This document shows positions 1 to 53,054 of a stretch of DNA of 53,054 nucleotides, one piece after another. Source of the DNA: Planctomycetales bacterium. Lineage in GTDB: Bacteria; Omnitrophota; Gorgyraeia; Zapsychrales; Zapsychraceae. Position numbers and translations under genes: made by a program. The notes below the pieces were generated by a model. That model had not been told where the DNA came from. It did not search any database and worked only from the letters and a program-made list of their open reading frames with translations. Positions within the stretch are counted from its first letter, which is position 1; every line of letters starts with the position of its first letter. Location of the stretch: assembly GCA_005239675.1 (NCBI GenBank), contig SBBO01000014.1:1-53054 (forward strand), given 5' to 3'.

Positions 1-140
1 AACGTTTATTGATGGTTCCTCCGGTTGACCTAGATCAAGTCCTCCGTTGGAAGCATCTTTTACTCAGCAAGGGGGGTAACGATCTATTGACCGTTCCCTC
101 AGAAGATTTTTCCAAAAATCCGAAAAATGCGCAAAAAGTC

Positions 141-168
141 TTGTCACTCAACGTTATTATGTTATAAT
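141..168 (+). promoter_or_regulatory. sigma70-type promoter with extended -10
   Basis: TTGTCA (141-146), 16-nt spacer, TATAAT (163-168) preceded by TGn. Confidence 0.6.
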
Positions 169-175
169 GCACCGC

Positions 176-547
176 ATGAAGATCGCGATCGATCGGGGGA
201 CAGTCCCTGCTCAAGAGCAGCGTCGGCATAGCCGGATTGATTTCCGTGAGGCCGTGCAATTTCGGTTTAAGGATTCCGCTGATGAGCATGGTTGTTTGTC
301 TCATGATCTCGGTGAAGGAGGGGTACGGCTGGCCATAAACGATTTTGTGCCATTGGGTACCGAGATGATCTTGCGGATTTCTTTGACTACAGAAAAGATT
401 GTTGATGACGTGGCCCGAGTCGTATGGATCCGAAAGCTTTCTACGGCGGATCGCTATGAGCTCGGTCTGGAGTTTCTAGATGATGCAAAGGCGGGGGAAC
501 CCAAAAGACAGATTCAACAGTGGATATCACGCCATCAGGTGACCTGA
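176..547 (+). CDS. PilZ domain protein
   Basis: RRHSR (RxxxR) and DLGEGG (variant of D/NxSxxG); ARVVW and YELGLEF beta-barrel motifs. The ATG at 167 lies inside the -10 box, so ATG 176 is preferred. Confidence 0.8.
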   Translation: MKIAIDRGTVPAQEQRRHSRIDFREAVQFRFKDSADEHGCLSHDLGEGGVRLAINDFVPLGTEMILRISLTTEKIVDDVARVVWIRKLSTADRYELGLEFLDDAKAGEPKRQIQQWISRHQVT

Positions 548-569
548 GCGGCTAAGGAGGTTAGGAAGT

Positions 570-737
570 ATGGCGGATGACAAAGTAGTCAGTGAATTCG
601 GGAAAAATTGCGCATGTTGTAAGAAACCTATGAAAAAGGCAAGGCGCTATTATCGTAATGGTGCGTATTACTGTAATAAAAACTGTTATAAGAAGAAGCT
701 GGCGGGTGAAACAACGGTAACAGCACAACAATCTTAG
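570..737 (+). CDS. 55-aa Cys-rich protein, TRASH/YHS-like treble-clef zinc finger
   Basis: Not in the ORF track. AAGGAGG RBS at 554-560; MADDKVVSEFGKNCACCKKPMKKARRYYRNGAYYCNKNCYKKKLAGETTVTAQQS has a CxxC...YCxxxC pattern. Confidence 0.75.
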   Translation: MADDKVVSEFGKNCACCKKPMKKARRYYRNGAYYCNKNCYKKKLAGETTVTAQQS

Positions 738-755
738 CTCAGATACAAGATATCA

Positions 756-1121
756 ATGCATCAAAAGCCATATACTGGTCAGGAGCGACGCGGCACCCCT
801 CGTAGTGGGACGCATATTCCTTTGAAGCTTAGTCAAGAGGATGGCGAGATCGTTACCGAAACGGTTAACGTGAGCCCAGTGGGGGCTTATTGCCGGGTTA
901 ATAAACGCATCGAGCCCATGACCAAATTGAATATTCAGATCCTCTTGCCGACACGTAGGGCTGAGAAGCGTTTCGCAAAGACAATCCACTGTCAGGGGAT
1001 AGTTGTGCGCGTTGATCCTGGCCAGGCGGGTGGGTTTTACAATATTGCCATCTTCTTTAATGAGATTGCCCAGAGGGATGCCGAGGCGATAAGCGATTAT
1101 GTGGCTTCTAGCCAGGCGTAG
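756..1121 (+). CDS. PilZ domain protein
   Basis: ERRGTPR (RxxxR) and NVSPVG (NxSxxG); GIVVR and IAIFF motifs. Confidence 0.85.
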   Translation: MHQKPYTGQERRGTPRSGTHIPLKLSQEDGEIVTETVNVSPVGAYCRVNKRIEPMTKLNIQILLPTRRAEKRFAKTIHCQGIVVRVDPGQAGGFYNIAIFFNEIAQRDAEAISDYVASSQA

Positions 1122-1124
1122 TTT

Positions 1125-1286
1125 ATGGAAAATTCATTTACGGTCAACCTGACACCGTTGCAGGTCTTTTTATCTTTAGCATTCCAGATCTGGATGATTG
1201 TCTTTCCCATCATTCTCATCCGTAAGGTTAATTATTTGATCGCCATCATTCAAGATCAATTTGACCCTGATAAAGAAACACCGTGA
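1125..1286 (+). CDS. 53-aa single-pass membrane protein
   Basis: Not in the ORF track. MENSFTVNLTPLQVFLSLAFQIWMIVFPIILIRKVNYLIAIIQDQFDPDKETP has one hydrophobic helix and fills the gap between its neighbours. Confidence 0.6.
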   Translation: MENSFTVNLTPLQVFLSLAFQIWMIVFPIILIRKVNYLIAIIQDQFDPDKETP

Positions 1287-1309
1287 GTGATTTTTTCAAT
1301 AGCTAATTC

Positions 1310-1987
1310 ATGGCGACGCCGCATGGTAAGAACCCTATTGCGGTTTTATATGCCGATGAATCGTGCATGGTTTTTGATAAGCCAGCCGGTCTCTTGGTTG
1401 TTCCGGCACCGGGAGACGAGCGCCAGACGCTCACCCAAATCCTTAACCAACAGTACGCATCGTCCCAGGGATGGAAGTTACATCCCTGCCATCGCCTCGA
1501 TCGGGAGACGTCCGGGGCAATCCTCTTTGCTAAGGGCAAGGGCCAACAACAATTACTGATGAGTCTTTTTCATAGAAAAATGATCAGTAAGAAATATATT
1601 GCTTTAATTCATGGGAGACTACGCCAACGCTCTGGCGAGTTGCGCAGTTGTATCCGGGATTTTGACGAGAGGCGGTTCAACCGCTACGGCGCTGCAAAAT
1701 TATCCGTGACGCGTTACCGGGTGATGACTGAGCGAAAGGATTTTAGTATTGTTGAGGTCGTGCCGATTACTGGTCGGACGAATCAAATCCGCATCCAGTT
1801 TGCCGAGGTCGGACACCCTTTAGTGGGAGAGCGTAAATATGCCCTGGCAAGAGATTACGGGCTGCGATTCCGTCGCGTTGCCCTGCATGCCGCTAGCTTG
1901 GCATGGACACATCCTGTTTCTAAAAAGACAGTAAACGTCACCTGCCCGTTATCTAAAGACATGGAGGACTTCATTGGACGCAACTGA
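1310..1987 (+). CDS. RluA-family pseudouridine synthase
   Basis: DKPAGLLV, catalytic HRLDRETSG, TGRTNQIR, GHPLVG, LHAASL. Confidence 0.93.
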   Translation: MATPHGKNPIAVLYADESCMVFDKPAGLLVVPAPGDERQTLTQILNQQYASSQGWKLHPCHRLDRETSGAILFAKGKGQQQLLMSLFHRKMISKKYIALIHGRLRQRSGELRSCIRDFDERRFNRYGAAKLSVTRYRVMTERKDFSIVEVVPITGRTNQIRIQFAEVGHPLVGERKYALARDYGLRFRRVALHAASLAWTHPVSKKTVNVTCPLSKDMEDFIGRN

Positions 1988-2288
1988 AATTAAAGGAAAG
2001 TCTCTTAACGCATTGTCCCGCCTGTGTCACACCATCGCAGTTGAAAAGGGATTCTGGGATAGCGAGCGTAATTTAGGCGAGGCCCTGATGCTGGTTGTAA
2101 CCGAACTAGCTGAGGCCATGGAGGCGCACCGTAGGCAGGACAAGGCGAATTTCCGCGAGGAGATTGCTGATAGCTTCATCCGCCTTTTAGACCTGTGTGG
2201 GGGGCTCGGCATTGATATCGAAGAAGAGATTCACAAAAAATCCATGAAAAACAAAAAACGGCCGTATAAGCATGGCAAGATCTGTTGA
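1974..2288 (+). CDS. MazG-like nucleotide pyrophosphohydrolase (all-alpha NTP-PPase)
   Basis: ELAEAMEA...EEIAD acidic motif; C-terminal NKKRPYKHGK; GGAGG before the TTG start. Confidence 0.8.
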   Translation: MDATEIKGKSLNALSRLCHTIAVEKGFWDSERNLGEALMLVVTELAEAMEAHRRQDKANFREEIADSFIRLLDLCGGLGIDIEEEIHKKSMKNKKRPYKHGKIC

Positions 2289-2289
2289 C

Positions 2290-2748
2290 ATGAAAAGAAA
2301 GTTCTTATTGGGGATTTTGCTGAGCATGGCACTGGTCGGATGCGTTAGCGTCACTATCCCCCATTACATCCGAGATCAACACCCTTACCGTAAGACGTTT
2401 GATGCATCGTTCGACGAGGTGCTGGCCGCAACAGTTCAGACGATAGGAGAGATGGACTGGAAGATTGTCCAAGAGACTGATCCGGCAATTTTCGAACGTA
2501 ACAAAGATATCAACCAACCCCGCGTCCGACAGATTCTTATTTTTACTGATAGCCGGCCGATGGCATTTGTCTTGGGGACACGTTATACACGGATGAACAT
2601 TTATCTGCAGTCTACGACCGATAACACAACCGATGTCGAGTTACGTTATCTGAGAGTGACCTCTGTCTCGCTGAAGAATTTTCAAAATTACCGTAACGAC
2701 GGCTTTGCCCAAAGAATCTTTTCCCGCATCGCGGCTATTTTAAAATAA
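2290..2748 (+). CDS. lipoprotein of unknown function
   Basis: Signal peptide MKRKFLLGILLSMALVG-C with a lipobox. Confidence 0.7.
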   Translation: MKRKFLLGILLSMALVGCVSVTIPHYIRDQHPYRKTFDASFDEVLAATVQTIGEMDWKIVQETDPAIFERNKDINQPRVRQILIFTDSRPMAFVLGTRYTRMNIYLQSTTDNTTDVELRYLRVTSVSLKNFQNYRNDGFAQRIFSRIAAILK

Positions 2749-2774
2749 GGGTGAGGGTATGAAGATCTGGATGC

Positions 2775-4754
2775 ATGGACCAATTTATCCTCAAAAGTAA
2801 GTTTAGGCCTGTCACCGATCAACTTGAGGCGGTCGATAGGCTCGTTGAGGGCATCCGGCACGCAGTCACCTCTCAGGTCTTCTTGGGCGTCACTGGAAGC
2901 GGCAAGACGTTTACCCTGGCCAATGTCATTGCTAAGATCAATTGCCCCACCCTTGTTATCTCGCCAAACAAAACCCTGGCAGCCCAGCTGTACAGTGAAT
3001 TCAAGGAATTCTTTCCGCACAATGCCGTGGAATATTTTGTCAGTTATTATGATTATTACCAGCCAGAGGCCTATATTCCACAGACGGATGTTTATATCGA
3101 GAAAGACGCCTCCATTAATGACCGACTGGATCGCCTGCGGCTTTCCTCAACGACCTCTTTGATGTCGCGTCGGGATGTCCTAATTGTGGCCAGCGTCTCA
3201 TGCATCTACAATCTCGGATCTCCACAGGATTACCAAGAATCCTTGTTGTATTTAGAAAATGGGCAGAAAATAGACCGTGATGAGGTGATCCACAGGCTGG
3301 TGGATATTCAATATGAGCGTAATGATTATGAGTTGACCCGCGCCAAGCTGCGCGTACGCGGCGATATCCTTGAGGTGTATCCCGCCTATCGGCAGGGGGC
3401 GCTGCGTATCCAGTTTGACGATGACACAATCGAAGGAATCTTCGCCATTGACGTTGTCTCTGGGAATGTTCTGGAGAAATTAGCGAAGGTGGCCATTTAT
3501 CCAGCCAAGCATTTTATGACCTCCTCTGAGCATATTGAGCGCGCCTGTGCATTAATTGAGAAAGAATTGGATGAGCGTCTGCTTGAGTTAAAGAGGGTGG
3601 GAAAATATGCCCAGGCCGAGCGACTGACCTCACGTACCCGCTATGACATGGCTATGCTCAAAGAAATAGGTTATTGCCATGGTATCGAGAATTATTCCCG
3701 CGCGCTTTCCGGTCGACCAGCCGGGAGCCGCCCGTATTGTCTCTTGGATTATTTTCCGCAGGACTTCTTGACGTTGATTGATGAATCCCATGTTGCGGTC
3801 CCACAGCTCAGCGGCATGTACCGAGCCGATAAGTCCCGTAAGGAGGTCCTCATTGAGCACGGTTTTCGTCTACCCTCCTGCCTAGATAATCGACCCTTGA
3901 AGTTCACCGAATTCTTGGAAGTAGTCAAGCAGCGGATATGTGTCTCGGCAACGCCGGGGCCCTTCGAGCGTAACGATAGCAAGAATAAAATCGTAGAGCA
4001 GATTATTCGGCCAACGGGGATTGTTGATCCGCCTATTGAGGTCCGGCCGACCAAGGGTCAGGTTGATGACCTTATCGGTGAAATTAAGAAACGTGCAGCA
4101 AAAAATGAGCGAGTCCTGGTCACGACCTTGACGAAGAGGATGTCCGAGGACCTGTGTCAGTATTTAGAGGATGAGGGGTTGAAGGTCAAATATGTGCATT
4201 CTGATATCGAAACTATCGAACGTATCGATATCATCAAAGGGTTACGGCTGAAAAAGTTTGATTGTTTGGTTGGTGTTAACCTCCTGCGGGAAGGTCTTGA
4301 TCTGCCGGAGGTGTCTTTGGTTGCCATATTGGATGCAGATAAAGAAGGATTTTTACGCTCGCAGACATCGCTCATTCAGATGGCTGGCCGGGCTGCTCGG
4401 AATATTCACGGTTTGGTTATTATGTATGCCGACCGCGTGAGTTCTGCGATGCGGGTAACGATCCGGGAATGTGATCGCCGACGCAAGATTCAAATCGCGT
4501 TTAATGTCAAACACGGGATTACGCCTCAAACGATCCAGAAGGCCGTCCGCGATGGTATCGAGGAATTGGCCCGTGAGGATGCCCAGAAGGTGGTCTTAAC
4601 GGTTGCGGGACAAAGTGAGGCAGAGTATGCCGTAACGCATTACATTACAGAAATGGAGCGAGAAATGGAACTGGCGGCCCGCAACCTTCAGTTTGAGCGG
4701 GCGGCGATGATCCGAGATAAAATTAAGGAAATCAAAAAAGGGAAGGGCAAATGA
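2775..4754 (+). CDS. uvrB: excinuclease ABC subunit B
   Basis: GVTGSGKT, YYDYYQPEAY beta-hairpin, DESH, GRAARN, C-terminal UVR coiled coil. Confidence 0.98.
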   Translation: MDQFILKSKFRPVTDQLEAVDRLVEGIRHAVTSQVFLGVTGSGKTFTLANVIAKINCPTLVISPNKTLAAQLYSEFKEFFPHNAVEYFVSYYDYYQPEAYIPQTDVYIEKDASINDRLDRLRLSSTTSLMSRRDVLIVASVSCIYNLGSPQDYQESLLYLENGQKIDRDEVIHRLVDIQYERNDYELTRAKLRVRGDILEVYPAYRQGALRIQFDDDTIEGIFAIDVVSGNVLEKLAKVAIYPAKHFMTSSEHIERACALIEKELDERLLELKRVGKYAQAERLTSRTRYDMAMLKEIGYCHGIENYSRALSGRPAGSRPYCLLDYFPQDFLTLIDESHVAVPQLSGMYRADKSRKEVLIEHGFRLPSCLDNRPLKFTEFLEVVKQRICVSATPGPFERNDSKNKIVEQIIRPTGIVDPPIEVRPTKGQVDDLIGEIKKRAAKNERVLVTTLTKRMSEDLCQYLEDEGLKVKYVHSDIETIERIDIIKGLRLKKFDCLVGVNLLREGLDLPEVSLVAILDADKEGFLRSQTSLIQMAGRAARNIHGLVIMYADRVSSAMRVTIRECDRRRKIQIAFNVKHGITPQTIQKAVRDGIEELAREDAQKVVLTVAGQSEAEYAVTHYITEMEREMELAARNLQFERAAMIRDKIKEIKKGKGK

Positions 4755-5512
4755 TTCTAGCAATTGATATCGGCAATACAACCATTGCCTTGGGTGTTTG
4801 TGCGGGGTTACGGATAGTCACTGTTTATCGACTGGCTACGATTAGCAGCAAAGAACGATTAACGGCACAACTAGGCGCATTGCTGGGGCGTATCCATCGT
4901 CACTATCCATCGCTTGAGTCTGCCGTTATATGCAGCGTTGTCCCCAAAGCGTTGGTTACTGTTAGGATGGTTCTACGTCGTAAACTCGCCATACCGGTGA
5001 GGATAATTGGACGAGATGTCAAGGTACCCATCAAGAATAATTACAAAAATCCACGACAGGTAGGACAAGATCGATTGGTGGGCGCGTATGCGGCCTACCG
5101 TCTTTATCAGGCCCCCTGTCTTATTATTGATTTTGGCACGGCCATTACCTTCGATGTGGTCTCCCGCTGCGGGGAATATGAGGGAGGCATCATCCTGCCG
5201 GGATTGCGGTTGTCCGCGGAATCGCTATTTCAAAAGACCGCTCTTTTGCCATCCATCGATTCCATTCGTGCCCCGCGCTCCTTGATAGGAAGAGATACAA
5301 AGGAGAGCATCCTCAGTGGTTTGTTGAACGGTTATGGGGCTATGTGTTGCGGGCTGATCGATCTTATTTCCGACACGCTTAAGACCTCACCTAAGGTCAT
5401 CATTACCGGCGGCCATACCCACCTCATGCGTCGATTTATCCGTAAGAAAATCCATTGCATCGACACCCATCTTGTCTTCAAGGGGATGTGTCTGGCTTTA
5501 GGCGTTACGTAA
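4751..5512 (+). CDS. coaX: type III pantothenate kinase
   Basis: LAIDIGNT, GQDR, DFGTAITFD, GGIILPG, TGG. Confidence 0.95.
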   Translation: MILAIDIGNTTIALGVCAGLRIVTVYRLATISSKERLTAQLGALLGRIHRHYPSLESAVICSVVPKALVTVRMVLRRKLAIPVRIIGRDVKVPIKNNYKNPRQVGQDRLVGAYAAYRLYQAPCLIIDFGTAITFDVVSRCGEYEGGIILPGLRLSAESLFQKTALLPSIDSIRAPRSLIGRDTKESILSGLLNGYGAMCCGLIDLISDTLKTSPKVIITGGHTHLMRRFIRKKIHCIDTHLVFKGMCLALGVT

Positions 5513-5578
5513 CTTTTAAAAGCAGGCATTGGGAACAGAAGATAGCAAGAAATAAATAAAAAAAATATTAAAAAATAT

Positions 5579-5607
5579 TTGACAATAAGTATTGTTTAAG
5601 GCATAAT
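5579..5607 (+). promoter_or_regulatory. sigma70 promoter of the cold-shock gene, with A-rich UP element
   Basis: TTGACA (5579-5584), 17-nt spacer, CATAAT (5602-5607); A-tracts upstream. Confidence 0.75.
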
Positions 5608-5651
5608 TAAATTGTTTCATATTGCAGTAAATAATAGAGGGGGAAAATCAG

Positions 5652-5692
5652 AAGACCGCAATGTTGGAGATGATCAACCTTGCGGTTTTTTT
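5652..5692 (+). terminator. terminator/attenuator-like hairpin in the csp leader
   Basis: ACCGCAA-T-GTTG-loop-CAAC-C-TTGCGGT stem ending in a T7 run. Confidence 0.55.
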
Positions 5693-5813
5693 GTGCACGA
5701 AGCAGCACTTGCTTGATGATTACCCGTAGTAATTCCGGTGCCATAATGCATGGTTATGACGGAAGCAACATTATTTACGCAAGAATATTTGAAGAAAGGA
5801 GGTCATGCATTGT

Positions 5814-6014
5814 ATGGCTAAAGGAACAGTAAAATGGTTCAATAACCAAAAAGGTTATGGCTTTATTTCCACCGAAGCAGGTAAGGATGTCTTCGTGCAT
5901 CATACGGCTATTCAAGGGAGTGGTTATAAGTCTTTAGAGGAGGGTCAGAATGTTGAATTCGAAGTTACGACCGGCCCTAAAGGTGACCAAGCTATTAACG
6001 TGGTTAAGGTGTAA
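5814..6014 (+). CDS. cspA: cold-shock protein, CspA family
   Basis: GTVKWFN, KGYGFI (RNP1), DVFVH (RNP2); the AGGAGGT spacing favours ATG 5814. Confidence 0.96.
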
Positions 6015-6057
6015 TAAAACACAAAGAGTTTTGATTAAAAGACTTCTTGTGTTTTTG

Positions 6058-6086
6058 AAAACGGCTGCTTTCGCGCAGCCGTTTTT
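6058..6086 (+). terminator. intrinsic terminator
   Basis: AAAACGGCTGC-TTTCGC-GCAGCCGTTTTT; a second AT-rich hairpin lies at about 6016-6056. Confidence 0.85.
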
Positions 6087-6092
6087 ATTGTG

Positions 6093-6174
6093 GTGCGCCC
6101 GGCAGGGCGCACTTACTTGAAGGTGCAAGTCCTTTATAGGCCTGATAAGAGGAACTGTTAGCCGGACGGCAAGG
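6093..6174 (+). mobile_element. group IIC intron 5' fragment (part of domain I only, no RT ORF)
   Basis: Starts GTGCG (GUGYG consensus) then CCCGGCAGGGCGCA...GGTGCAAGTCC...AACTGTTAGCC...GCAAGG, resembling IIC intron 5' ends. It begins 6 nt after the terminator T-run, the typical IIC target. Confidence 0.78.
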
Positions 6175-6262
6175 CGACTTACCTCCTATTTTAATCCGTG
6201 CGTCTTGTAGGGCCTCGGGAGATGTCAGCCCGCTTGTGAAGCGAGGGGTGCTAGGGGCAGTA

Positions 6263-6291
6263 TTGACAGGGGGTAAGTCTTGGCTTAAACT
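6263..6291 (+). promoter_or_regulatory. sigma70 promoter
   Basis: TTGACA (6263-6268), 17-nt spacer, TAAACT (6286-6291). Confidence 0.6.
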
Positions 6292-6318
6292 TAAAGTGGA
6301 AGAGAAGGTGAGCTAGAC

Positions 6319-6678
6319 ATGACTGTAGGGGATGTAGCAAAGAAGTTTGCCCTATTGCGGATTCGTGAAACACGGGCCACCCGCGACGATTATGAGGAAC
6401 ATGTGATTTATGCAAGCGACATTGAACAATGGACTGCTGCCCTCAAGGATATTTTTGGCCCACCGATCAAGCCGGCAGGGGTAGCCCCCAGCGCTGATAA
6501 TCTGGCGGTGTGTCAAGGACACGGCGGCATTATGAAGAATCAGGTGTTATTCATCAAAGAGCTTGGTAACACAATCCTTGTGGTGATGTTCTGGCCATGG
6601 ATGGATGGATTGCACACGACCTTAAAACTATATCTTGTAGATGGCAAAATAGGAGGGGCACTGCCTTTAAGAAAATAG
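6319..6678 (+). CDS. hypothetical protein
   Basis: 119-aa ORF with a promoter and an AAGGTG RBS; no family recognised (FWPW motif). Confidence 0.7.
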   Translation: MTVGDVAKKFALLRIRETRATRDDYEEHVIYASDIEQWTAALKDIFGPPIKPAGVAPSADNLAVCQGHGGIMKNQVLFIKELGNTILVVMFWPWMDGLHTTLKLYLVDGKIGGALPLRK

Positions 6679-6702
6679 TTGACGGCAATGCCGTAACTAG
6701 CG

Positions 6703-7836
6703 ATGTACCAAAAAGAAGATTGTTCTGCTGCTGAGCCACGTATGGCTCAGCAGCAGAACACTGCTAAGCCATACGTGGGCCGTTATTGGAAGGAACTTGA
6801 AGACGGACGTGTGCTCTGTGAACTATGCCCTCGTTACTGCCATCTAGCCGATGGGCAGCGGGGGTTTTGTTTTGTTCGTCAGAATATTGGCGGCAAGATA
6901 ATCCTGACGACCTATGGGCGTAGTAGTGGTTTTTGCATTGACCCTGTCGAGAAAAAGCCGCTTAACCATTTCTATCCGGGTAGTAGTATTCTTTCTTTCG
7001 GCACAGCCGGCTGCAACCTAGGGTGTAAGTTTTGTCAGAACTGGGACATCAGCAAGTCTCGCGAGTTCGACCGCTTAACAGATCAGGCCTCACCGGTACA
7101 AATTGCCCTTATGGCCAAGGCCATGGGTTGCGTGGGTGTTGCTTTTACCTATAATGATCCTGTCATCTTTGCCGAATACGCTATTGATATCGCTCAGGAA
7201 TGCCACCAGTTAGGAATAAAGACCGTTGCGGTTACTGCAGGATATATGACGGACAAATCCCGTCCGGAATTTTACAGACATATGGACGCGGCCAACGTTG
7301 ATTTAAAGGGCTTCACCCAGGAGTTTTATCGCAATGTGACATTGAGCTCATTGCAACCGGTATTGGACACACTGGTGTATTTAAAGCGCGAAACCGATGT
7401 CTGGTTTGAGATTACGAATCTCCTTATTCCAGAAGTCAATGACAGCGATAAAGAGATCCACGAAATGAGTGAATGGATCGCCCGTGAGCTTGGGGTTGAT
7501 GTGCCGCTACATTTTACCGCATTCCATCCGGATTTCCGCATGAGGGACAAACCCAATACGCCGCCATCGACCTTGACGCACGCACGCGCTATCGCCTTAT
7601 CTAAGGGGCTGCGTTATGTGTATACCGGCAATGTTCACGACTCTAAGGGTGGCAGCACGTATTGCCATAATTGTGGTGGGGTCTTAATCGAGCGGGACTG
7701 GTATCAGCTAGGCGCGTATAACCTGAAAGACAAGAATACGTGTGCGCATTGTGGAACGGTTTGCCCTGGTCATTTTGATGTCAGGCCCGGTAACTGGGGT
7801 CCACGCCGGCTCCCTGTACATCTCGCAGATTTTTAA
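6703..7836 (+). CDS. amrS: AmmeMemoRadiSam system radical SAM enzyme
   Basis: N-terminal CELCPRYC...GFCFVR, DPVEKKPLNHF, radical SAM motif CNLGCKFC, C-terminal CxxC pairs; start may be ATG 6742. Confidence 0.92.
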   Translation: MYQKEDCSAAEPRMAQQQNTAKPYVGRYWKELEDGRVLCELCPRYCHLADGQRGFCFVRQNIGGKIILTTYGRSSGFCIDPVEKKPLNHFYPGSSILSFGTAGCNLGCKFCQNWDISKSREFDRLTDQASPVQIALMAKAMGCVGVAFTYNDPVIFAEYAIDIAQECHQLGIKTVAVTAGYMTDKSRPEFYRHMDAANVDLKGFTQEFYRNVTLSSLQPVLDTLVYLKRETDVWFEITNLLIPEVNDSDKEIHEMSEWIARELGVDVPLHFTAFHPDFRMRDKPNTPPSTLTHARAIALSKGLRYVYTGNVHDSKGGSTYCHNCGGVLIERDWYQLGAYNLKDKNTCAHCGTVCPGHFDVRPGNWGPRRLPVHLADF

Positions 7837-7979
7837 TGCCTTCCCTGGTTTTTTGATGTTTTACCTGCAAAATTTTGCTTTGCAAATAATTTAAAATCTA
7901 TATACTTAAACCGTTATCAAGGATAATATGACAGATGTGAGCAATATACCGTATCTGCAGAGACCAGGGGGGGGGAGAG

Positions 7980-8516
7980 ATGAAGAAAATGATTATAAGG
8001 GCTGTAGGGTTTGGGGTGTGTTGGTGGGGCATGGCGTCTTGGGCTTATGCAGCAATTGAAGAAAAGACGGCTACGGCCATCATTACCACTACCACCGCAG
8101 CGGTCGCGGTTTTGGGAGAAGTTCATTTTACGGAAAAGGAAGACGGTGTTCAGGTGGCCGCCCACTTGACCGCGGTGCCGGCAGGTAATCACGGATTCCA
8201 TATCCATGAGAACGGTGCTTGTGCTGATAGTGGCAAGGCCGCGGGCGGACATTTTAATCCGGATAACCATCAGCACGGTCTTCTGACTAAAGACAGCCTA
8301 GAAGGTGCCCACGCGGGCGATTTGGGCAATATCACGATCAATGCTGATGGCAGTGGCGATTATTCTGAGTTCATCAAGGGGTTGAGTTTATCTGGTGGGA
8401 AATACAATATTGTCGGCAAGGCTGTGATTGTGCATGAGAAGCCTGATGATTTCGGGCAACCAACAGGTAATGCCGGTGGACGAATTGGGTGTGGTATTAT
8501 AGAGATAAATAAATAG
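7980..8516 (+). CDS. sodC: Cu/Zn superoxide dismutase, exported
   Basis: HGFHIH, GGHFNP, HG...HAGDLGN, HEKPDD, GNAGGRIGCG; signal peptide. Confidence 0.95.
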   Translation: MKKMIIRAVGFGVCWWGMASWAYAAIEEKTATAIITTTTAAVAVLGEVHFTEKEDGVQVAAHLTAVPAGNHGFHIHENGACADSGKAAGGHFNPDNHQHGLLTKDSLEGAHAGDLGNITINADGSGDYSEFIKGLSLSGGKYNIVGKAVIVHEKPDDFGQPTGNAGGRIGCGIIEINK

Positions 8517-9056
8517 ATGTTTTCTTTTGAAAAAAGTATTTTGTTTGTTGTCGATGTCCAGGACAGATTAGCTGAGTTGGTACAAGAGCCGAAGTCTTTG
8601 TTGAAGAATATTAGCATTCTTGTTAAGGCCGCACAGTTGTTGGATATTCCCATTCTCTGGACCGAGCAACTCCCCGAGAAGCTGGGGGCAACCGTTGGAC
8701 CTATCCGCCAGCTGTTGGTAAAACAGAAGCCTATTGCCAAGAGCAGTTTCGGTTGCTGTGGCGAAAAACAGTTTATGGATGTCCTCACGGTATCCGAACG
8801 CCGGGAGGTGATTGTGAGCGGCATCGAGACCCATGTGTGTATCTATCAGACGGTTGGCGAATTATTGGAACGTCAGTACGCCGTTGCGGTCGTCGCTGAT
8901 GCTGTGTCCTCACGCACATCTTTGAACCAGCACATCGGCCTGGAACGAATCAAGGCCCTGGGCGGGATCATTACCTCGACCGAGATGATCCTCCTCGAGC
9001 TGCTAAAAACAGCTAAGCATAATCAATTTAGGGGCGTGTTGGAACTTATCAGATAG
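8517..9056 (+). CDS. isochorismatase-family (YcaC/ISOC-like) hydrolase
   Basis: VVDVQ, TEQLPEKLGAT, KSSFGC, GIETHVC. Confidence 0.9.
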   Translation: MFSFEKSILFVVDVQDRLAELVQEPKSLLKNISILVKAAQLLDIPILWTEQLPEKLGATVGPIRQLLVKQKPIAKSSFGCCGEKQFMDVLTVSERREVIVSGIETHVCIYQTVGELLERQYAVAVVADAVSSRTSLNQHIGLERIKALGGIITSTEMILLELLKTAKHNQFRGVLELIR

Positions 9057-9086
9057 TGCTATCCTTATTTAGCGAGAGGAAAAGTT

Positions 9087-11051
9087 ATGACTAAACAAGA
9101 AATCAGCCGGGCCCAACGCGAAACAGTCAATGTCCTTTTAGAGGAAAACCGTGTCTTTGTCCCCAGTGATGCCTTTCAACAGCAGGCTATTATTCATGAT
9201 GAATCCATTTATGCTGAGGCGGCTAAAGATCGCGAGGCCTTCTGGGGCAAATGGGCTGGCGAGCTGGATTGGTTCAAAAAATGGGACAAGGTCCTCGATT
9301 GGCAACTGCCATTCGCGCAATGGTTCGTTGGCGGGAAACTGAACGCCAGCTATAATTGCCTGGACCGTCACCTAAAAAAAGGTTTGGGCAATAAGACCGC
9401 CATTTTCTGGGAAGGGGAACCCGGGGAAACAAAGAGGCTGACCTACAATGATATTTACTGCGCGGTCAATAAATTGGCTAATGGCTTAAAGGGCCTGGGG
9501 GTCATTAAGGGAGATCGTGTGGCGATTTATATGCCGATGATTCCCGAGACGATTTTTGCGATGCTGGCCTGCGCGCGCATAGGGGCGGTGCATACCGTTG
9601 TATTCGGTGGTTTTAGTGCGGATTCACTCAAAGAACGGATCAAAGATGCCCAGGCCAAGTTTTTGATTACCGCTGATGGGGGATACCGGAAAGGGAAAGT
9701 GCTTGCCTTAAAAGAAACTGCTGACCAGGCGGTGGTCGAATGTCCAACGATAGAGCATGTCCTGGTCGTCCGGCGCACCGGTCAGGATGTCCTCATGCGT
9801 CAGGGACGCGATCTTTGGTATCACGAATTGGTGGACAAGGCGGCCGATTATTGCGAACCAGAACCGATGGATGCCGAGGACATGCTGTATATCCTGTATA
9901 CCTCGGGTACGACGGGAAAGCCTAAGGGCATTGTCCATACAACCGGTGGTTACCTCACCGGCGTTGCGGCAACGACCCGTTGGGTCTTTGATATTAAGCC
10001 CGAAGATATTTTCTGGTGCACCGCGGATGTTGGGTGGGTCACCGGCCACAGCTACATCGTCTATGGACCAATGGCCCATGCGGTAACCCAGGTGATGTAC
10101 GAAGGTTCGCCGGACTATCCACAGCGAGATCGCTTTTGGAAGATCGTTGAAAAATATAAGGTGACTATCTTCTATACGGCACCAACGGCGATTCGTACCT
10201 TCATGCGCTGGGGGACACAGTGGCCCCAGGGGTGCAATTTATCTTCCTTGCGGCTTTTAGGTAGTGTGGGTGAGCCTATTAATCCCGAGGCATGGGTGTG
10301 GTACCATCAGCATATAGGTCACGGACAATGTCCTATTGTTGATACGTGGTGGCAGACTGAGACAGGAAGTATCTTGATTTCGCCTATCCCGGGCGTGACG
10401 GTCCTGAAACCTGGTTCGGCAACCAAGCCTTTGCCCGGCATTGAGGCCGTTGTCTTGACGCAGGAAGGTAAGATCGTTGAGAAAGGGGGAGGCTACCTTG
10501 CGCTTAAGAGCCCGTGGCCGTCGATGCTGCGTGGCATTTACGGTGATAACGAGCGGTACAAAAAAACATATTGGAGTCGTTGGCCAGGCATGTATTTTCC
10601 CGGTGATGGTGCCAAGATAGACGCTGACGGCTACTTCTGGCTCCTGGGTCGTGTCGATGATATCATGCTCGTTGCTGGCCACAACATCAGCACCATGGAA
10701 GTTGAAAGCGCGCTTGTGGACCACCCCAGTGTTGCTGAATCGGCCGTGGTCGGCATTACCGATGAAATCAAAGGTCAGGCGATTGCCGCATTTGTGATTC
10801 TCAAGGAAGGTCATAAGCCCGACAGTCAAGCCGATGAGACCCTTAAGGGCCACGTGGCCAAAAAGATCGGGGCGATTGCCCGTCCACAGAAAATCATCTT
10901 TACGGCAGAGCTTCCCAAGACTAGGAGTGGCAAGATTATGCGGCGGTTGCTACGCGACATCGCGGAAGGTCGGGCCTTGGGTGATGTCACTACCCTAGCC
11001 GACACGCACGTCATCGAGGTGCTCAAAGAGAAGTATCAGGAGGAGGCGTGA
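9087..11051 (+). CDS. acs: acetyl-CoA synthetase (AMP-forming)
   Basis: [37 protein letters not shown] containing the acetylatable Lys. Confidence 0.97.
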
Positions 11052-11126
11052 GTGGTGTGTTCTCTATTAAGTATCTTGCCCTCGTATCTCATCAATTAGC
11101 CAATGAATACGAGATACGATTAACTA

Positions 11127-11858
11127 ATGAATCATTCGGTTTTAAAATGTGTTCAGTTAATCCAAGAGGCTAAAACGATTGCTGCGCTCACCGGCGCGGG
11201 GATTTCTACCAAGGCCGGTATTCCAGATTTTCGTGGCCCCCAAGGCCTCTACGTCACGTGTCGTTACGATCCCGACACCGTTTTTGATATCGGATATTTT
11301 TACAAAGACCCTAGTCTTTTTTATGAGTTTGCCCGTGACTTTTTTGTCCTCACCGAGAAAATTAAACCAACATTTACACACTATTTTTTAAGTGAGTTGG
11401 AAAAAAAGGGGAAGGTCTGCGGCATTGTGACCCAGAATATCGATTCCCTGCACCAGATGGCCTGTTCAGAAAATATTTACGAGATGCATGGCAGTTTTTG
11501 GAAAAGCCTTTGCCTGGAATGCCACCGGGAATATAGCTTTGAGCACATGAAAATAAAACTTTCTCAAGAGACAATCCCACGCTGTGCCTGCGGGGGCCTC
11601 TTGAAGCCCGATATTGTATTTTTTGGCGAGAACGTCAAATATCTGCATGAATCCGAACAACTCGCCTCCGGCGCCGATCTGTTTTTTGTTATCGGCACTT
11701 CGTGCGTTGTGTACCCGGCGGCGATGATCCCACAGTACGTGGAGGGTGCGATCATTGTCGTCAACCAGGGTCCGGTTGAACTTGCGCTGGACAACGTCGT
11801 ATTAACTGTTGCCGAAGATATTGATACCTTCTTTGAAAGAGTGGCCGCATGCCTTTAG
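11127..11858 (+). CDS. cobB: NAD-dependent protein deacylase (sirtuin)
   Basis: GAGIST..GIPDFRG, TQNID, HGS, CxxC...CxC zinc site, KPDIVFFGE, GTS. Confidence 0.93.
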   Translation: MNHSVLKCVQLIQEAKTIAALTGAGISTKAGIPDFRGPQGLYVTCRYDPDTVFDIGYFYKDPSLFYEFARDFFVLTEKIKPTFTHYFLSELEKKGKVCGIVTQNIDSLHQMACSENIYEMHGSFWKSLCLECHREYSFEHMKIKLSQETIPRCACGGLLKPDIVFFGENVKYLHESEQLASGADLFFVIGTSCVVYPAAMIPQYVEGAIIVVNQGPVELALDNVVLTVAEDIDTFFERVAACL

Positions 11859-11926
11859 GGGAAGAAGAATGCGCTTAAATATTGTTAACGCTGTGATATG
11901 TTATGTGTATAAGGAGGTGTATATCG

Positions 11927-12128
11927 ATGCGCATTTAGTCATCTTGGATGACAGTCTCGTTGGCTTAAGGCATTGGGGGTGCATACCAAAAAGGATCTGG
12001 TCACCATCGCCCTCAAAGAATTTGTTCGCCATCACAGTCGTCTAGATATTCGTCAACTGAAAGGCAAGATTGTATTTCATCAAGGCTATGATTATAAGGC
12101 CTTACGTAGGGATCGAATATGGTCTTGA
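11927..12128 (+). pseudogene. vapB: frameshifted VapB-family (DUF2191-like) antitoxin
   Basis: AAGGAGGT RBS, then three frames give MRI*, VILDDSLV and GVHTKKDLVTIALKEFVRHHSRLDIRQLKGKIVFHQGYDYKALR. Confidence 0.75.
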
Positions 12129-12190
12129 TAGATACCTCAGGCGTTATCAGTTTTTTAAACAACAGGGTGATATTAGGAAAGGAGTTATGA
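12119..12190 (+). pseudogene. vapC: truncated VapC (PIN domain) toxin N-terminus
   Basis: MVLIDTSGVISFLNN... (PIN-type hhhDTS start) overlaps the end of vapB and stops after 23 codons. Confidence 0.6.
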
Positions 12191-12717
12191 TGAAAAACGA
12201 ATTTGGTATTCTGGCACTATTGGTTTTATGGGTTGTCCTGGCGACTAAAAACGTTTCAGCGCAGGTTGGCCAGTTACAGATCACAAGTCCTGCCTTTGGG
12301 CATAATCAGATGATTCCTCAGAAGTATACCTGCCAGGGAGAGGACGTGAATCCGCCCTTGGCGATCACCGGGGTTCCTGAGGGAACTAAAAGTTTTACCC
12401 TCATTATAGATGACCCTGACGCGCCAGGCGGCAATTGGGATCATTGGCTTATTTACAATATTGCACCAGCCCCCATCATCGAGGAAGACAGCGTCCCTGG
12501 GACGCAGACGACCAATGATTTTGGCCGTGTTCATTACGGGGGCCCCTGCCCCCCCTCAGGGACCCATCGGTATTTCTTTAAACTCTACGCCTTGGATGCC
12601 GAGCTAAGCTTTTCGGGACTACCGTCCAAGCAGGAACTAGAAAAAGCCATGGAAGGGCATGTCTTGGCGAAAGCCGAGTTAATGGGTTTATATCAGAAGA
12701 CTAAAATTTCCTATTAA
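12187..12717 (+). CDS. YbhB/YbcL family (PEBP / Raf kinase inhibitor-like) protein, exported
   Basis: DDPDAP, HW, YGGPCPP, HRYFFKLYAL; signal peptide; AAAGGAG RBS before ATG 12187/12190. Confidence 0.92.
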   Translation: MMKNEFGILALLVLWVVLATKNVSAQVGQLQITSPAFGHNQMIPQKYTCQGEDVNPPLAITGVPEGTKSFTLIIDDPDAPGGNWDHWLIYNIAPAPIIEEDSVPGTQTTNDFGRVHYGGPCPPSGTHRYFFKLYALDAELSFSGLPSKQELEKAMEGHVLAKAELMGLYQKTKISY

Positions 12718-12741
12718 AAAATAACACCGTAAGAATTGTTG

Positions 12742-12750
12742 TGCTATAAT
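12742..12750 (+). promoter_or_regulatory. extended -10 promoter of the sdh operon
   Basis: TGCTATAAT ends 37 nt before the start codon. Confidence 0.5.
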
Positions 12751-12787
12751 CGCACCCACATAAATTTGAGGACTCATTTATATAGGT

Positions 12788-13627
12788 ATGGCGCAGGCAA
12801 CTTATTTGACACAATCTTTTTCTGGCGATAAAAAAACTACCCTCACCATGCGCACCGACCGCTGGTGGCTGGAACCGTTTCTAACGGGCGCTGGATTTCT
12901 TGCGTTTGTGATTTATACGACCTGGGCGATGTTTCAGGCTGAATATTATTGGGCTGGGTCGTATCTCTCGCCATTGTATTCACCGCTTTTGTTCGTTGAT
13001 CCTAGCGCCTCCGGTGCGCCGCCGGTTGCCCACGCGTGGTTTGGTTATTGGCCGAAGTGGTGGCCGAATTTTATCCCGTCTTCGCCCGCCATCCTGATCC
13101 TTGCGGGGCCCTTATCGTTTCGCCTGACCTGCTATTACTACCGCAAGTTCTATTACCGCGCATATTTTGCCACCCCTTCGGCCTGCGCCGTGTCCGCTCT
13201 AGCGCAAAAGGATTATAAAGGAGAGACACATCTTCTCTTATTTCAGAACCTGCACCGCTATACGCTCTATATTGCCATCTTTTATATTGTTATTCTTACC
13301 TATGATACGCTGGTATCTTGTTTTCGAGATGGAAGGCTGGGAGTGGGGGTGGGAACGCTCGTGATGGCTGTTAACGTGATTCTTCTTTCAGGCTACACTT
13401 TTGGTTGTCATGCCTTGCGTCATCTGGTCGGCGGCCGAATGGATTGTTTTTCCTGCGCTTCAGGACAAGAACATTGGGGCCATAAGACCTGGAAAAAGGT
13501 GACGTGGCTTAATGAACGGCACATGCCCTGGGCGTGGGTGAGTATGATTTGGGTGGGTTTTACAGATTTTTACATTCGCATGGTTTCGATGGGAATTTGG
13601 CAGGATTTTAATACTTGGGGGAATTAA
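12788..13627 (+). CDS. sdhC: succinate dehydrogenase membrane anchor, mycobacterial Sdh1 (Rv0249c-like) type
   Basis: Multiple TM helices; FRLTCYYYRK, QNLHRY, TFGCHALRH, NERHMPWAW; directly upstream of sdhAB. Confidence 0.85.
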   Translation: MAQATYLTQSFSGDKKTTLTMRTDRWWLEPFLTGAGFLAFVIYTTWAMFQAEYYWAGSYLSPLYSPLLFVDPSASGAPPVAHAWFGYWPKWWPNFIPSSPAILILAGPLSFRLTCYYYRKFYYRAYFATPSACAVSALAQKDYKGETHLLLFQNLHRYTLYIAIFYIVILTYDTLVSCFRDGRLGVGVGTLVMAVNVILLSGYTFGCHALRHLVGGRMDCFSCASGQEHWGHKTWKKVTWLNERHMPWAWVSMIWVGFTDFYIRMVSMGIWQDFNTWGN

Positions 13628-13645
13628 CATTTATTAGGAGTTGAA

Positions 13646-15487
13646 TTGAATATTCTTGAGATTCAGACAATTGAGCATGATGTCCTCGTCGTTGGCGCTG
13701 GCGGGGCGGGCATCCGCGCGGCTATTGAATGTGCCAGACTAGGGTTCAATACGGGGATCATCTCCAAGTCTTTGCTAGGTAAGGCCCATACCGTCATGGC
13801 TGAAGGGGGCGTTGCGGCCGCCCTGGGCAATGTCGATAGAAGGGATAGTTGGAAGATTCATTTTCGCGACACCATGCGCGGCGGAAAATTCCTCAATCAG
13901 TGGCGCATGGCAGAGCTGCATGCTAAGCAAGCGCCGGCTCGGGTGCGGGAATTGGAGGAATGGGGCGCGGTCTTTGACCGGACCAAGGACGGGTTGATCA
14001 GCCAGCGCAACTTTGGTGGCCACCGCTATCCACGGCTCGCCCATGTTGGTGATCGCACCGGCCTTGAGATTATTCGTACCTTGCAGGATTTCTGTATTCA
14101 CCAGGAGATCGCGATGCACATGGAATGTACCGGTCTTGATCTCTTAATTGATGGCGGACGTGTGGCGGGGCTCGTTGCCTACTGGCGTGAGACGGGACGG
14201 TTTGTGATTTTTAAGGCCAAGGCGGTTATTCTGGCAACCGGTGGCGGCGGTAAGGCGTGGCGCGTGACATCAAATTCTTGGGAATATACCGGGGACGGTC
14301 TAGGCATGGCGTACCGGGCCGGTGCGGAATTAATCGACATGGAATTTACTCAATTTCATCCAACGGGCATGGTTTGGCCGCCATCGGTGCGTGGGACCTT
14401 GGTCACCGAGGGTGTCCGCGGCGATGGCGGGATACTTTTTAATAATAAGAACGAGCGGTTCATGTTCAAATATATCCCTAAGAAATTTGCCTCCGAGACC
14501 GCGGACACCCAGGAAGAGGCTAACCGTTGGCTTGAAGGAAAAGAGGGTGCGCGCCGGCCGCCGGAATTACTGACGCGTGATGAAGTTGCACGGGCGATCA
14601 ATAGAGAAGTCAGTGAAGGTCGTGGCTCACCGCACGGGGGGGTATATCTGGATATTGCATCGGTCCGTTCACCGGAATTCATTAAAAAGAAACTTCCCTC
14701 AATGTATCATCAGTTCAAGGAATTAGCTGAGCTTGACATTACCCAACAGCCAATGGAGGTGGGACCCACGCTGCACTATTTTATGGGTGGCATCCGGGTT
14801 AATAGCGATACCCAAGAGACAACCGTGCGGGGTTTGTTTGCCTGCGGGGAATGCGCTGGTGGTATGCATGGGGCTAATCGTCTGGGTGGCAATTCGCTTT
14901 CTGATTTGCTTGTCTTTGGCAAACTCGCCGGCGAAGGGGCGTGTCAATATATTCAAAAGTTTCCTGGGGCGCTTAAGGTGGATGCCGGTCAGGTCAATAC
15001 GATCATCCGACGGGCGACTGATATCCTTAATCGTGAAAGCGGCGCCAATCCTTTTTTGATTCAAGAAGATCTGCAGGATGTGATGCAAAAAAATGTGGGG
15101 ATTATCCGCACCGCTGATGAACTTAAAAAGGCGCTGGAAGAGTTAAAGCGCCTAAATAAGGACGCTAGCCAGGTCAAGGCCCATGCGAGTCCACAATTTA
15201 ATCCGGGTTGGAACGCGGCGCTTGATTTAAATAATCTCTTGATTACCGCAGAGGCCGTGACCCACGCGGCCTTGATGCGCGAGGAGAGCCGTGGGGCGCA
15301 TACCCGTGATGATTTTCCTGACGAGCGCGAGGAGGGACTTCAATACAACGTCGTTGTCCGTAAGTCCTGGAATGGGGGCATGGAGGCCCAGAAGATCAAG
15401 CGCGATGAACCACCAGCGGAGCTATCTAAGATCGCGTACGCCAGCTTAGAAGAATTGGAGGGCAAGGGTGGCACAGCGAAGTTTTAA
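13646..15487 (+). CDS. sdhA: succinate dehydrogenase/fumarate reductase flavoprotein
   Basis: GAGGAG, KAHTVMAEGG (FAD-linked His), QFHPT, HYFMGG, HGANRLGGNSL, REESRGAH. Confidence 0.95.
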   Translation: MNILEIQTIEHDVLVVGAGGAGIRAAIECARLGFNTGIISKSLLGKAHTVMAEGGVAAALGNVDRRDSWKIHFRDTMRGGKFLNQWRMAELHAKQAPARVRELEEWGAVFDRTKDGLISQRNFGGHRYPRLAHVGDRTGLEIIRTLQDFCIHQEIAMHMECTGLDLLIDGGRVAGLVAYWRETGRFVIFKAKAVILATGGGGKAWRVTSNSWEYTGDGLGMAYRAGAELIDMEFTQFHPTGMVWPPSVRGTLVTEGVRGDGGILFNNKNERFMFKYIPKKFASETADTQEEANRWLEGKEGARRPPELLTRDEVARAINREVSEGRGSPHGGVYLDIASVRSPEFIKKKLPSMYHQFKELAELDITQQPMEVGPTLHYFMGGIRVNSDTQETTVRGLFACGECAGGMHGANRLGGNSLSDLLVFGKLAGEGACQYIQKFPGALKVDAGQVNTIIRRATDILNRESGANPFLIQEDLQDVMQKNVGIIRTADELKKALEELKRLNKDASQVKAHASPQFNPGWNAALDLNNLLITAEAVTHAALMREESRGAHTRDDFPDEREEGLQYNVVVRKSWNGGMEAQKIKRDEPPAELSKIAYASLEELEGKGGTAKF

Positions 15488-16208
15488 AATTTGGCGTGGG
15501 GATAAAAATAACGGTCAATTTGTCGCCTATGCCATTGAGTTGGAACCAGGCATGGTTGTCTTGGATGCCATTCACCGGATTCAATCGCGCCAGGTAACAG
15601 ATCTGGCCGTGCGCTGGAACTGCAAGGCGGGTAAATGCGGTTCATGCAGCGTTGAGATTAACGGTAAGCCGCGCCTGAGCTGCATGACGCGTTTGAATGA
15701 ATTCCCTGAAGGGCAGGTAATCACGGTCCAGCCGCTCAAGACATTCCCTATCATCAAGGATTTAGTGACTGATGTCTCCTGGAATTATGCCCAGAATAAG
15801 AGGATCGCACCTTTTAAGCCAAGAACAAAAGATGCCGATGGCAACTACCGCATGTACCAGCGCGACGTTGAGCGCGTCCAGGAATTCCGTAAATGCATTG
15901 AATGTTACCTGTGCCAGGATGTCTGCCATGTCCTGCGCGATCACGCGAAAAAAGAAGAGTTCGTTGGTCCACGATTCATGATTCGTCTGGCCTCGCTTGA
16001 GATGCACCCTCTGGACATCGAAGATCGCATCCCTAAAATCAAAAAAGAATATGGGGCAGGGATGTGCAACATCACTAAATGCTGCACGGACGTCTGTCCT
16101 GAACACATCCACATCACCGACAACGGCATTGTCCCTCTCAAGGAACGCGTGGTGGATCGTTACTACGATCCTATCCTGTGGCTTTGGCGTAAAATTTTTC
16201 GAGGATGA
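15468..16208 (+). CDS. sdhB: succinate dehydrogenase/fumarate reductase Fe-S subunit
   Basis: CKAGKCGSC...C, CIECYLCQDVC, CNITKCCTDVCP. Confidence 0.95.
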   Translation: MAQRSFKIWRGDKNNGQFVAYAIELEPGMVVLDAIHRIQSRQVTDLAVRWNCKAGKCGSCSVEINGKPRLSCMTRLNEFPEGQVITVQPLKTFPIIKDLVTDVSWNYAQNKRIAPFKPRTKDADGNYRMYQRDVERVQEFRKCIECYLCQDVCHVLRDHAKKEEFVGPRFMIRLASLEMHPLDIEDRIPKIKKEYGAGMCNITKCCTDVCPEHIHITDNGIVPLKERVVDRYYDPILWLWRKIFRG

Positions 16209-16277
16209 TAAATATTAATCGAGAATAAAAACAATTTACTAGTGCAAACGCAGTCTTATCAAACAATGAGGTGTTCG

Positions 16278-16463
16278 ATGGAAAAAGACCCCCTATGCAC
16301 GTCTAAAGAAGAATACAGGGCCATTATTGCCAAGATTGAGGCCCCTAACTCCAGTGTGGGCATCGATGCCCAATACACGCACGCGATTATTATCACTTAT
16401 CTGCAGGGAATCACCCGCCGTTTGGATGCCCTAGAAGAAAAATTTAAATCAATCAAAGGGTAA
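16278..16463 (+). CDS. small helical hypothetical protein (61 aa)
   Basis: GAGGTG RBS; SSVGIDAQYTHAIII followed by a coiled-coil-like C-terminus. Confidence 0.65.
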   Translation: MEKDPLCTSKEEYRAIIAKIEAPNSSVGIDAQYTHAIIITYLQGITRRLDALEEKFKSIKG

Positions 16464-16651
16464 CTTAAAAGAGGCTAGTTAGATTCCCGGACAAAGGTTG
16501 CCATAGAAAAAATTCTTGATTTTTCAGCTAATTATGAGATAGTGTATCATCTATCTGTCTTCGCAGAATGCACATGTTTATCAAAATAAATTATGGGATG
16601 CGTGGGGCACTCACCCATTAAACAAATCACCTAACCCCCTAAGGAGATACT

Positions 16652-17875
16652 ATGAAGAAAGGCATCTGGATTATCTGTTTAACTTTAGGCACATTTTATG
16701 CATTAGGTGCTGGTTTGTCTTACGCCACAATATTAGGAGAGATCAAGAATGGCCGCGCCGCGCTTGAGGAAAAAGGTATTAGCTTAAAACCCGTTTATAC
16801 CGTAGAATATTTTGCCGTAACCCAAGGTGGCTTACAAAGAGACGATACCTATCTTTCTAATTTGGATTTAATTCTAACAATCGATACAACGCCATTAGGA
16901 CTTTGGGATGACGGGACTTTCTTGGTTCACATCCTTGACAATGCGGGCGGGAAGAAGCTGACAGGGGCAATCGTCGGTGACACCCAAGGCGTTAGCAATA
17001 TTGAGGCCCCTCGCATCACGCGCGTCTATCAATTATGGTATGAACATCGATGGTTAGAAAAGAAATTATCGGTATTAGCCGGCATCCATGATTTTAATTC
17101 AGAATTTAATGTCACTGATTATGGTCTTTTGTTTATTAACAGTTCTTTTGGTATTGGGCATGAGATTTCTAAGGGAAGCCGATCTTCAATTTTTCCCCTA
17201 GCCGCACCAGCCCTCAGGGTCAAAATTTTACCCACGGACGAATGGCAAGTGCTATTTGCTGCTTATGACGGTGACCCCGGAGATCCCAATGTCGGCAGGC
17301 ATTTTCCTCGTAGCGATTTTGACCACGAGGGAGGAGTCTTTCTTGTCTGCGAGCAGGGTTATTTCTTTGATCCAGAGGGGTTGCCGGGATTTTTCAAGTT
17401 AGGGGTATGGCATAACACGGGTCAATTTAATGATGTTGTTCGTCAGGATGAGGGCGGTCAAGCGATTAAGCATGATGGTGATACGGGCGGTTACCTTGTC
17501 GTGGACAAAATGCTTTATCGAGAAAAAGAAGATGAAGGCCTGGGCTTTTTTCTGCAGTTTGGTAGTAATAGTAAAGATGTCAATGAAGTCAATACGTATG
17601 TGGGCGCAGGCATCCATTATCGTGGGCTTATTCCTGGGCGCGATCAGGATGAAGCGGGCATTGCGGTTGCTCATGCCATCGTCAATGAGGACCTTGTTAA
17701 TGCCAGTTCCGGCGGGCGAGACGATTTTGAAACGGCGATTGAAGCGACTTATAAGGCGCAGATTACCGATGAGATCAACATCCAGCCGGATATCCAATAT
17801 GTGGTTAATCCCGGGGCCGCGACCAACGTGGAAGATGCTTGGGTGTTTGGCATGCGTTTTAAAATGGCGTTATGA
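16652..17875 (+). CDS. OprB-family carbohydrate-selective porin
   Basis: Signal peptide, QGVSNIEA, FINSSFG, GLIPGRDQD, IQPDIQYVVNP; amphipathic C-terminal strand. Confidence 0.9.
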   Translation: MKKGIWIICLTLGTFYALGAGLSYATILGEIKNGRAALEEKGISLKPVYTVEYFAVTQGGLQRDDTYLSNLDLILTIDTTPLGLWDDGTFLVHILDNAGGKKLTGAIVGDTQGVSNIEAPRITRVYQLWYEHRWLEKKLSVLAGIHDFNSEFNVTDYGLLFINSSFGIGHEISKGSRSSIFPLAAPALRVKILPTDEWQVLFAAYDGDPGDPNVGRHFPRSDFDHEGGVFLVCEQGYFFDPEGLPGFFKLGVWHNTGQFNDVVRQDEGGQAIKHDGDTGGYLVVDKMLYREKEDEGLGFFLQFGSNSKDVNEVNTYVGAGIHYRGLIPGRDQDEAGIAVAHAIVNEDLVNASSGGRDDFETAIEATYKAQITDEINIQPDIQYVVNPGAATNVEDAWVFGMRFKMAL

Positions 17876-18012
17876 TAGTCTGCATTGAGATATAACTAAA
17901 GCCCTTCAGCTCTTTTCGGGTCAAGATGTTAGACCTGACAGATGTTTTCTTTACACCGCTATAACCCTATGCTATATTTCAATCTTATCACGCCCTAGAT
18001 TCGGTATTTTTC

Positions 18013-18981
18013 ATGCAGTTTCTAATTAAACTCCTAGTTATTTTACTTTTTATCAAATGCACGACATTCGGTTGGCGGTTTTCAGGGCCGTGGACGGCCA
18101 AGTTGTCGGTCCAAGAACAATTGACTGCCCAGAATCTGAAAGAAATCGTCACATATTTTACCGAGACAATCGGTGAACGCCATTACGCCCTCTATGCCAA
18201 TCTAGACAAAACAGCTCATTATATTACGCAAAGATTTCAGCAGCTGGGTTATGATGTTGAGCCCATGGCTTATACCATCGGTAACCGGATATATCGTAAT
18301 ATTATAGCGCAGACCTCGCAAGGTAACGCCTCCCGGCCTATAGTCCTGATCGGAGCCCATTATGATTCCTGTTTTAATCCAGGTGCTGATGACAATGCCA
18401 GTGGTATCGCTGGTCTTTTGGAATTAGCGCGGTTATTGAAAAATAGCGATCTTCGCTCCAACGTCCGATTTGTTGGCTTTGTCAACGAAGAGCCACCGTT
18501 TTTCTTAACTGAATCTATGGGGAGCCGTGTCTATGCTAAAGCTGCCCGGCAAAAAGGTGAACGGATCAAGACGGCGATCATTCTGGAAATGCTCGGTTAC
18601 TACTCTGATGGACTATTTTCCCAGAGATATCTGCCCTTGCTGGGGCCATTTTATCCCAACCGGGCCAATTTTATTGCCCTGGTCGGGAACTTCCCTTCGA
18701 GCAGTTTGGTCCAGCGATTCCACAACTATTTTAGGACCCATTCCTATTTTCCCATGGCCCATCTCATTGCCCCTAGTTCTCTACCAGGGGTCTATTTCTC
18801 TGACCATTGGTCTTTTTGGAAACAAGGTTACCCGGCCTTCATGGTGACCGATACAGCATATTTGCGTAATCCTCATTATCATCGGCCCTCTGATCTTAGT
18901 CATACCCTTGATTATGCCCGGATGGCGGTCATGATACACGGATTGAAGGAAGCGATTATTGAGCTGGCCAATGAAAACTGA
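18013..18981 (+). CDS. M28 family metallopeptidase
   Basis: GAHYDS, GADDNASG, NEEPP, SDH, YH. Confidence 0.9.
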   Translation: MQFLIKLLVILLFIKCTTFGWRFSGPWTAKLSVQEQLTAQNLKEIVTYFTETIGERHYALYANLDKTAHYITQRFQQLGYDVEPMAYTIGNRIYRNIIAQTSQGNASRPIVLIGAHYDSCFNPGADDNASGIAGLLELARLLKNSDLRSNVRFVGFVNEEPPFFLTESMGSRVYAKAARQKGERIKTAIILEMLGYYSDGLFSQRYLPLLGPFYPNRANFIALVGNFPSSSLVQRFHNYFRTHSYFPMAHLIAPSSLPGVYFSDHWSFWKQGYPAFMVTDTAYLRNPHYHRPSDLSHTLDYARMAVMIHGLKEAIIELANEN

Positions 18982-19004
18982 GATACGAAAATCCAAGACC
19001 TGAA

Positions 19005-21152
19005 ATGCCCATAGAAGTTACTCCTGATTACAGTCAGAAAATAGCCAAAGAACTTCACTTAACATCCCATCAGGTTAGCGCTACTATCGATTTGCTGGAT
19101 AGCGGTTCCACTGTCCCGTTTATTGCCCGTTACCGTAAGGAAATAACGGGCAGTCTTAATGAAACACTGGTCATATCTATTCGAGACAGGCTTGAGCAAT
19201 GTAGAGAGCTGGACAAGCGACGTGTTTCGATTCTAGGATCTATTGAAAAACAAGGCAAGCTAACCGATGAATTAAAAGAGAAAATCTTACGCGCAGCAAC
19301 GATGGCTGTTCTTGAAGACCTCTACCTTCCTTATAAGCCGAAAAGAAAGACGCGGGCAACCGTAGCTAAAGAAAAAGGACTGGAACCATTGGCGGCATTA
19401 ATTTTTGAACAAAAGGGTATTGATCCGGGTGGGGAGGCGCAGAAATATATTGGTCCGAAGCAAGGCGTGGAATCTGTTGCAGCGGCATTGGCTGGCGCTA
19501 GAGACATTATAGCCGAATGGATCAGTGAAGACGCCCAGCTGCGGGAGAGATTGCGCAGTTTTTTCCATGAGAAGGCCATCATGCGGTCTAAAATTATCAA
19601 GGGCAAGGAAGAGGAGGCGCAGAAATATATAGATTATTTTGATTTTAGAGAATTGGCTAAGACAGCGCCTTCCCATCGGATATTGGCTATCCGTCGCGGG
19701 GAAAAAGAAGAGGTTCTTTCTTTGCGCGTTCAGCCACCCGAAGAGGAGGCTGTCTTTATTGTCCTGCAACACGTCGTCAAAGGTAAAGGGATGGATGCCA
19801 AACAAGTTGAGATTGCGGCGGTGGATGCGTATAAACGATTATTGTCCTTTTCATTAGAAACCGAATACAGGCTGGATTTAAAAAGACGGGCTGATGGAGA
19901 AGCGATAGAGGTGTTTAAGAATAATCTCCGGCAATTGCTTATGGCCCCTCCTCTGGGACAAAAAAATGTCCTTGCGGTTGACCCCGGATATCGTACTGGA
20001 TGTAAAATCGTCTCTTTAGACAGACAGGGAAATCTGCTTAACGCTGACACGATCTATCTGATGGACGACGAAGGCCAGCAAAAAGCGACCGAGACTATTA
20101 AAGGGTTTTTGAAGAAATACGCTGTTGAGGTGATTGCGATCGGAAACGGGACCGCTAGCCGTGAGACAGAGGCATTTTTTAAGAAAATAGATTTATCGGC
20201 AGCGCTGCCTATTATTATGGTCAATGAAAGTGGAGCCTCTATTTATTCTGCATCACAGGTCGCCCGGGACGAATTCCCTGATCAAGACGTTACGGTGCGA
20301 GGATCTGTTTCTATCGGGAGACGATTGATGGATCCCTTGGCCGAATTGGTAAAGATCGATCCCCAATCGATTGGTGTCGGCCAGTATCAGCACGATGTGG
20401 ACCGGACGCTCCTTAAGAATAGCCTTGACGATGTGGTGATAAGCTGTGTCAATCAGGTGGGGGTGGAACTCAATACGGCCAGTAAACAGCTCTTGATGTA
20501 TGTCGCAGGGGTGGGCCCAACGCGTGCTGCCGCCATCATCGAGTATCGCAAGGCCAATGGTCCGTTTCGTTGTCGGGAGGATCTTTCTTGTGTAAAAGGG
20601 CTTGGCCTAAGAGCGGTTGAGCAGGCGGCTGGATTCTTGCGCATCCACAACGGGACCAATCCACTCGATGCCAGTGCGGTCCATCCAGAGTCGTACAGGA
20701 TTATTGAAATAATGGCACGTGATCTTAACTGCACGATCTTGGATCTCATGAAGGATGAAAATTTAAGAAATAAAATTCATTTAGAGGAATATGTGACCGA
20801 TAGAGTTGGGATGCCGACCTTGACCGATATCCTCAAGGAAATAGCAAAACCAGGACGTGATCCGCGAGAGCCCTTTGTCCTTTTCCAATACCAGGAAGGG
20901 GTTGCGACCTTGGAAGACCTAAGACCTGGGATGAAATTACCCGGTGTCGTGACGAACATCACGGCCTTTGGGGCTTTTGTGGATATCGGTGTTCATCATG
21001 ACGGGCTCATCCATATCAGCCAACTTTCCGACCGTTATATCAAAAGTCCCTATGACGTGGTGAAGGTGTATCAAAAGGTAGAGGTGGAGATTCTTGAGGT
21101 TGATCTTAAGCGCAAGCGCATTGCCTTGACGATGCGTAAGAACCGTCGGTGA
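19005..21152 (+). CDS. tex: Tex transcription accessory protein (YqgF, HhH and S1 domains)
   Basis: TVPFIARYRKE, DPGYRTGCK, IGVGQYQHDV, C-terminal S1 domain. Confidence 0.97.
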   Translation: MPIEVTPDYSQKIAKELHLTSHQVSATIDLLDSGSTVPFIARYRKEITGSLNETLVISIRDRLEQCRELDKRRVSILGSIEKQGKLTDELKEKILRAATMAVLEDLYLPYKPKRKTRATVAKEKGLEPLAALIFEQKGIDPGGEAQKYIGPKQGVESVAAALAGARDIIAEWISEDAQLRERLRSFFHEKAIMRSKIIKGKEEEAQKYIDYFDFRELAKTAPSHRILAIRRGEKEEVLSLRVQPPEEEAVFIVLQHVVKGKGMDAKQVEIAAVDAYKRLLSFSLETEYRLDLKRRADGEAIEVFKNNLRQLLMAPPLGQKNVLAVDPGYRTGCKIVSLDRQGNLLNADTIYLMDDEGQQKATETIKGFLKKYAVEVIAIGNGTASRETEAFFKKIDLSAALPIIMVNESGASIYSASQVARDEFPDQDVTVRGSVSIGRRLMDPLAELVKIDPQSIGVGQYQHDVDRTLLKNSLDDVVISCVNQVGVELNTASKQLLMYVAGVGPTRAAAIIEYRKANGPFRCREDLSCVKGLGLRAVEQAAGFLRIHNGTNPLDASAVHPESYRIIEIMARDLNCTILDLMKDENLRNKIHLEEYVTDRVGMPTLTDILKEIAKPGRDPREPFVLFQYQEGVATLEDLRPGMKLPGVVTNITAFGAFVDIGVHHDGLIHISQLSDRYIKSPYDVVKVYQKVEVEILEVDLKRKRIALTMRKNRR

Positions 21153-21170
21153 CCAGCGGCAGATTTTAGA

Positions 21171-21199
21171 TTGAAATCCTTTCATAAGTTTGTTATCCT
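21171..21199 (+). promoter_or_regulatory. sigma70 promoter of the hem genes
   Basis: TTGAAA (21171-21176), 17-nt spacer, TATCCT (21194-21199) preceded by TGn; the ATG follows 8 nt later. Confidence 0.5.
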
Positions 21200-21207
21200 G
21201 GCCTAGG

Positions 21208-22584
21208 ATGCCTTTGACAGTTGATAGAGAAACAATCCTTAAGTTCGATACCCCGGGTCCTCGTTACACCAGTTACCCAACGGCACCAGTCTGGACTGAT
21301 GAGGTCAATGGGGGCCTGTACGCCAACAAACTTGCTATCTTTGGTGCGACCGATAAGACTATTTCTTTGTATATCCATATTCCATTTTGTGAATCGCTGT
21401 GCACTTATTGCGGATGCAATGTCGTTATCCGTCGTAAAGATAGCCGTTTTGGCGATGAATATTTGGATTATCTTGAGCGTGAAATGGAGCTGGTTTATCG
21501 ATTCCTGGGTACCCGTAAAAAAGTGTGTCAGTTGCACTGGGGCGGGGGGACGCCGACATTTCTTAATGAACCGCAGATCGAACGTTTGTACCAGATGACG
21601 CGAAGGTATTTTGATATTGACCCCAATGGTGAGGTTGCGCTCGAGATCGACCCGCGCACCATTGATAAATCCAAAATTCAAAAGCTACGCATGTTGGGGT
21701 TCAACCGCGTTTCCCTGGGCGTGCAGGATTTTAATGAAGACGTCCAGAGGCAGGTCAATCGCTATCAGCCATATGCCATGGTCGAAGAATCAATGGACTG
21801 GTGCCGGCAATTGGTATTCACGTCCGTTAATTTTGATTTGATTTATGGGCTTCCTTACCAGACGCTAGCTAGTTTCCGGCAGACAATAGAAAAGGTTATA
21901 ATCCTACACCCTGACCGGATTGCGCTTTACAGCTTTGCATACGTGCCGTGGCACAAGAGGCATCAGTATAAAATTGATATCGAGCTCCTTCCATCCAATG
22001 ACGTCAAGCTGGATATTTTCTTGCAGGCCCGCGATCAATTGCTACAGGCTGGTTACCGGGCAATTGCCATGGATCATTTTGCCCTTGCCGAGGATGAATT
22101 GGCCCGGGCCTCTGAGGCAGGGACTTTGCACCGCAATTTTATGGGCTATACGGTCAAGCCTGTTGACGAATGCCTGGGACTGGGGGTCAGTGCCATTGGA
22201 TTTCTGGAAAATACGTATATCCAGAATCAGAAGGCCCTACCCCATTATTGCAAGGCCTTGGCGCAGGGGCGACTCCCTGTCGAGCGTGGCAAGATATTAA
22301 GCAGGGACGATCAGATCCGTCGCTGGACGATCAACGCCTTGATGTGTCGTTTTGCAGTGGATAAAGTGGTGTTCACGCAGAAATTTCACGTACCCTTTGA
22401 GGCGTATTTTGCCAAGGAGCAAGGACATCTACGCTGGTGCGTGGATAATGAACTTATTGACCAGAACGACACGCATATTGAGGTCTTGGAGCTGGGAAAG
22501 ATATTCATCCGCAATGTGTGCATGGGATTCGATCTTTATTTACGACAGAAAAATATTTCGGTGCAATTCTCGAGGACCGTGTGA
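21208..22584 (+). CDS. hemN: oxygen-independent coproporphyrinogen III dehydrogenase
   Basis: GPRYTSYPTA (true HemN rather than HemW), YIHIPFCESLCTYCGC, GGGTP, LHRNFMGY. Confidence 0.95.
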   Translation: MPLTVDRETILKFDTPGPRYTSYPTAPVWTDEVNGGLYANKLAIFGATDKTISLYIHIPFCESLCTYCGCNVVIRRKDSRFGDEYLDYLEREMELVYRFLGTRKKVCQLHWGGGTPTFLNEPQIERLYQMTRRYFDIDPNGEVALEIDPRTIDKSKIQKLRMLGFNRVSLGVQDFNEDVQRQVNRYQPYAMVEESMDWCRQLVFTSVNFDLIYGLPYQTLASFRQTIEKVIILHPDRIALYSFAYVPWHKRHQYKIDIELLPSNDVKLDIFLQARDQLLQAGYRAIAMDHFALAEDELARASEAGTLHRNFMGYTVKPVDECLGLGVSAIGFLENTYIQNQKALPHYCKALAQGRLPVERGKILSRDDQIRRWTINALMCRFAVDKVVFTQKFHVPFEAYFAKEQGHLRWCVDNELIDQNDTHIEVLELGKIFIRNVCMGFDLYLRQKNISVQFSRTV

Positions 22585-23615
22585 CTTCTTCTTTATTCCT
22601 TCAAGCCTTTCAAGGCGTCAACAAGCAAGTCCCCGTATGGTTCATGCGTCAGGCTGGGCGTTATCTTCCCCCCTACCAGGCTATCAAGAAAAGGCATTCC
22701 CTCCAGAGGATGTTTGACACCCCCGAACTAGCCGCTGAACTGACCTGCCTTCCGGTAGATATTTTAGGGGTTGATGCCGCCATTCTCTTTGCTGATATCC
22801 TGACTCTCCCTGCGCTCATGGGGTTTGATATCCGTTTTGATGACAAGGATGGGCCGGTCATTGCAAAGACGCTTGGCCTGACCCCACCAGTCCAAGGCGT
22901 CCATGATGCCGAAGATTTTTCCGTTCAGACCAAGACCATCCAGCTGGTTAATGAGCAGCTCGCTGCCGATATTGCCCTGATTGGTTTTGCGGGTTCTCCT
23001 TTTACAGTCCTGACGTATTTAGTGGAAGGAGGCCCCTCAATTAATTTTTCCAAGACATTTCGTTTTATTCACGAAGATCCCCAATCGTTTCGGGCATGGT
23101 TGGAGTTTCTAACGGATAACACGATTCGTTATCTCAATAGCCAGAAGGAGGCGGGAATCAAGGCTTTTCAATTATTCGACAGCTGGGCGGGAATCCTGCG
23201 GCCGGCGGATTTTGCCCGCTGGGCACTTCCTTACGCGCAGCAGATTTTCCAGGGAGTCGACCTGCCATCGATTTATTTTGTGCGTAACAGCGCACCTTTA
23301 TTGGCCTTGATGGACCAGTCGCAGGCTTATGTCCTATCGGTGGACCAGAGTGTAGTCTTAGGGCATCATACTGTAATCGAGAAAACGAAGAAAGGTATCC
23401 AGGGTAATTTGTTCAACGGGCTTTTATATGCAGACAATGCGACCTTAAAAAAAGAGGTGCGTGATTGTCTGGTCGGCGGCTGCCGGCATCCCCGATATAT
23501 CTTTAATTTGAGCCACGGTATTTTTCCCGACACCCAGGTCGATAAGCTTAAGTTCGTGGTGGACCAGGTGCATGCCTTTGAGAATAAAATTGAGCACGAT
23601 CACACCCACGCCTAA
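22581..23615 (+). CDS. hemE: uroporphyrinogen decarboxylase
   Basis: PVWFMRQAGRYLP, AAILFADIL, IGFAGSPFT, QLFDSWAG, IFNLSHGI; GTG start overlaps the hemN stop. Confidence 0.95.
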   Translation: MTSSLFLQAFQGVNKQVPVWFMRQAGRYLPPYQAIKKRHSLQRMFDTPELAAELTCLPVDILGVDAAILFADILTLPALMGFDIRFDDKDGPVIAKTLGLTPPVQGVHDAEDFSVQTKTIQLVNEQLAADIALIGFAGSPFTVLTYLVEGGPSINFSKTFRFIHEDPQSFRAWLEFLTDNTIRYLNSQKEAGIKAFQLFDSWAGILRPADFARWALPYAQQIFQGVDLPSIYFVRNSAPLLALMDQSQAYVLSVDQSVVLGHHTVIEKTKKGIQGNLFNGLLYADNATLKKEVRDCLVGGCRHPRYIFNLSHGIFPDTQVDKLKFVVDQVHAFENKIEHDHTHA

Positions 23616-24957
23616 GAGGATTGTGATCATTGGCGGCGGGATAAGCGGTCTTGCCATCCTACATTATCTAAAGCAAAAATATGCTGGATGCCGCGACGTT
23701 GAAATTTTCCTTCTAGAGAAAGATGCCTCGCTTGGCGGGACAATTCGTTCTGTCGTGCGCGGTGATTATATTTTTGAGGTTGGTCCTAACGGATTCCTTG
23801 ATTCGGCACCCAGGACCATGGAGCTCGTTCGGGATTTGGGATTAAGCGTTGAGCTAGTGCGCTCAGATCCGTTTTCTAAAATGCGATACGTGGCGCTGGA
23901 TGATACCCTTCATCCGGTTCCAACCAGTTTAGCGCAGTTTTTAACGTTCCAACCATTGAGCTGGGGAGACAAGGCGCGCGTCTTTGCTGAGATGTTTACC
24001 CCCAAAGGCAATGACCCCGACGAGAGTGTGTACGACTTCGGCGTAAGGCGGTTTGGGAAGAAATTTGCCGATATATTTCTGGACCCCTTGGTCATGGGCA
24101 TTTACGGGGGGAATGCCCGGGATATTGTCTTAAAAGCAGCCTTTGGCAATATTTATCAATTAGAGCAGCAGCACGGATCATTATTGAAGGCCATGATGAA
24201 ATGGCCAAGGGCCCGGATGTCTTCTCGCCTGGGGACCTTAGTGTCATTTCGCCGTGGACAGGTGCAATTAACGGACAGTCTTGCTGACCGCTATAAAGAG
24301 AGCACCCGTTTAAATGTGCAAGTGAACCCAGTGACGCGTATGCCGGGGTATTTTGTTGTTACGACTACTGACACTCGCTATGAAGTGGACGAAATTTTTA
24401 TCTGCACACCAGCCTATCAGGCTGCTCTTATTGTCAAAGAGATCAGTCCATCCCTCGCCCAAAATCTGGAAAGAATCCGTTATGTGCCTATGGCTGTGGT
24501 GGGATTGGTTTTTCCGTGTCAGGCCTTTGCGTCACCGCCTTCAGGGTTTGGATACCTGATCCCTTCAGGTGCAAGGAAAGAGATCCTGGGTGTTTTATTT
24601 GAAAGTAACATCTTCCCCAGCCGCTGCAGCGATAACGAGGTCTTATTGCGAGTTATGATTGGCGGTAGCCGTTATCCAGAGATCTTAAAGAAATCCTGTG
24701 CAGAATTGACGACCTTAGCATGCAGAGAAATTCAGGCAACGTTAGGGATAGACACGGCACCGATAGAAACGTTTTATGCCGCCCGGCTGGCTGCGATCCC
24801 TCAGTACGACCGTACCTATGTCGAGGTCGAATGTCAACTAGAGGAGGAATTAAGAAAATGGCCAGGACTCCATCTTATCGCCAACTACCGCAAAGGCGTC
24901 TCCATCAACGACTGCATCGAAAACGCCTATCAAGCAGTCCATGCCTCCTCCTTATAG
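23572..24957 (+). CDS. hemG: HemY/HemG-type FAD-dependent (proto/copro)porphyrinogen oxidase
   Basis: GGGISGL, EVGPNGF, GIYGG, GFGYLIP, AIPQY, GVSINDC. Confidence 0.92.
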   Translation: MPLRIKLSTITPTPKRIVIIGGGISGLAILHYLKQKYAGCRDVEIFLLEKDASLGGTIRSVVRGDYIFEVGPNGFLDSAPRTMELVRDLGLSVELVRSDPFSKMRYVALDDTLHPVPTSLAQFLTFQPLSWGDKARVFAEMFTPKGNDPDESVYDFGVRRFGKKFADIFLDPLVMGIYGGNARDIVLKAAFGNIYQLEQQHGSLLKAMMKWPRARMSSRLGTLVSFRRGQVQLTDSLADRYKESTRLNVQVNPVTRMPGYFVVTTTDTRYEVDEIFICTPAYQAALIVKEISPSLAQNLERIRYVPMAVVGLVFPCQAFASPPSGFGYLIPSGARKEILGVLFESNIFPSRCSDNEVLLRVMIGGSRYPEILKKSCAELTTLACREIQATLGIDTAPIETFYAARLAAIPQYDRTYVEVECQLEEELRKWPGLHLIANYRKGVSINDCIENAYQAVHASSL

Positions 24958-24958
24958 C

Positions 24959-24987
24959 TTGTTTTTTAGATGAAAATCTCTTAGAAT
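24959..24987 (+). promoter_or_regulatory. possible sigma70 promoter
   Basis: TTGTTT (24959-24964), 17-nt spacer, TAGAAT (24982-24987). Confidence 0.4.
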
Positions 24988-24997
24988 ACACGACAAT

Positions 24998-25651
24998 ATG
25001 AATCTATCTATATATTTTGTTTTTGTCTTTTGTTTTGTCTCTGTCATCGGTTGTCAGCGTACCCCAGTGAAAAGGGTGTACCGTGAGGTTGTTATCGATG
25101 CGCCGCAACGAGCATCTTCTTTGGTTCCTCACGACGATATCCACGCCTTCTTACAAGAAGGTATGCCCATGGCAAAAGAACGCCTTGTTGCCCATCCCTT
25201 TTTGTCATGGACCACGCCCGAGGGCTGGCAGGAAAGTCCGGGAGGCGGTATGCGCCTGGTTAGTTTTGCGGCCATGGATAAGGACAATCCTATGGAATGC
25301 ACCATTATCTCGCTGAGCGGCCAGGCCGGCGGACTCACGTCGAACGTGGCGCGTTGGATGGGGCAAGTCAATATTGTTGTGCCAGACACGGTTCACCTGG
25401 AACAATTTCTCAGCGCGCAAAGGCAGGTTAGCACCCAAGACGGTTTTGCGGCGACTATTGTTGACCTCACGCAGCTGCAATCCGTAGAAGACCTACGTAG
25501 TCCCTCTATGATAGCGACAGTTGTTGCCCTGCCGGAGGTAAGCGTATTCGTCAAGATGACGGGCAGCCGTGGGGCCCTGCTTAAGAATAAAGACAAGTTT
25601 GTGGCATTGTGTGAATCTTTAAAGCTAAATGATGATGACCACGATTCATAA
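24998..25651 (+). CDS. lipoprotein of unknown function, coupled to cytochrome c biogenesis genes
   Basis: VIG-C lipobox; WTTPEGW, NVARW, VFVKMTG; overlaps the resB start. Confidence 0.75.
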   Translation: MNLSIYFVFVFCFVSVIGCQRTPVKRVYREVVIDAPQRASSLVPHDDIHAFLQEGMPMAKERLVAHPFLSWTTPEGWQESPGGGMRLVSFAAMDKDNPMECTIISLSGQAGGLTSNVARWMGQVNIVVPDTVHLEQFLSAQRQVSTQDGFAATIVDLTQLQSVEDLRSPSMIATVVALPEVSVFVKMTGSRGALLKNKDKFVALCESLKLNDDDHDS

Positions 25652-26783
25652 AAGACTGCAGAGGAATCCCGCAATCAAATTCTGCGCATCGCTTAAGATC
25701 ACATTGACGTGTCTTACGCTACTTTTTATCCTTACGTTCTGGGGTACTATTGATCAAGTCTATAATGGGTTATATCTGTCCCAAGAGCGATTTTTTCACT
25801 CTTTTTTCTTTACGTTTGCTGGATTTATCCCTTTTCCCGGCACACAGCTGGTCCTTTGGGTTTTATTTATTAATCTTATATGTGTGGCGTTGGTGCGTTT
25901 CGTGTATGCATGGGATCATCTCGGAATTACCATCATTCATGCCGGACTTCTATTATTTTTCGTGGCTGCCTATATCACTTTCCATAATACCAAAGAGTCG
26001 CAATTGACCCTGATGGAAAAAGAAGGGTCCAATGTATCGAGCGCCTATCATGATTGGGAAGTGGCGCTCTGGAAAGAAGATGGCGGTGTGAAAGATGTCT
26101 ATGCCTATGACACGCGGGGCCTACGTTCAGGAGAGAAATTAGATTTTTCTGACTATGACCTGGAGCTCACGGTCAATCATTATTATCCACATAGCGAAGC
26201 GTACTCCGGTGGGACTGGTGGCATATTAAATGCCTCCGGTATTCAGGCCCTGCAACCAGCGCCACGGCAACAGGCACCAGAGAAAAATTTCCCTGGGTTG
26301 GTGGCAACGCTAGCTGGCCTTGGCCCTGTCCTTTTGTACGGCGGCGAAGACAAGCCTTTAAAGATTACCCACCAGTCTCAAGATTATTTTCTGCAGCTAC
26401 GCCGAAAGCATTCCCCAATGCCTTTTTTGCTGCGGCTTAAGGATTTTAAGGTTGAGTGGCATCCCCATACCCAGGTCGCGCGCAGTTATCAAAGTCTGGT
26501 GGACGTTATTGTGCCGGATGGCTCCCTACAAGGTCCTTTGGGGCCTTTCAGGCTAAGCGGTTCGCGGGAGGTCCTTATATCGATGAACAAGCCCCTAAGA
26601 TATAAAGATTTCACCTTGTACCAGGCCTCTTACGCTATCGATCAATGGGGAAGGGAATCCTCGACTTTGGCGGTTGTAAAGAATTCTGGACGCTTGCTGC
26701 CGTACCTCGCCAGCTTTACGACCGTCATTGGTTTGGTATTACATTTTTTGCTGATGGTCTTTAAGGCAAAATTAAAACATTGA
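25629..26783 (+). CDS. resB: ResB/CcsB-like cytochrome c biogenesis protein
   Basis: Three N-terminal TM helices with GITIIHAG; LRLKDF, SYQS, ISMNKPLRYKDFTLYQAS; C-terminal TM helix. Confidence 0.85.
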   Translation: MMMTTIHKRLQRNPAIKFCASLKITLTCLTLLFILTFWGTIDQVYNGLYLSQERFFHSFFFTFAGFIPFPGTQLVLWVLFINLICVALVRFVYAWDHLGITIIHAGLLLFFVAAYITFHNTKESQLTLMEKEGSNVSSAYHDWEVALWKEDGGVKDVYAYDTRGLRSGEKLDFSDYDLELTVNHYYPHSEAYSGGTGGILNASGIQALQPAPRQQAPEKNFPGLVATLAGLGPVLLYGGEDKPLKITHQSQDYFLQLRRKHSPMPFLLRLKDFKVEWHPHTQVARSYQSLVDVIVPDGSLQGPLGPFRLSGSREVLISMNKPLRYKDFTLYQASYAIDQWGRESSTLAVVKNSGRLLPYLASFTTVIGLVLHFLLMVFKAKLKH

Positions 26784-26800
26784 AGACCTGGCATCCTGTT

Positions 26801-28726
26801 ATGCGCAAAAAAATGATAATAGTTGTTTGTCTCTTGACGTTAGGCTGCCCGCTTTGTTTCGCTAAGCCTATCTGTCCGTTGGGGGGTCCTGTGACCCAAC
26901 CCCGTAAGGTCAGCTCTTTAGATCAGTTTGGTGCCATCGCTATCCTTTCTGATGGACGTGTTAAACCTGTGGATACCTATGCCAGGACTCTTTTGTTGCA
27001 GTTATCAGGAAAGACATCATTGAATAAGGAGTCAGCGGTGGCATGGCTGGCGAGACTTCTTTTTGCTCCCGCGACCACCTTTAACGATAAAGTTTTTATT
27101 ATCAATAATCCTGAAACGGCCTTTGCCTTAGGCGTTACACCAGATCCCAAGAGGCGTTACAGTTTCACCCAGTTAAGGACGGGATTCGCCAAACTTGCGG
27201 AGCTTGCCCGCTTGGCCGATAAAATTGATGCTAAAAAACGAAGCGCAGTTGAAGAGGAGGTCATCCGCGTCTATCATAATTGCCTTTTATATGACCGGCA
27301 TACAAGGGTATTTTATTTTGCGCTTCCTTCCGCGGAATTCCAGATTGCGGATACCGACATTGTCAAGGCGCTCGATCTACCGCCCCAACAAACCTTATTT
27401 AGTTTTTATGATTTGGCATCTCGCGCTGACCTGCTCAGACAGCAAACCAAATCTTTGGAGCTGAATCGGCCGGAGGATTGGTCGTTCAAGGAAAAAGAGC
27501 TATTTCGACTAATGAATAATTTATATCATTGGTCGATTTCTTATCGTGATCTTCCTTTTCAGATTATCCCAGCTCCTCTGGCATTCTCAGAGCAGTGGTT
27601 GAGTCCCATGGACGCTATTAGCCGCGCCTTTGCGGACCCCCAGGTCCGAGAGGAAATTGCGCTTGTGCGCACCATGGTCGTGTCGTATTGGAATGGAGAA
27701 GAGATGCTCTTTGATTTTGCCATTAGGTCTTTTTCCAATTCCATTATTAACCGTGTGGCAGGTGCAATGAGAAGAAATATCAGTACCATCCCTTTTGAAT
27801 TGTTCTATAATCAGGCGAACCTATTTGGGTGGGCGAGAGTACTATATGCTATGGCCTTAGGTATATTTTTGTTTTCATTTCTTGCAGCGCGCCAGAAGAG
27901 GCTACGTCCAGTCGCGCTTGCCCTGATCGTTGCGGGACTTTTTTATCATGTAGTGGCCATCGCGCTACGTATCATTATTATGGGCCGGCCACCGGTAAGC
28001 AATTTGTACGAGACGTTTATTTTTGTGGGGATGGTGACGGTCTTAGCCGGGATCACCATTGAGCTCGTTAATAGGCGTTGGGTGGGGATTAGTGTTGCTG
28101 GCGTATGCGGGTTTGTTTTTCTCACCATTGCCGGAAAATTCGCCGCTGAAGGTGACACCTTACGGATGTTGGTGGCGGTCTTAAACTCGAATTTCTGGCT
28201 GGGGACCCATGTCTTGTCTATCACGGCTGGTTATTCCGGTGTGTGCGTGGCCGGCCTTGTTGGACATCTTTATATCTTGCAGTGCATTCGATATCCGAAA
28301 GATAAGATCGCCCTAAAATCGACTTATCATAATATGATCGGTGCCTTGGGATTTGGGCTCATCATGAGCTTTTTGGGGACCACCCTTGGCGGGATATGGG
28401 CAGACCAGTCGTGGGGACGATTCTGGGGTTGGGACCCAAAGGAAAACGGCGCCCTCTTGATAATCCTTTGGTGTGCGATTATTTTTCATGCCCGGATAGG
28501 ACGCTTTATTGGACCCTTGGGGGTGGCGGTGGGGAGCGTCTTGGGGATTGTTGTTGTCATGTGGGCATGGTTTGGCGTGAATTTATTGAGCGTGGGATTG
28601 CATTCGTACGGTTTTACCTCCGGGGTTGCGACTGGGCTAATGATGTATGTCGCAGGAGAAGTTCTCTTTTTAACTATCGGTGTTTCTATCGCACGCAGAA
28701 ATAATATTAAGCTAAGTCAGAGTTGA
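26801..28726 (+). CDS. ccsA: CcsA/ResC cytochrome c synthase with a large N-terminal extracytoplasmic domain
   Basis: GRVKPVDT, PPVSNLYE, WLGTHV, WWD domain GGIWADQSWGRFWGWDPKE, GLHSY; alternative TTG start at 26780. Confidence 0.92.
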   Translation: MRKKMIIVVCLLTLGCPLCFAKPICPLGGPVTQPRKVSSLDQFGAIAILSDGRVKPVDTYARTLLLQLSGKTSLNKESAVAWLARLLFAPATTFNDKVFIINNPETAFALGVTPDPKRRYSFTQLRTGFAKLAELARLADKIDAKKRSAVEEEVIRVYHNCLLYDRHTRVFYFALPSAEFQIADTDIVKALDLPPQQTLFSFYDLASRADLLRQQTKSLELNRPEDWSFKEKELFRLMNNLYHWSISYRDLPFQIIPAPLAFSEQWLSPMDAISRAFADPQVREEIALVRTMVVSYWNGEEMLFDFAIRSFSNSIINRVAGAMRRNISTIPFELFYNQANLFGWARVLYAMALGIFLFSFLAARQKRLRPVALALIVAGLFYHVVAIALRIIIMGRPPVSNLYETFIFVGMVTVLAGITIELVNRRWVGISVAGVCGFVFLTIAGKFAAEGDTLRMLVAVLNSNFWLGTHVLSITAGYSGVCVAGLVGHLYILQCIRYPKDKIALKSTYHNMIGALGFGLIMSFLGTTLGGIWADQSWGRFWGWDPKENGALLIILWCAIIFHARIGRFIGPLGVAVGSVLGIVVVMWAWFGVNLLSVGLHSYGFTSGVATGLMMYVAGEVLFLTIGVSIARRNNIKLSQS

Positions 28727-28740
28727 CTACCGAGTTAAAA

Positions 28741-29940
28741 ATGGTCACTGTTCACGAAGCTGAATCTATTATCCTCAAGAACATTGTTTCGCTCCCTGAT
28801 GTGCGTGTCCCTTTGGGCCAGGCCTTCGGCCGGGTCTTGCGCGAAGACGTTATTGCCGACCGGGATTTACCGTCCTTTGACCGCGCCACCATGGATGGTA
28901 TTGCCATCCATGGCATGTCTTTGACCAAAGGTATACGAAGATTTTTTGTAGAAGGCCTGCAAAAGGCGGGTATCTCAGCCCTCTCTTTAAGAAAACGCGA
29001 TGGGTGTCTAGAAATTACAACCGGGGCCATGCTGTCTAAAGGCTGCGATTGTGTGATTCCGCTGGAAGATATTGAGATAAAAGGAAGAATAGCGCATATA
29101 CGCACCGGTTCTCAGGTCAAGCTGTCTTATGTCCATCGCAAAGGTTCTGATGCCCGAAAAGGGACTGTACTCCTTCATGCAGGGTGTCGGCTTTCAACTG
29201 CACAGATTGCTGTGGCCGCTAGTGTAGGGAAGGACAAGGTCTTGGTTGCTCAATTGCCGGATATCGCCATTGTTGGTACCGGTGATGAATTGGTCGAAAT
29301 CGATCGACCAGTCAGGCCATTTCAGATCCGCCGGTCTAATACGTATGCCTTGGCCTGCGGGCTTGTTTTAAATGGTTACCCCAACGTCAGGCGTTTTCAT
29401 ATCCGTGACCATCTCGAAACGTTACGTACGCGCCTGAAGAAGATTTTGGCGCGATACAATGTCGTTATCTTAAGCGGTGGGGTGTCAGCAGGCAAATTGG
29501 ATTTTGTGCCGCAGGTCCTGGAAGAATTAGGAGTCAGGCTTTTATTCCATAAGGTCCGCCAGCGCCCAGGCGGCCCATTTTTGTTTGGTAAGACGACCCA
29601 AGGCAAGCCCATTTTTGGTCTCCCAGGTAATCCGGTTTCAACCCAGATATGCCTGTATCGTTATGTCTTGGCGTATTTGAACAAGGCCGCCAGGTTGCCA
29701 TCCAAGACACGGCATTTTGTTACCTTAAGCCAACCCGTCCAGGTTAAGACGCCATTGACCTGTTTTCTCCCTGTTCAAATCGCATCCACCAAAGACGGTC
29801 GGATCACGGCCGCGCCCATTTTTCTAAAGAACTCCGGTGATTATGTGGCGCTCAGTAAAAGCGACGGCTTTATTGAGCTCTCGGCAGAAACATTTCGCTT
29901 CCGCCAGGGAAGCGCGCATCCATTTTATTCAATGAAGTAG
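28741..29940 (+). CDS. moeA: molybdopterin molybdenumtransferase
   Basis: PSFDRATMDGIA, TGDELV, SGGVSAG, GLPGNP. Confidence 0.95.
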   Translation: MVTVHEAESIILKNIVSLPDVRVPLGQAFGRVLREDVIADRDLPSFDRATMDGIAIHGMSLTKGIRRFFVEGLQKAGISALSLRKRDGCLEITTGAMLSKGCDCVIPLEDIEIKGRIAHIRTGSQVKLSYVHRKGSDARKGTVLLHAGCRLSTAQIAVAASVGKDKVLVAQLPDIAIVGTGDELVEIDRPVRPFQIRRSNTYALACGLVLNGYPNVRRFHIRDHLETLRTRLKKILARYNVVILSGGVSAGKLDFVPQVLEELGVRLLFHKVRQRPGGPFLFGKTTQGKPIFGLPGNPVSTQICLYRYVLAYLNKAARLPSKTRHFVTLSQPVQVKTPLTCFLPVQIASTKDGRITAAPIFLKNSGDYVALSKSDGFIELSAETFRFRQGSAHPFYSMK

Positions 29941-30101
29941 TAACGATGACGGATATTGCTAAAAATTATTAAAAGGTACTGATCATCAGGTATTGTTGGG
30001 GAAGATAAAAGAATTATTGGAGGGCCAATGATGGTAGAGAAGGTAAATAAGTTGTTATGCCTTGGCTTTTTATTGTCGCGACATAATGGATAGGAAAAAA
30101 G

Positions 30102-31793
30102 ATGGGGGAGTTATCCAGGTTTCCCTTGGGAACATTGTTGATTGAAAAAGGGATTATTACGCCCGAGCAATTAGATGTTGCCCTCAAACGGCAAGAGGAA
30201 AAGGGCGGATTATTGGGGGCGATTCTCTTGCAATTGGGTTTTGTGGATGAAGAAACGGTCTTTCTTCCCATCATCGCTGGTCAGCTAGGAATCGATTTTA
30301 TCCGTTTAAAAGACCTAATTATCCCCCCTGAAGTTATCCAAATCATTCCCGCAAAATTCGCCAGTCACTACAAGATCATGCCGGTAAGACGAGCGGGGGA
30401 CACCCTGATCGTGGCCACGACCAAGCCTTTGGACGTTCAGATCTTTGATGAGCTCGGCCTCGTCGTCTTTAGTAAGCTTAATCTCGTCTTGTCTAGTGAA
30501 AAGGATATCCTGGAGGCCATTCGCCGTTATTATGGCGTGGGTGCCGAGACTATAGAGCAGATGATGGGGACAGTCCAGCCATTAGCATCGCTCGAGCCGG
30601 AGGTCTCCAACATCGAGGTAATCGATGCCGAGGCCTCCATCAGTAAGTTTTTGAATCAAATCCTCTTAGAGGCCTACAAGGATCGTGCGACCGATGTCCA
30701 CATCGAACCGTTTGAAGATGAGTTACGGGTCCGTTACCGCGTTGATGGCGTTCTCTGCGATGCCCGCGTCCCCAAAGACATCAAACACTTCAAGGATTCG
30801 ATTGCCTCGCGGATCAAGGTGCTTTCTAATCTTGATATTGCTGAAAAACGGATTCCCCAGGACGGACGTTTCAAGGTCCGCGTAGGAGAAACGGACCTGA
30901 ACCTACGTGTTTCTTTTCTGCCCACCCCCTATGGCGAGAGTGTCGTTTTAAGAATTTTGAACGCGGCCCGGTTATACAGTCTCGCAGAGCTAGGACTTTC
31001 ATTGGAAGAAATGGCAATCCTGGAGGTCCTTATTAAAAAGCCTCACGGGATCATTTTTATTACAGGGCCGACGGGAAGCGGGAAAACGACGACCCTGTAT
31101 TCCTGTCTTTCCAAAATCAATACCGGGAAAAGAAAGATCGTCACCATCGAAGACCCTATCGAATATCAGTTGAAAGGCATTACCCAGATCCAGATTCATC
31201 CAGCCGTGGGGCTTACCTTCGCTAGCGGTCTACGTTCTATGTTACGCCACGACCCGGATGTGATGATGGTCGGTGAGGTTCGGGACATGGAGACGGCGGA
31301 AATTGCCATTCAGGTCGCTTTAACTGGGCATCTTATTTTTTCGACATTGCATACTAATGACGCCGCTAGCGGCGTTACCAGGCTTCTGGATATGAGGGTG
31401 GAACCATATTTGATTACCAGTACCGTTGAATGTTTCATTGCTCAGAGATTGGTACGTACCGTGTGTCTTAAATGTCGTCAGCCGGCTAAGATATCCCAGG
31501 ATATGGTACGCGAGTTTGCACAAGAAGTAAGTATTGAGGCAGAGATGAACATCTATGAAAGCAGGGGGTGTGAGACCTGCGGATTTACCGGTTATAGTGG
31601 CCGGCAGGCCATTTATGAATTTCTTGTCTGCAACGAGGAAATCCGTCAACTCGTGATGGAACGAGCGGCTGCCAGCCAAATCAGGGAAAAAGCCATGGAA
31701 CACGGCATGAAGACCTTACGCCAGGCTGGTTGGGAGAAAGTCCAAAAAGGCTTAACCACCCCTCAAGAAGTTATTCGGGTAACCCAAGAATAA
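30102..31793 (+). CDS. gspE: GspE/PilB secretion ATPase
   Basis: MshEN-like N-terminus (LGTLLIEKGII), GPTGSGKT, TIEDPIE, RHDPD, tetracysteine motif. Confidence 0.93.
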   Translation: MGELSRFPLGTLLIEKGIITPEQLDVALKRQEEKGGLLGAILLQLGFVDEETVFLPIIAGQLGIDFIRLKDLIIPPEVIQIIPAKFASHYKIMPVRRAGDTLIVATTKPLDVQIFDELGLVVFSKLNLVLSSEKDILEAIRRYYGVGAETIEQMMGTVQPLASLEPEVSNIEVIDAEASISKFLNQILLEAYKDRATDVHIEPFEDELRVRYRVDGVLCDARVPKDIKHFKDSIASRIKVLSNLDIAEKRIPQDGRFKVRVGETDLNLRVSFLPTPYGESVVLRILNAARLYSLAELGLSLEEMAILEVLIKKPHGIIFITGPTGSGKTTTLYSCLSKINTGKRKIVTIEDPIEYQLKGITQIQIHPAVGLTFASGLRSMLRHDPDVMMVGEVRDMETAEIAIQVALTGHLIFSTLHTNDAASGVTRLLDMRVEPYLITSTVECFIAQRLVRTVCLKCRQPAKISQDMVREFAQEVSIEAEMNIYESRGCETCGFTGYSGRQAIYEFLVCNEEIRQLVMERAAASQIREKAMEHGMKTLRQAGWEKVQKGLTTPQEVIRVTQE

Positions 31794-31805
31794 TAAGGGT
31801 TGGCC

Positions 31806-33050
31806 ATGACCAAGTTTGTCTACAAAGCAAAACGCGGCCCTGATAAAATTGTGGATGGTTTTATAGAGGCACCAACTTTCACGATCGCCATCCGAAAGGT
31901 CATGGCGATGGGGCTCATGCCACTCGAGGTGACACAGACCGCAGCGCCCTTTTTAAAACAGGAAGTCGTGCCGCGAACTTCTCTGAGTATTAAGCAGTGG
32001 TTCATGCCATCCCGCAGGCTTCCCCATCAGGAGGTTGTTTTTTTTATGCGGCAGATGAATGATCTGGTAGAGGCCTCTGTTCCGGTCCTGCGGTCTTTAC
32101 GGATCGTGGGACGCCAGGCCCGTCATCCATTGTTGAACACGATCGTCCAGCAGATGTATCTTTTTGTCCAGAACGGCGGCTCGCTTTCCGATGCGCTGGC
32201 CCAGCATCCATCGGTATTTTCCCCATTCTACGTGAACATGGTCAAGACCGGCGAGGTGGGGGGGCGCCTTCCCATAGTCCTGGCACGGCTCGCTGGACAT
32301 TTGGAGAAAGAACAAGAAACGCGCGAGAAGATATGTTCTAGTCTTGCCTATCCCATCTTGGTATTGGTCGTGGGAATTTTGACGGTCTTTGTCTTATTGA
32401 CGTTCGTTATCCCGCGGCTCTCGGTTATGTTTGAAGATTTGGAACAGGCACTGCCGCTGCCCACCGTTATCTTGATTAACACGAGCGATTTTTTTGCCGG
32501 ATATTGGTGGCTTCTGGTCGGTATTTTTGTTATGATCAAAATCTATGGGAAATGGTGGATGCAATCGCCTCAGGGCTCCAGGACCTGGGCTAATGCACAA
32601 TTGAAGCTGCCGTTCTTTGGGGAGTTTATCCGCATCGTTGAAATGGAGCGATTTATCAGGGCCTTGAGTATGTTGCTGGAAGGCGGGGTGCCGGTGACGA
32701 GCGCATTGAATGCCATTGAGCCCACGATTGAAAACGTCGTCTTACGTCAAGAGATCCAAAAGGTGTCCAAGGCCGTGACCGATGGGATACCGCTTAAAAC
32801 AGCGCTGGGACAATCTGCTTTCTTTCCGGAGACGGTTACCAGTATTGTAGCTGTTGGTGAGGAGTCAGGGCGCCTCGACAAGGCCTTACACAAGATTGCC
32901 GAAACCCTTGAGCGCCAGGCCGATCAGACGGTTAAGATCATGATGTCGCTCTTGGGGCCGATTGTCTTGATCATCATTGTTGCTATCGTTGGTTTTGCCG
33001 TTATTGCGATGCTACTGCCGATATTTAGAATGAATATGTTGATACAATAG
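31806..33050 (+). CDS. gspF: GspF/PilC inner-membrane platform protein
   Basis: Two T2SSF repeats: YVNMVKTGE, LAYP, GEESG, MLLPIF. Confidence 0.93.
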   Translation: MTKFVYKAKRGPDKIVDGFIEAPTFTIAIRKVMAMGLMPLEVTQTAAPFLKQEVVPRTSLSIKQWFMPSRRLPHQEVVFFMRQMNDLVEASVPVLRSLRIVGRQARHPLLNTIVQQMYLFVQNGGSLSDALAQHPSVFSPFYVNMVKTGEVGGRLPIVLARLAGHLEKEQETREKICSSLAYPILVLVVGILTVFVLLTFVIPRLSVMFEDLEQALPLPTVILINTSDFFAGYWWLLVGIFVMIKIYGKWWMQSPQGSRTWANAQLKLPFFGEFIRIVEMERFIRALSMLLEGGVPVTSALNAIEPTIENVVLRQEIQKVSKAVTDGIPLKTALGQSAFFPETVTSIVAVGEESGRLDKALHKIAETLERQADQTVKIMMSLLGPIVLIIIVAIVGFAVIAMLLPIFRMNMLIQ

Positions 33051-33076
33051 ATAAACAGGCAAACAAAGATCAGTCG

Positions 33077-33508
33077 ATGACTTTTAAGAATAATAATGCC
33101 TTCACCTTAATTGAAATTATGTTGGTTGTGATCATCATCGGCATCCTGGCAGCGATGGTGATTCCCAATATATCCGGCCGTAGCGAGCAGGCCCGTATTG
33201 CCGCTGCCCGCGCTGATATCGAGGTACATCTTACGACAGCCTTAGATTTGTATGAATTGGATAATGGTCGGTACCCCTCGACCGACCAAGGCCTGCAGGC
33301 CTTGGTGCAGAAAACTTCGACGACACCGGTACCCACAAACTGGCGCGGTCCGTATTTGAAGAAGAAAAGAATTCCTTTGGACCCATGGGGCAGGGAGTAT
33401 CAATATAAGGCGCCGGGTGTTCATAATACAGAGGAATTTGATTTGTTCTCTTTCGGCCCTGACGGCGTCGAAGGCAAGGATGATACCACCAACTGGGTTG
33501 CCGACTAA
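33077..33508 (+). CDS. gspG: major pseudopilin
   Basis: AFTLIEIMLVV, YPSTDQGL.ALV, WRGPYL, DPWG..Y.Y. Confidence 0.95.
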   Translation: MTFKNNNAFTLIEIMLVVIIIGILAAMVIPNISGRSEQARIAAARADIEVHLTTALDLYELDNGRYPSTDQGLQALVQKTSTTPVPTNWRGPYLKKKRIPLDPWGREYQYKAPGVHNTEEFDLFSFGPDGVEGKDDTTNWVAD

Positions 33509-34001
33509 AGGGAGAAGGGGCCGCCGTAGTGGATTTACCACTATTGAGATGATCCTGGTTGTTGTGTTTGTTTCTATCGTTGCGGGTTTCGCGATCCCTA
33601 ACCTCAAGACCGCTTACATACGCGTTCAGTTAAGACAGACCTGCGAGGACTTGGCGGGTCTTATGCGTTACGCCCAAAGTCAAGCGGTGGTCTGGAATAG
33701 GCGCATGCGGCTCGAATTTAACCCCACCTTTACCCAGTATTGGCTGAGCCGTCAATCACAAGGACTTGACACCGTAGGTGATGAGGCCTTTGAGCGGATT
33801 CCCGGACGTCTGGGCCAGTTGGTGAACATCCCTGTAGAGATCACGATAGCATCGCCAGCTCCTGTCCTTTATTTTTATCCGGATGGCACCATGGACAGAA
33901 ATTACATTGAGCTCTGCCACATCAAAGAATGCCTTCGTGTTTCTACCAAAGAACAGCGGGGTTATGTGCATGTCCTGGAGACCTCTGTCGCGTATCCGTA
34001 A
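33480..34001 (+). CDS. gspH: minor pseudopilin, GspH/FimT-like
   Basis: G-FTTIEMILVV prepilin site; MRYAQSQA; FYPDG. Confidence 0.8.
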   Translation: MIPPTGLPTKGRRGRRSGFTTIEMILVVVFVSIVAGFAIPNLKTAYIRVQLRQTCEDLAGLMRYAQSQAVVWNRRMRLEFNPTFTQYWLSRQSQGLDTVGDEAFERIPGRLGQLVNIPVEITIASPAPVLYFYPDGTMDRNYIELCHIKECLRVSTKEQRGYVHVLETSVAYP

Positions 34002-34383
34002 TGGCCGCGGCTCAGTTTTGATAGAAATCTTATTATCGGTTGTTATTCTTTCTACGAGTCTCACGTTCATCATTAGGGCCATGGGCTCGAGCGCGATGGC
34101 CCTTGAATATGGCGCGCGGTATACCTTAGGGTTGATCAACTTAGAGAACCAGACGAGCGATATCCTGCGCCGTGGTTTTATCGCCCCTGGGGTACACGAA
34201 GAGAAAGAACTCACTGAGACCAAGCCATCCTATCATTATTCCCTCACAACAACGCCATGGCAGGAAACAAGAGAAGGTGTTAGTCCCATCAGTCAGGTAG
34301 ATATAAAGATTGTCTGGCGATCTGGCAAAAGAGAAGACCAAGTGACCGTTCAGACCCTTTTGCCTTCCCCTAAAGTCCCATGA
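33964..34383 (+). CDS. minor pseudopilin, GspI/PilV-like
   Basis: G-SVLIEILLSVVIL prepilin site; position in the cluster. Confidence 0.75.
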   Translation: MCMSWRPLSRIRNGRGSVLIEILLSVVILSTSLTFIIRAMGSSAMALEYGARYTLGLINLENQTSDILRRGFIAPGVHEEKELTETKPSYHYSLTTTPWQETREGVSPISQVDIKIVWRSGKREDQVTVQTLLPSPKVP

Positions 34384-35111
34384 ACAATTCCCATCGCGCC
34401 TTTAGTCTCCTTGAGCTTCTTCTGGCCTTGAGTATTTTTGTTGTTGTCGCGGTGTGCGTTTACGGTACTTTTTGGACGGGGGCGAGGCTAAGTGACAGGT
34501 CCAAGGAAGAATACCAGACTTACCACCAGATCCGTCTGGCCCTAGACACGATTGGTACTGATTTAGAAAACGCGGTGTTTTATGATTTTACAAATTCTTA
34601 TCCGGGAAAAACAGCATTTGAGGGGAAAGAGGATGCGGTTACTTTCTTAACTATTTCAAAAGATGCCCTAAGGGTTATTCGTTATTCCCTTAAATCCATT
34701 GAGCGAGACCACATCCATCGTGTCGTTATTGGGCGTTCCAGCGCTCGTAACGTAACGACCATCGCTAATTATCGCGAGCAAGGGATGAGGCTGTCCCGCT
34801 TGGTGCGGGAAGAATGGAATTTTATTGATTATGTGAGTGGTGCAAGGGAGATCGATTCCGAGACCATTGCCGTTGACATTAAGGAAAACAGTTTAAAATT
34901 TGTCTTTGGATATCTTCCCGGGGAGGGGAAAGAAAAGAATAAGGCAGATGATCTTTATGAGTGGCATCCCCGCTGGCTGCGCCCTTATCTGCCACGGATG
35001 GTACGTGTGCAGATGGATTTCTTCGTCGCCGGCAGGGAGCAGCGAACCATCAGCGTCCATAAGGATGTCTTTATGCCACACGGTACATGGGGAAAATTGG
35101 AAAATAGTTAA
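34380..35111 (+). CDS. gspJ: minor pseudopilin, GspJ-like
   Basis: A-FSLLELLLAL; DLENA; C-terminal LPRMVRV. Confidence 0.8.
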   Translation: MNNSHRAFSLLELLLALSIFVVVAVCVYGTFWTGARLSDRSKEEYQTYHQIRLALDTIGTDLENAVFYDFTNSYPGKTAFEGKEDAVTFLTISKDALRVIRYSLKSIERDHIHRVVIGRSSARNVTTIANYREQGMRLSRLVREEWNFIDYVSGAREIDSETIAVDIKENSLKFVFGYLPGEGKEKNKADDLYEWHPRWLRPYLPRMVRVQMDFFVAGREQRTISVHKDVFMPHGTWGKLENS

Positions 35112-35113
35112 AA

Positions 35114-36193
35114 ATGTCTAAGTTACTTTTACGCAAATTTTCTAGTTCTGGTACAATATTGATCAGCGTTTTGTGGGTTGTTATTATCCTGACGATCTTG
35201 GCCATCAGTTTGGGCCGTCGAGCACATATTGAATCCACTTTGGTTAAACATGCGCTGGGTCAAGTGAAATCCAATTACCTGGCTTGGGCAGGCATGGCGT
35301 ATGCCCTCCAAGAGATCGATCGGGATTCTCAAGATCCTCTTTCGCTGGCACAAGACACGCTGTATCGCTGTGCCTTTCAATACGATCGTGGTGGATCGCC
35401 AGAAGATCTCTTCAAGGCAAGGGCCATGGCTGACGGGTATTTTTCTGTTGAGTATGTCGATACCTCTATCGAACAAAAAGGCACCCTCTACTATGGGCCT
35501 CAGGACGAAGAACGCAGGATCAATATCAATGCCTTGACGATCCATGATATCCCTATTTTAAGCGCATTGATCGTGGGCTTGGGATTCGATGAAAGGGTTG
35601 CGACAACGATCGCCCACGCGGTATTGGACTGGAAGGACGAAGATGATATAACGCTCGACACGGCCACTGGCGCCGAAGATGATTACTATCAAAGCCTTTC
35701 TAAGCCTTATCGATGCAAAGACCGTCCTTTTGATGCGCCAGCAGAGCTCCTTTTGGTGCGCGCGATGACACAGGAAATTTACCAGGCCATGGCTAAATAT
35801 GTGACGGTATTTCCCAAGACAGGGTTCTTGCAGGTGAATTTTGATACAGCGCCAGCGATCGTGCTGACGGCCTTGGCGCGCGGTATGGTCGCGGCATTTC
35901 CTGACATGACCGTATCCAATGCGGACACCTTGGTCGAGAAAATCCTGCGGTATCGTCAGGGAGAAGATGGTGTTATTATGACCAGCGACGACCGTGTCAT
36001 TGATTTAAACGTTATGCCCCTCAACAGCCAGGAACGGAATTTATTTTTAGCGATGTCCCGGTTGCGTACATCCACCTCTAATTATTTACGTGTCCGTGTC
36101 AAGGGGGTCGAAAATGCGCGTGCCGCTCAGACGGTCATTGAAGCGGTTGTTTATCGCTATGATCTATCTCTCTTGAGCTGGCACAGAAATTGA
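35114..36193 (+). CDS. gspK: minor pseudopilin GspK
   Basis: G-TILISVLW lacking Glu5; DEERRININ, LDWKDED, ELLLV, VNFDTAP. Confidence 0.88.
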   Translation: MSKLLLRKFSSSGTILISVLWVVIILTILAISLGRRAHIESTLVKHALGQVKSNYLAWAGMAYALQEIDRDSQDPLSLAQDTLYRCAFQYDRGGSPEDLFKARAMADGYFSVEYVDTSIEQKGTLYYGPQDEERRININALTIHDIPILSALIVGLGFDERVATTIAHAVLDWKDEDDITLDTATGAEDDYYQSLSKPYRCKDRPFDAPAELLLVRAMTQEIYQAMAKYVTVFPKTGFLQVNFDTAPAIVLTALARGMVAAFPDMTVSNADTLVEKILRYRQGEDGVIMTSDDRVIDLNVMPLNSQERNLFLAMSRLRTSTSNYLRVRVKGVENARAAQTVIEAVVYRYDLSLLSWHRN

Positions 36194-37648
36194 ATGGCTA
36201 AAGATATCTCGACCACCATCGAAATTACCGATACCCATATCAAGTTTTTTCAGGCGAAGACAGTGCGCCAAAGGCGCGTCTTGTGCGCCGGTGATGTTAA
36301 ACCCCTTCAGGAATTTACTGATGCTGAGCTTATAGGAAAATTGTCTCAGATTGCGACCTCCCACCCGATCGACCCTAAACATCTGACGGTTGTTATTCCG
36401 CGTCGGCTGGCCATCCTTAAGACGATGCACCTTCCTTCCCAGAATGAGGGTGAGATCAAAAAGATGATCGCCCTCCAGCTTGTAGAGCAGATTCCTTACA
36501 CGCTTGAAGACGTCGTTTACGATTTTCAGGTGTTGGACAAGGAGCCCTCCGGATACGTGCGCGTGTTGGTTGTTGTCTTACACAAAGAAATCAGCGAGAG
36601 ATTTTTGAAGATATGCAAGGAGGCAGGATTACATCCAGAGCGATTTTTCTTGAGTTCATTTGGTATCTTGGGTTGGTTGAGTTATCAGCAGGATGAAACT
36701 CGGTCCATGGCTTCTTCTTTATCTTCGGGTCAGTCGCTTTTGCTCATCAATGTGGATATAGATCATACGGAGATATGTTTTTGCTATCAGCAAAAACTAA
36801 TTTTTTCACGTAGCGTCAGTTGTGGGGTAGGTGATTGGCTAACGCCCCACCCCATGGGGCTTATCCATCAGATCGACTTGAGTCTTAAGAATTATCTTAA
36901 GGATGATCTGGGGCCACCCGTACAAAAGATCTTAATTATATCTACAGCAAGGGAGGCTGCAGTCCTTCAGGAGGCCATCGCCAAGATATCCTCTCTTGCG
37001 GTTGATGTGTGTTCGCCGCTCGTTAATATTTTGTGCCAGAAGAATATCTGTTTAGGCGCGATCAAGAGTCAGGCAGGGCTTTCTCTGACCGTTGCTATCG
37101 GCATTCTATTGTCCGACTTTAAAGGCTGGATTAATTTTATTCCACCACAAGTACGTGAGACCAAGCAGTTGCAACATCGCAAGATCCAGTGGTTGCAACT
37201 CGCCGGCCTGTCCTTGTTGATCTGCGTCTTAGGATTGGCTATCCCGGGGGTCGAGTTTTTGCGCAAGGTCGCTTACCTCGATACACTCAAGAAGGAGCAC
37301 GCCACGCTGCAACCAGAACTGGAGAGAACAAGGCAGAGGATGCAGGCTGTCGAGGTCCTGCAGGGAGACTTCAAAGAGCGCATCCTGTTGACGGATTTGC
37401 TTCATGCCTTGTACGGCCTGATCCCATCGGATGTGTCATTTCAGTCGTTATTGCTGGATGAGAAGGGGCGCCTGGTGATCCGCGGTTATGCCCAGGCCAG
37501 CGCCAGTGTGTATAGCTTCCAGGAAAATTTGGTGCAATCACCTCTATTCAAGGCGGTCAATCTTGAGTTCGCTACCAAGCGCGATATCTTTAACATGGAA
37601 ATAACGGATTTTCAGATAACCTCCCAGGCAGTAACTCACCGTGATTAG
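36194..37648 (+). CDS. PilM/GspL-like cytoplasmic domain + TM + PilN-like periplasmic domain
   Basis: Actin-like N-terminal region (IEITDTHIK, QIPY, IFSRS), INFIP, one TM helix, L.IRGYA domain. Confidence 0.78.
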   Translation: MAKDISTTIEITDTHIKFFQAKTVRQRRVLCAGDVKPLQEFTDAELIGKLSQIATSHPIDPKHLTVVIPRRLAILKTMHLPSQNEGEIKKMIALQLVEQIPYTLEDVVYDFQVLDKEPSGYVRVLVVVLHKEISERFLKICKEAGLHPERFFLSSFGILGWLSYQQDETRSMASSLSSGQSLLLINVDIDHTEICFCYQQKLIFSRSVSCGVGDWLTPHPMGLIHQIDLSLKNYLKDDLGPPVQKILIISTAREAAVLQEAIAKISSLAVDVCSPLVNILCQKNICLGAIKSQAGLSLTVAIGILLSDFKGWINFIPPQVRETKQLQHRKIQWLQLAGLSLLICVLGLAIPGVEFLRKVAYLDTLKKEHATLQPELERTRQRMQAVEVLQGDFKERILLTDLLHALYGLIPSDVSFQSLLLDEKGRLVIRGYAQASASVYSFQENLVQSPLFKAVNLEFATKRDIFNMEITDFQITSQAVTHRD

Positions 37649-38174
37649 ACGCCTGACAAGACGCGAACAAGGAATTTCTATCCTGTGCATCGTGATGGCC
37701 GGGGTCTATGTGATCTATAGTTTTCTGGTTAAGCCTATGATAGTCAATCTTGCCACGCTTGATGATCAGATCATTGTCCAGAGTCGGCGTCTGGACAAAG
37801 ATACGATGGAGATCGGGCGAGCCCGCGCGTCGGAAGAGACCATAGCATTATTTGAGAAAAAATTTAAACAGATCCGCAGCAACGAAGAGACCATATCTTC
37901 TCTTCTTGCCGAGATCGAAGTGGTGGCAAACCAGCTGCAACTGCAGATTACCAACTTGACCCCCCAGAGAGTTCAGGAGGGGGAGTCTTATAAGCATTTT
38001 CTGATCAATCTTACCATAGACGGCGATTTTATGAACATCCTTCAGTTTGTGCACATCCTTCAGGGCGAAGGGCATCTCTTAGAAGTACAGGAGGCGCGGT
38101 TCGATAAGGGGATGCGTTCACATGAGACCTTCGTTCAAGCCACCTTAGTTTTAAAGAAAACATTTCTTTCTTAG
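37641..38174 (+). CDS. GspM/PilO-like protein
   Basis: LTRREQ N-terminus, TM helix, coiled coil, G.F..ILQFV. Confidence 0.78.
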   Translation: MIRRLTRREQGISILCIVMAGVYVIYSFLVKPMIVNLATLDDQIIVQSRRLDKDTMEIGRARASEETIALFEKKFKQIRSNEETISSLLAEIEVVANQLQLQITNLTPQRVQEGESYKHFLINLTIDGDFMNILQFVHILQGEGHLLEVQEARFDKGMRSHETFVQATLVLKKTFLS

Positions 38175-38227
38175 AAATAACTTGAATTATTGTTGACAGC
38201 TCGGTTGGTGTGTATAAAAATTAAGAC

Positions 38228-38247
38228 AACTCTCCGATCGGAGAGTT
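38228..38247. promoter_or_regulatory. perfect 20-bp palindrome (operator or hairpin)
   Basis: AACTCTCCGATCGGAGAGTT is its own reverse complement; it lies downstream of TTGACA (38193-38198). Confidence 0.5.
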
Positions 38248-38313
38248 AAGTCTAACTGATTGTGGGAGAGACTACTACAACGATACTATGACACTTCCCG
38301 CGACACAACGACC

Positions 38314-39135
38314 ATGAGTTATTTAACAGCCCTTCATCTAGAACGAGAGCCATTCTCCACGAGCCCCGACCCGTTCTTTTTTTATCGTTCCAAAGAGCAT
38401 TACACCGCCTTAAATCGTCTGGAGATTGCTATTCGTCTGCGGCGGGGTTTGAGTTTGATCTTGGGCGATGTGGGAACGGGCAAGACCACCCTTTCGCGGG
38501 CCCTGTTGCAGGCATTCGATGGCGAAGATGATTTTATTTTTCATATGATCCTCGATCCCGCGTTCAGGTCGGAATATCAATTCCTGACCCACCTGACAAA
38601 ACTATTTGGCATCAGTCCATTTTTTCGTTCCACCATTGATCATCGCGAGGCGATCGAAAAATATTTATTCCGCAAATGTGTTGAAGAGAAAAAGACCGTT
38701 GTCCTTATTATTGACGAGGGCCAGAAGTTGATGCAGTCGCATTTAGAGATCCTGCGTACGTTACTCAATTATGAGACCAATGAATACAAGCTGCTGCAAT
38801 TGGTGATCTTTGCCCAGATAGAGCTCTTGCCGCGCATTAAAAGGGTGCGCAATTTTATGGATCGGATTAGTCTCAAATATATGTTGAATCCCCTCGATGA
38901 GCAGGAAACGGGAAAGTTTATTGAATTTCGCCTCCGGCAAGCCGGTTACAGTGGCGAACGCAGCCTGCTTAGCGCAGATGCTGTAAAGAAAGTACACGAG
39001 TACACCCAGGGCTATCCACGCCAGATCGCTCTCTTGTGCCACAATGCGATGCAGCAGTTGATCGCGGGGGAGCACGAAATGGTGACCTGCGCGTTGATTG
39101 AAAAAATCATTGAACAAGAGGAGAGATGGGGTTGA
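38314..39135 (+). CDS. ExeA/GspA-family AAA ATPase
   Basis: REPFSTSPDP, GDVGTGKT, IIDEGQ, QGYPRQI. Confidence 0.9.
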   Translation: MSYLTALHLEREPFSTSPDPFFFYRSKEHYTALNRLEIAIRLRRGLSLILGDVGTGKTTLSRALLQAFDGEDDFIFHMILDPAFRSEYQFLTHLTKLFGISPFFRSTIDHREAIEKYLFRKCVEEKKTVVLIIDEGQKLMQSHLEILRTLLNYETNEYKLLQLVIFAQIELLPRIKRVRNFMDRISLKYMLNPLDEQETGKFIEFRLRQAGYSGERSLLSADAVKKVHEYTQGYPRQIALLCHNAMQQLIAGEHEMVTCALIEKIIEQEERWG

Positions 39136-39779
39136 TGAAGGATCGTCAGTTGAGTTCCGAGGAGAAATTACTGCGGCTGATCCGCAAGAAGAATCAGCAA
39201 GAGGCTTCGACTAGCTCTTCCGCAGGGTTTGATGCTACTGTTAAACCCGGGAGGGAACAGGCATTGCCATCGAGAAAGGCTGTCGATTCTTTGGGGTTTG
39301 TGATTCGGATTTTAATGGGCCTATCGGCTGTTCTTTCCGTATTTATTTTAGTCAAATATGGGACGGCCATATTTCAGGAGATTAAAATTCCCGCGGTCGT
39401 AATTGATCCTGACTTTGCTGGACAGGTATCGCCTGAGACCTCAAGCAAACCGCTAGGGGAGGCTGTGGATCTAAGCGTGCCGGCGTTTGAATCCTATCGG
39501 CCCGCTATGGAAGGACGGGATATCTTCCAAGCCCCGTGGGAGAGGCCGGTGGTGGAGACTATACCGCCAGGGAATTTGGCATCAGGACTAGGTCAACAGC
39601 TCAAATTGGTCGGGATCCTTTTGGACAACGACCCTAAGGCAATCATTGAAGATGTAACGACAAAACAGACATTTTTTCTTTCCTCCGGAGAAAGGATTAG
39701 GGATGCGGTGGTAGAGGAAATAAGAGAGGATAAGGTTATCCTAGGGTTAGCACAGGAAAAAATAGAATTGGTTCCTTAA
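39126..39779 (+). CDS. GspC/PilP-like membrane-anchored protein
   Basis: One TM helix; RDIF; LKLVGI..D..AIIED...G..I...V..I HR-like domain; directly before the secretin. Confidence 0.65.
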   Translation: MGLMKDRQLSSEEKLLRLIRKKNQQEASTSSSAGFDATVKPGREQALPSRKAVDSLGFVIRILMGLSAVLSVFILVKYGTAIFQEIKIPAVVIDPDFAGQVSPETSSKPLGEAVDLSVPAFESYRPAMEGRDIFQAPWERPVVETIPPGNLASGLGQQLKLVGILLDNDPKAIIEDVTTKQTFFLSSGERIRDAVVEEIREDKVILGLAQEKIELVP

Positions 39780-39811
39780 ATGATTGAATTTTGTATTCCG
39801 GTTAAAGTCCT

Positions 39812-41344
39812 ATGAGGATGAAAAGAATCATTTTTGTCTTTTGGCTTGTTTTCTTTTTCTATGGACCGTCTATGATTGGGGCGCAAGACAATGATGTCCC
39901 ATCGATAGAGGAGGCGGGATCTGTACTGACACCTTCCATTCAAGACAGAGAAAGGCAGATTATTGATGTCCTGGATTTAAAAGATATGGATATTCTAGAC
40001 GTCCTTAAGCTGATTTCGCAGAAAAGCGGCTTGAACATCGTTGCCGCGGAGACCGTGAAAGGCCGGGTAACGGTTTTCCTGAAGAATATCGAGGTATTAA
40101 GCGCCCTGCAGATAATCATTGAGGCCTACGGGTGGGTGTGCGTTAAGGATAACGACATCTTTAAGGTGATGACCGCGGCGGAATATGAGTCTAAATACGA
40201 TCGCAAGTTTGGCCAGGAGACGCAGACCCGCATCAAGCAATTACAATTCGCTAAGGCAACGGAGGTCGCCACGATTTTAAACGAGATTAAGGGTAAATCG
40301 GGCAAGATCATTGCCGATGACAAGTCCGGCACGGTGATCCTGGTGGATGGGCCGCAAAGGCTCGACGACATGGAAGCGGTTCTCGAGAAGATTGACGTTC
40401 CTATAGAGACACAGATATTTGATCTGGGCTACGCCACCGCCGAAGAGATCTCTGATAAGATAAGCGAAATCCTAACACCCTCCTTAGGGACGATGAAATT
40501 TGATGAGCGTTCCAATAAAGTGGTCATTACGGACACGGCGCAAACATTAGGGAAGATACGCCAGATCATCAAGGCCTTTGATGAGAGGGACCAACAGGTA
40601 TTGATTGAGGCCAAGATCTTCCAGATTGTCCTTAATGACGAGTATAAAATGGGGATCGACTGGGAGGCCATTGTCTCCGATTATCATAAACTGGATTTGG
40701 TCAGCGATTTTGATGTGCTTGGTTCTACTGAAAAAAAGGGCAAGTTAAGCATTGGGACTGTGGCGGCCGATAACTACACTGCCCTTATCGAAGCGCTGAA
40801 AACGGTGGGGGTGACGAACATCCTCTCCAGCCCGCGGATTACGGCCGTTAATAACAAGGAGGCCAAGATCCTGGTCGGTTCGACTGAACCTTATGTGACG
40901 ACCACGACCACGACCCCCTCCTCTGGACCGACCACGACAGCAGAGACAGTGAATTTTATCGACGTTGGCGTAAAACTGTTTGTTACTCCGACTATTCACG
41001 ATGACCGGTTTATTACGATGAAGATCAAACCAGAGGTGAGTTCGGTCACCCGCAATCTCACGACCAGTAATAACAATACTATCCCGGTCGTCGAGACCTC
41101 TGAGGCTGAGACGACCGTTATCGTCAAAGACGGTGTTTCCATCGTCATCGGTGGATTAATTAAAGAAGAAAATATTAAATCGACCCGTAGTATCCCGGTA
41201 TTAGGCGACATCCCCGTTATGGGGTTGATATTCCGCAATATCAGTGATAAGGCAACGAAGACGGAGATTGTCGTCTTCTTGACGCCCAGGATTGTGAGCG
41301 GTGATCTTCCAGCGGAGAATTTGATCAATGCCTTGTCAAATTAA
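39812..41344 (+). CDS. gspD: secretin, GspD/PilQ family
   Basis: Signal peptide, N0/N domains, QVLIEAKI, ILSSPRI, VGVKL.VTP, IPVLGDIPVMG.IF, VFLTPRIV. Confidence 0.93.
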   Translation: MRMKRIIFVFWLVFFFYGPSMIGAQDNDVPSIEEAGSVLTPSIQDRERQIIDVLDLKDMDILDVLKLISQKSGLNIVAAETVKGRVTVFLKNIEVLSALQIIIEAYGWVCVKDNDIFKVMTAAEYESKYDRKFGQETQTRIKQLQFAKATEVATILNEIKGKSGKIIADDKSGTVILVDGPQRLDDMEAVLEKIDVPIETQIFDLGYATAEEISDKISEILTPSLGTMKFDERSNKVVITDTAQTLGKIRQIIKAFDERDQQVLIEAKIFQIVLNDEYKMGIDWEAIVSDYHKLDLVSDFDVLGSTEKKGKLSIGTVAADNYTALIEALKTVGVTNILSSPRITAVNNKEAKILVGSTEPYVTTTTTTPSSGPTTTAETVNFIDVGVKLFVTPTIHDDRFITMKIKPEVSSVTRNLTTSNNNTIPVVETSEAETTVIVKDGVSIVIGGLIKEENIKSTRSIPVLGDIPVMGLIFRNISDKATKTEIVVFLTPRIVSGDLPAENLINALSN

Positions 41345-41379
41345 TTTTAAGGGTAGATGGGGAAACATCTCGTAAGACA

Positions 41380-41934
41380 ATGCGCAAATGGACTCATGCT
41401 GAGCTCGTCTTGAGACAACAATACAATGCCCATGGTCCCCGATTGCCACTGGTGGTCATCCTTGACGATATTCGCAGTCTCTATAATGTGGGGTCCATTT
41501 TTCGCACGTGCGATGGTATTGGTGTAGAAAAATTGTGGCTGTGCGGTACGACCGGATATCCACCCAACGGCCAGCTTGCCAAGACCGCGCTGGGTGCTGA
41601 GCAAAGTGTCTCGTGGGAATATTGCCAGGATGTTCTTGATTGTGTGCGTGGACTCAAATCTCGGGCCTACACCATCGTCTTTCTCGAGCAAACAACCACG
41701 AGCATCCCTTATGAGGAGTTTCGACCCAGCGGCCCGGTTGGTCTTGTGGTGGGAAATGAGATCAATGGGATAAGACAAGAAGTCCTTCCTTTGGGGGATG
41801 TGGCAATCGACATTGCCATGGCAGGAGTAAAGAATTCTTTAAATACCGCGGTCGCCCTTGGCATCGCGGCCTATCATATTCGTTCCTGTCTTAAGGTCCT
41901 AGAGGTGAGGACTGCAAGCCTTTTAAGAATTTAA
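41380..41934 (+). CDS. TrmH/SpoU-family RNA 2'-O-methyltransferase
   Basis: LDDIRSLYNVGSIFRT, GNEINGI, SLNTAVA. Confidence 0.92.
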   Translation: MRKWTHAELVLRQQYNAHGPRLPLVVILDDIRSLYNVGSIFRTCDGIGVEKLWLCGTTGYPPNGQLAKTALGAEQSVSWEYCQDVLDCVRGLKSRAYTIVFLEQTTTSIPYEEFRPSGPVGLVVGNEINGIRQEVLPLGDVAIDIAMAGVKNSLNTAVALGIAAYHIRSCLKVLEVRTASLLRI

Positions 41935-41939
41935 GATCA

Positions 41940-42674
41940 ATGATCATCGCCCAAAAAATTTCTAAATATTTCGGCAAGGTCGAGGCGTTAAAGGACATCT
42001 CTTTTGAAATCGGTCAGGGAGAGATTGTCGGGTTTTTGGGAAAAAATGGCGCAGGCAAGACAACCCTCATGCGGATCTTGACCTCATACCTGACACCGAA
42101 CGCTGGTCGGGCATTTATCGCTGGTAAAGATGTTACCCAAAAAGGAGTAGCGGTACGCCGGCACATTGGGTATCTTCCCGAGACACCGTCTTTGTATCCG
42201 TATATGACCGTGCGGGAATATCTGAAATTCGCCGCCCAGCTCAAGGATATCCCTGTGCGCCATATCGGTCGCTCGATCGCCAAGGTCCTGGATGACTGCC
42301 GGCTTTCGTATGTCCAGAACACATTGATCGCCCATCTCTCTAAGGGGTATCAGCAGCGCATCGGCATTGCCCAGGCCATTATCCATGACCCAGCGGTCTT
42401 GATTTTAGATGAACCGACTAATGGTCTCGATCCAACCCAGATCCAGCAGGTGCGCAAGCTCATTAAGGACATTGAACATCAACGTACCGTCCTTTTAAGC
42501 ACCCATAATCTCTTTGAGATCGAGAAAATCGCCCGGCGTATCCTCATCATTAATCGTGGGCAGCTAATCAAAGACCAATCCCTAGAAAGTCTTTTAAAGG
42601 AAGAGGGTGCCACGGGTCTGGAAGAAGTATTCCTAAAACTAAATCCTCCACAGGTCGAACGCAGCGATGACTAA
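41940..42674 (+). CDS. ABC transporter ATP-binding protein, GldA-like
   Basis: GKNGAGKT, LSKGYQQR, LILDEP, STH. Confidence 0.93.
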   Translation: MIIAQKISKYFGKVEALKDISFEIGQGEIVGFLGKNGAGKTTLMRILTSYLTPNAGRAFIAGKDVTQKGVAVRRHIGYLPETPSLYPYMTVREYLKFAAQLKDIPVRHIGRSIAKVLDDCRLSYVQNTLIAHLSKGYQQRIGIAQAIIHDPAVLILDEPTNGLDPTQIQQVRKLIKDIEHQRTVLLSTHNLFEIEKIARRILIINRGQLIKDQSLESLLKEEGATGLEEVFLKLNPPQVERSDD

Positions 42675-43380
42675 TAAAATTTTAGTTATAGCCAGAAAGG
42701 AATTGTTCACTTATTTTAAATCGCCGATTGCGTATATCATTCTTGTCGTGACCACTAGCGTCTTTAATATTTTTTTCTATATGATCATCGATCAGAATAG
42801 GGAAGCAACGTTGCATGATATCTTTCAGGTGATGGAATTCATGTTCGTTTTTTTGGTGCCGCTTCTGACGATGCACGTTTTTGCCGAGGAAAAAGCAACA
42901 GGCACCATGGAATTCTTAATGACCACCCCTACCACCAACACTGACATTGTCCTGGGCAAATATTGGGGGAGTTTTATTTTTTTTAGCCTAATGATGGTGA
43001 TGCCTGCTGTTTATTATTTGATCATCGAATATTTTGGCCAGCCGGACCGCTGGGCCGTGGCCACGGGCTTCTTCGGACTGTGGTTGGAAGGGGCGTTCTT
43101 TGTCGCTATTGGTATCCTAACCTCGTCTTGGGCACGCAGTCAGGTGGTGGCGGCGATCAGCGCGTACGCGACCATTTTTTTATTGTACTTTTCGGTCAGT
43201 TTCTTGAAATATTTTAGTGGTCCGGCGGTAGAGGTCATTCGCTATCTTGGCACGTTGGGGCATGCCGCGAATTTTGCCGTTGGGTTGATTACCCCGGGTG
43301 ATATCGCCTATTACGTGAGTGGAATCATTTTTTGTCTCTTTTTGACGCGCATCAGCATGGAGAATAGGCTATGGCATTAA
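42667..43380 (+). CDS. ABC-2 permease, GldF-like
   Basis: KELFTYFKSPIAY, EEKATGTMEFLMT; six TM helices. Confidence 0.9.
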   Translation: MTNKILVIARKELFTYFKSPIAYIILVVTTSVFNIFFYMIIDQNREATLHDIFQVMEFMFVFLVPLLTMHVFAEEKATGTMEFLMTTPTTNTDIVLGKYWGSFIFFSLMMVMPAVYYLIIEYFGQPDRWAVATGFFGLWLEGAFFVAIGILTSSWARSQVVAAISAYATIFLLYFSVSFLKYFSGPAVEVIRYLGTLGHAANFAVGLITPGDIAYYVSGIIFCLFLTRISMENRLWH

Positions 43381-44945
43381 AGAATAGGTGGCGGCTCTTT
43401 GCCCTGGGGGCGGTGTGTCTTATGTGCGCCGTAGGGTCAGCATATATTAAGATGCAGGTAGGGTGGACCGAGACCTTCGCGCTATTGGCCGGGACCATGG
43501 CTATTGTCACTTGTCTTTGGTTGTTACGGGACAAAAGGCGATCGGGGAGACGGCCTTGGATATATATCTATGGTCCATGGATTGCGGTTATTTTCCTCAT
43601 TAGCAGTGTGATCGCTGGGATCAACTATCTCGCTTATCGTTGTCCTTGGCGTTGGGACTTAACCCAGACTCAACAACATACCCTAACTGATTATACACAC
43701 CAGGTCTTGGCGCAGCTTCAAGATGACGTAAATATAACCGCTTTTTTCGCAGGATTACCGGCAAGATATCTTGAAGACATGTTTCAGGAATATGAACGTA
43801 ATTCCAACAGGCGTGTCAAGACGGACATCCTGGATCCTTTGGTCGATATCGGCCAGGCCGCCCAGTTCGGGAACATCATCAGCAGCAAGGAGAATAAGGT
43901 CATTGTTCAATCTGCCAGTGGCCGTAAAGACGTAGATTTTACAGATAGTCCTTTAACCGAAGAACAGCTGACCAACGCACTCTTGCAGGTGACCCGTACT
44001 GAGCGTCATGCGTATTTTCTCACGGGACACGGTGAATACAGAATCAATAGCGAAGAGGACAAAGGTCTGAAGGTCTTCACCCAATTATTAGAGAAAAACA
44101 ATATCCAAAGCCACGATTTGATACTAACCAGTGGGGGGATTCCTGATGATTGTGACATCCTGATAGTGGCCGGACCGCAGGAGCCATTGTCAGAGGGGGA
44201 AGAGGCAGCAATCGAAGACTATCTAAAGGCCGGAGGTGATGCCTTATTCCTTATTGAGCATACCGTTATCACGACACCCGACAAGGCCTTGCGCGAAGAG
44301 GAATTGAACAGAAATCCTTCCTTAAACGCAATCTTGACCCAGTGGGGTGTGCGCATCGCAAATGACATTGTGGTGGATCTGGCCAGCCATGCCAGTGGGG
44401 ATGTGGGCAGTCCAGCCACCCGTAATTATCCCGAGCACGACGCCATTGTCCAGGGATTAGATTACACGTTTTATATCCGTCCGCGCTCGATATCGGTACT
44501 CGGTAATCGCCGTGAAACCGTGCGGGTGGCGCCGCTTGTGATGACAGCCTCTCCAAGGGAGAGTTGGGGAGAGACCAATCGGAACCTAACGGTTAAATAC
44601 GATGACATCCTTGACCGGCCCGGCCCGGTGCCCATTGCCTTTGTCATCATGGAGCCCAAAGAAGACAATGAACAATCCGATACACGTATTGCAGTCTACA
44701 CCGATGCGGATTTTTTAAGTAATGCCTTTATTAAGCAGTATAGTAATGCCCAGATGGGGCTTAGTGTTGTTAACTGGCTTTCTGAGCTGGATTATCATGT
44801 CTTTCTTGATCGCCAAATCATTACGGTGGGGCGGCTGGATTTGACTAGCCAAGAGAAACGGGTGGTGGTTGTAATTCTTTTTGCCTTGCCGTTTTTTATT
44901 GTTAGCGCTGGTGTGATGGTCTGGTTGCAAGGAAAGGAGGTATAA
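43371..44945 (+). CDS. GldG-like ABC auxiliary component
   Basis: N-terminal TM helices, WDLT...TL, YFLTGHGE, IVAGP, DADF..N, C-terminal TM helix. Confidence 0.88.
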   Translation: MALKNRWRLFALGAVCLMCAVGSAYIKMQVGWTETFALLAGTMAIVTCLWLLRDKRRSGRRPWIYIYGPWIAVIFLISSVIAGINYLAYRCPWRWDLTQTQQHTLTDYTHQVLAQLQDDVNITAFFAGLPARYLEDMFQEYERNSNRRVKTDILDPLVDIGQAAQFGNIISSKENKVIVQSASGRKDVDFTDSPLTEEQLTNALLQVTRTERHAYFLTGHGEYRINSEEDKGLKVFTQLLEKNNIQSHDLILTSGGIPDDCDILIVAGPQEPLSEGEEAAIEDYLKAGGDALFLIEHTVITTPDKALREEELNRNPSLNAILTQWGVRIANDIVVDLASHASGDVGSPATRNYPEHDAIVQGLDYTFYIRPRSISVLGNRRETVRVAPLVMTASPRESWGETNRNLTVKYDDILDRPGPVPIAFVIMEPKEDNEQSDTRIAVYTDADFLSNAFIKQYSNAQMGLSVVNWLSELDYHVFLDRQIITVGRLDLTSQEKRVVVVILFALPFFIVSAGVMVWLQGKEV

Positions 44946-44946
44946 C

Positions 44947-45171
44947 GTGTTATTTTTATTTATCTTTATATTATCTTTAATATTGGGTATTTTGATCTAT
45001 CAATTTCCCCTCCAGGTGATTCGCCTTCAGCAGCAGTTTTACGCCTGCATCAATTGGCGCATGGAGCCGATCTCCATGGACAAAGAAATCCTTAACACAA
45101 GGTTGATGGGTTGCTTTCTTTTGGCGACAACCCTATTTATTGGTATTTTGGGGAACTTGTCAAGCCCCTGA
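44947..45171 (+). CDS. small two-TM membrane protein
   Basis: 74 aa with two hydrophobic segments; starts 1 nt after the previous stop. Confidence 0.6.
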   Translation: MLFLFIFILSLILGILIYQFPLQVIRLQQQFYACINWRMEPISMDKEILNTRLMGCFLLATTLFIGILGNLSSP

Positions 45172-45328
45172 CAGCCGCAATATACCGTATTTTCTACGCG
45201 TTTTCTTAACGGATAATATGTAAATATTGTAATAGCAGTTAGTTACAACGCTATTATTTATATCTATTCCCACCAAGAAAGCGCTTTCAAGTCCCAGGAA
45301 TTCTCATAGAGGTTTAAGCGCCAGAATG

Positions 45329-45337
45329 TGTTATACT
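45329..45337 (+). promoter_or_regulatory. extended -10 promoter
   Basis: TGTTATACT upstream of a gene with an AAAGGAGG RBS. Confidence 0.45.
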
Positions 45338-45423
45338 TACAATGGGAGTCAATCTCCCCAAGAAATCAATATTGACGTAGATTCATTTTTGAACAAAATA
45401 AACCAAGAAAGGAGGGGATTAAG

Positions 45424-46095
45424 ATGTACGATGCCATTATGTTTGAACCCTTGATGGATATGATGGCGCGTGTGGCGCATTTTGTCCCCACTTTGTTCTT
45501 GGCATTGGTAATCCTAGTTATCGGCTACTTATTAGCCCATTACGTAGAAAAATTATTAACGTCGTTTTTAAAAGTTATAGGGCTGGACAAAGTGATGGAC
45601 AAAATCGGGATCACGCATATCCTTAAAGTAGGTGAGGTTAAACATAAACCAAGCGAATTGATTGGCCTGTTGACGTATTGTGTTTTAATCATCACCACGT
45701 TAATTATGGCGGTCAAGGTCTTTGGTCTAACCTCGGTATCAGCAATGCTCGATTCGGTGTTGACATTTATTCCCAGTGTCATTACCGGCATCTTGGTATT
45801 GATGATCGGTATGCTCATTGCTAAAGTCATATCAATCATCGTCTACGTCGTTGCCAAGAATGCGGATATGCCCCTAGCGGATACAGTAAGTCGCTTGTGC
45901 AAATACGCGATCATGGTCTTTGTCGCGATCGTATTTCTCAAGGAAATCGGCTTCGTTAGCTTATTTGAGGGCCATTATACGATTTTCATCGGCGGTATCG
46001 TTTTTGCCATTGCCTTGGCTTTTGGGTTAGCAGGCAAAGACATTGCATCACGATATCTCGATGTTTTAAGCGTCAAGAGATCGGACCACAAATAA
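45424..46095 (+). CDS. CmpX-like / MscS TM-helix repeat membrane protein, no cytoplasmic cage
   Basis: Two FVP/FIP...LVIG/LMIG repeats; AIALAFGLAGKD. Confidence 0.85.
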   Translation: MYDAIMFEPLMDMMARVAHFVPTLFLALVILVIGYLLAHYVEKLLTSFLKVIGLDKVMDKIGITHILKVGEVKHKPSELIGLLTYCVLIITTLIMAVKVFGLTSVSAMLDSVLTFIPSVITGILVLMIGMLIAKVISIIVYVVAKNADMPLADTVSRLCKYAIMVFVAIVFLKEIGFVSLFEGHYTIFIGGIVFAIALAFGLAGKDIASRYLDVLSVKRSDHK

Positions 46096-46123
46096 GTCTA
46101 CCAAAGCCGCGTGAGTTGTGCTC

Positions 46124-46167
46124 ATCCCACCGCTTCTATGTCAGGTAGAGGGGCGGTGGGATTTTTT
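46124..46167 (+). terminator. intrinsic terminator
   Basis: ATCCCACCGC...GCGGTGGGAT stem ending in a T-run. Confidence 0.85.
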
Positions 46168-46232
46168 GTCCCCGCAAAATATTTAATTTAATATTTTTAT
46201 TTCCATTTTTATTTGTTATTATATTTATTAAT

Positions 46233-46817
46233 ATGCAACGTGAGGAGATTTATGATCATTTAGCTCAGGTGTATCTGGGTAAACGTAAAGACCCAGAGTC
46301 ACACAAGACAAGGCATTTTCATGCATGGTTCTTAATTAATGTCTTGATTGCGCTGATTGTTTTTTCTAGCGTCTTTTATGGATTGACGGCCTTCCTGACG
46401 CGACGGACTTCGTTTAGAGACAACATTATCTTTGTATTGCACAACGGGTTGGTACGCCTTGATTATGATTTTAACGGTCATGTGGCACCGATTAAATTCC
46501 TGGCCTTGGATGCACCAGCTATTGATGCCAGCCATTACAAAAACATCCAGTTTTCTATCCGGGTCAAAGACAAGGGGAATCCAGGACCTGTTAAGGTCGT
46601 TATTACCAGCAACAAGAATGAGACCGCGTCCCACTATATCCAGGGAGTTGATTTTGCCTGGCAGGACTTTCGTATCCCGCTGCAGGAATTTAAAGGGATA
46701 ACAGACTGGGGAAGCCTTAAGGCCATTTCATTTATGGTGGAATCATGGAATATGGAGAAGAAAAAGGGAATAATCCTGATTGATAATATTTGTTTTTCCG
46801 GTGAAAAAGGAGTCTGA
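46233..46817 (+). CDS. membrane-anchored protein with a CBM11/CIA30-like beta-sandwich domain
   Basis: Short basic N-terminus, one TM helix, then DASHYKNIQFSIR...WQDFRIPLQEF...G.ILIDNI.F. Confidence 0.72.
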   Translation: MQREEIYDHLAQVYLGKRKDPESHKTRHFHAWFLINVLIALIVFSSVFYGLTAFLTRRTSFRDNIIFVLHNGLVRLDYDFNGHVAPIKFLALDAPAIDASHYKNIQFSIRVKDKGNPGPVKVVITSNKNETASHYIQGVDFAWQDFRIPLQEFKGITDWGSLKAISFMVESWNMEKKKGIILIDNICFSGEKGV

Positions 46818-46821
46818 TCTT

Positions 46822-47964
46822 ATGAGAATCATCGCCATCGCCAATCAAAAAGGAGGCTGCGGTAAGACGACAACAGCCATTAACTTAGCCGCGGCATTGA
46901 GCAAAAATGGGCGCCGGGTTTTACTGATCGATCTTGATCCGCAGGCACACGCGTCTCTGGGGCTCAACATCGATAGTCAGGACAGCATGTACAATGTGAT
47001 CTCCAGCTTGACACCGCGTAAGCTTCGCATTGAGAATATCATCCGGCGCGTTGAAGAGAGTTTTGACATGGTCCCCTCGAATGTCCTGGTGGGAACCCTC
47101 GAGCAAGAACTTGCTGATGAAATAGGCCGCGAGTTGAAACTGACAGGGATCATCGCAACGATTGCCTCTCGGTATGATTATATCCTCATCGATTGCGCGC
47201 CGAGCCTCGGGATCTTGACGGTCAATGCCCTGCGGGCCAGCAGTGAGGTGATTATTCCGGTTGAGACTAGTCGTTTCTCGATTCAGGGCTTGGAACACAT
47301 TATCGATATTATCCATTTGGTGCGCGACCGGTTAAACCACCCCATTGAGTACCGGGTCCTGATTGCTATGTTCGATTCCCGACTGCGCCATTCCTTTGCG
47401 ATGCTGCAGATGTTTAAAGATAGATTCAGCCAACTGCTTTTTGACACGATTATTCATACTAACGTCAAGCTCAGAGAGTCGGTGGTGCTTGGTCAGACGG
47501 TCGCCGCGTATGATAAATATAGTCGCGGCTCTAAAGATTATTTCACGCTTGCCAAGGAAGTTTTGTGCGCTGAGGCAAAAGAGGGGCCAATGGTAACGGC
47601 AGTGCCCAAAGAGGCTCGTTGGGGACGTGCCGCAGGGCTTACATTTTCGGAAACAATGCGGGAGACCATCGAGCAGGAAGCTAAGGATGTTCAAAAATTA
47701 GCATCAGTACGTTTCTCTTGCAAGGCGCAGGACGCCAAATCTGTTTTTGTCACGGGCAGTTTCAATGACTGGGCGCTTGATGACAACTGCCGGCTCAAAC
47801 AGCTTAATGGTTGTTGGGAGGTTGTGCTTCCTTTGAAGCCGGGTATTTATCAATATCAGTTCATCATCGATGGAGTCTGGAAAGAAGATCCGCTTAACCC
47901 GCGCAAAGAGCGAAATTCTTTCGGTGATATCAATTCTTTAATTGAGGTCGGCACTGATGGTTAG
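46822..47964 (+). CDS. ParA/Soj-family ATPase fused to a C-terminal CBM48 (AMPK-beta-type glycogen-binding) domain
   Basis: NQKGGCGKTT, DLDPQ, DCAP; C-terminal VFVTGSFNDW...W...PGIYQYQFIIDGVWKEDP.N...NSFG..NS; AAGGAG RBS. Confidence 0.9.
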   Translation: MRIIAIANQKGGCGKTTTAINLAAALSKNGRRVLLIDLDPQAHASLGLNIDSQDSMYNVISSLTPRKLRIENIIRRVEESFDMVPSNVLVGTLEQELADEIGRELKLTGIIATIASRYDYILIDCAPSLGILTVNALRASSEVIIPVETSRFSIQGLEHIIDIIHLVRDRLNHPIEYRVLIAMFDSRLRHSFAMLQMFKDRFSQLLFDTIIHTNVKLRESVVLGQTVAAYDKYSRGSKDYFTLAKEVLCAEAKEGPMVTAVPKEARWGRAAGLTFSETMRETIEQEAKDVQKLASVRFSCKAQDAKSVFVTGSFNDWALDDNCRLKQLNGCWEVVLPLKPGIYQYQFIIDGVWKEDPLNPRKERNSFGDINSLIEVGTDG

Positions 47965-48289
47965 GAGACCTTCCTATGCTATTGATGATTCACAGATTCT
48001 CGAAGGTAAGAGTTTTGCTGTCTTGGCCTATCTTTCGATTTTTTGTATTATCCCGCTAATCTTTAAAAAAGATAATCCTTTTGTCCTCCAACATAGTAAA
48101 CAGGGTTTGGTCATCTTCTTAGGGCAAGTGGCCACCTTGATCCTTTCCATCCTTTTGGGGCCCTGGATATTCCGTTTAGGGGTATTTGTCTTAGGGGTTG
48201 TCGCTTTTTTAGGGATTATTGCTGTCCTGCAAGGACGAATGATTCGATTCCCAGTCATTTCTTCGCTCGCCGATAAGATAACCATGTAA
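47957..48289 (+). CDS. small membrane protein, DUF4870/Tic20-like
   Basis: FAVLAYL...IIPL...FV..HSKQG...GII..LQG...PVI; overlaps the parA stop. Confidence 0.75.
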   Translation: MVRRPSYAIDDSQILEGKSFAVLAYLSIFCIIPLIFKKDNPFVLQHSKQGLVIFLGQVATLILSILLGPWIFRLGVFVLGVVAFLGIIAVLQGRMIRFPVISSLADKITM

Positions 48290-48418
48290 TAATGAGTCTT
48301 TAGGTCGCCTCTTCACCTGCATCCTATTTTGTAGAAAACCCTATCGAAAAAAGATTTAATTCCAGGATATTTTTGTGTAGAATAGGTGAGTTTTAAAAAT
48401 GATAAGGCAGGAGGATAT

Positions 48419-50056
48419 ATGTCTGATGCGTTAATATTAAAACGTTTAGCAAAATTTCACGGCCGCAAGGGCCCACTCCTTTTGATTATTTTAGATGGTG
48501 TGGGCATCGGTAGACGCGATGAGAGTGACGGCGTCTTTATGGCCAAGACACCATGTTTAGACCGGCTGATGCATGGCAAGCTCTACACCACCCTCAAGGC
48601 CCACGGCAGGGCTGTGGGGATGCCTTCGGATAGCGATATGGGCAATAGTGAGGTGGGTCACAATGCCTTAGGTGTTGGCAGGGTCTTTGACCAGGGGGCC
48701 ACGCTGGTGTCCCGGGCGATTGCGAATGGCAGTATTTTTAAAACCCCTATTTGGAGAGAATTAGTTGCCCGGGCCAAGCGCCCTGGGCAGACTTTTCATT
48801 TTATCGGATTGTTGTCCGATGGCAATGTTCATTCTCACACGGATCATTTATATGCACTGCTACGCCAATGCGCCCAAGAAAAGGTTCAGAGAGTAAGGAT
48901 CCATGCGCTTTTGGACGGCCGCGATGTCCATGAGAAATCTGCCTTGGATTATATTGCCAAGACCGAAGGGGTATTAACTGAACTTAAAAAACAAAACGGG
49001 GTTGATTATCGTATCGCCTCCGGCGGCGGGCGGATGGTGGTGACGATGGATCGTTATGATGCCGATTGGACTATTGTCCAGCGTGGCTGGCAGGCCCATG
49101 TCCTCGGCCAAGGGCGTCAGTTTAGTTCAGCCTCACAGGCCGTGCAGACTTATTACGCCCAGGACCCCCAGATGACAGATCAGTATCTGAACTCTTTTGT
49201 GATTGCCGAGAGCAACTCACCCATCGGCACGATTGAAGATGGCGACACAGTTGTTTTTTATAATTTTCGCGGTGACCGGGCGCTTGAGCTTTCGACTGCC
49301 TTTGAGGCGAAAGATAAATTTACTCGATTCAACCGCGAACGCCTTCCGGATGTTTTATTCGCTGGCATGATGGAATATGATGGAGATCTGCATGTTCCTA
49401 AGCATTATCTTGTGACACCCCCGCAGTTCGAGCGTTGCATAAGCCATTATCTATGCGCTAATGGTATAACGACGTTCGCCGTCTCCGAAACTCAAAAATA
49501 CGGTCATGTGACATACTTCTGGAACGGAAATAATTCTGGATACGTTGATCAGGCATTAGAGACATATGTGGAAATTCCATCGGATAAAATCCGATTTGAT
49601 AAGGCGCCACGGATGAAGGCTGAGGAAATTACACATAAGACAATTGAGCTTTTAAGAACCGGCCGTTATCAATTTGGGCGGATTAACTTTCCTAATGGAG
49701 ATATGGTGGGGCATACCGGTGTCGAGCGGGCGATCATCGCGGCGGTCGAGTGTGTCGATCAATGTACCGATGAGCTTATCCGTGTCGTTGACGAACTGGG
49801 CGGGATAACGCTTGTCTTGGCAGACCATGGCAACGCCGATGAGATGTTCACGGTCAAGAACGGTAAGAAAATCGTTAGTACCGCCCACTCTCTCAATCCT
49901 GTTCCGTGTGTGATTGTCGATTCCGGCTATCGGGGTGAATATAAATTAGCCCAACTTTCCCAAAGGGGTTTATCCAATATCGCAGCAACACTATTTAATC
50001 TCTTGGGATTTGAGAAACCGCAGGATTATGATCCTTCGTTGATTGAATTTCTCTAG
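48419..50056 (+). CDS. gpmI: 2,3-bisphosphoglycerate-independent phosphoglycerate mutase
   Basis: ILDGVG, MGNSEVGH, DGRD, NFRGDR, ETQKYGHVT, NGDMVGH, DHGN, TAHSLNPVP. Confidence 0.96.
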   Translation: MSDALILKRLAKFHGRKGPLLLIILDGVGIGRRDESDGVFMAKTPCLDRLMHGKLYTTLKAHGRAVGMPSDSDMGNSEVGHNALGVGRVFDQGATLVSRAIANGSIFKTPIWRELVARAKRPGQTFHFIGLLSDGNVHSHTDHLYALLRQCAQEKVQRVRIHALLDGRDVHEKSALDYIAKTEGVLTELKKQNGVDYRIASGGGRMVVTMDRYDADWTIVQRGWQAHVLGQGRQFSSASQAVQTYYAQDPQMTDQYLNSFVIAESNSPIGTIEDGDTVVFYNFRGDRALELSTAFEAKDKFTRFNRERLPDVLFAGMMEYDGDLHVPKHYLVTPPQFERCISHYLCANGITTFAVSETQKYGHVTYFWNGNNSGYVDQALETYVEIPSDKIRFDKAPRMKAEEITHKTIELLRTGRYQFGRINFPNGDMVGHTGVERAIIAAVECVDQCTDELIRVVDELGGITLVLADHGNADEMFTVKNGKKIVSTAHSLNPVPCVIVDSGYRGEYKLAQLSQRGLSNIAATLFNLLGFEKPQDYDPSLIEFL

Positions 50057-50067
50057 GGGATGCTCTC

Positions 50068-50784
50068 ATGACATGGCAATGGGCGGGGATAGTCGTGGCG
50101 GTTATAATTCTCATCGGCTGCTTTTGTGTCTTCTTTGATCATGCTGTCTTGACGCGCCGTGGAACCGTCTATCGGGTTAAGACCTCTCAAAGGAAGGTCG
50201 CCATTACTTTTGATGACGGACCATCGCCTGTTTGGACGCCCCTTATCTTAGATGAGTTAAAAAAAGCCAGTGTCAAGGCGACATTTTTTATGATCGGCCA
50301 TCATGCCCGGAAATACCCCGCCATCGCACGCCGCGTCGCGCAGGAAGGTCACACGATTGGTAACCACGGTTATGCCCACAGCGTCGTTTTGTATTACACC
50401 CCCGCCGAACTCGAGGAGGAGATTAAATACACGGAACAGGTGATCCGAGAAGTGACCGGTCAGACAACAAAGATTTTTCGTCCTCCCAAGGCGTGGTTAA
50501 ATCATTTCAGCAAGAATAAAATTAAAGAGATGGGCTATGAGACAGTCTTGTGGTCGCTTAATTCTAAAGATTGGGTAGGGTTCCCCTATCGACAGATTGC
50601 CCGTCATCTGGTGTCTCGCGCGCAAAATGGCGATATCCTCCTTTTCCATGATAGCGGCAATGTCTTTACGCCAGAGGGAGGCGATCGCCATGGAACCGTT
50701 AAGATCATACCGCTTTTAGTGAAGGGACTGAAAGAAAAGGGATTGGAATGTGTCTCCCTCAAGGAGTTGATGAATGATTTCTAA
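50068..50784 (+). CDS. polysaccharide deacetylase (CE4/NodB), membrane-anchored
   Basis: TFDDGP, HGYAH, FRPP, DW, LFHD; N-terminal TM helix. Confidence 0.92.
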   Translation: MTWQWAGIVVAVIILIGCFCVFFDHAVLTRRGTVYRVKTSQRKVAITFDDGPSPVWTPLILDELKKASVKATFFMIGHHARKYPAIARRVAQEGHTIGNHGYAHSVVLYYTPAELEEEIKYTEQVIREVTGQTTKIFRPPKAWLNHFSKNKIKEMGYETVLWSLNSKDWVGFPYRQIARHLVSRAQNGDILLFHDSGNVFTPEGGDRHGTVKIIPLLVKGLKEKGLECVSLKELMNDF

Positions 50785-52459
50785 AAATGATACGTTCGAG
50801 ACAATGGGCCACGCAAGGCTTTTAGCCATGCTTGCCTTTGTTGGATACTTTTTTTTAATGATCGGTAACGGGATTATCAGCTTAACGCATCCCGATGAAG
50901 TTTTTTATGTCCAGACCGCCAAGGAGATGATTCGACACAAGAGCTGGCTGGTGCCGATCATCTTTGATAGTCCGCAGTTTGAGAAGCCCATATTATTTTA
51001 TTGGCTATTGGCAGGGGCGATTAAACAATTTGGTGAAACAGCTTTTGTGGCCAGGTTCTGGCCGTCTTTTTTTGCGATCATCGGTATTGGTGTGACGTAT
51101 TTGATCGCCTGGATCTTATTTGGAAAGAAAAGAACTGCTTTTTTGTCGGGGTTAATCCTTGCTAGCAGTTTTATCTATCTTGCCTTGGCCCGCGCTGTCC
51201 TGACCGACATGGTTTTTTCCGTGTGGGTTGTCATGGCTATTACTCTATTTTGTTGGGCATATCATTGCCCGCAACGGGCCAATAGGGCAATAGTCCTCTG
51301 GGGGGCGGTCATGGGTTGTGCTGTCCTCACCAAAGGGCTGCTGGGGATTGTATTGCCGGGGGTGGTCATCCTAAGCTTCTTAATTTTTAAAAATGACTTG
51401 GTTTTTTTAAAAAGATGGTCGGTCATCTTAGGGGCGGCAGTTTTCTTTGCGATCGCCGTGCCGTGGCACGTCTTGATGTATCAATGGCATGGGCAAGGAT
51501 TTGTGCAGGAGTATTTTTACAATATTCATCTGCGTCGGATCCTAGAGGCCGAACATGCCCGACTGGATAATGGGTACTTTTATCTGTGGCTTATGTTTGC
51601 CGGTGTTCTGCCGTGGAGCTTTTTTTGGCCAGCCACCGGCCATTGGTTGTGGAGACAATTGCGCACAAAGGCCCTCCAGCATGACCGCCTGGTTTTTCTC
51701 TTGGCATGGATCGTGGGCATATATGCGATCGTTCAGTTAGCACACTCTAAACTGGCCAGCTATATCTTTCCTGTCTTTCCCGCCATTGCAATCCTGCTCG
51801 CTCGTTTTCTGGATCATGAGTTGACTATGGTCGCTCCAGCTGGTCGCTCCAAGGTCTTGACTGTCTGTGGTCATGTCTTTATGGGATTTTTGGGGTTATT
51901 GATACTGGGCGCATGGATTGCTGTTTATCGCTACCGGGATTTTGTGCCGCAAATTCAGGGTGTTTATGTCCTGACCTTCCTTTTGATTCTTGTTGCTACT
52001 TTGGTATTCGTGTTTAATCGCCGCAGGGCGTATGTTGCGATGCTTTGCGCGCATACCGGTCTAACGGCGGTGTTATTGATAACGCTATTTTGGTCAGTGC
52101 CGCTTGCGGAGCGATGGGTCTCCTGCAAAGATATCAGTGATCTTTTTAAGACCATTGACCATTCCGATACTGTTGTCTTAGCGAGCAAGTTTTACGTCCG
52201 AGGTATCCGTTATTACACTGATCGCGCCATGGCCGTGATTGATATTAACGGCAAAGGGTTCTTTAGTCCTCATGCCATACCGTTTTTGAATACCGATCAG
52301 AAAGTTTTAGATTTTTTGGCAACTCAGTCGGTCACCTACGCCATTGTTAAGGAAGGTAACGTTGAGGATCTCAGGCGTATCACGACGGGCCACCCTTACC
52401 ACCTAGAAGAATTACAGGGTATTGGTGGGAAATATATCTTGCGTATCTCGAGGATTTGA
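50774..52459 (+). CDS. ArnT-like (GT83/PMT) lipid-phosphate-dependent glycosyltransferase
   Basis: PDEVFY..TAKEM, FEKPILFYW, LTKG, PWH, SKLASYIFP; many TM helices. Confidence 0.9.
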   Translation: MISKNDTFETMGHARLLAMLAFVGYFFLMIGNGIISLTHPDEVFYVQTAKEMIRHKSWLVPIIFDSPQFEKPILFYWLLAGAIKQFGETAFVARFWPSFFAIIGIGVTYLIAWILFGKKRTAFLSGLILASSFIYLALARAVLTDMVFSVWVVMAITLFCWAYHCPQRANRAIVLWGAVMGCAVLTKGLLGIVLPGVVILSFLIFKNDLVFLKRWSVILGAAVFFAIAVPWHVLMYQWHGQGFVQEYFYNIHLRRILEAEHARLDNGYFYLWLMFAGVLPWSFFWPATGHWLWRQLRTKALQHDRLVFLLAWIVGIYAIVQLAHSKLASYIFPVFPAIAILLARFLDHELTMVAPAGRSKVLTVCGHVFMGFLGLLILGAWIAVYRYRDFVPQIQGVYVLTFLLILVATLVFVFNRRRAYVAMLCAHTGLTAVLLITLFWSVPLAERWVSCKDISDLFKTIDHSDTVVLASKFYVRGIRYYTDRAMAVIDINGKGFFSPHAIPFLNTDQKVLDFLATQSVTYAIVKEGNVEDLRRITTGHPYHLEELQGIGGKYILRISRI

Positions 52460-52475
52460 TCAAGGGAAATAGCTA

Positions 52476-52895
52476 ATGCTGGAGACAAGAAAAGAGAAGG
52501 AATTGCAAAAAAGGATGCGCCAGCTGGGTGTTTATGAAAAGGATATCCGCGAGATGTTTGTGCGTGCCTCTGGCCCTGGGGGACAGAATGTCAATAAGAC
52601 GGCGACGTGTGTCGTGTTACGCCATGTGCCCACCGGCATTCAGGTCAAGTGTCAAGAGGAGCGCTCGCAGCGGTTCAACCGTCACAAGGCGCGCCGGTTG
52701 ATTTTAGAAAAGATTGAACAAAAGAGAAAACTGGAACAGCTGCGTCTTGTTGGAGAGAAGGAGCGAGAAAGGCGCCGGCGACGTAAACGCCCCACAGCAC
52801 TGCAAGAAAAAATCCTTGCGGCAAAGCGTTATCGATCGGCCCAAAAGATGGCACGCCATAAAATTGATTTACGAAATCTGCAAGTCTATACGTAA
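52476..52895 (+). CDS. stand-alone GGQ peptidyl-tRNA hydrolase (ArfB / C12orf65-like rescue factor)
   Basis: ASGPGGQNVNK, HVPTGI.VKCQ.ERSQ; very basic C-terminal tail; no codon-recognition domain. Confidence 0.88.
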   Translation: MLETRKEKELQKRMRQLGVYEKDIREMFVRASGPGGQNVNKTATCVVLRHVPTGIQVKCQEERSQRFNRHKARRLILEKIEQKRKLEQLRLVGEKERERRRRRKRPTALQEKILAAKRYRSAQKMARHKIDLRNLQVYT

Positions 52896-52908
52896 CCAAC
52901 GCACAGCG

Positions 52909-52917
52909 TGGTATAAT
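52909..52917 (+). promoter_or_regulatory. extended -10 promoter for a gene beyond the window
   Basis: TGGTATAAT just after the last stop codon. Confidence 0.4.
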
Positions 52918-53054
52918 AAAGACTATTTTATTGACCTTTGCACAACTAAAGAAAATAAGGAAGTCAATATTAAGCAAAGGTCGTTATACCCCTGCTTACC
53001 TTATAAAATTATAGAAGAAGCAGGGACGTCCCAACTTCCTCTGAAATGTTTAAA

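What the first reader, a model, noticed from the sequence alone, without database searches (positions are those of the whole stretch)
46822..47964. Orphan ParA ATPase fused to a glycogen-binding CBM48 domain: candidate glycogen/glucan-granule positioning system
Seen: a complete ParA/Soj domain with the signature-Lys Walker A (KGGCGKTT). It keeps basic residues at the positions Soj uses for non-specific DNA binding (FDSR versus Soj DAR; NVKL versus Soj NVRL). A linker then leads to a domain with the AMPK-beta/CBM48 signature (GSFNDW, W, YQF.IDG.W..DP, N..G..N). No parB gene is adjacent. Established: orphan ParA/MinD ATPases position cargo such as carboxysomes (McdA), chemoreceptor arrays (PpfA/ParC) and division sites (PomZ), usually through a separate adaptor; CBM48 binds alpha-glucan. 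Inference: the cargo-binding module is built into the ATPase, so it could tether or distribute glycogen granules over the nucleoid, or couple carbon reserves to the cell cycle. I know of no characterised example.
Basis: partly seen in the sequence, partly recalled or inferred. Interest (0 to 1): 0.85.

Follow-up and report, generated by a model that had tools for sequence, protein, structure and literature searches.

The report
ParA ATPase fused to glycogen-binding module
A DNA-partition-type ATPase carrying a glycogen-binding-like domain sits in a conserved three-gene module across a whole bacterial phylum; it may organise glycogen stores in the cell, but nobody has tested it.

Summary
Window 46822..47964 (+) encodes an intact 380-aa protein: a Soj-type ParA domain, a disordered linker and an AMPK-beta-type CBM48 domain.

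It is not a rarity, and it is not without a partner.
- All 120 of 120 best database relatives share the fusion.
- At least 87 of 151 sampled Omnitrophota genomes carry it. Of these, 86 of 87 also have ParB and 87 of 87 have GlgA.
- It also occurs in Myxococcota, Phycisphaerae, Thermodesulfobacteriota and other phyla.
- Canonical origin-linked parAB lies elsewhere in relatives. The own assembly (86.8% complete) lacks parAB and also dnaA, so this is an extra ParA.
- It sits between a conserved membrane partner and a small membrane protein. The partner has a conserved N-terminal peptide, a TM helix and a CBM11-like domain.

A glycogen link is supported by context. A stand-alone paralogous CBM lies directly upstream of glgA in 56 genomes, and a GH57 gene is adjacent in 17 loci.

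Cautions: the AMPK K126 equivalent is Gln here, and one Soj DNA-patch residue is Thr.

An October 2026 preprint already describes this "ParA-CBM system" and proposes an immune role. The Omnitrophota data fit a housekeeping role better. Function is untested.

The parts
46233..46817 (+). Partner gene (194 aa). It has a conserved N-terminal cytoplasmic peptide (residues 1-16), a Lys/Arg-rich stretch, a TM helix (27-56) and an extracytoplasmic CBM11-like beta-jelly-roll (64-191). Its stop codon lies 4 nt before the ParA start.
   Evidence: No Pfam or NCBIfam match. A homologue sits directly upstream of the fusion in 11 of 11 loci L009-L019. The family occurs in 33 of 101 clustered loci. See alignment A2. 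AF2 model pLDDT 84.8. Foldseek top hits are CBM11 1v0a (E 4.6e-8) and 6r3m. The N-in topology is inferred from the positive-inside rule.
46822..47583 (+). ParA/Soj-type deviant Walker A ATPase domain (residues 1-254). It holds signature K10, the family-specific C13, Walker A K15, D39 and Walker B D124.
   Evidence: AAA_31 E 4.3e-54. Best solved relatives are ParA 8ray_B (E 1.2e-48), HpSoj 6iub and TtSoj 1wcv. Foldseek TM (target) is 0.88-0.94 to Soj/ParA. K10, C13, K15, D39 and D124 are each 29 of 29 in alignment A1.
47584..47697 (+). Flexible linker (residues 255-274, pLDDT below 50) followed by a helix (277-291). The linker varies strongly in length and sequence across the family.
   Evidence: AF2 model. 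The linker columns of alignment A1 are mostly gaps and unconserved, with inserts of up to about 100 residues in relatives.
47698..47952 (+). CBM48 / AMPK1_CBM-type beta-sandwich (residues 293-377). W317, W353 and G368 are invariant. Q346 occupies the AMPK K126 position.
   Evidence: AMPK1_CBM 54.3 bits and CBM_48 25.2 bits, both above their cut-offs. phmmer to the AMPK beta2 CBM 2f15 gives E 4e-10, with a residue-by-residue alignment. It is the only such domain in the own assembly.
47942..48289 (+). Small membrane protein (115 aa from TTG 47942, or 110 aa from ATG 47957). It overlaps the ParA stop codon by 8-23 nt and is weakly DUF4870-like.
   Evidence: DUF4870 E 0.004, below the cut-off. A homologue lies directly downstream in 8 of 11 loci L009-L019 and in 20 of 101 clustered loci. 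The overlap was read from the sequence.

Best explanation
This is an intact member of a widespread but untested 'ParA-CBM' module, made of three co-oriented, tightly packed genes. It is an additional ParA beside the normal ParABS system.

What each part looks like
1. A single-pass membrane protein. Its cytoplasmic N-terminus carries a conserved peptide resembling the ParA-activating N-terminus of ParB. Its extracytoplasmic part is a CBM11-like jelly roll.
2. A catalytically complete Soj-type ParA, joined by a flexible linker to a CBM48 (AMPK-beta-type) domain.
3. A small membrane protein.

Most likely mechanism (every step below is inferred, not shown)
- ATP drives ParA dimerisation and binding to the nucleoid through a partly conserved basic patch.
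- The two tethered CBM48 domains of a dimer hold alpha-glucan, that is glycogen granules or nascent glycogen.
- The partner's N-terminal peptide triggers ATP hydrolysis and release.
- The net effect is to anchor, space or partition glycogen stores relative to nucleoid and membrane. A related possibility is that it reports glycogen status.
For: The ATPase looks active
- Catalytic residues are invariant: K10, K15, D39 and D124 are each 29 of 29.
- It resembles Soj closely.
- BsSoj R189 and R218 are the two residues reported as needed for DNA binding (passages of PMC6393308). Their equivalents here are R187 and K216. In the family these positions are Arg in 25 of 29 and Lys/Arg in 19 of 29.

The CBM looks functional
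- It scores above the Pfam cut-offs and aligns to solved AMPK beta CBMs at E 4e-10.
- The equivalents of W100, W133 and G147 are invariant, 29 of 29 each.

It is an extra ParA
- 86 of 87 fusion-bearing genomes have ParB_N.
- In the closed genome G149, dnaA lies at 316-801 and parAB at 1,969,914-1,971,139 of 1,974,201 bp. The fusion lies at 987,053-988,123.
- The own assembly lacks parAB and also dnaA.

It behaves like a housekeeping gene
- AMPK1_CBM is present in 124 of 151 sampled genomes. Presence or absence is uniform within 29 of the 30 listed families.
- Identity to the window protein falls with taxonomic distance, and the tree groups rows by taxon.
- CBM pairwise identity is 43.9% against 48.5% for the ParA domain.
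- Neighbours are housekeeping genes.
- Only weak P-loop matches appear in PADLOC, and none for the partners.

Links to glycogen
- 56 of 90 listed stand-alone CBM genes lie 6-250 bp upstream of glgA on the same strand.
- GH57 (E 4.6e-65) lies directly upstream of the partner gene in 17 loci.
- 123 of 124 CBM-positive genomes have GlgA, and 10 of 11 GlgA-negative genomes lack the CBM.
- The own genome has GlgC (472.8 bits, above its cut-off), GlgA and a phosphorylase.

The partner
- It is adjacent in 11 of 11 close loci.
- The N-terminal motif [DE][HY][LI]A..[YF][LFI] occurs in 31 of 76 upstream-adjacent ORFs against 0 of 592 other ORFs.
- In other lineages, [KR]GL.[DE][LIV]S.[LI]F occurs in 10 of 71 downstream-adjacent ORFs against 0 of 592 others. 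Both motifs were defined post hoc.
- Omnitrophota ParB proteins start with K-x-LG[KR]GL-x-AL.
- The N-terminal 50 residues of HpSpo0J stimulate the HpSoj ATPase 3.1-3.7-fold (passages of PMC6393308).
Against: - Nothing has been measured: no glucan binding, DNA binding, ATPase activity or localisation.
- Q346 occupies the AMPK beta1 K126 position, and Q344 flanks it. A review states that K126Q abolishes glycogen binding of the isolated beta1 CBM (PMC6274970 passages). All 10 sequences of the closest clade have Gln there, while 19 of 29 family members have Lys or Arg.
- T213 replaces the Lys/Arg that the HpSoj paper calls highly conserved (HpSoj K227). Only 4 of 29 family members are basic there.
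- K216 is not conserved in the other Omnitrophota class.
- GlgA is nearly universal in the phylum (140 of 151). The co-occurrence test is therefore weak, and related genomes are not independent. 17 genomes have GlgA without the CBM.
- The partner's body is extracytoplasmic, which a purely cytoplasmic granule-positioning model does not need.
- Partner bodies differ between lineages.
- In family f16 the stand-alone CBM lies beside lipid A genes, not glgA.
- No branching enzyme was found in the own assembly.
- A preprint reads the same architecture as an immune sensor.
Confidence: 0.4

Rival explanations
1. Immune or conflict sensor, as proposed in the preprint. The lectin-type CBMs (cytoplasmic CBM48 and the partner's extracytoplasmic CBM) would detect infection-linked carbohydrate changes. 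This would trigger ParA multimerisation on nucleic acid and so block a phage or other selfish element.
For: - bioRxiv 10.64898/2026.10.19.760177 (passages read) describes exactly this architecture, both with the upstream single-TM CBM partner and with an extra inactive ParA plus inactive REase.
- It places the ParA in an immunity-associated branch (ConB5).
- Partner bodies do vary between lineages.
- The family occurs in many phyla.
Against: - In Omnitrophota the distribution is not sporadic. The CBM is present in 124 of 151 genomes and is family-uniform in 29 of 30 listed families.
- The CBM is not fast-evolving: 43.9% against 48.5% pairwise identity, with invariant Trp and Gly residues.
- Synteny with housekeeping genes holds at class level: obg-proB-proA-nadD ... 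mraZ-rsmH in one class, porin-GH57 in the other.
- No defence genes are evident beside it in the window.
- PADLOC gives only P-loop-level matches (E 3.4e-6 over residues 6-39) and nothing for the partners.
- The preprint's main text does not mention Omnitrophota (0 occurrences). Its supplements could not be seen.
Confidence: 0.2
2. Organiser of an envelope glucan-handling complex, working like BcsQ. The ATPase would localise or regulate a membrane assembly of outer-membrane porin, GH57, the TM protein with its periplasmic CBM11-like domain and the small membrane protein. This would couple uptake or turnover of periplasmic glucan to cytoplasmic alpha-glucan. It would not move granules on the nucleoid.
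For: - The partner is a membrane protein with an extracytoplasmic CBM11-like domain.
- An Alginate_exp-family porin (E 2e-19) and GH57 precede it in many own-class loci. The porin clusters c6 and c5 occur in 10 and 12 loci, and GH57 in 17.
- A second membrane protein is translationally coupled downstream.
- CBP_BcsQ matches at 53.8 bits, above its cut-off of 21.3.
Against: - AAA_31/Soj similarity is far stronger than BcsQ similarity. Foldseek TM (target) is 0.77-0.81 for BcsQ against 0.88-0.94 for Soj.
- In the window itself neither the porin nor GH57 is adjacent.
- The other Omnitrophota class and other phyla keep ParA-CBM with soluble partners instead.
Confidence: 0.15
3. Glycogen-status checkpoint. 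The CBM48 would act as a sensor, as it does in AMPK, so that carbon reserves modulate a Soj-like regulatory output on replication or division. It would not move any cargo.
For: - AMPK's CBM acts as a glycogen sensor (title and abstract of PMC2642990 in the listing).
- In the other Omnitrophota class the gene lies a few genes upstream of mraZ-rsmH, the start of the division cluster.
- In closed genome G149 it lies at 50% of the chromosome, opposite dnaA. This is a single case.
Against: - No link to division genes exists in the window or in the own class.
- The adjacency to mraZ is separated by other genes.
- There is no evidence for interaction with DnaA or FtsZ.
Confidence: 0.1
4. It is simply this organism's only chromosomal Soj with an added domain, acting in chromosome segregation.
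For: - It is the only ParA-sized AAA_31 protein in the own assembly. There are 4 matches, and the other three lie in open frames of 730, 364 and 702 aa.
- No ParB was found.
- Some source records name relatives 'chromosome partitioning protein'.
Against: - The assembly is 86.81% complete and also lacks dnaA.
- In two closed relatives, parAB lies within about 4 kb of dnaA.
- 144 of 151 sampled genomes have ParB. All 5 same-order relatives have it, at places other than the fusion.
- 86 of 87 fusion genomes have ParB.
- Canonical Soj proteins form a separate clade with support 100.
Confidence: 0.03

Closest known systems
'ParA-CBM system' (branch ConB5) described in silico in bioRxiv 10.64898/2026.10.19.760177 (Oct 2026; passages read)
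   Same: ParA has a C-terminal AMPK1_CBM. Variant 1 has an upstream single-TM protein carrying a second extracytoplasmic CBM, which matches the window's 46233-46817 gene. Variant 2 has an extra degenerate ParA-like gene downstream, as I saw in the other Omnitrophota class and in other phyla.
   Different: The preprint calls the distribution sporadic and the CBM rapidly diverging, and infers immunity. In Omnitrophota the gene is a family-uniform, syntenic, single-copy core gene with conserved CBM residues, and it is contextually tied to glgA and GH57. The conserved ParB-like N-terminal peptide of the partners does not appear in the passages I read.
Chromosomal Soj/ParA of ParABS (TtSoj 1wcv/2bek, HpSoj 6iub, ParA 8ray)
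   Same: It shares the deviant Walker A with signature Lys and the same fold (Foldseek TM to target 0.88-0.94, 33-39% identity). The equivalents of BsSoj R189 and R218 are basic.
   Different: No adjacent parB and no origin linkage. It carries a C-terminal linker and CBM48. Cys replaces Val/Thr in KGGxGKT (29 of 29). Thr sits at the HpSoj K227 position. It forms a clade separate from Omnitrophota Soj.
McdA/McdB carboxysome positioning and other orphan ParA cargo systems (function recalled; McdA structures 6non/6nop appear)
   Same: It works like these in the proposed model. An orphan ParA on the nucleoid positions a cytoplasmic, carbon-related body, and a partner resets the ATPase.
   Different: The cargo-binding module is fused to the ATPase itself. 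The partner in the window is a membrane protein. Identity to McdA in Foldseek is only 20%. Membership is not claimed.
AMPK beta-subunit carbohydrate-binding module (CBM48; 2f15, 1z0m)
   Same: Sequence match of E 4e-10. The equivalents of W100, W133 and G147 are invariant in the family.
   Different: The K126 equivalent is Gln in this protein and its closest clade. The domain is attached to a ParA ATPase, not to a kinase scaffold. Ligand untested.
BcsQ (ParA/MinD ATPase of cellulose secretion)
   Same: It is a SIMIBI ATPase tied to polysaccharide machinery. The Pfam CBP_BcsQ match is above its cut-off.
   Different: Similarity is much weaker than to Soj. There are no bcs genes nearby, and BcsQ has no CBM.

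Membership tests
ParA/Soj-type deviant Walker A ATPase (SIMIBI) | KGGxGK[ST] with signature Lys, Walker A' Asp and Walker B Asp | tested here: met
   K10, G11, G12, K15, T16, D39 and D124 are invariant in 29 of 29 sequences. AAA_31 scores 183.6 bits against a cut-off of 27.
ParA/Soj-type deviant Walker A ATPase (SIMIBI) | ParA fold | tested here: met
   AF2 pLDDT is above 90 over most of residues 1-250. Foldseek top hits are Soj/ParA, with TM (target) 0.88-0.94.
ParA/Soj-type deviant Walker A ATPase (SIMIBI) | Basic patch for non-specific DNA binding (HpSoj K199/K227/K230/K247; BsSoj R189, R218) | tested here: inconclusive
   R187 and K216 are basic, and K199 is also basic. T213 replaces HpSoj K227. 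Y233 sits at the K247 position, flanked by K232 and R235. Binding itself was not tested.
Chromosomal ParABS Soj | Encoded next to parB and near the origin | tested here: not met
   Neither neighbour is ParB. Relatives hold parAB elsewhere, next to dnaA.
CBM48 / AMPK1_CBM | Profile match above the curated cut-off and a beta-sandwich | tested here: met
   AMPK1_CBM scores 54.3 against 26.8 and CBM_48 scores 25.2 against 22.4. Strands span 294-376 with pLDDT about 86-97. The match to solved AMPK CBMs is E 4e-10. No fold search was made on the domain alone.
CBM48 / AMPK1_CBM | Glycogen-contact residues of AMPK beta1 (W100, K126, W133, G147) | tested here: inconclusive
   W317, W353 and G368 are kept (29 of 29 each). 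K126 corresponds to Q346 here, and the family column is Q 10, R 4, K 15. K126Q is reported to abolish binding in beta1.
CBM48 / AMPK1_CBM | Binds alpha-1,4/1,6-glucan | not testable with these tools
   This needs a pull-down or ITC experiment.
ParA-CBM system (ConB5, preprint) | ParA with a C-terminal AMPK1_CBM, plus an upstream single-TM protein with an extracytoplasmic CBM | tested here: met
   compared with the preprint passages.
ParA-CBM system (ConB5, preprint) | Sporadic distribution and a rapidly diverging CBM (the basis of the immune reading) | tested here: not met
   This was tested within Omnitrophota only. The domain is family-uniform, present in 124 of 151 genomes. CBM identity is 43.9% against 48.5% for ParA.
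ParA with cognate activator | The partner carries an N-terminal ParA-stimulating peptide | tested here: inconclusive
   Conserved N-terminal motifs are specific to adjacent ORFs and resemble Omnitrophota ParB N-termini. Binding was not shown.

The most novel reading that the evidence does not exclude
This would be the first dedicated segregation and positioning machine for a storage polysaccharide. A nucleoid-riding ParA grips glycogen directly through its own CBM48. It is reset by a transmembrane partner whose periplasmic CBM11-like domain couples external glucan sensing to the placement or inheritance of internal glycogen. The system would be ancient and shared by Omnitrophota, Myxococcota, Phycisphaerae and other phyla.
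Probability: 0.3. Interest if true: 0.85.

Novelty: new member of a known kind. Interest (0 to 1): 0.6.

Why it matters
ParA/MinD ATPases are known to position DNA, carboxysomes, chemoreceptor arrays and division sites. No system is known that positions glycogen, the most common bacterial carbon store.

This family puts a glucan-binding-type module on the ATPase itself. It is conserved across a whole phylum of mostly uncultured, small-celled bacteria and occurs in several other phyla.

Two incompatible readings now exist: housekeeping organisation of glycogen, and immunity. Simple biochemistry on three short constructs could decide between them. The conserved N-terminal peptide on otherwise unrelated partner proteins also gives a concrete handle for testing how the ATPase is controlled.

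Tried and rejected
Steps that gave no usable result
- Complex prediction on two ParA domains, ATP and partner residues 1-36 returned 'no answer' (score 0.10, mark 0.32). It is not used as evidence either way.
- The look-up of sequencing runs listed no RNA holder. Only groundwater or drinking-water DNA runs were listed, two of them possibly the source sample.
- The promoter and terminator scan of 45900-48600 gave 4 promoter-like and 2 terminator-like sites. Shuffles gave means of 3.8 and 2.8, so there is no signal.
- hhalign of the downstream partner family of the other class (A3) against the ParA-CBM alignment A1 gave probability 18% over 23 columns. My impression that this partner is a degenerate ParA is not confirmed here. 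The preprint says it is.
- NCBIfam: no model reached its cut-off for P0001 (best was ParA_partition, 116.4 against 180). It gave nothing for the partner or the small membrane protein. GH57 was not resolved to a subfamily.
- The PADLOC scan gave only weak P-loop matches.
- I looked for a cultured host. The 120 best relatives of a Myxococcota fusion all carry both domains, but every name given is that of a MAG.

Literature searches
- Searches found no experimental paper on a ParA-CBM48 protein or on ParA-driven glycogen positioning.
- They found only the preprint. Its supplementary figures could not be seen and may bear on taxon range and on DNA-interface conservation.

Ideas considered and rejected
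- Sole chromosomal Soj: see the rival explanations.
- A gene-fusion artefact of assembly: the fusion is present in hundreds of independent assemblies.

Limits on the counts
- The counts of 75 + 12 = 87 fusion genomes and of 56 of 90 CBM-glgA pairs come from truncated listings. 269 matches, 73 and 157 were not listed, so these are lower bounds.
- The seven CBM-negative genomes not listed were inferred from its family tallies.
- My ORF calling in high-GC loci was crude. The fusion ORF was called in 86 of 101 loci, so neighbour counts outside Omnitrophota are unreliable.
- The two partner motifs were defined after looking at the same sequences.
Full report
**1.
The ORF at 46822..47964 (+) starts at an ATG preceded by AAAGGAG and ends at TAG 47962-47964, giving 380 aa.
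- Pfam gives AAA_31 (E 4.3e-54, residues 1-175) and CbiA.
- It also gives AMPK1_CBM (E 1.6e-14, 54.3 bits against a cut-off of 26.8, residues 303-377) and CBM_48 (25.2 against 22.4).
- An AlphaFold2 model built on 29 family members has mean pLDDT 89.6. It shows a ParA fold, a disordered linker (255-274), a helix (277-291) and a beta-sandwich (294-376).
- Foldseek places the N-terminal part next to Soj/ParA structures, with TM to target of 0.88-0.94.
- phmmer aligns the C-terminal part to solved AMPK beta CBMs at E 4e-10.

**2. The organism and the family.**
Named relatives are 'Candidatus Omnitrophica/Omnitrophota' MAG proteins, annotated 'AAA family ATPase' or 'chromosome partitioning protein'.
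- All 120 of 120 best hits (59-77% identity, 364-456 aa) carry both PF13614 and PF16561.
- The own genome is a 1.32-Mb, 50-contig assembly, 86.81% complete.
- In an even sample of 151 genomes of the phylum, 150 have a ParA-like match and 124 have AMPK1_CBM.
- At least 87 show the fusion in the listed rows. 75 have one match spanning both domains, and 12 have both matches in one open frame. This is a lower bound because the listings are truncated.
- Presence of the CBM is uniform within 29 of the 30 families listed. Only f10 is mixed.
- Identity to the window protein falls from 58-63% (same order) to 39-55% (same class) and 32-42% (other classes).

- Of the best 80, 76 match through residue 372 or beyond.
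- Their titles include Myxococcota, Thermodesulfobacteriota, Phycisphaerae, Tepidisphaerales and Gammaproteobacteria. They also include Rokubacteria, Zixibacteria, Eisenbacteria, Margulisbacteria and Auribacter.
- In a FastTree tree, the 110 fusion rows separate from 8 canonical Omnitrophota Soj rows (support 100) and largely group by taxon.
- Several rows titled 'uncultured Planctomycetales' sit inside Omnitrophota clades next to near-identical Omnitrophota rows. I read this as a labelling issue.
- The Cys in KGGCGKT is invariant in 29 of 29 fusion proteins. The canonical Soj proteins I read have Thr or Val at that position.

**3. It is an extra ParA, not the chromosomal Soj.**
ParB_N is found in 144 of 151 sampled genomes and in 86 of the 87 fusion genomes. 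The one exception is the own genome.
- Short canonical parA genes lie next to parB and away from the fusion.
- In closed genome G149 (1,974,201 bp), dnaA is at 316-801, parAB at 1,969,914-1,971,139 and the fusion at 987,053-988,123.
- In closed G143, which has no fusion, parAB lies about 4 kb from dnaA.
- The own assembly has no ParB_N match and no hit with two same-order ParB proteins.
- It also has no DnaA match. The origin region that carries parAB in relatives is therefore most likely unassembled.

**4. It has conserved partners.**
The 194-aa gene ending 4 nt before the ParA start has no Pfam or NCBIfam match.
- A homologue lies directly upstream of the fusion in 11 of 11 close loci and in 33 of 101 clustered loci.
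- Its alignment shows a strongly conserved N-terminus (consensus M-x-KKEIYEHLA-x-x-YLD), then a Lys-rich stretch, a TM helix and a beta domain.
- The model has pLDDT 84.8. Its beta domain matches CBM11, CBM8, CBM28 and CBM30 jelly rolls, with 1v0a at E 4.6e-8.
- The 115-aa gene overlaps the ParA stop by 8-23 nt and is conserved in 20 loci.

In the other Omnitrophota class and in other phyla, the adjacent conserved gene lies downstream instead.
- It encodes soluble proteins of about 230-500 aa with different bodies.
- These share an N-terminus such as KKLKRGLKDLSPLF or LGRGLSDVSHIFLS.
- Omnitrophota ParB proteins begin with K-x-LG[KR]GLSALI.
- The N-terminal 50 residues of H. pylori Spo0J stimulate the Soj ATPase 3.1-3.7-fold (passages of PMC6393308).

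The two motifs, defined post hoc, are specific to adjacent ORFs.

| Motif | Upstream-adjacent ORFs | Downstream-adjacent ORFs | Other ORFs |
|---|---|---|---|
| [DE][HY][LI]A..[YF][LFI] | 31 of 76 | 0 of 71 | 0 of 592 |
| [KR]GL.[DE][LIV]S.[LI]F | 0 of 76 | 10 of 71 | 0 of 592 |

I infer that these peptides are the ATPase-controlling elements. This has not been shown.

**5. Evidence bearing on glycogen.**
*For:*
- Many genomes carry a second, stand-alone CBM of about 95-140 aa. 56 of the 90 listed lie 6-250 bp (median about 30) upstream of a listed GlgA match on the same strand, in 56 genomes.
- In a same-order relative (G079), the stand-alone CBM abuts a GT4 glycosyltransferase. Its best NCBIfam match is a glycogen-synthase subfamily, though below the cut-off.
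- A GH57 gene (E 4.6e-65) lies directly upstream of the partner gene in 17 loci of the own class.
- 123 of 124 CBM-positive genomes have GlgA, and 10 of 11 GlgA-negative genomes lack the CBM.
- The own genome has GlgC (472.8 bits, above its cut-off), GlgA and a phosphorylase-like gene.

*Against, or limiting:*
- GlgA is nearly universal (140 of 151) and related genomes are not independent. 17 genomes have GlgA but no CBM.
- In f16 the stand-alone CBM sits by lipid A genes.
- No branching enzyme was found in the own assembly.
- The AMPK beta1 K126 equivalent is Q346 here. A review states that K126Q, like W100G, abolishes glycogen binding by the isolated beta1 CBM (passages of PMC6274970).
- The family column at that position is Q 10, R 4, K 15. 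The equivalents of W100, W133 and G147 are invariant.

**6. DNA binding.**
Mapping through alignments to TtSoj and HpSoj, using the HpSoj paper's residue lists (passages), gives the table below.

| Reference residue | Residue here | Family column (A1, n = 29) |
|---|---|---|
| BsSoj R189 / TtSoj R182 | R187 | Arg in 25 |
| BsSoj K201 / TtSoj R194 | K199 | Lys/Arg in 25 |
| HpSoj K227 / TtSoj R208 | T213 | basic in only 4 |
| HpSoj K230 / BsSoj R218 | K216 | basic in 19 |
| HpSoj K247 | Y233, flanked by K232 and R235 | not counted |

The patch is incomplete, however, and is less conserved in distant members.

**7. Prior description and the rival reading.**
- It consists of ParA fused to AMPK1_CBM.
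- The preprint calls it sporadically distributed with a rapidly diverging CBM, and infers an immune sensor.

The window is a clear member of variant 1. Within Omnitrophota the premises of the immune reading do not hold.
- Distribution is family-uniform.
- CBM pairwise identity is 43.9% against 48.5% for the ParA domain over 406 pairs.
- Synteny with housekeeping genes is conserved at class level.
- PADLOC matches are weak and limited to the P-loop.

I could not see the preprint's supplements. Omnitrophota is not mentioned in its main text. No experimental study was found.

**8. Verdict.**
This is a real, intact three-gene module of a known-in-silico but untested kind.
- The best-supported reading is a housekeeping ParA switch that ties alpha-glucan to the nucleoid and/or membrane and is reset by a ParB-like peptide on its partner (confidence 0.4).
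- Rivals are an immune sensor (0.2), an organiser of an envelope glucan complex (0.15), a glycogen-status checkpoint (0.1) and a sole Soj (0.03).
- The extracytoplasmic partner domain and the Gln at the K126 position are the main facts that the glycogen-positioning model does not yet explain.

Noticed in passing
own genome G000 (all contigs): The assembly has no DnaA (PF00308) and no ParB_N match, although both are near-universal. In closed relatives these genes lie within about 4 kb of each other, so the origin region seems to be missing from this MAG.
   Followed up: partly
G128:C42, G110:C75, G076:C18 and 53 other genomes; loci L138-L141: A small stand-alone AMPK1_CBM gene (about 95-140 aa) lies immediately upstream of glgA in at least 56 Omnitrophota genomes. 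In G102:C107 the CBM match and the GlgA match lie about 20 bp apart on the same strand. The CBM's open-frame value there is 614 aa, with one TAG counted inside the match.
   Followed up: partly
G055:C95, G073:C46, G008:C14, G137:C40, G085:C27: In family f6 the GlgA matches lie in open frames of about 1025-1038 aa, roughly twice the usual length. This suggests a fused glycogen synthase.
   Followed up: no
L126 2346-2813 (-) and L127 2334-2891 (-), upstream of canonical parA in G149 and G103: A 155-185-aa ORF directly upstream of canonical parA has an N-terminal segment that looks to me, from memory, like a LAGLIDADG homing endonuclease. It was not scanned.
   Followed up: no
G014:C48:7737-8822 and G014:C27:19771-20865: One genome of the other class carries two ParA-CBM fusion genes (open frames of 374 and 410 aa).
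   Followed up: no
L043, L050, L057, L059, L060, L066, L067, L076, L080: Records titled 'uncultured Planctomycetales/Planctomycetia' sit inside Omnitrophota clades of the fusion tree, next to near-identical Omnitrophota rows. The submitter labels are probably imprecise, so the Atlas label 'commonest Planctomycetota' should be read with care.
   Followed up: partly
L020-L022 and L043-L067: An outer-membrane porin of the Alginate_exp family (about 475 aa) is conserved upstream of GH57 and the partner gene in many own-class loci. A Lys-rich protein of about 139 aa (cluster c2, 23 loci) is conserved downstream. Neither is adjacent in the window.
   Followed up: partly
window 1-53054: GC skew is positive in every 2-kb bin and the cumulative skew rises steadily. 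All annotated genes from 42667 to 52459 are on the + strand. No origin or terminus signal lies in the window.
   Followed up: no
window 48386-50056: A 556-aa cofactor-independent phosphoglycerate mutase (iPGM_N plus Metalloenzyme) follows the module. After it come a polysaccharide deacetylase and a PMT/ArnT-like glycosyltransferase.
   Followed up: no
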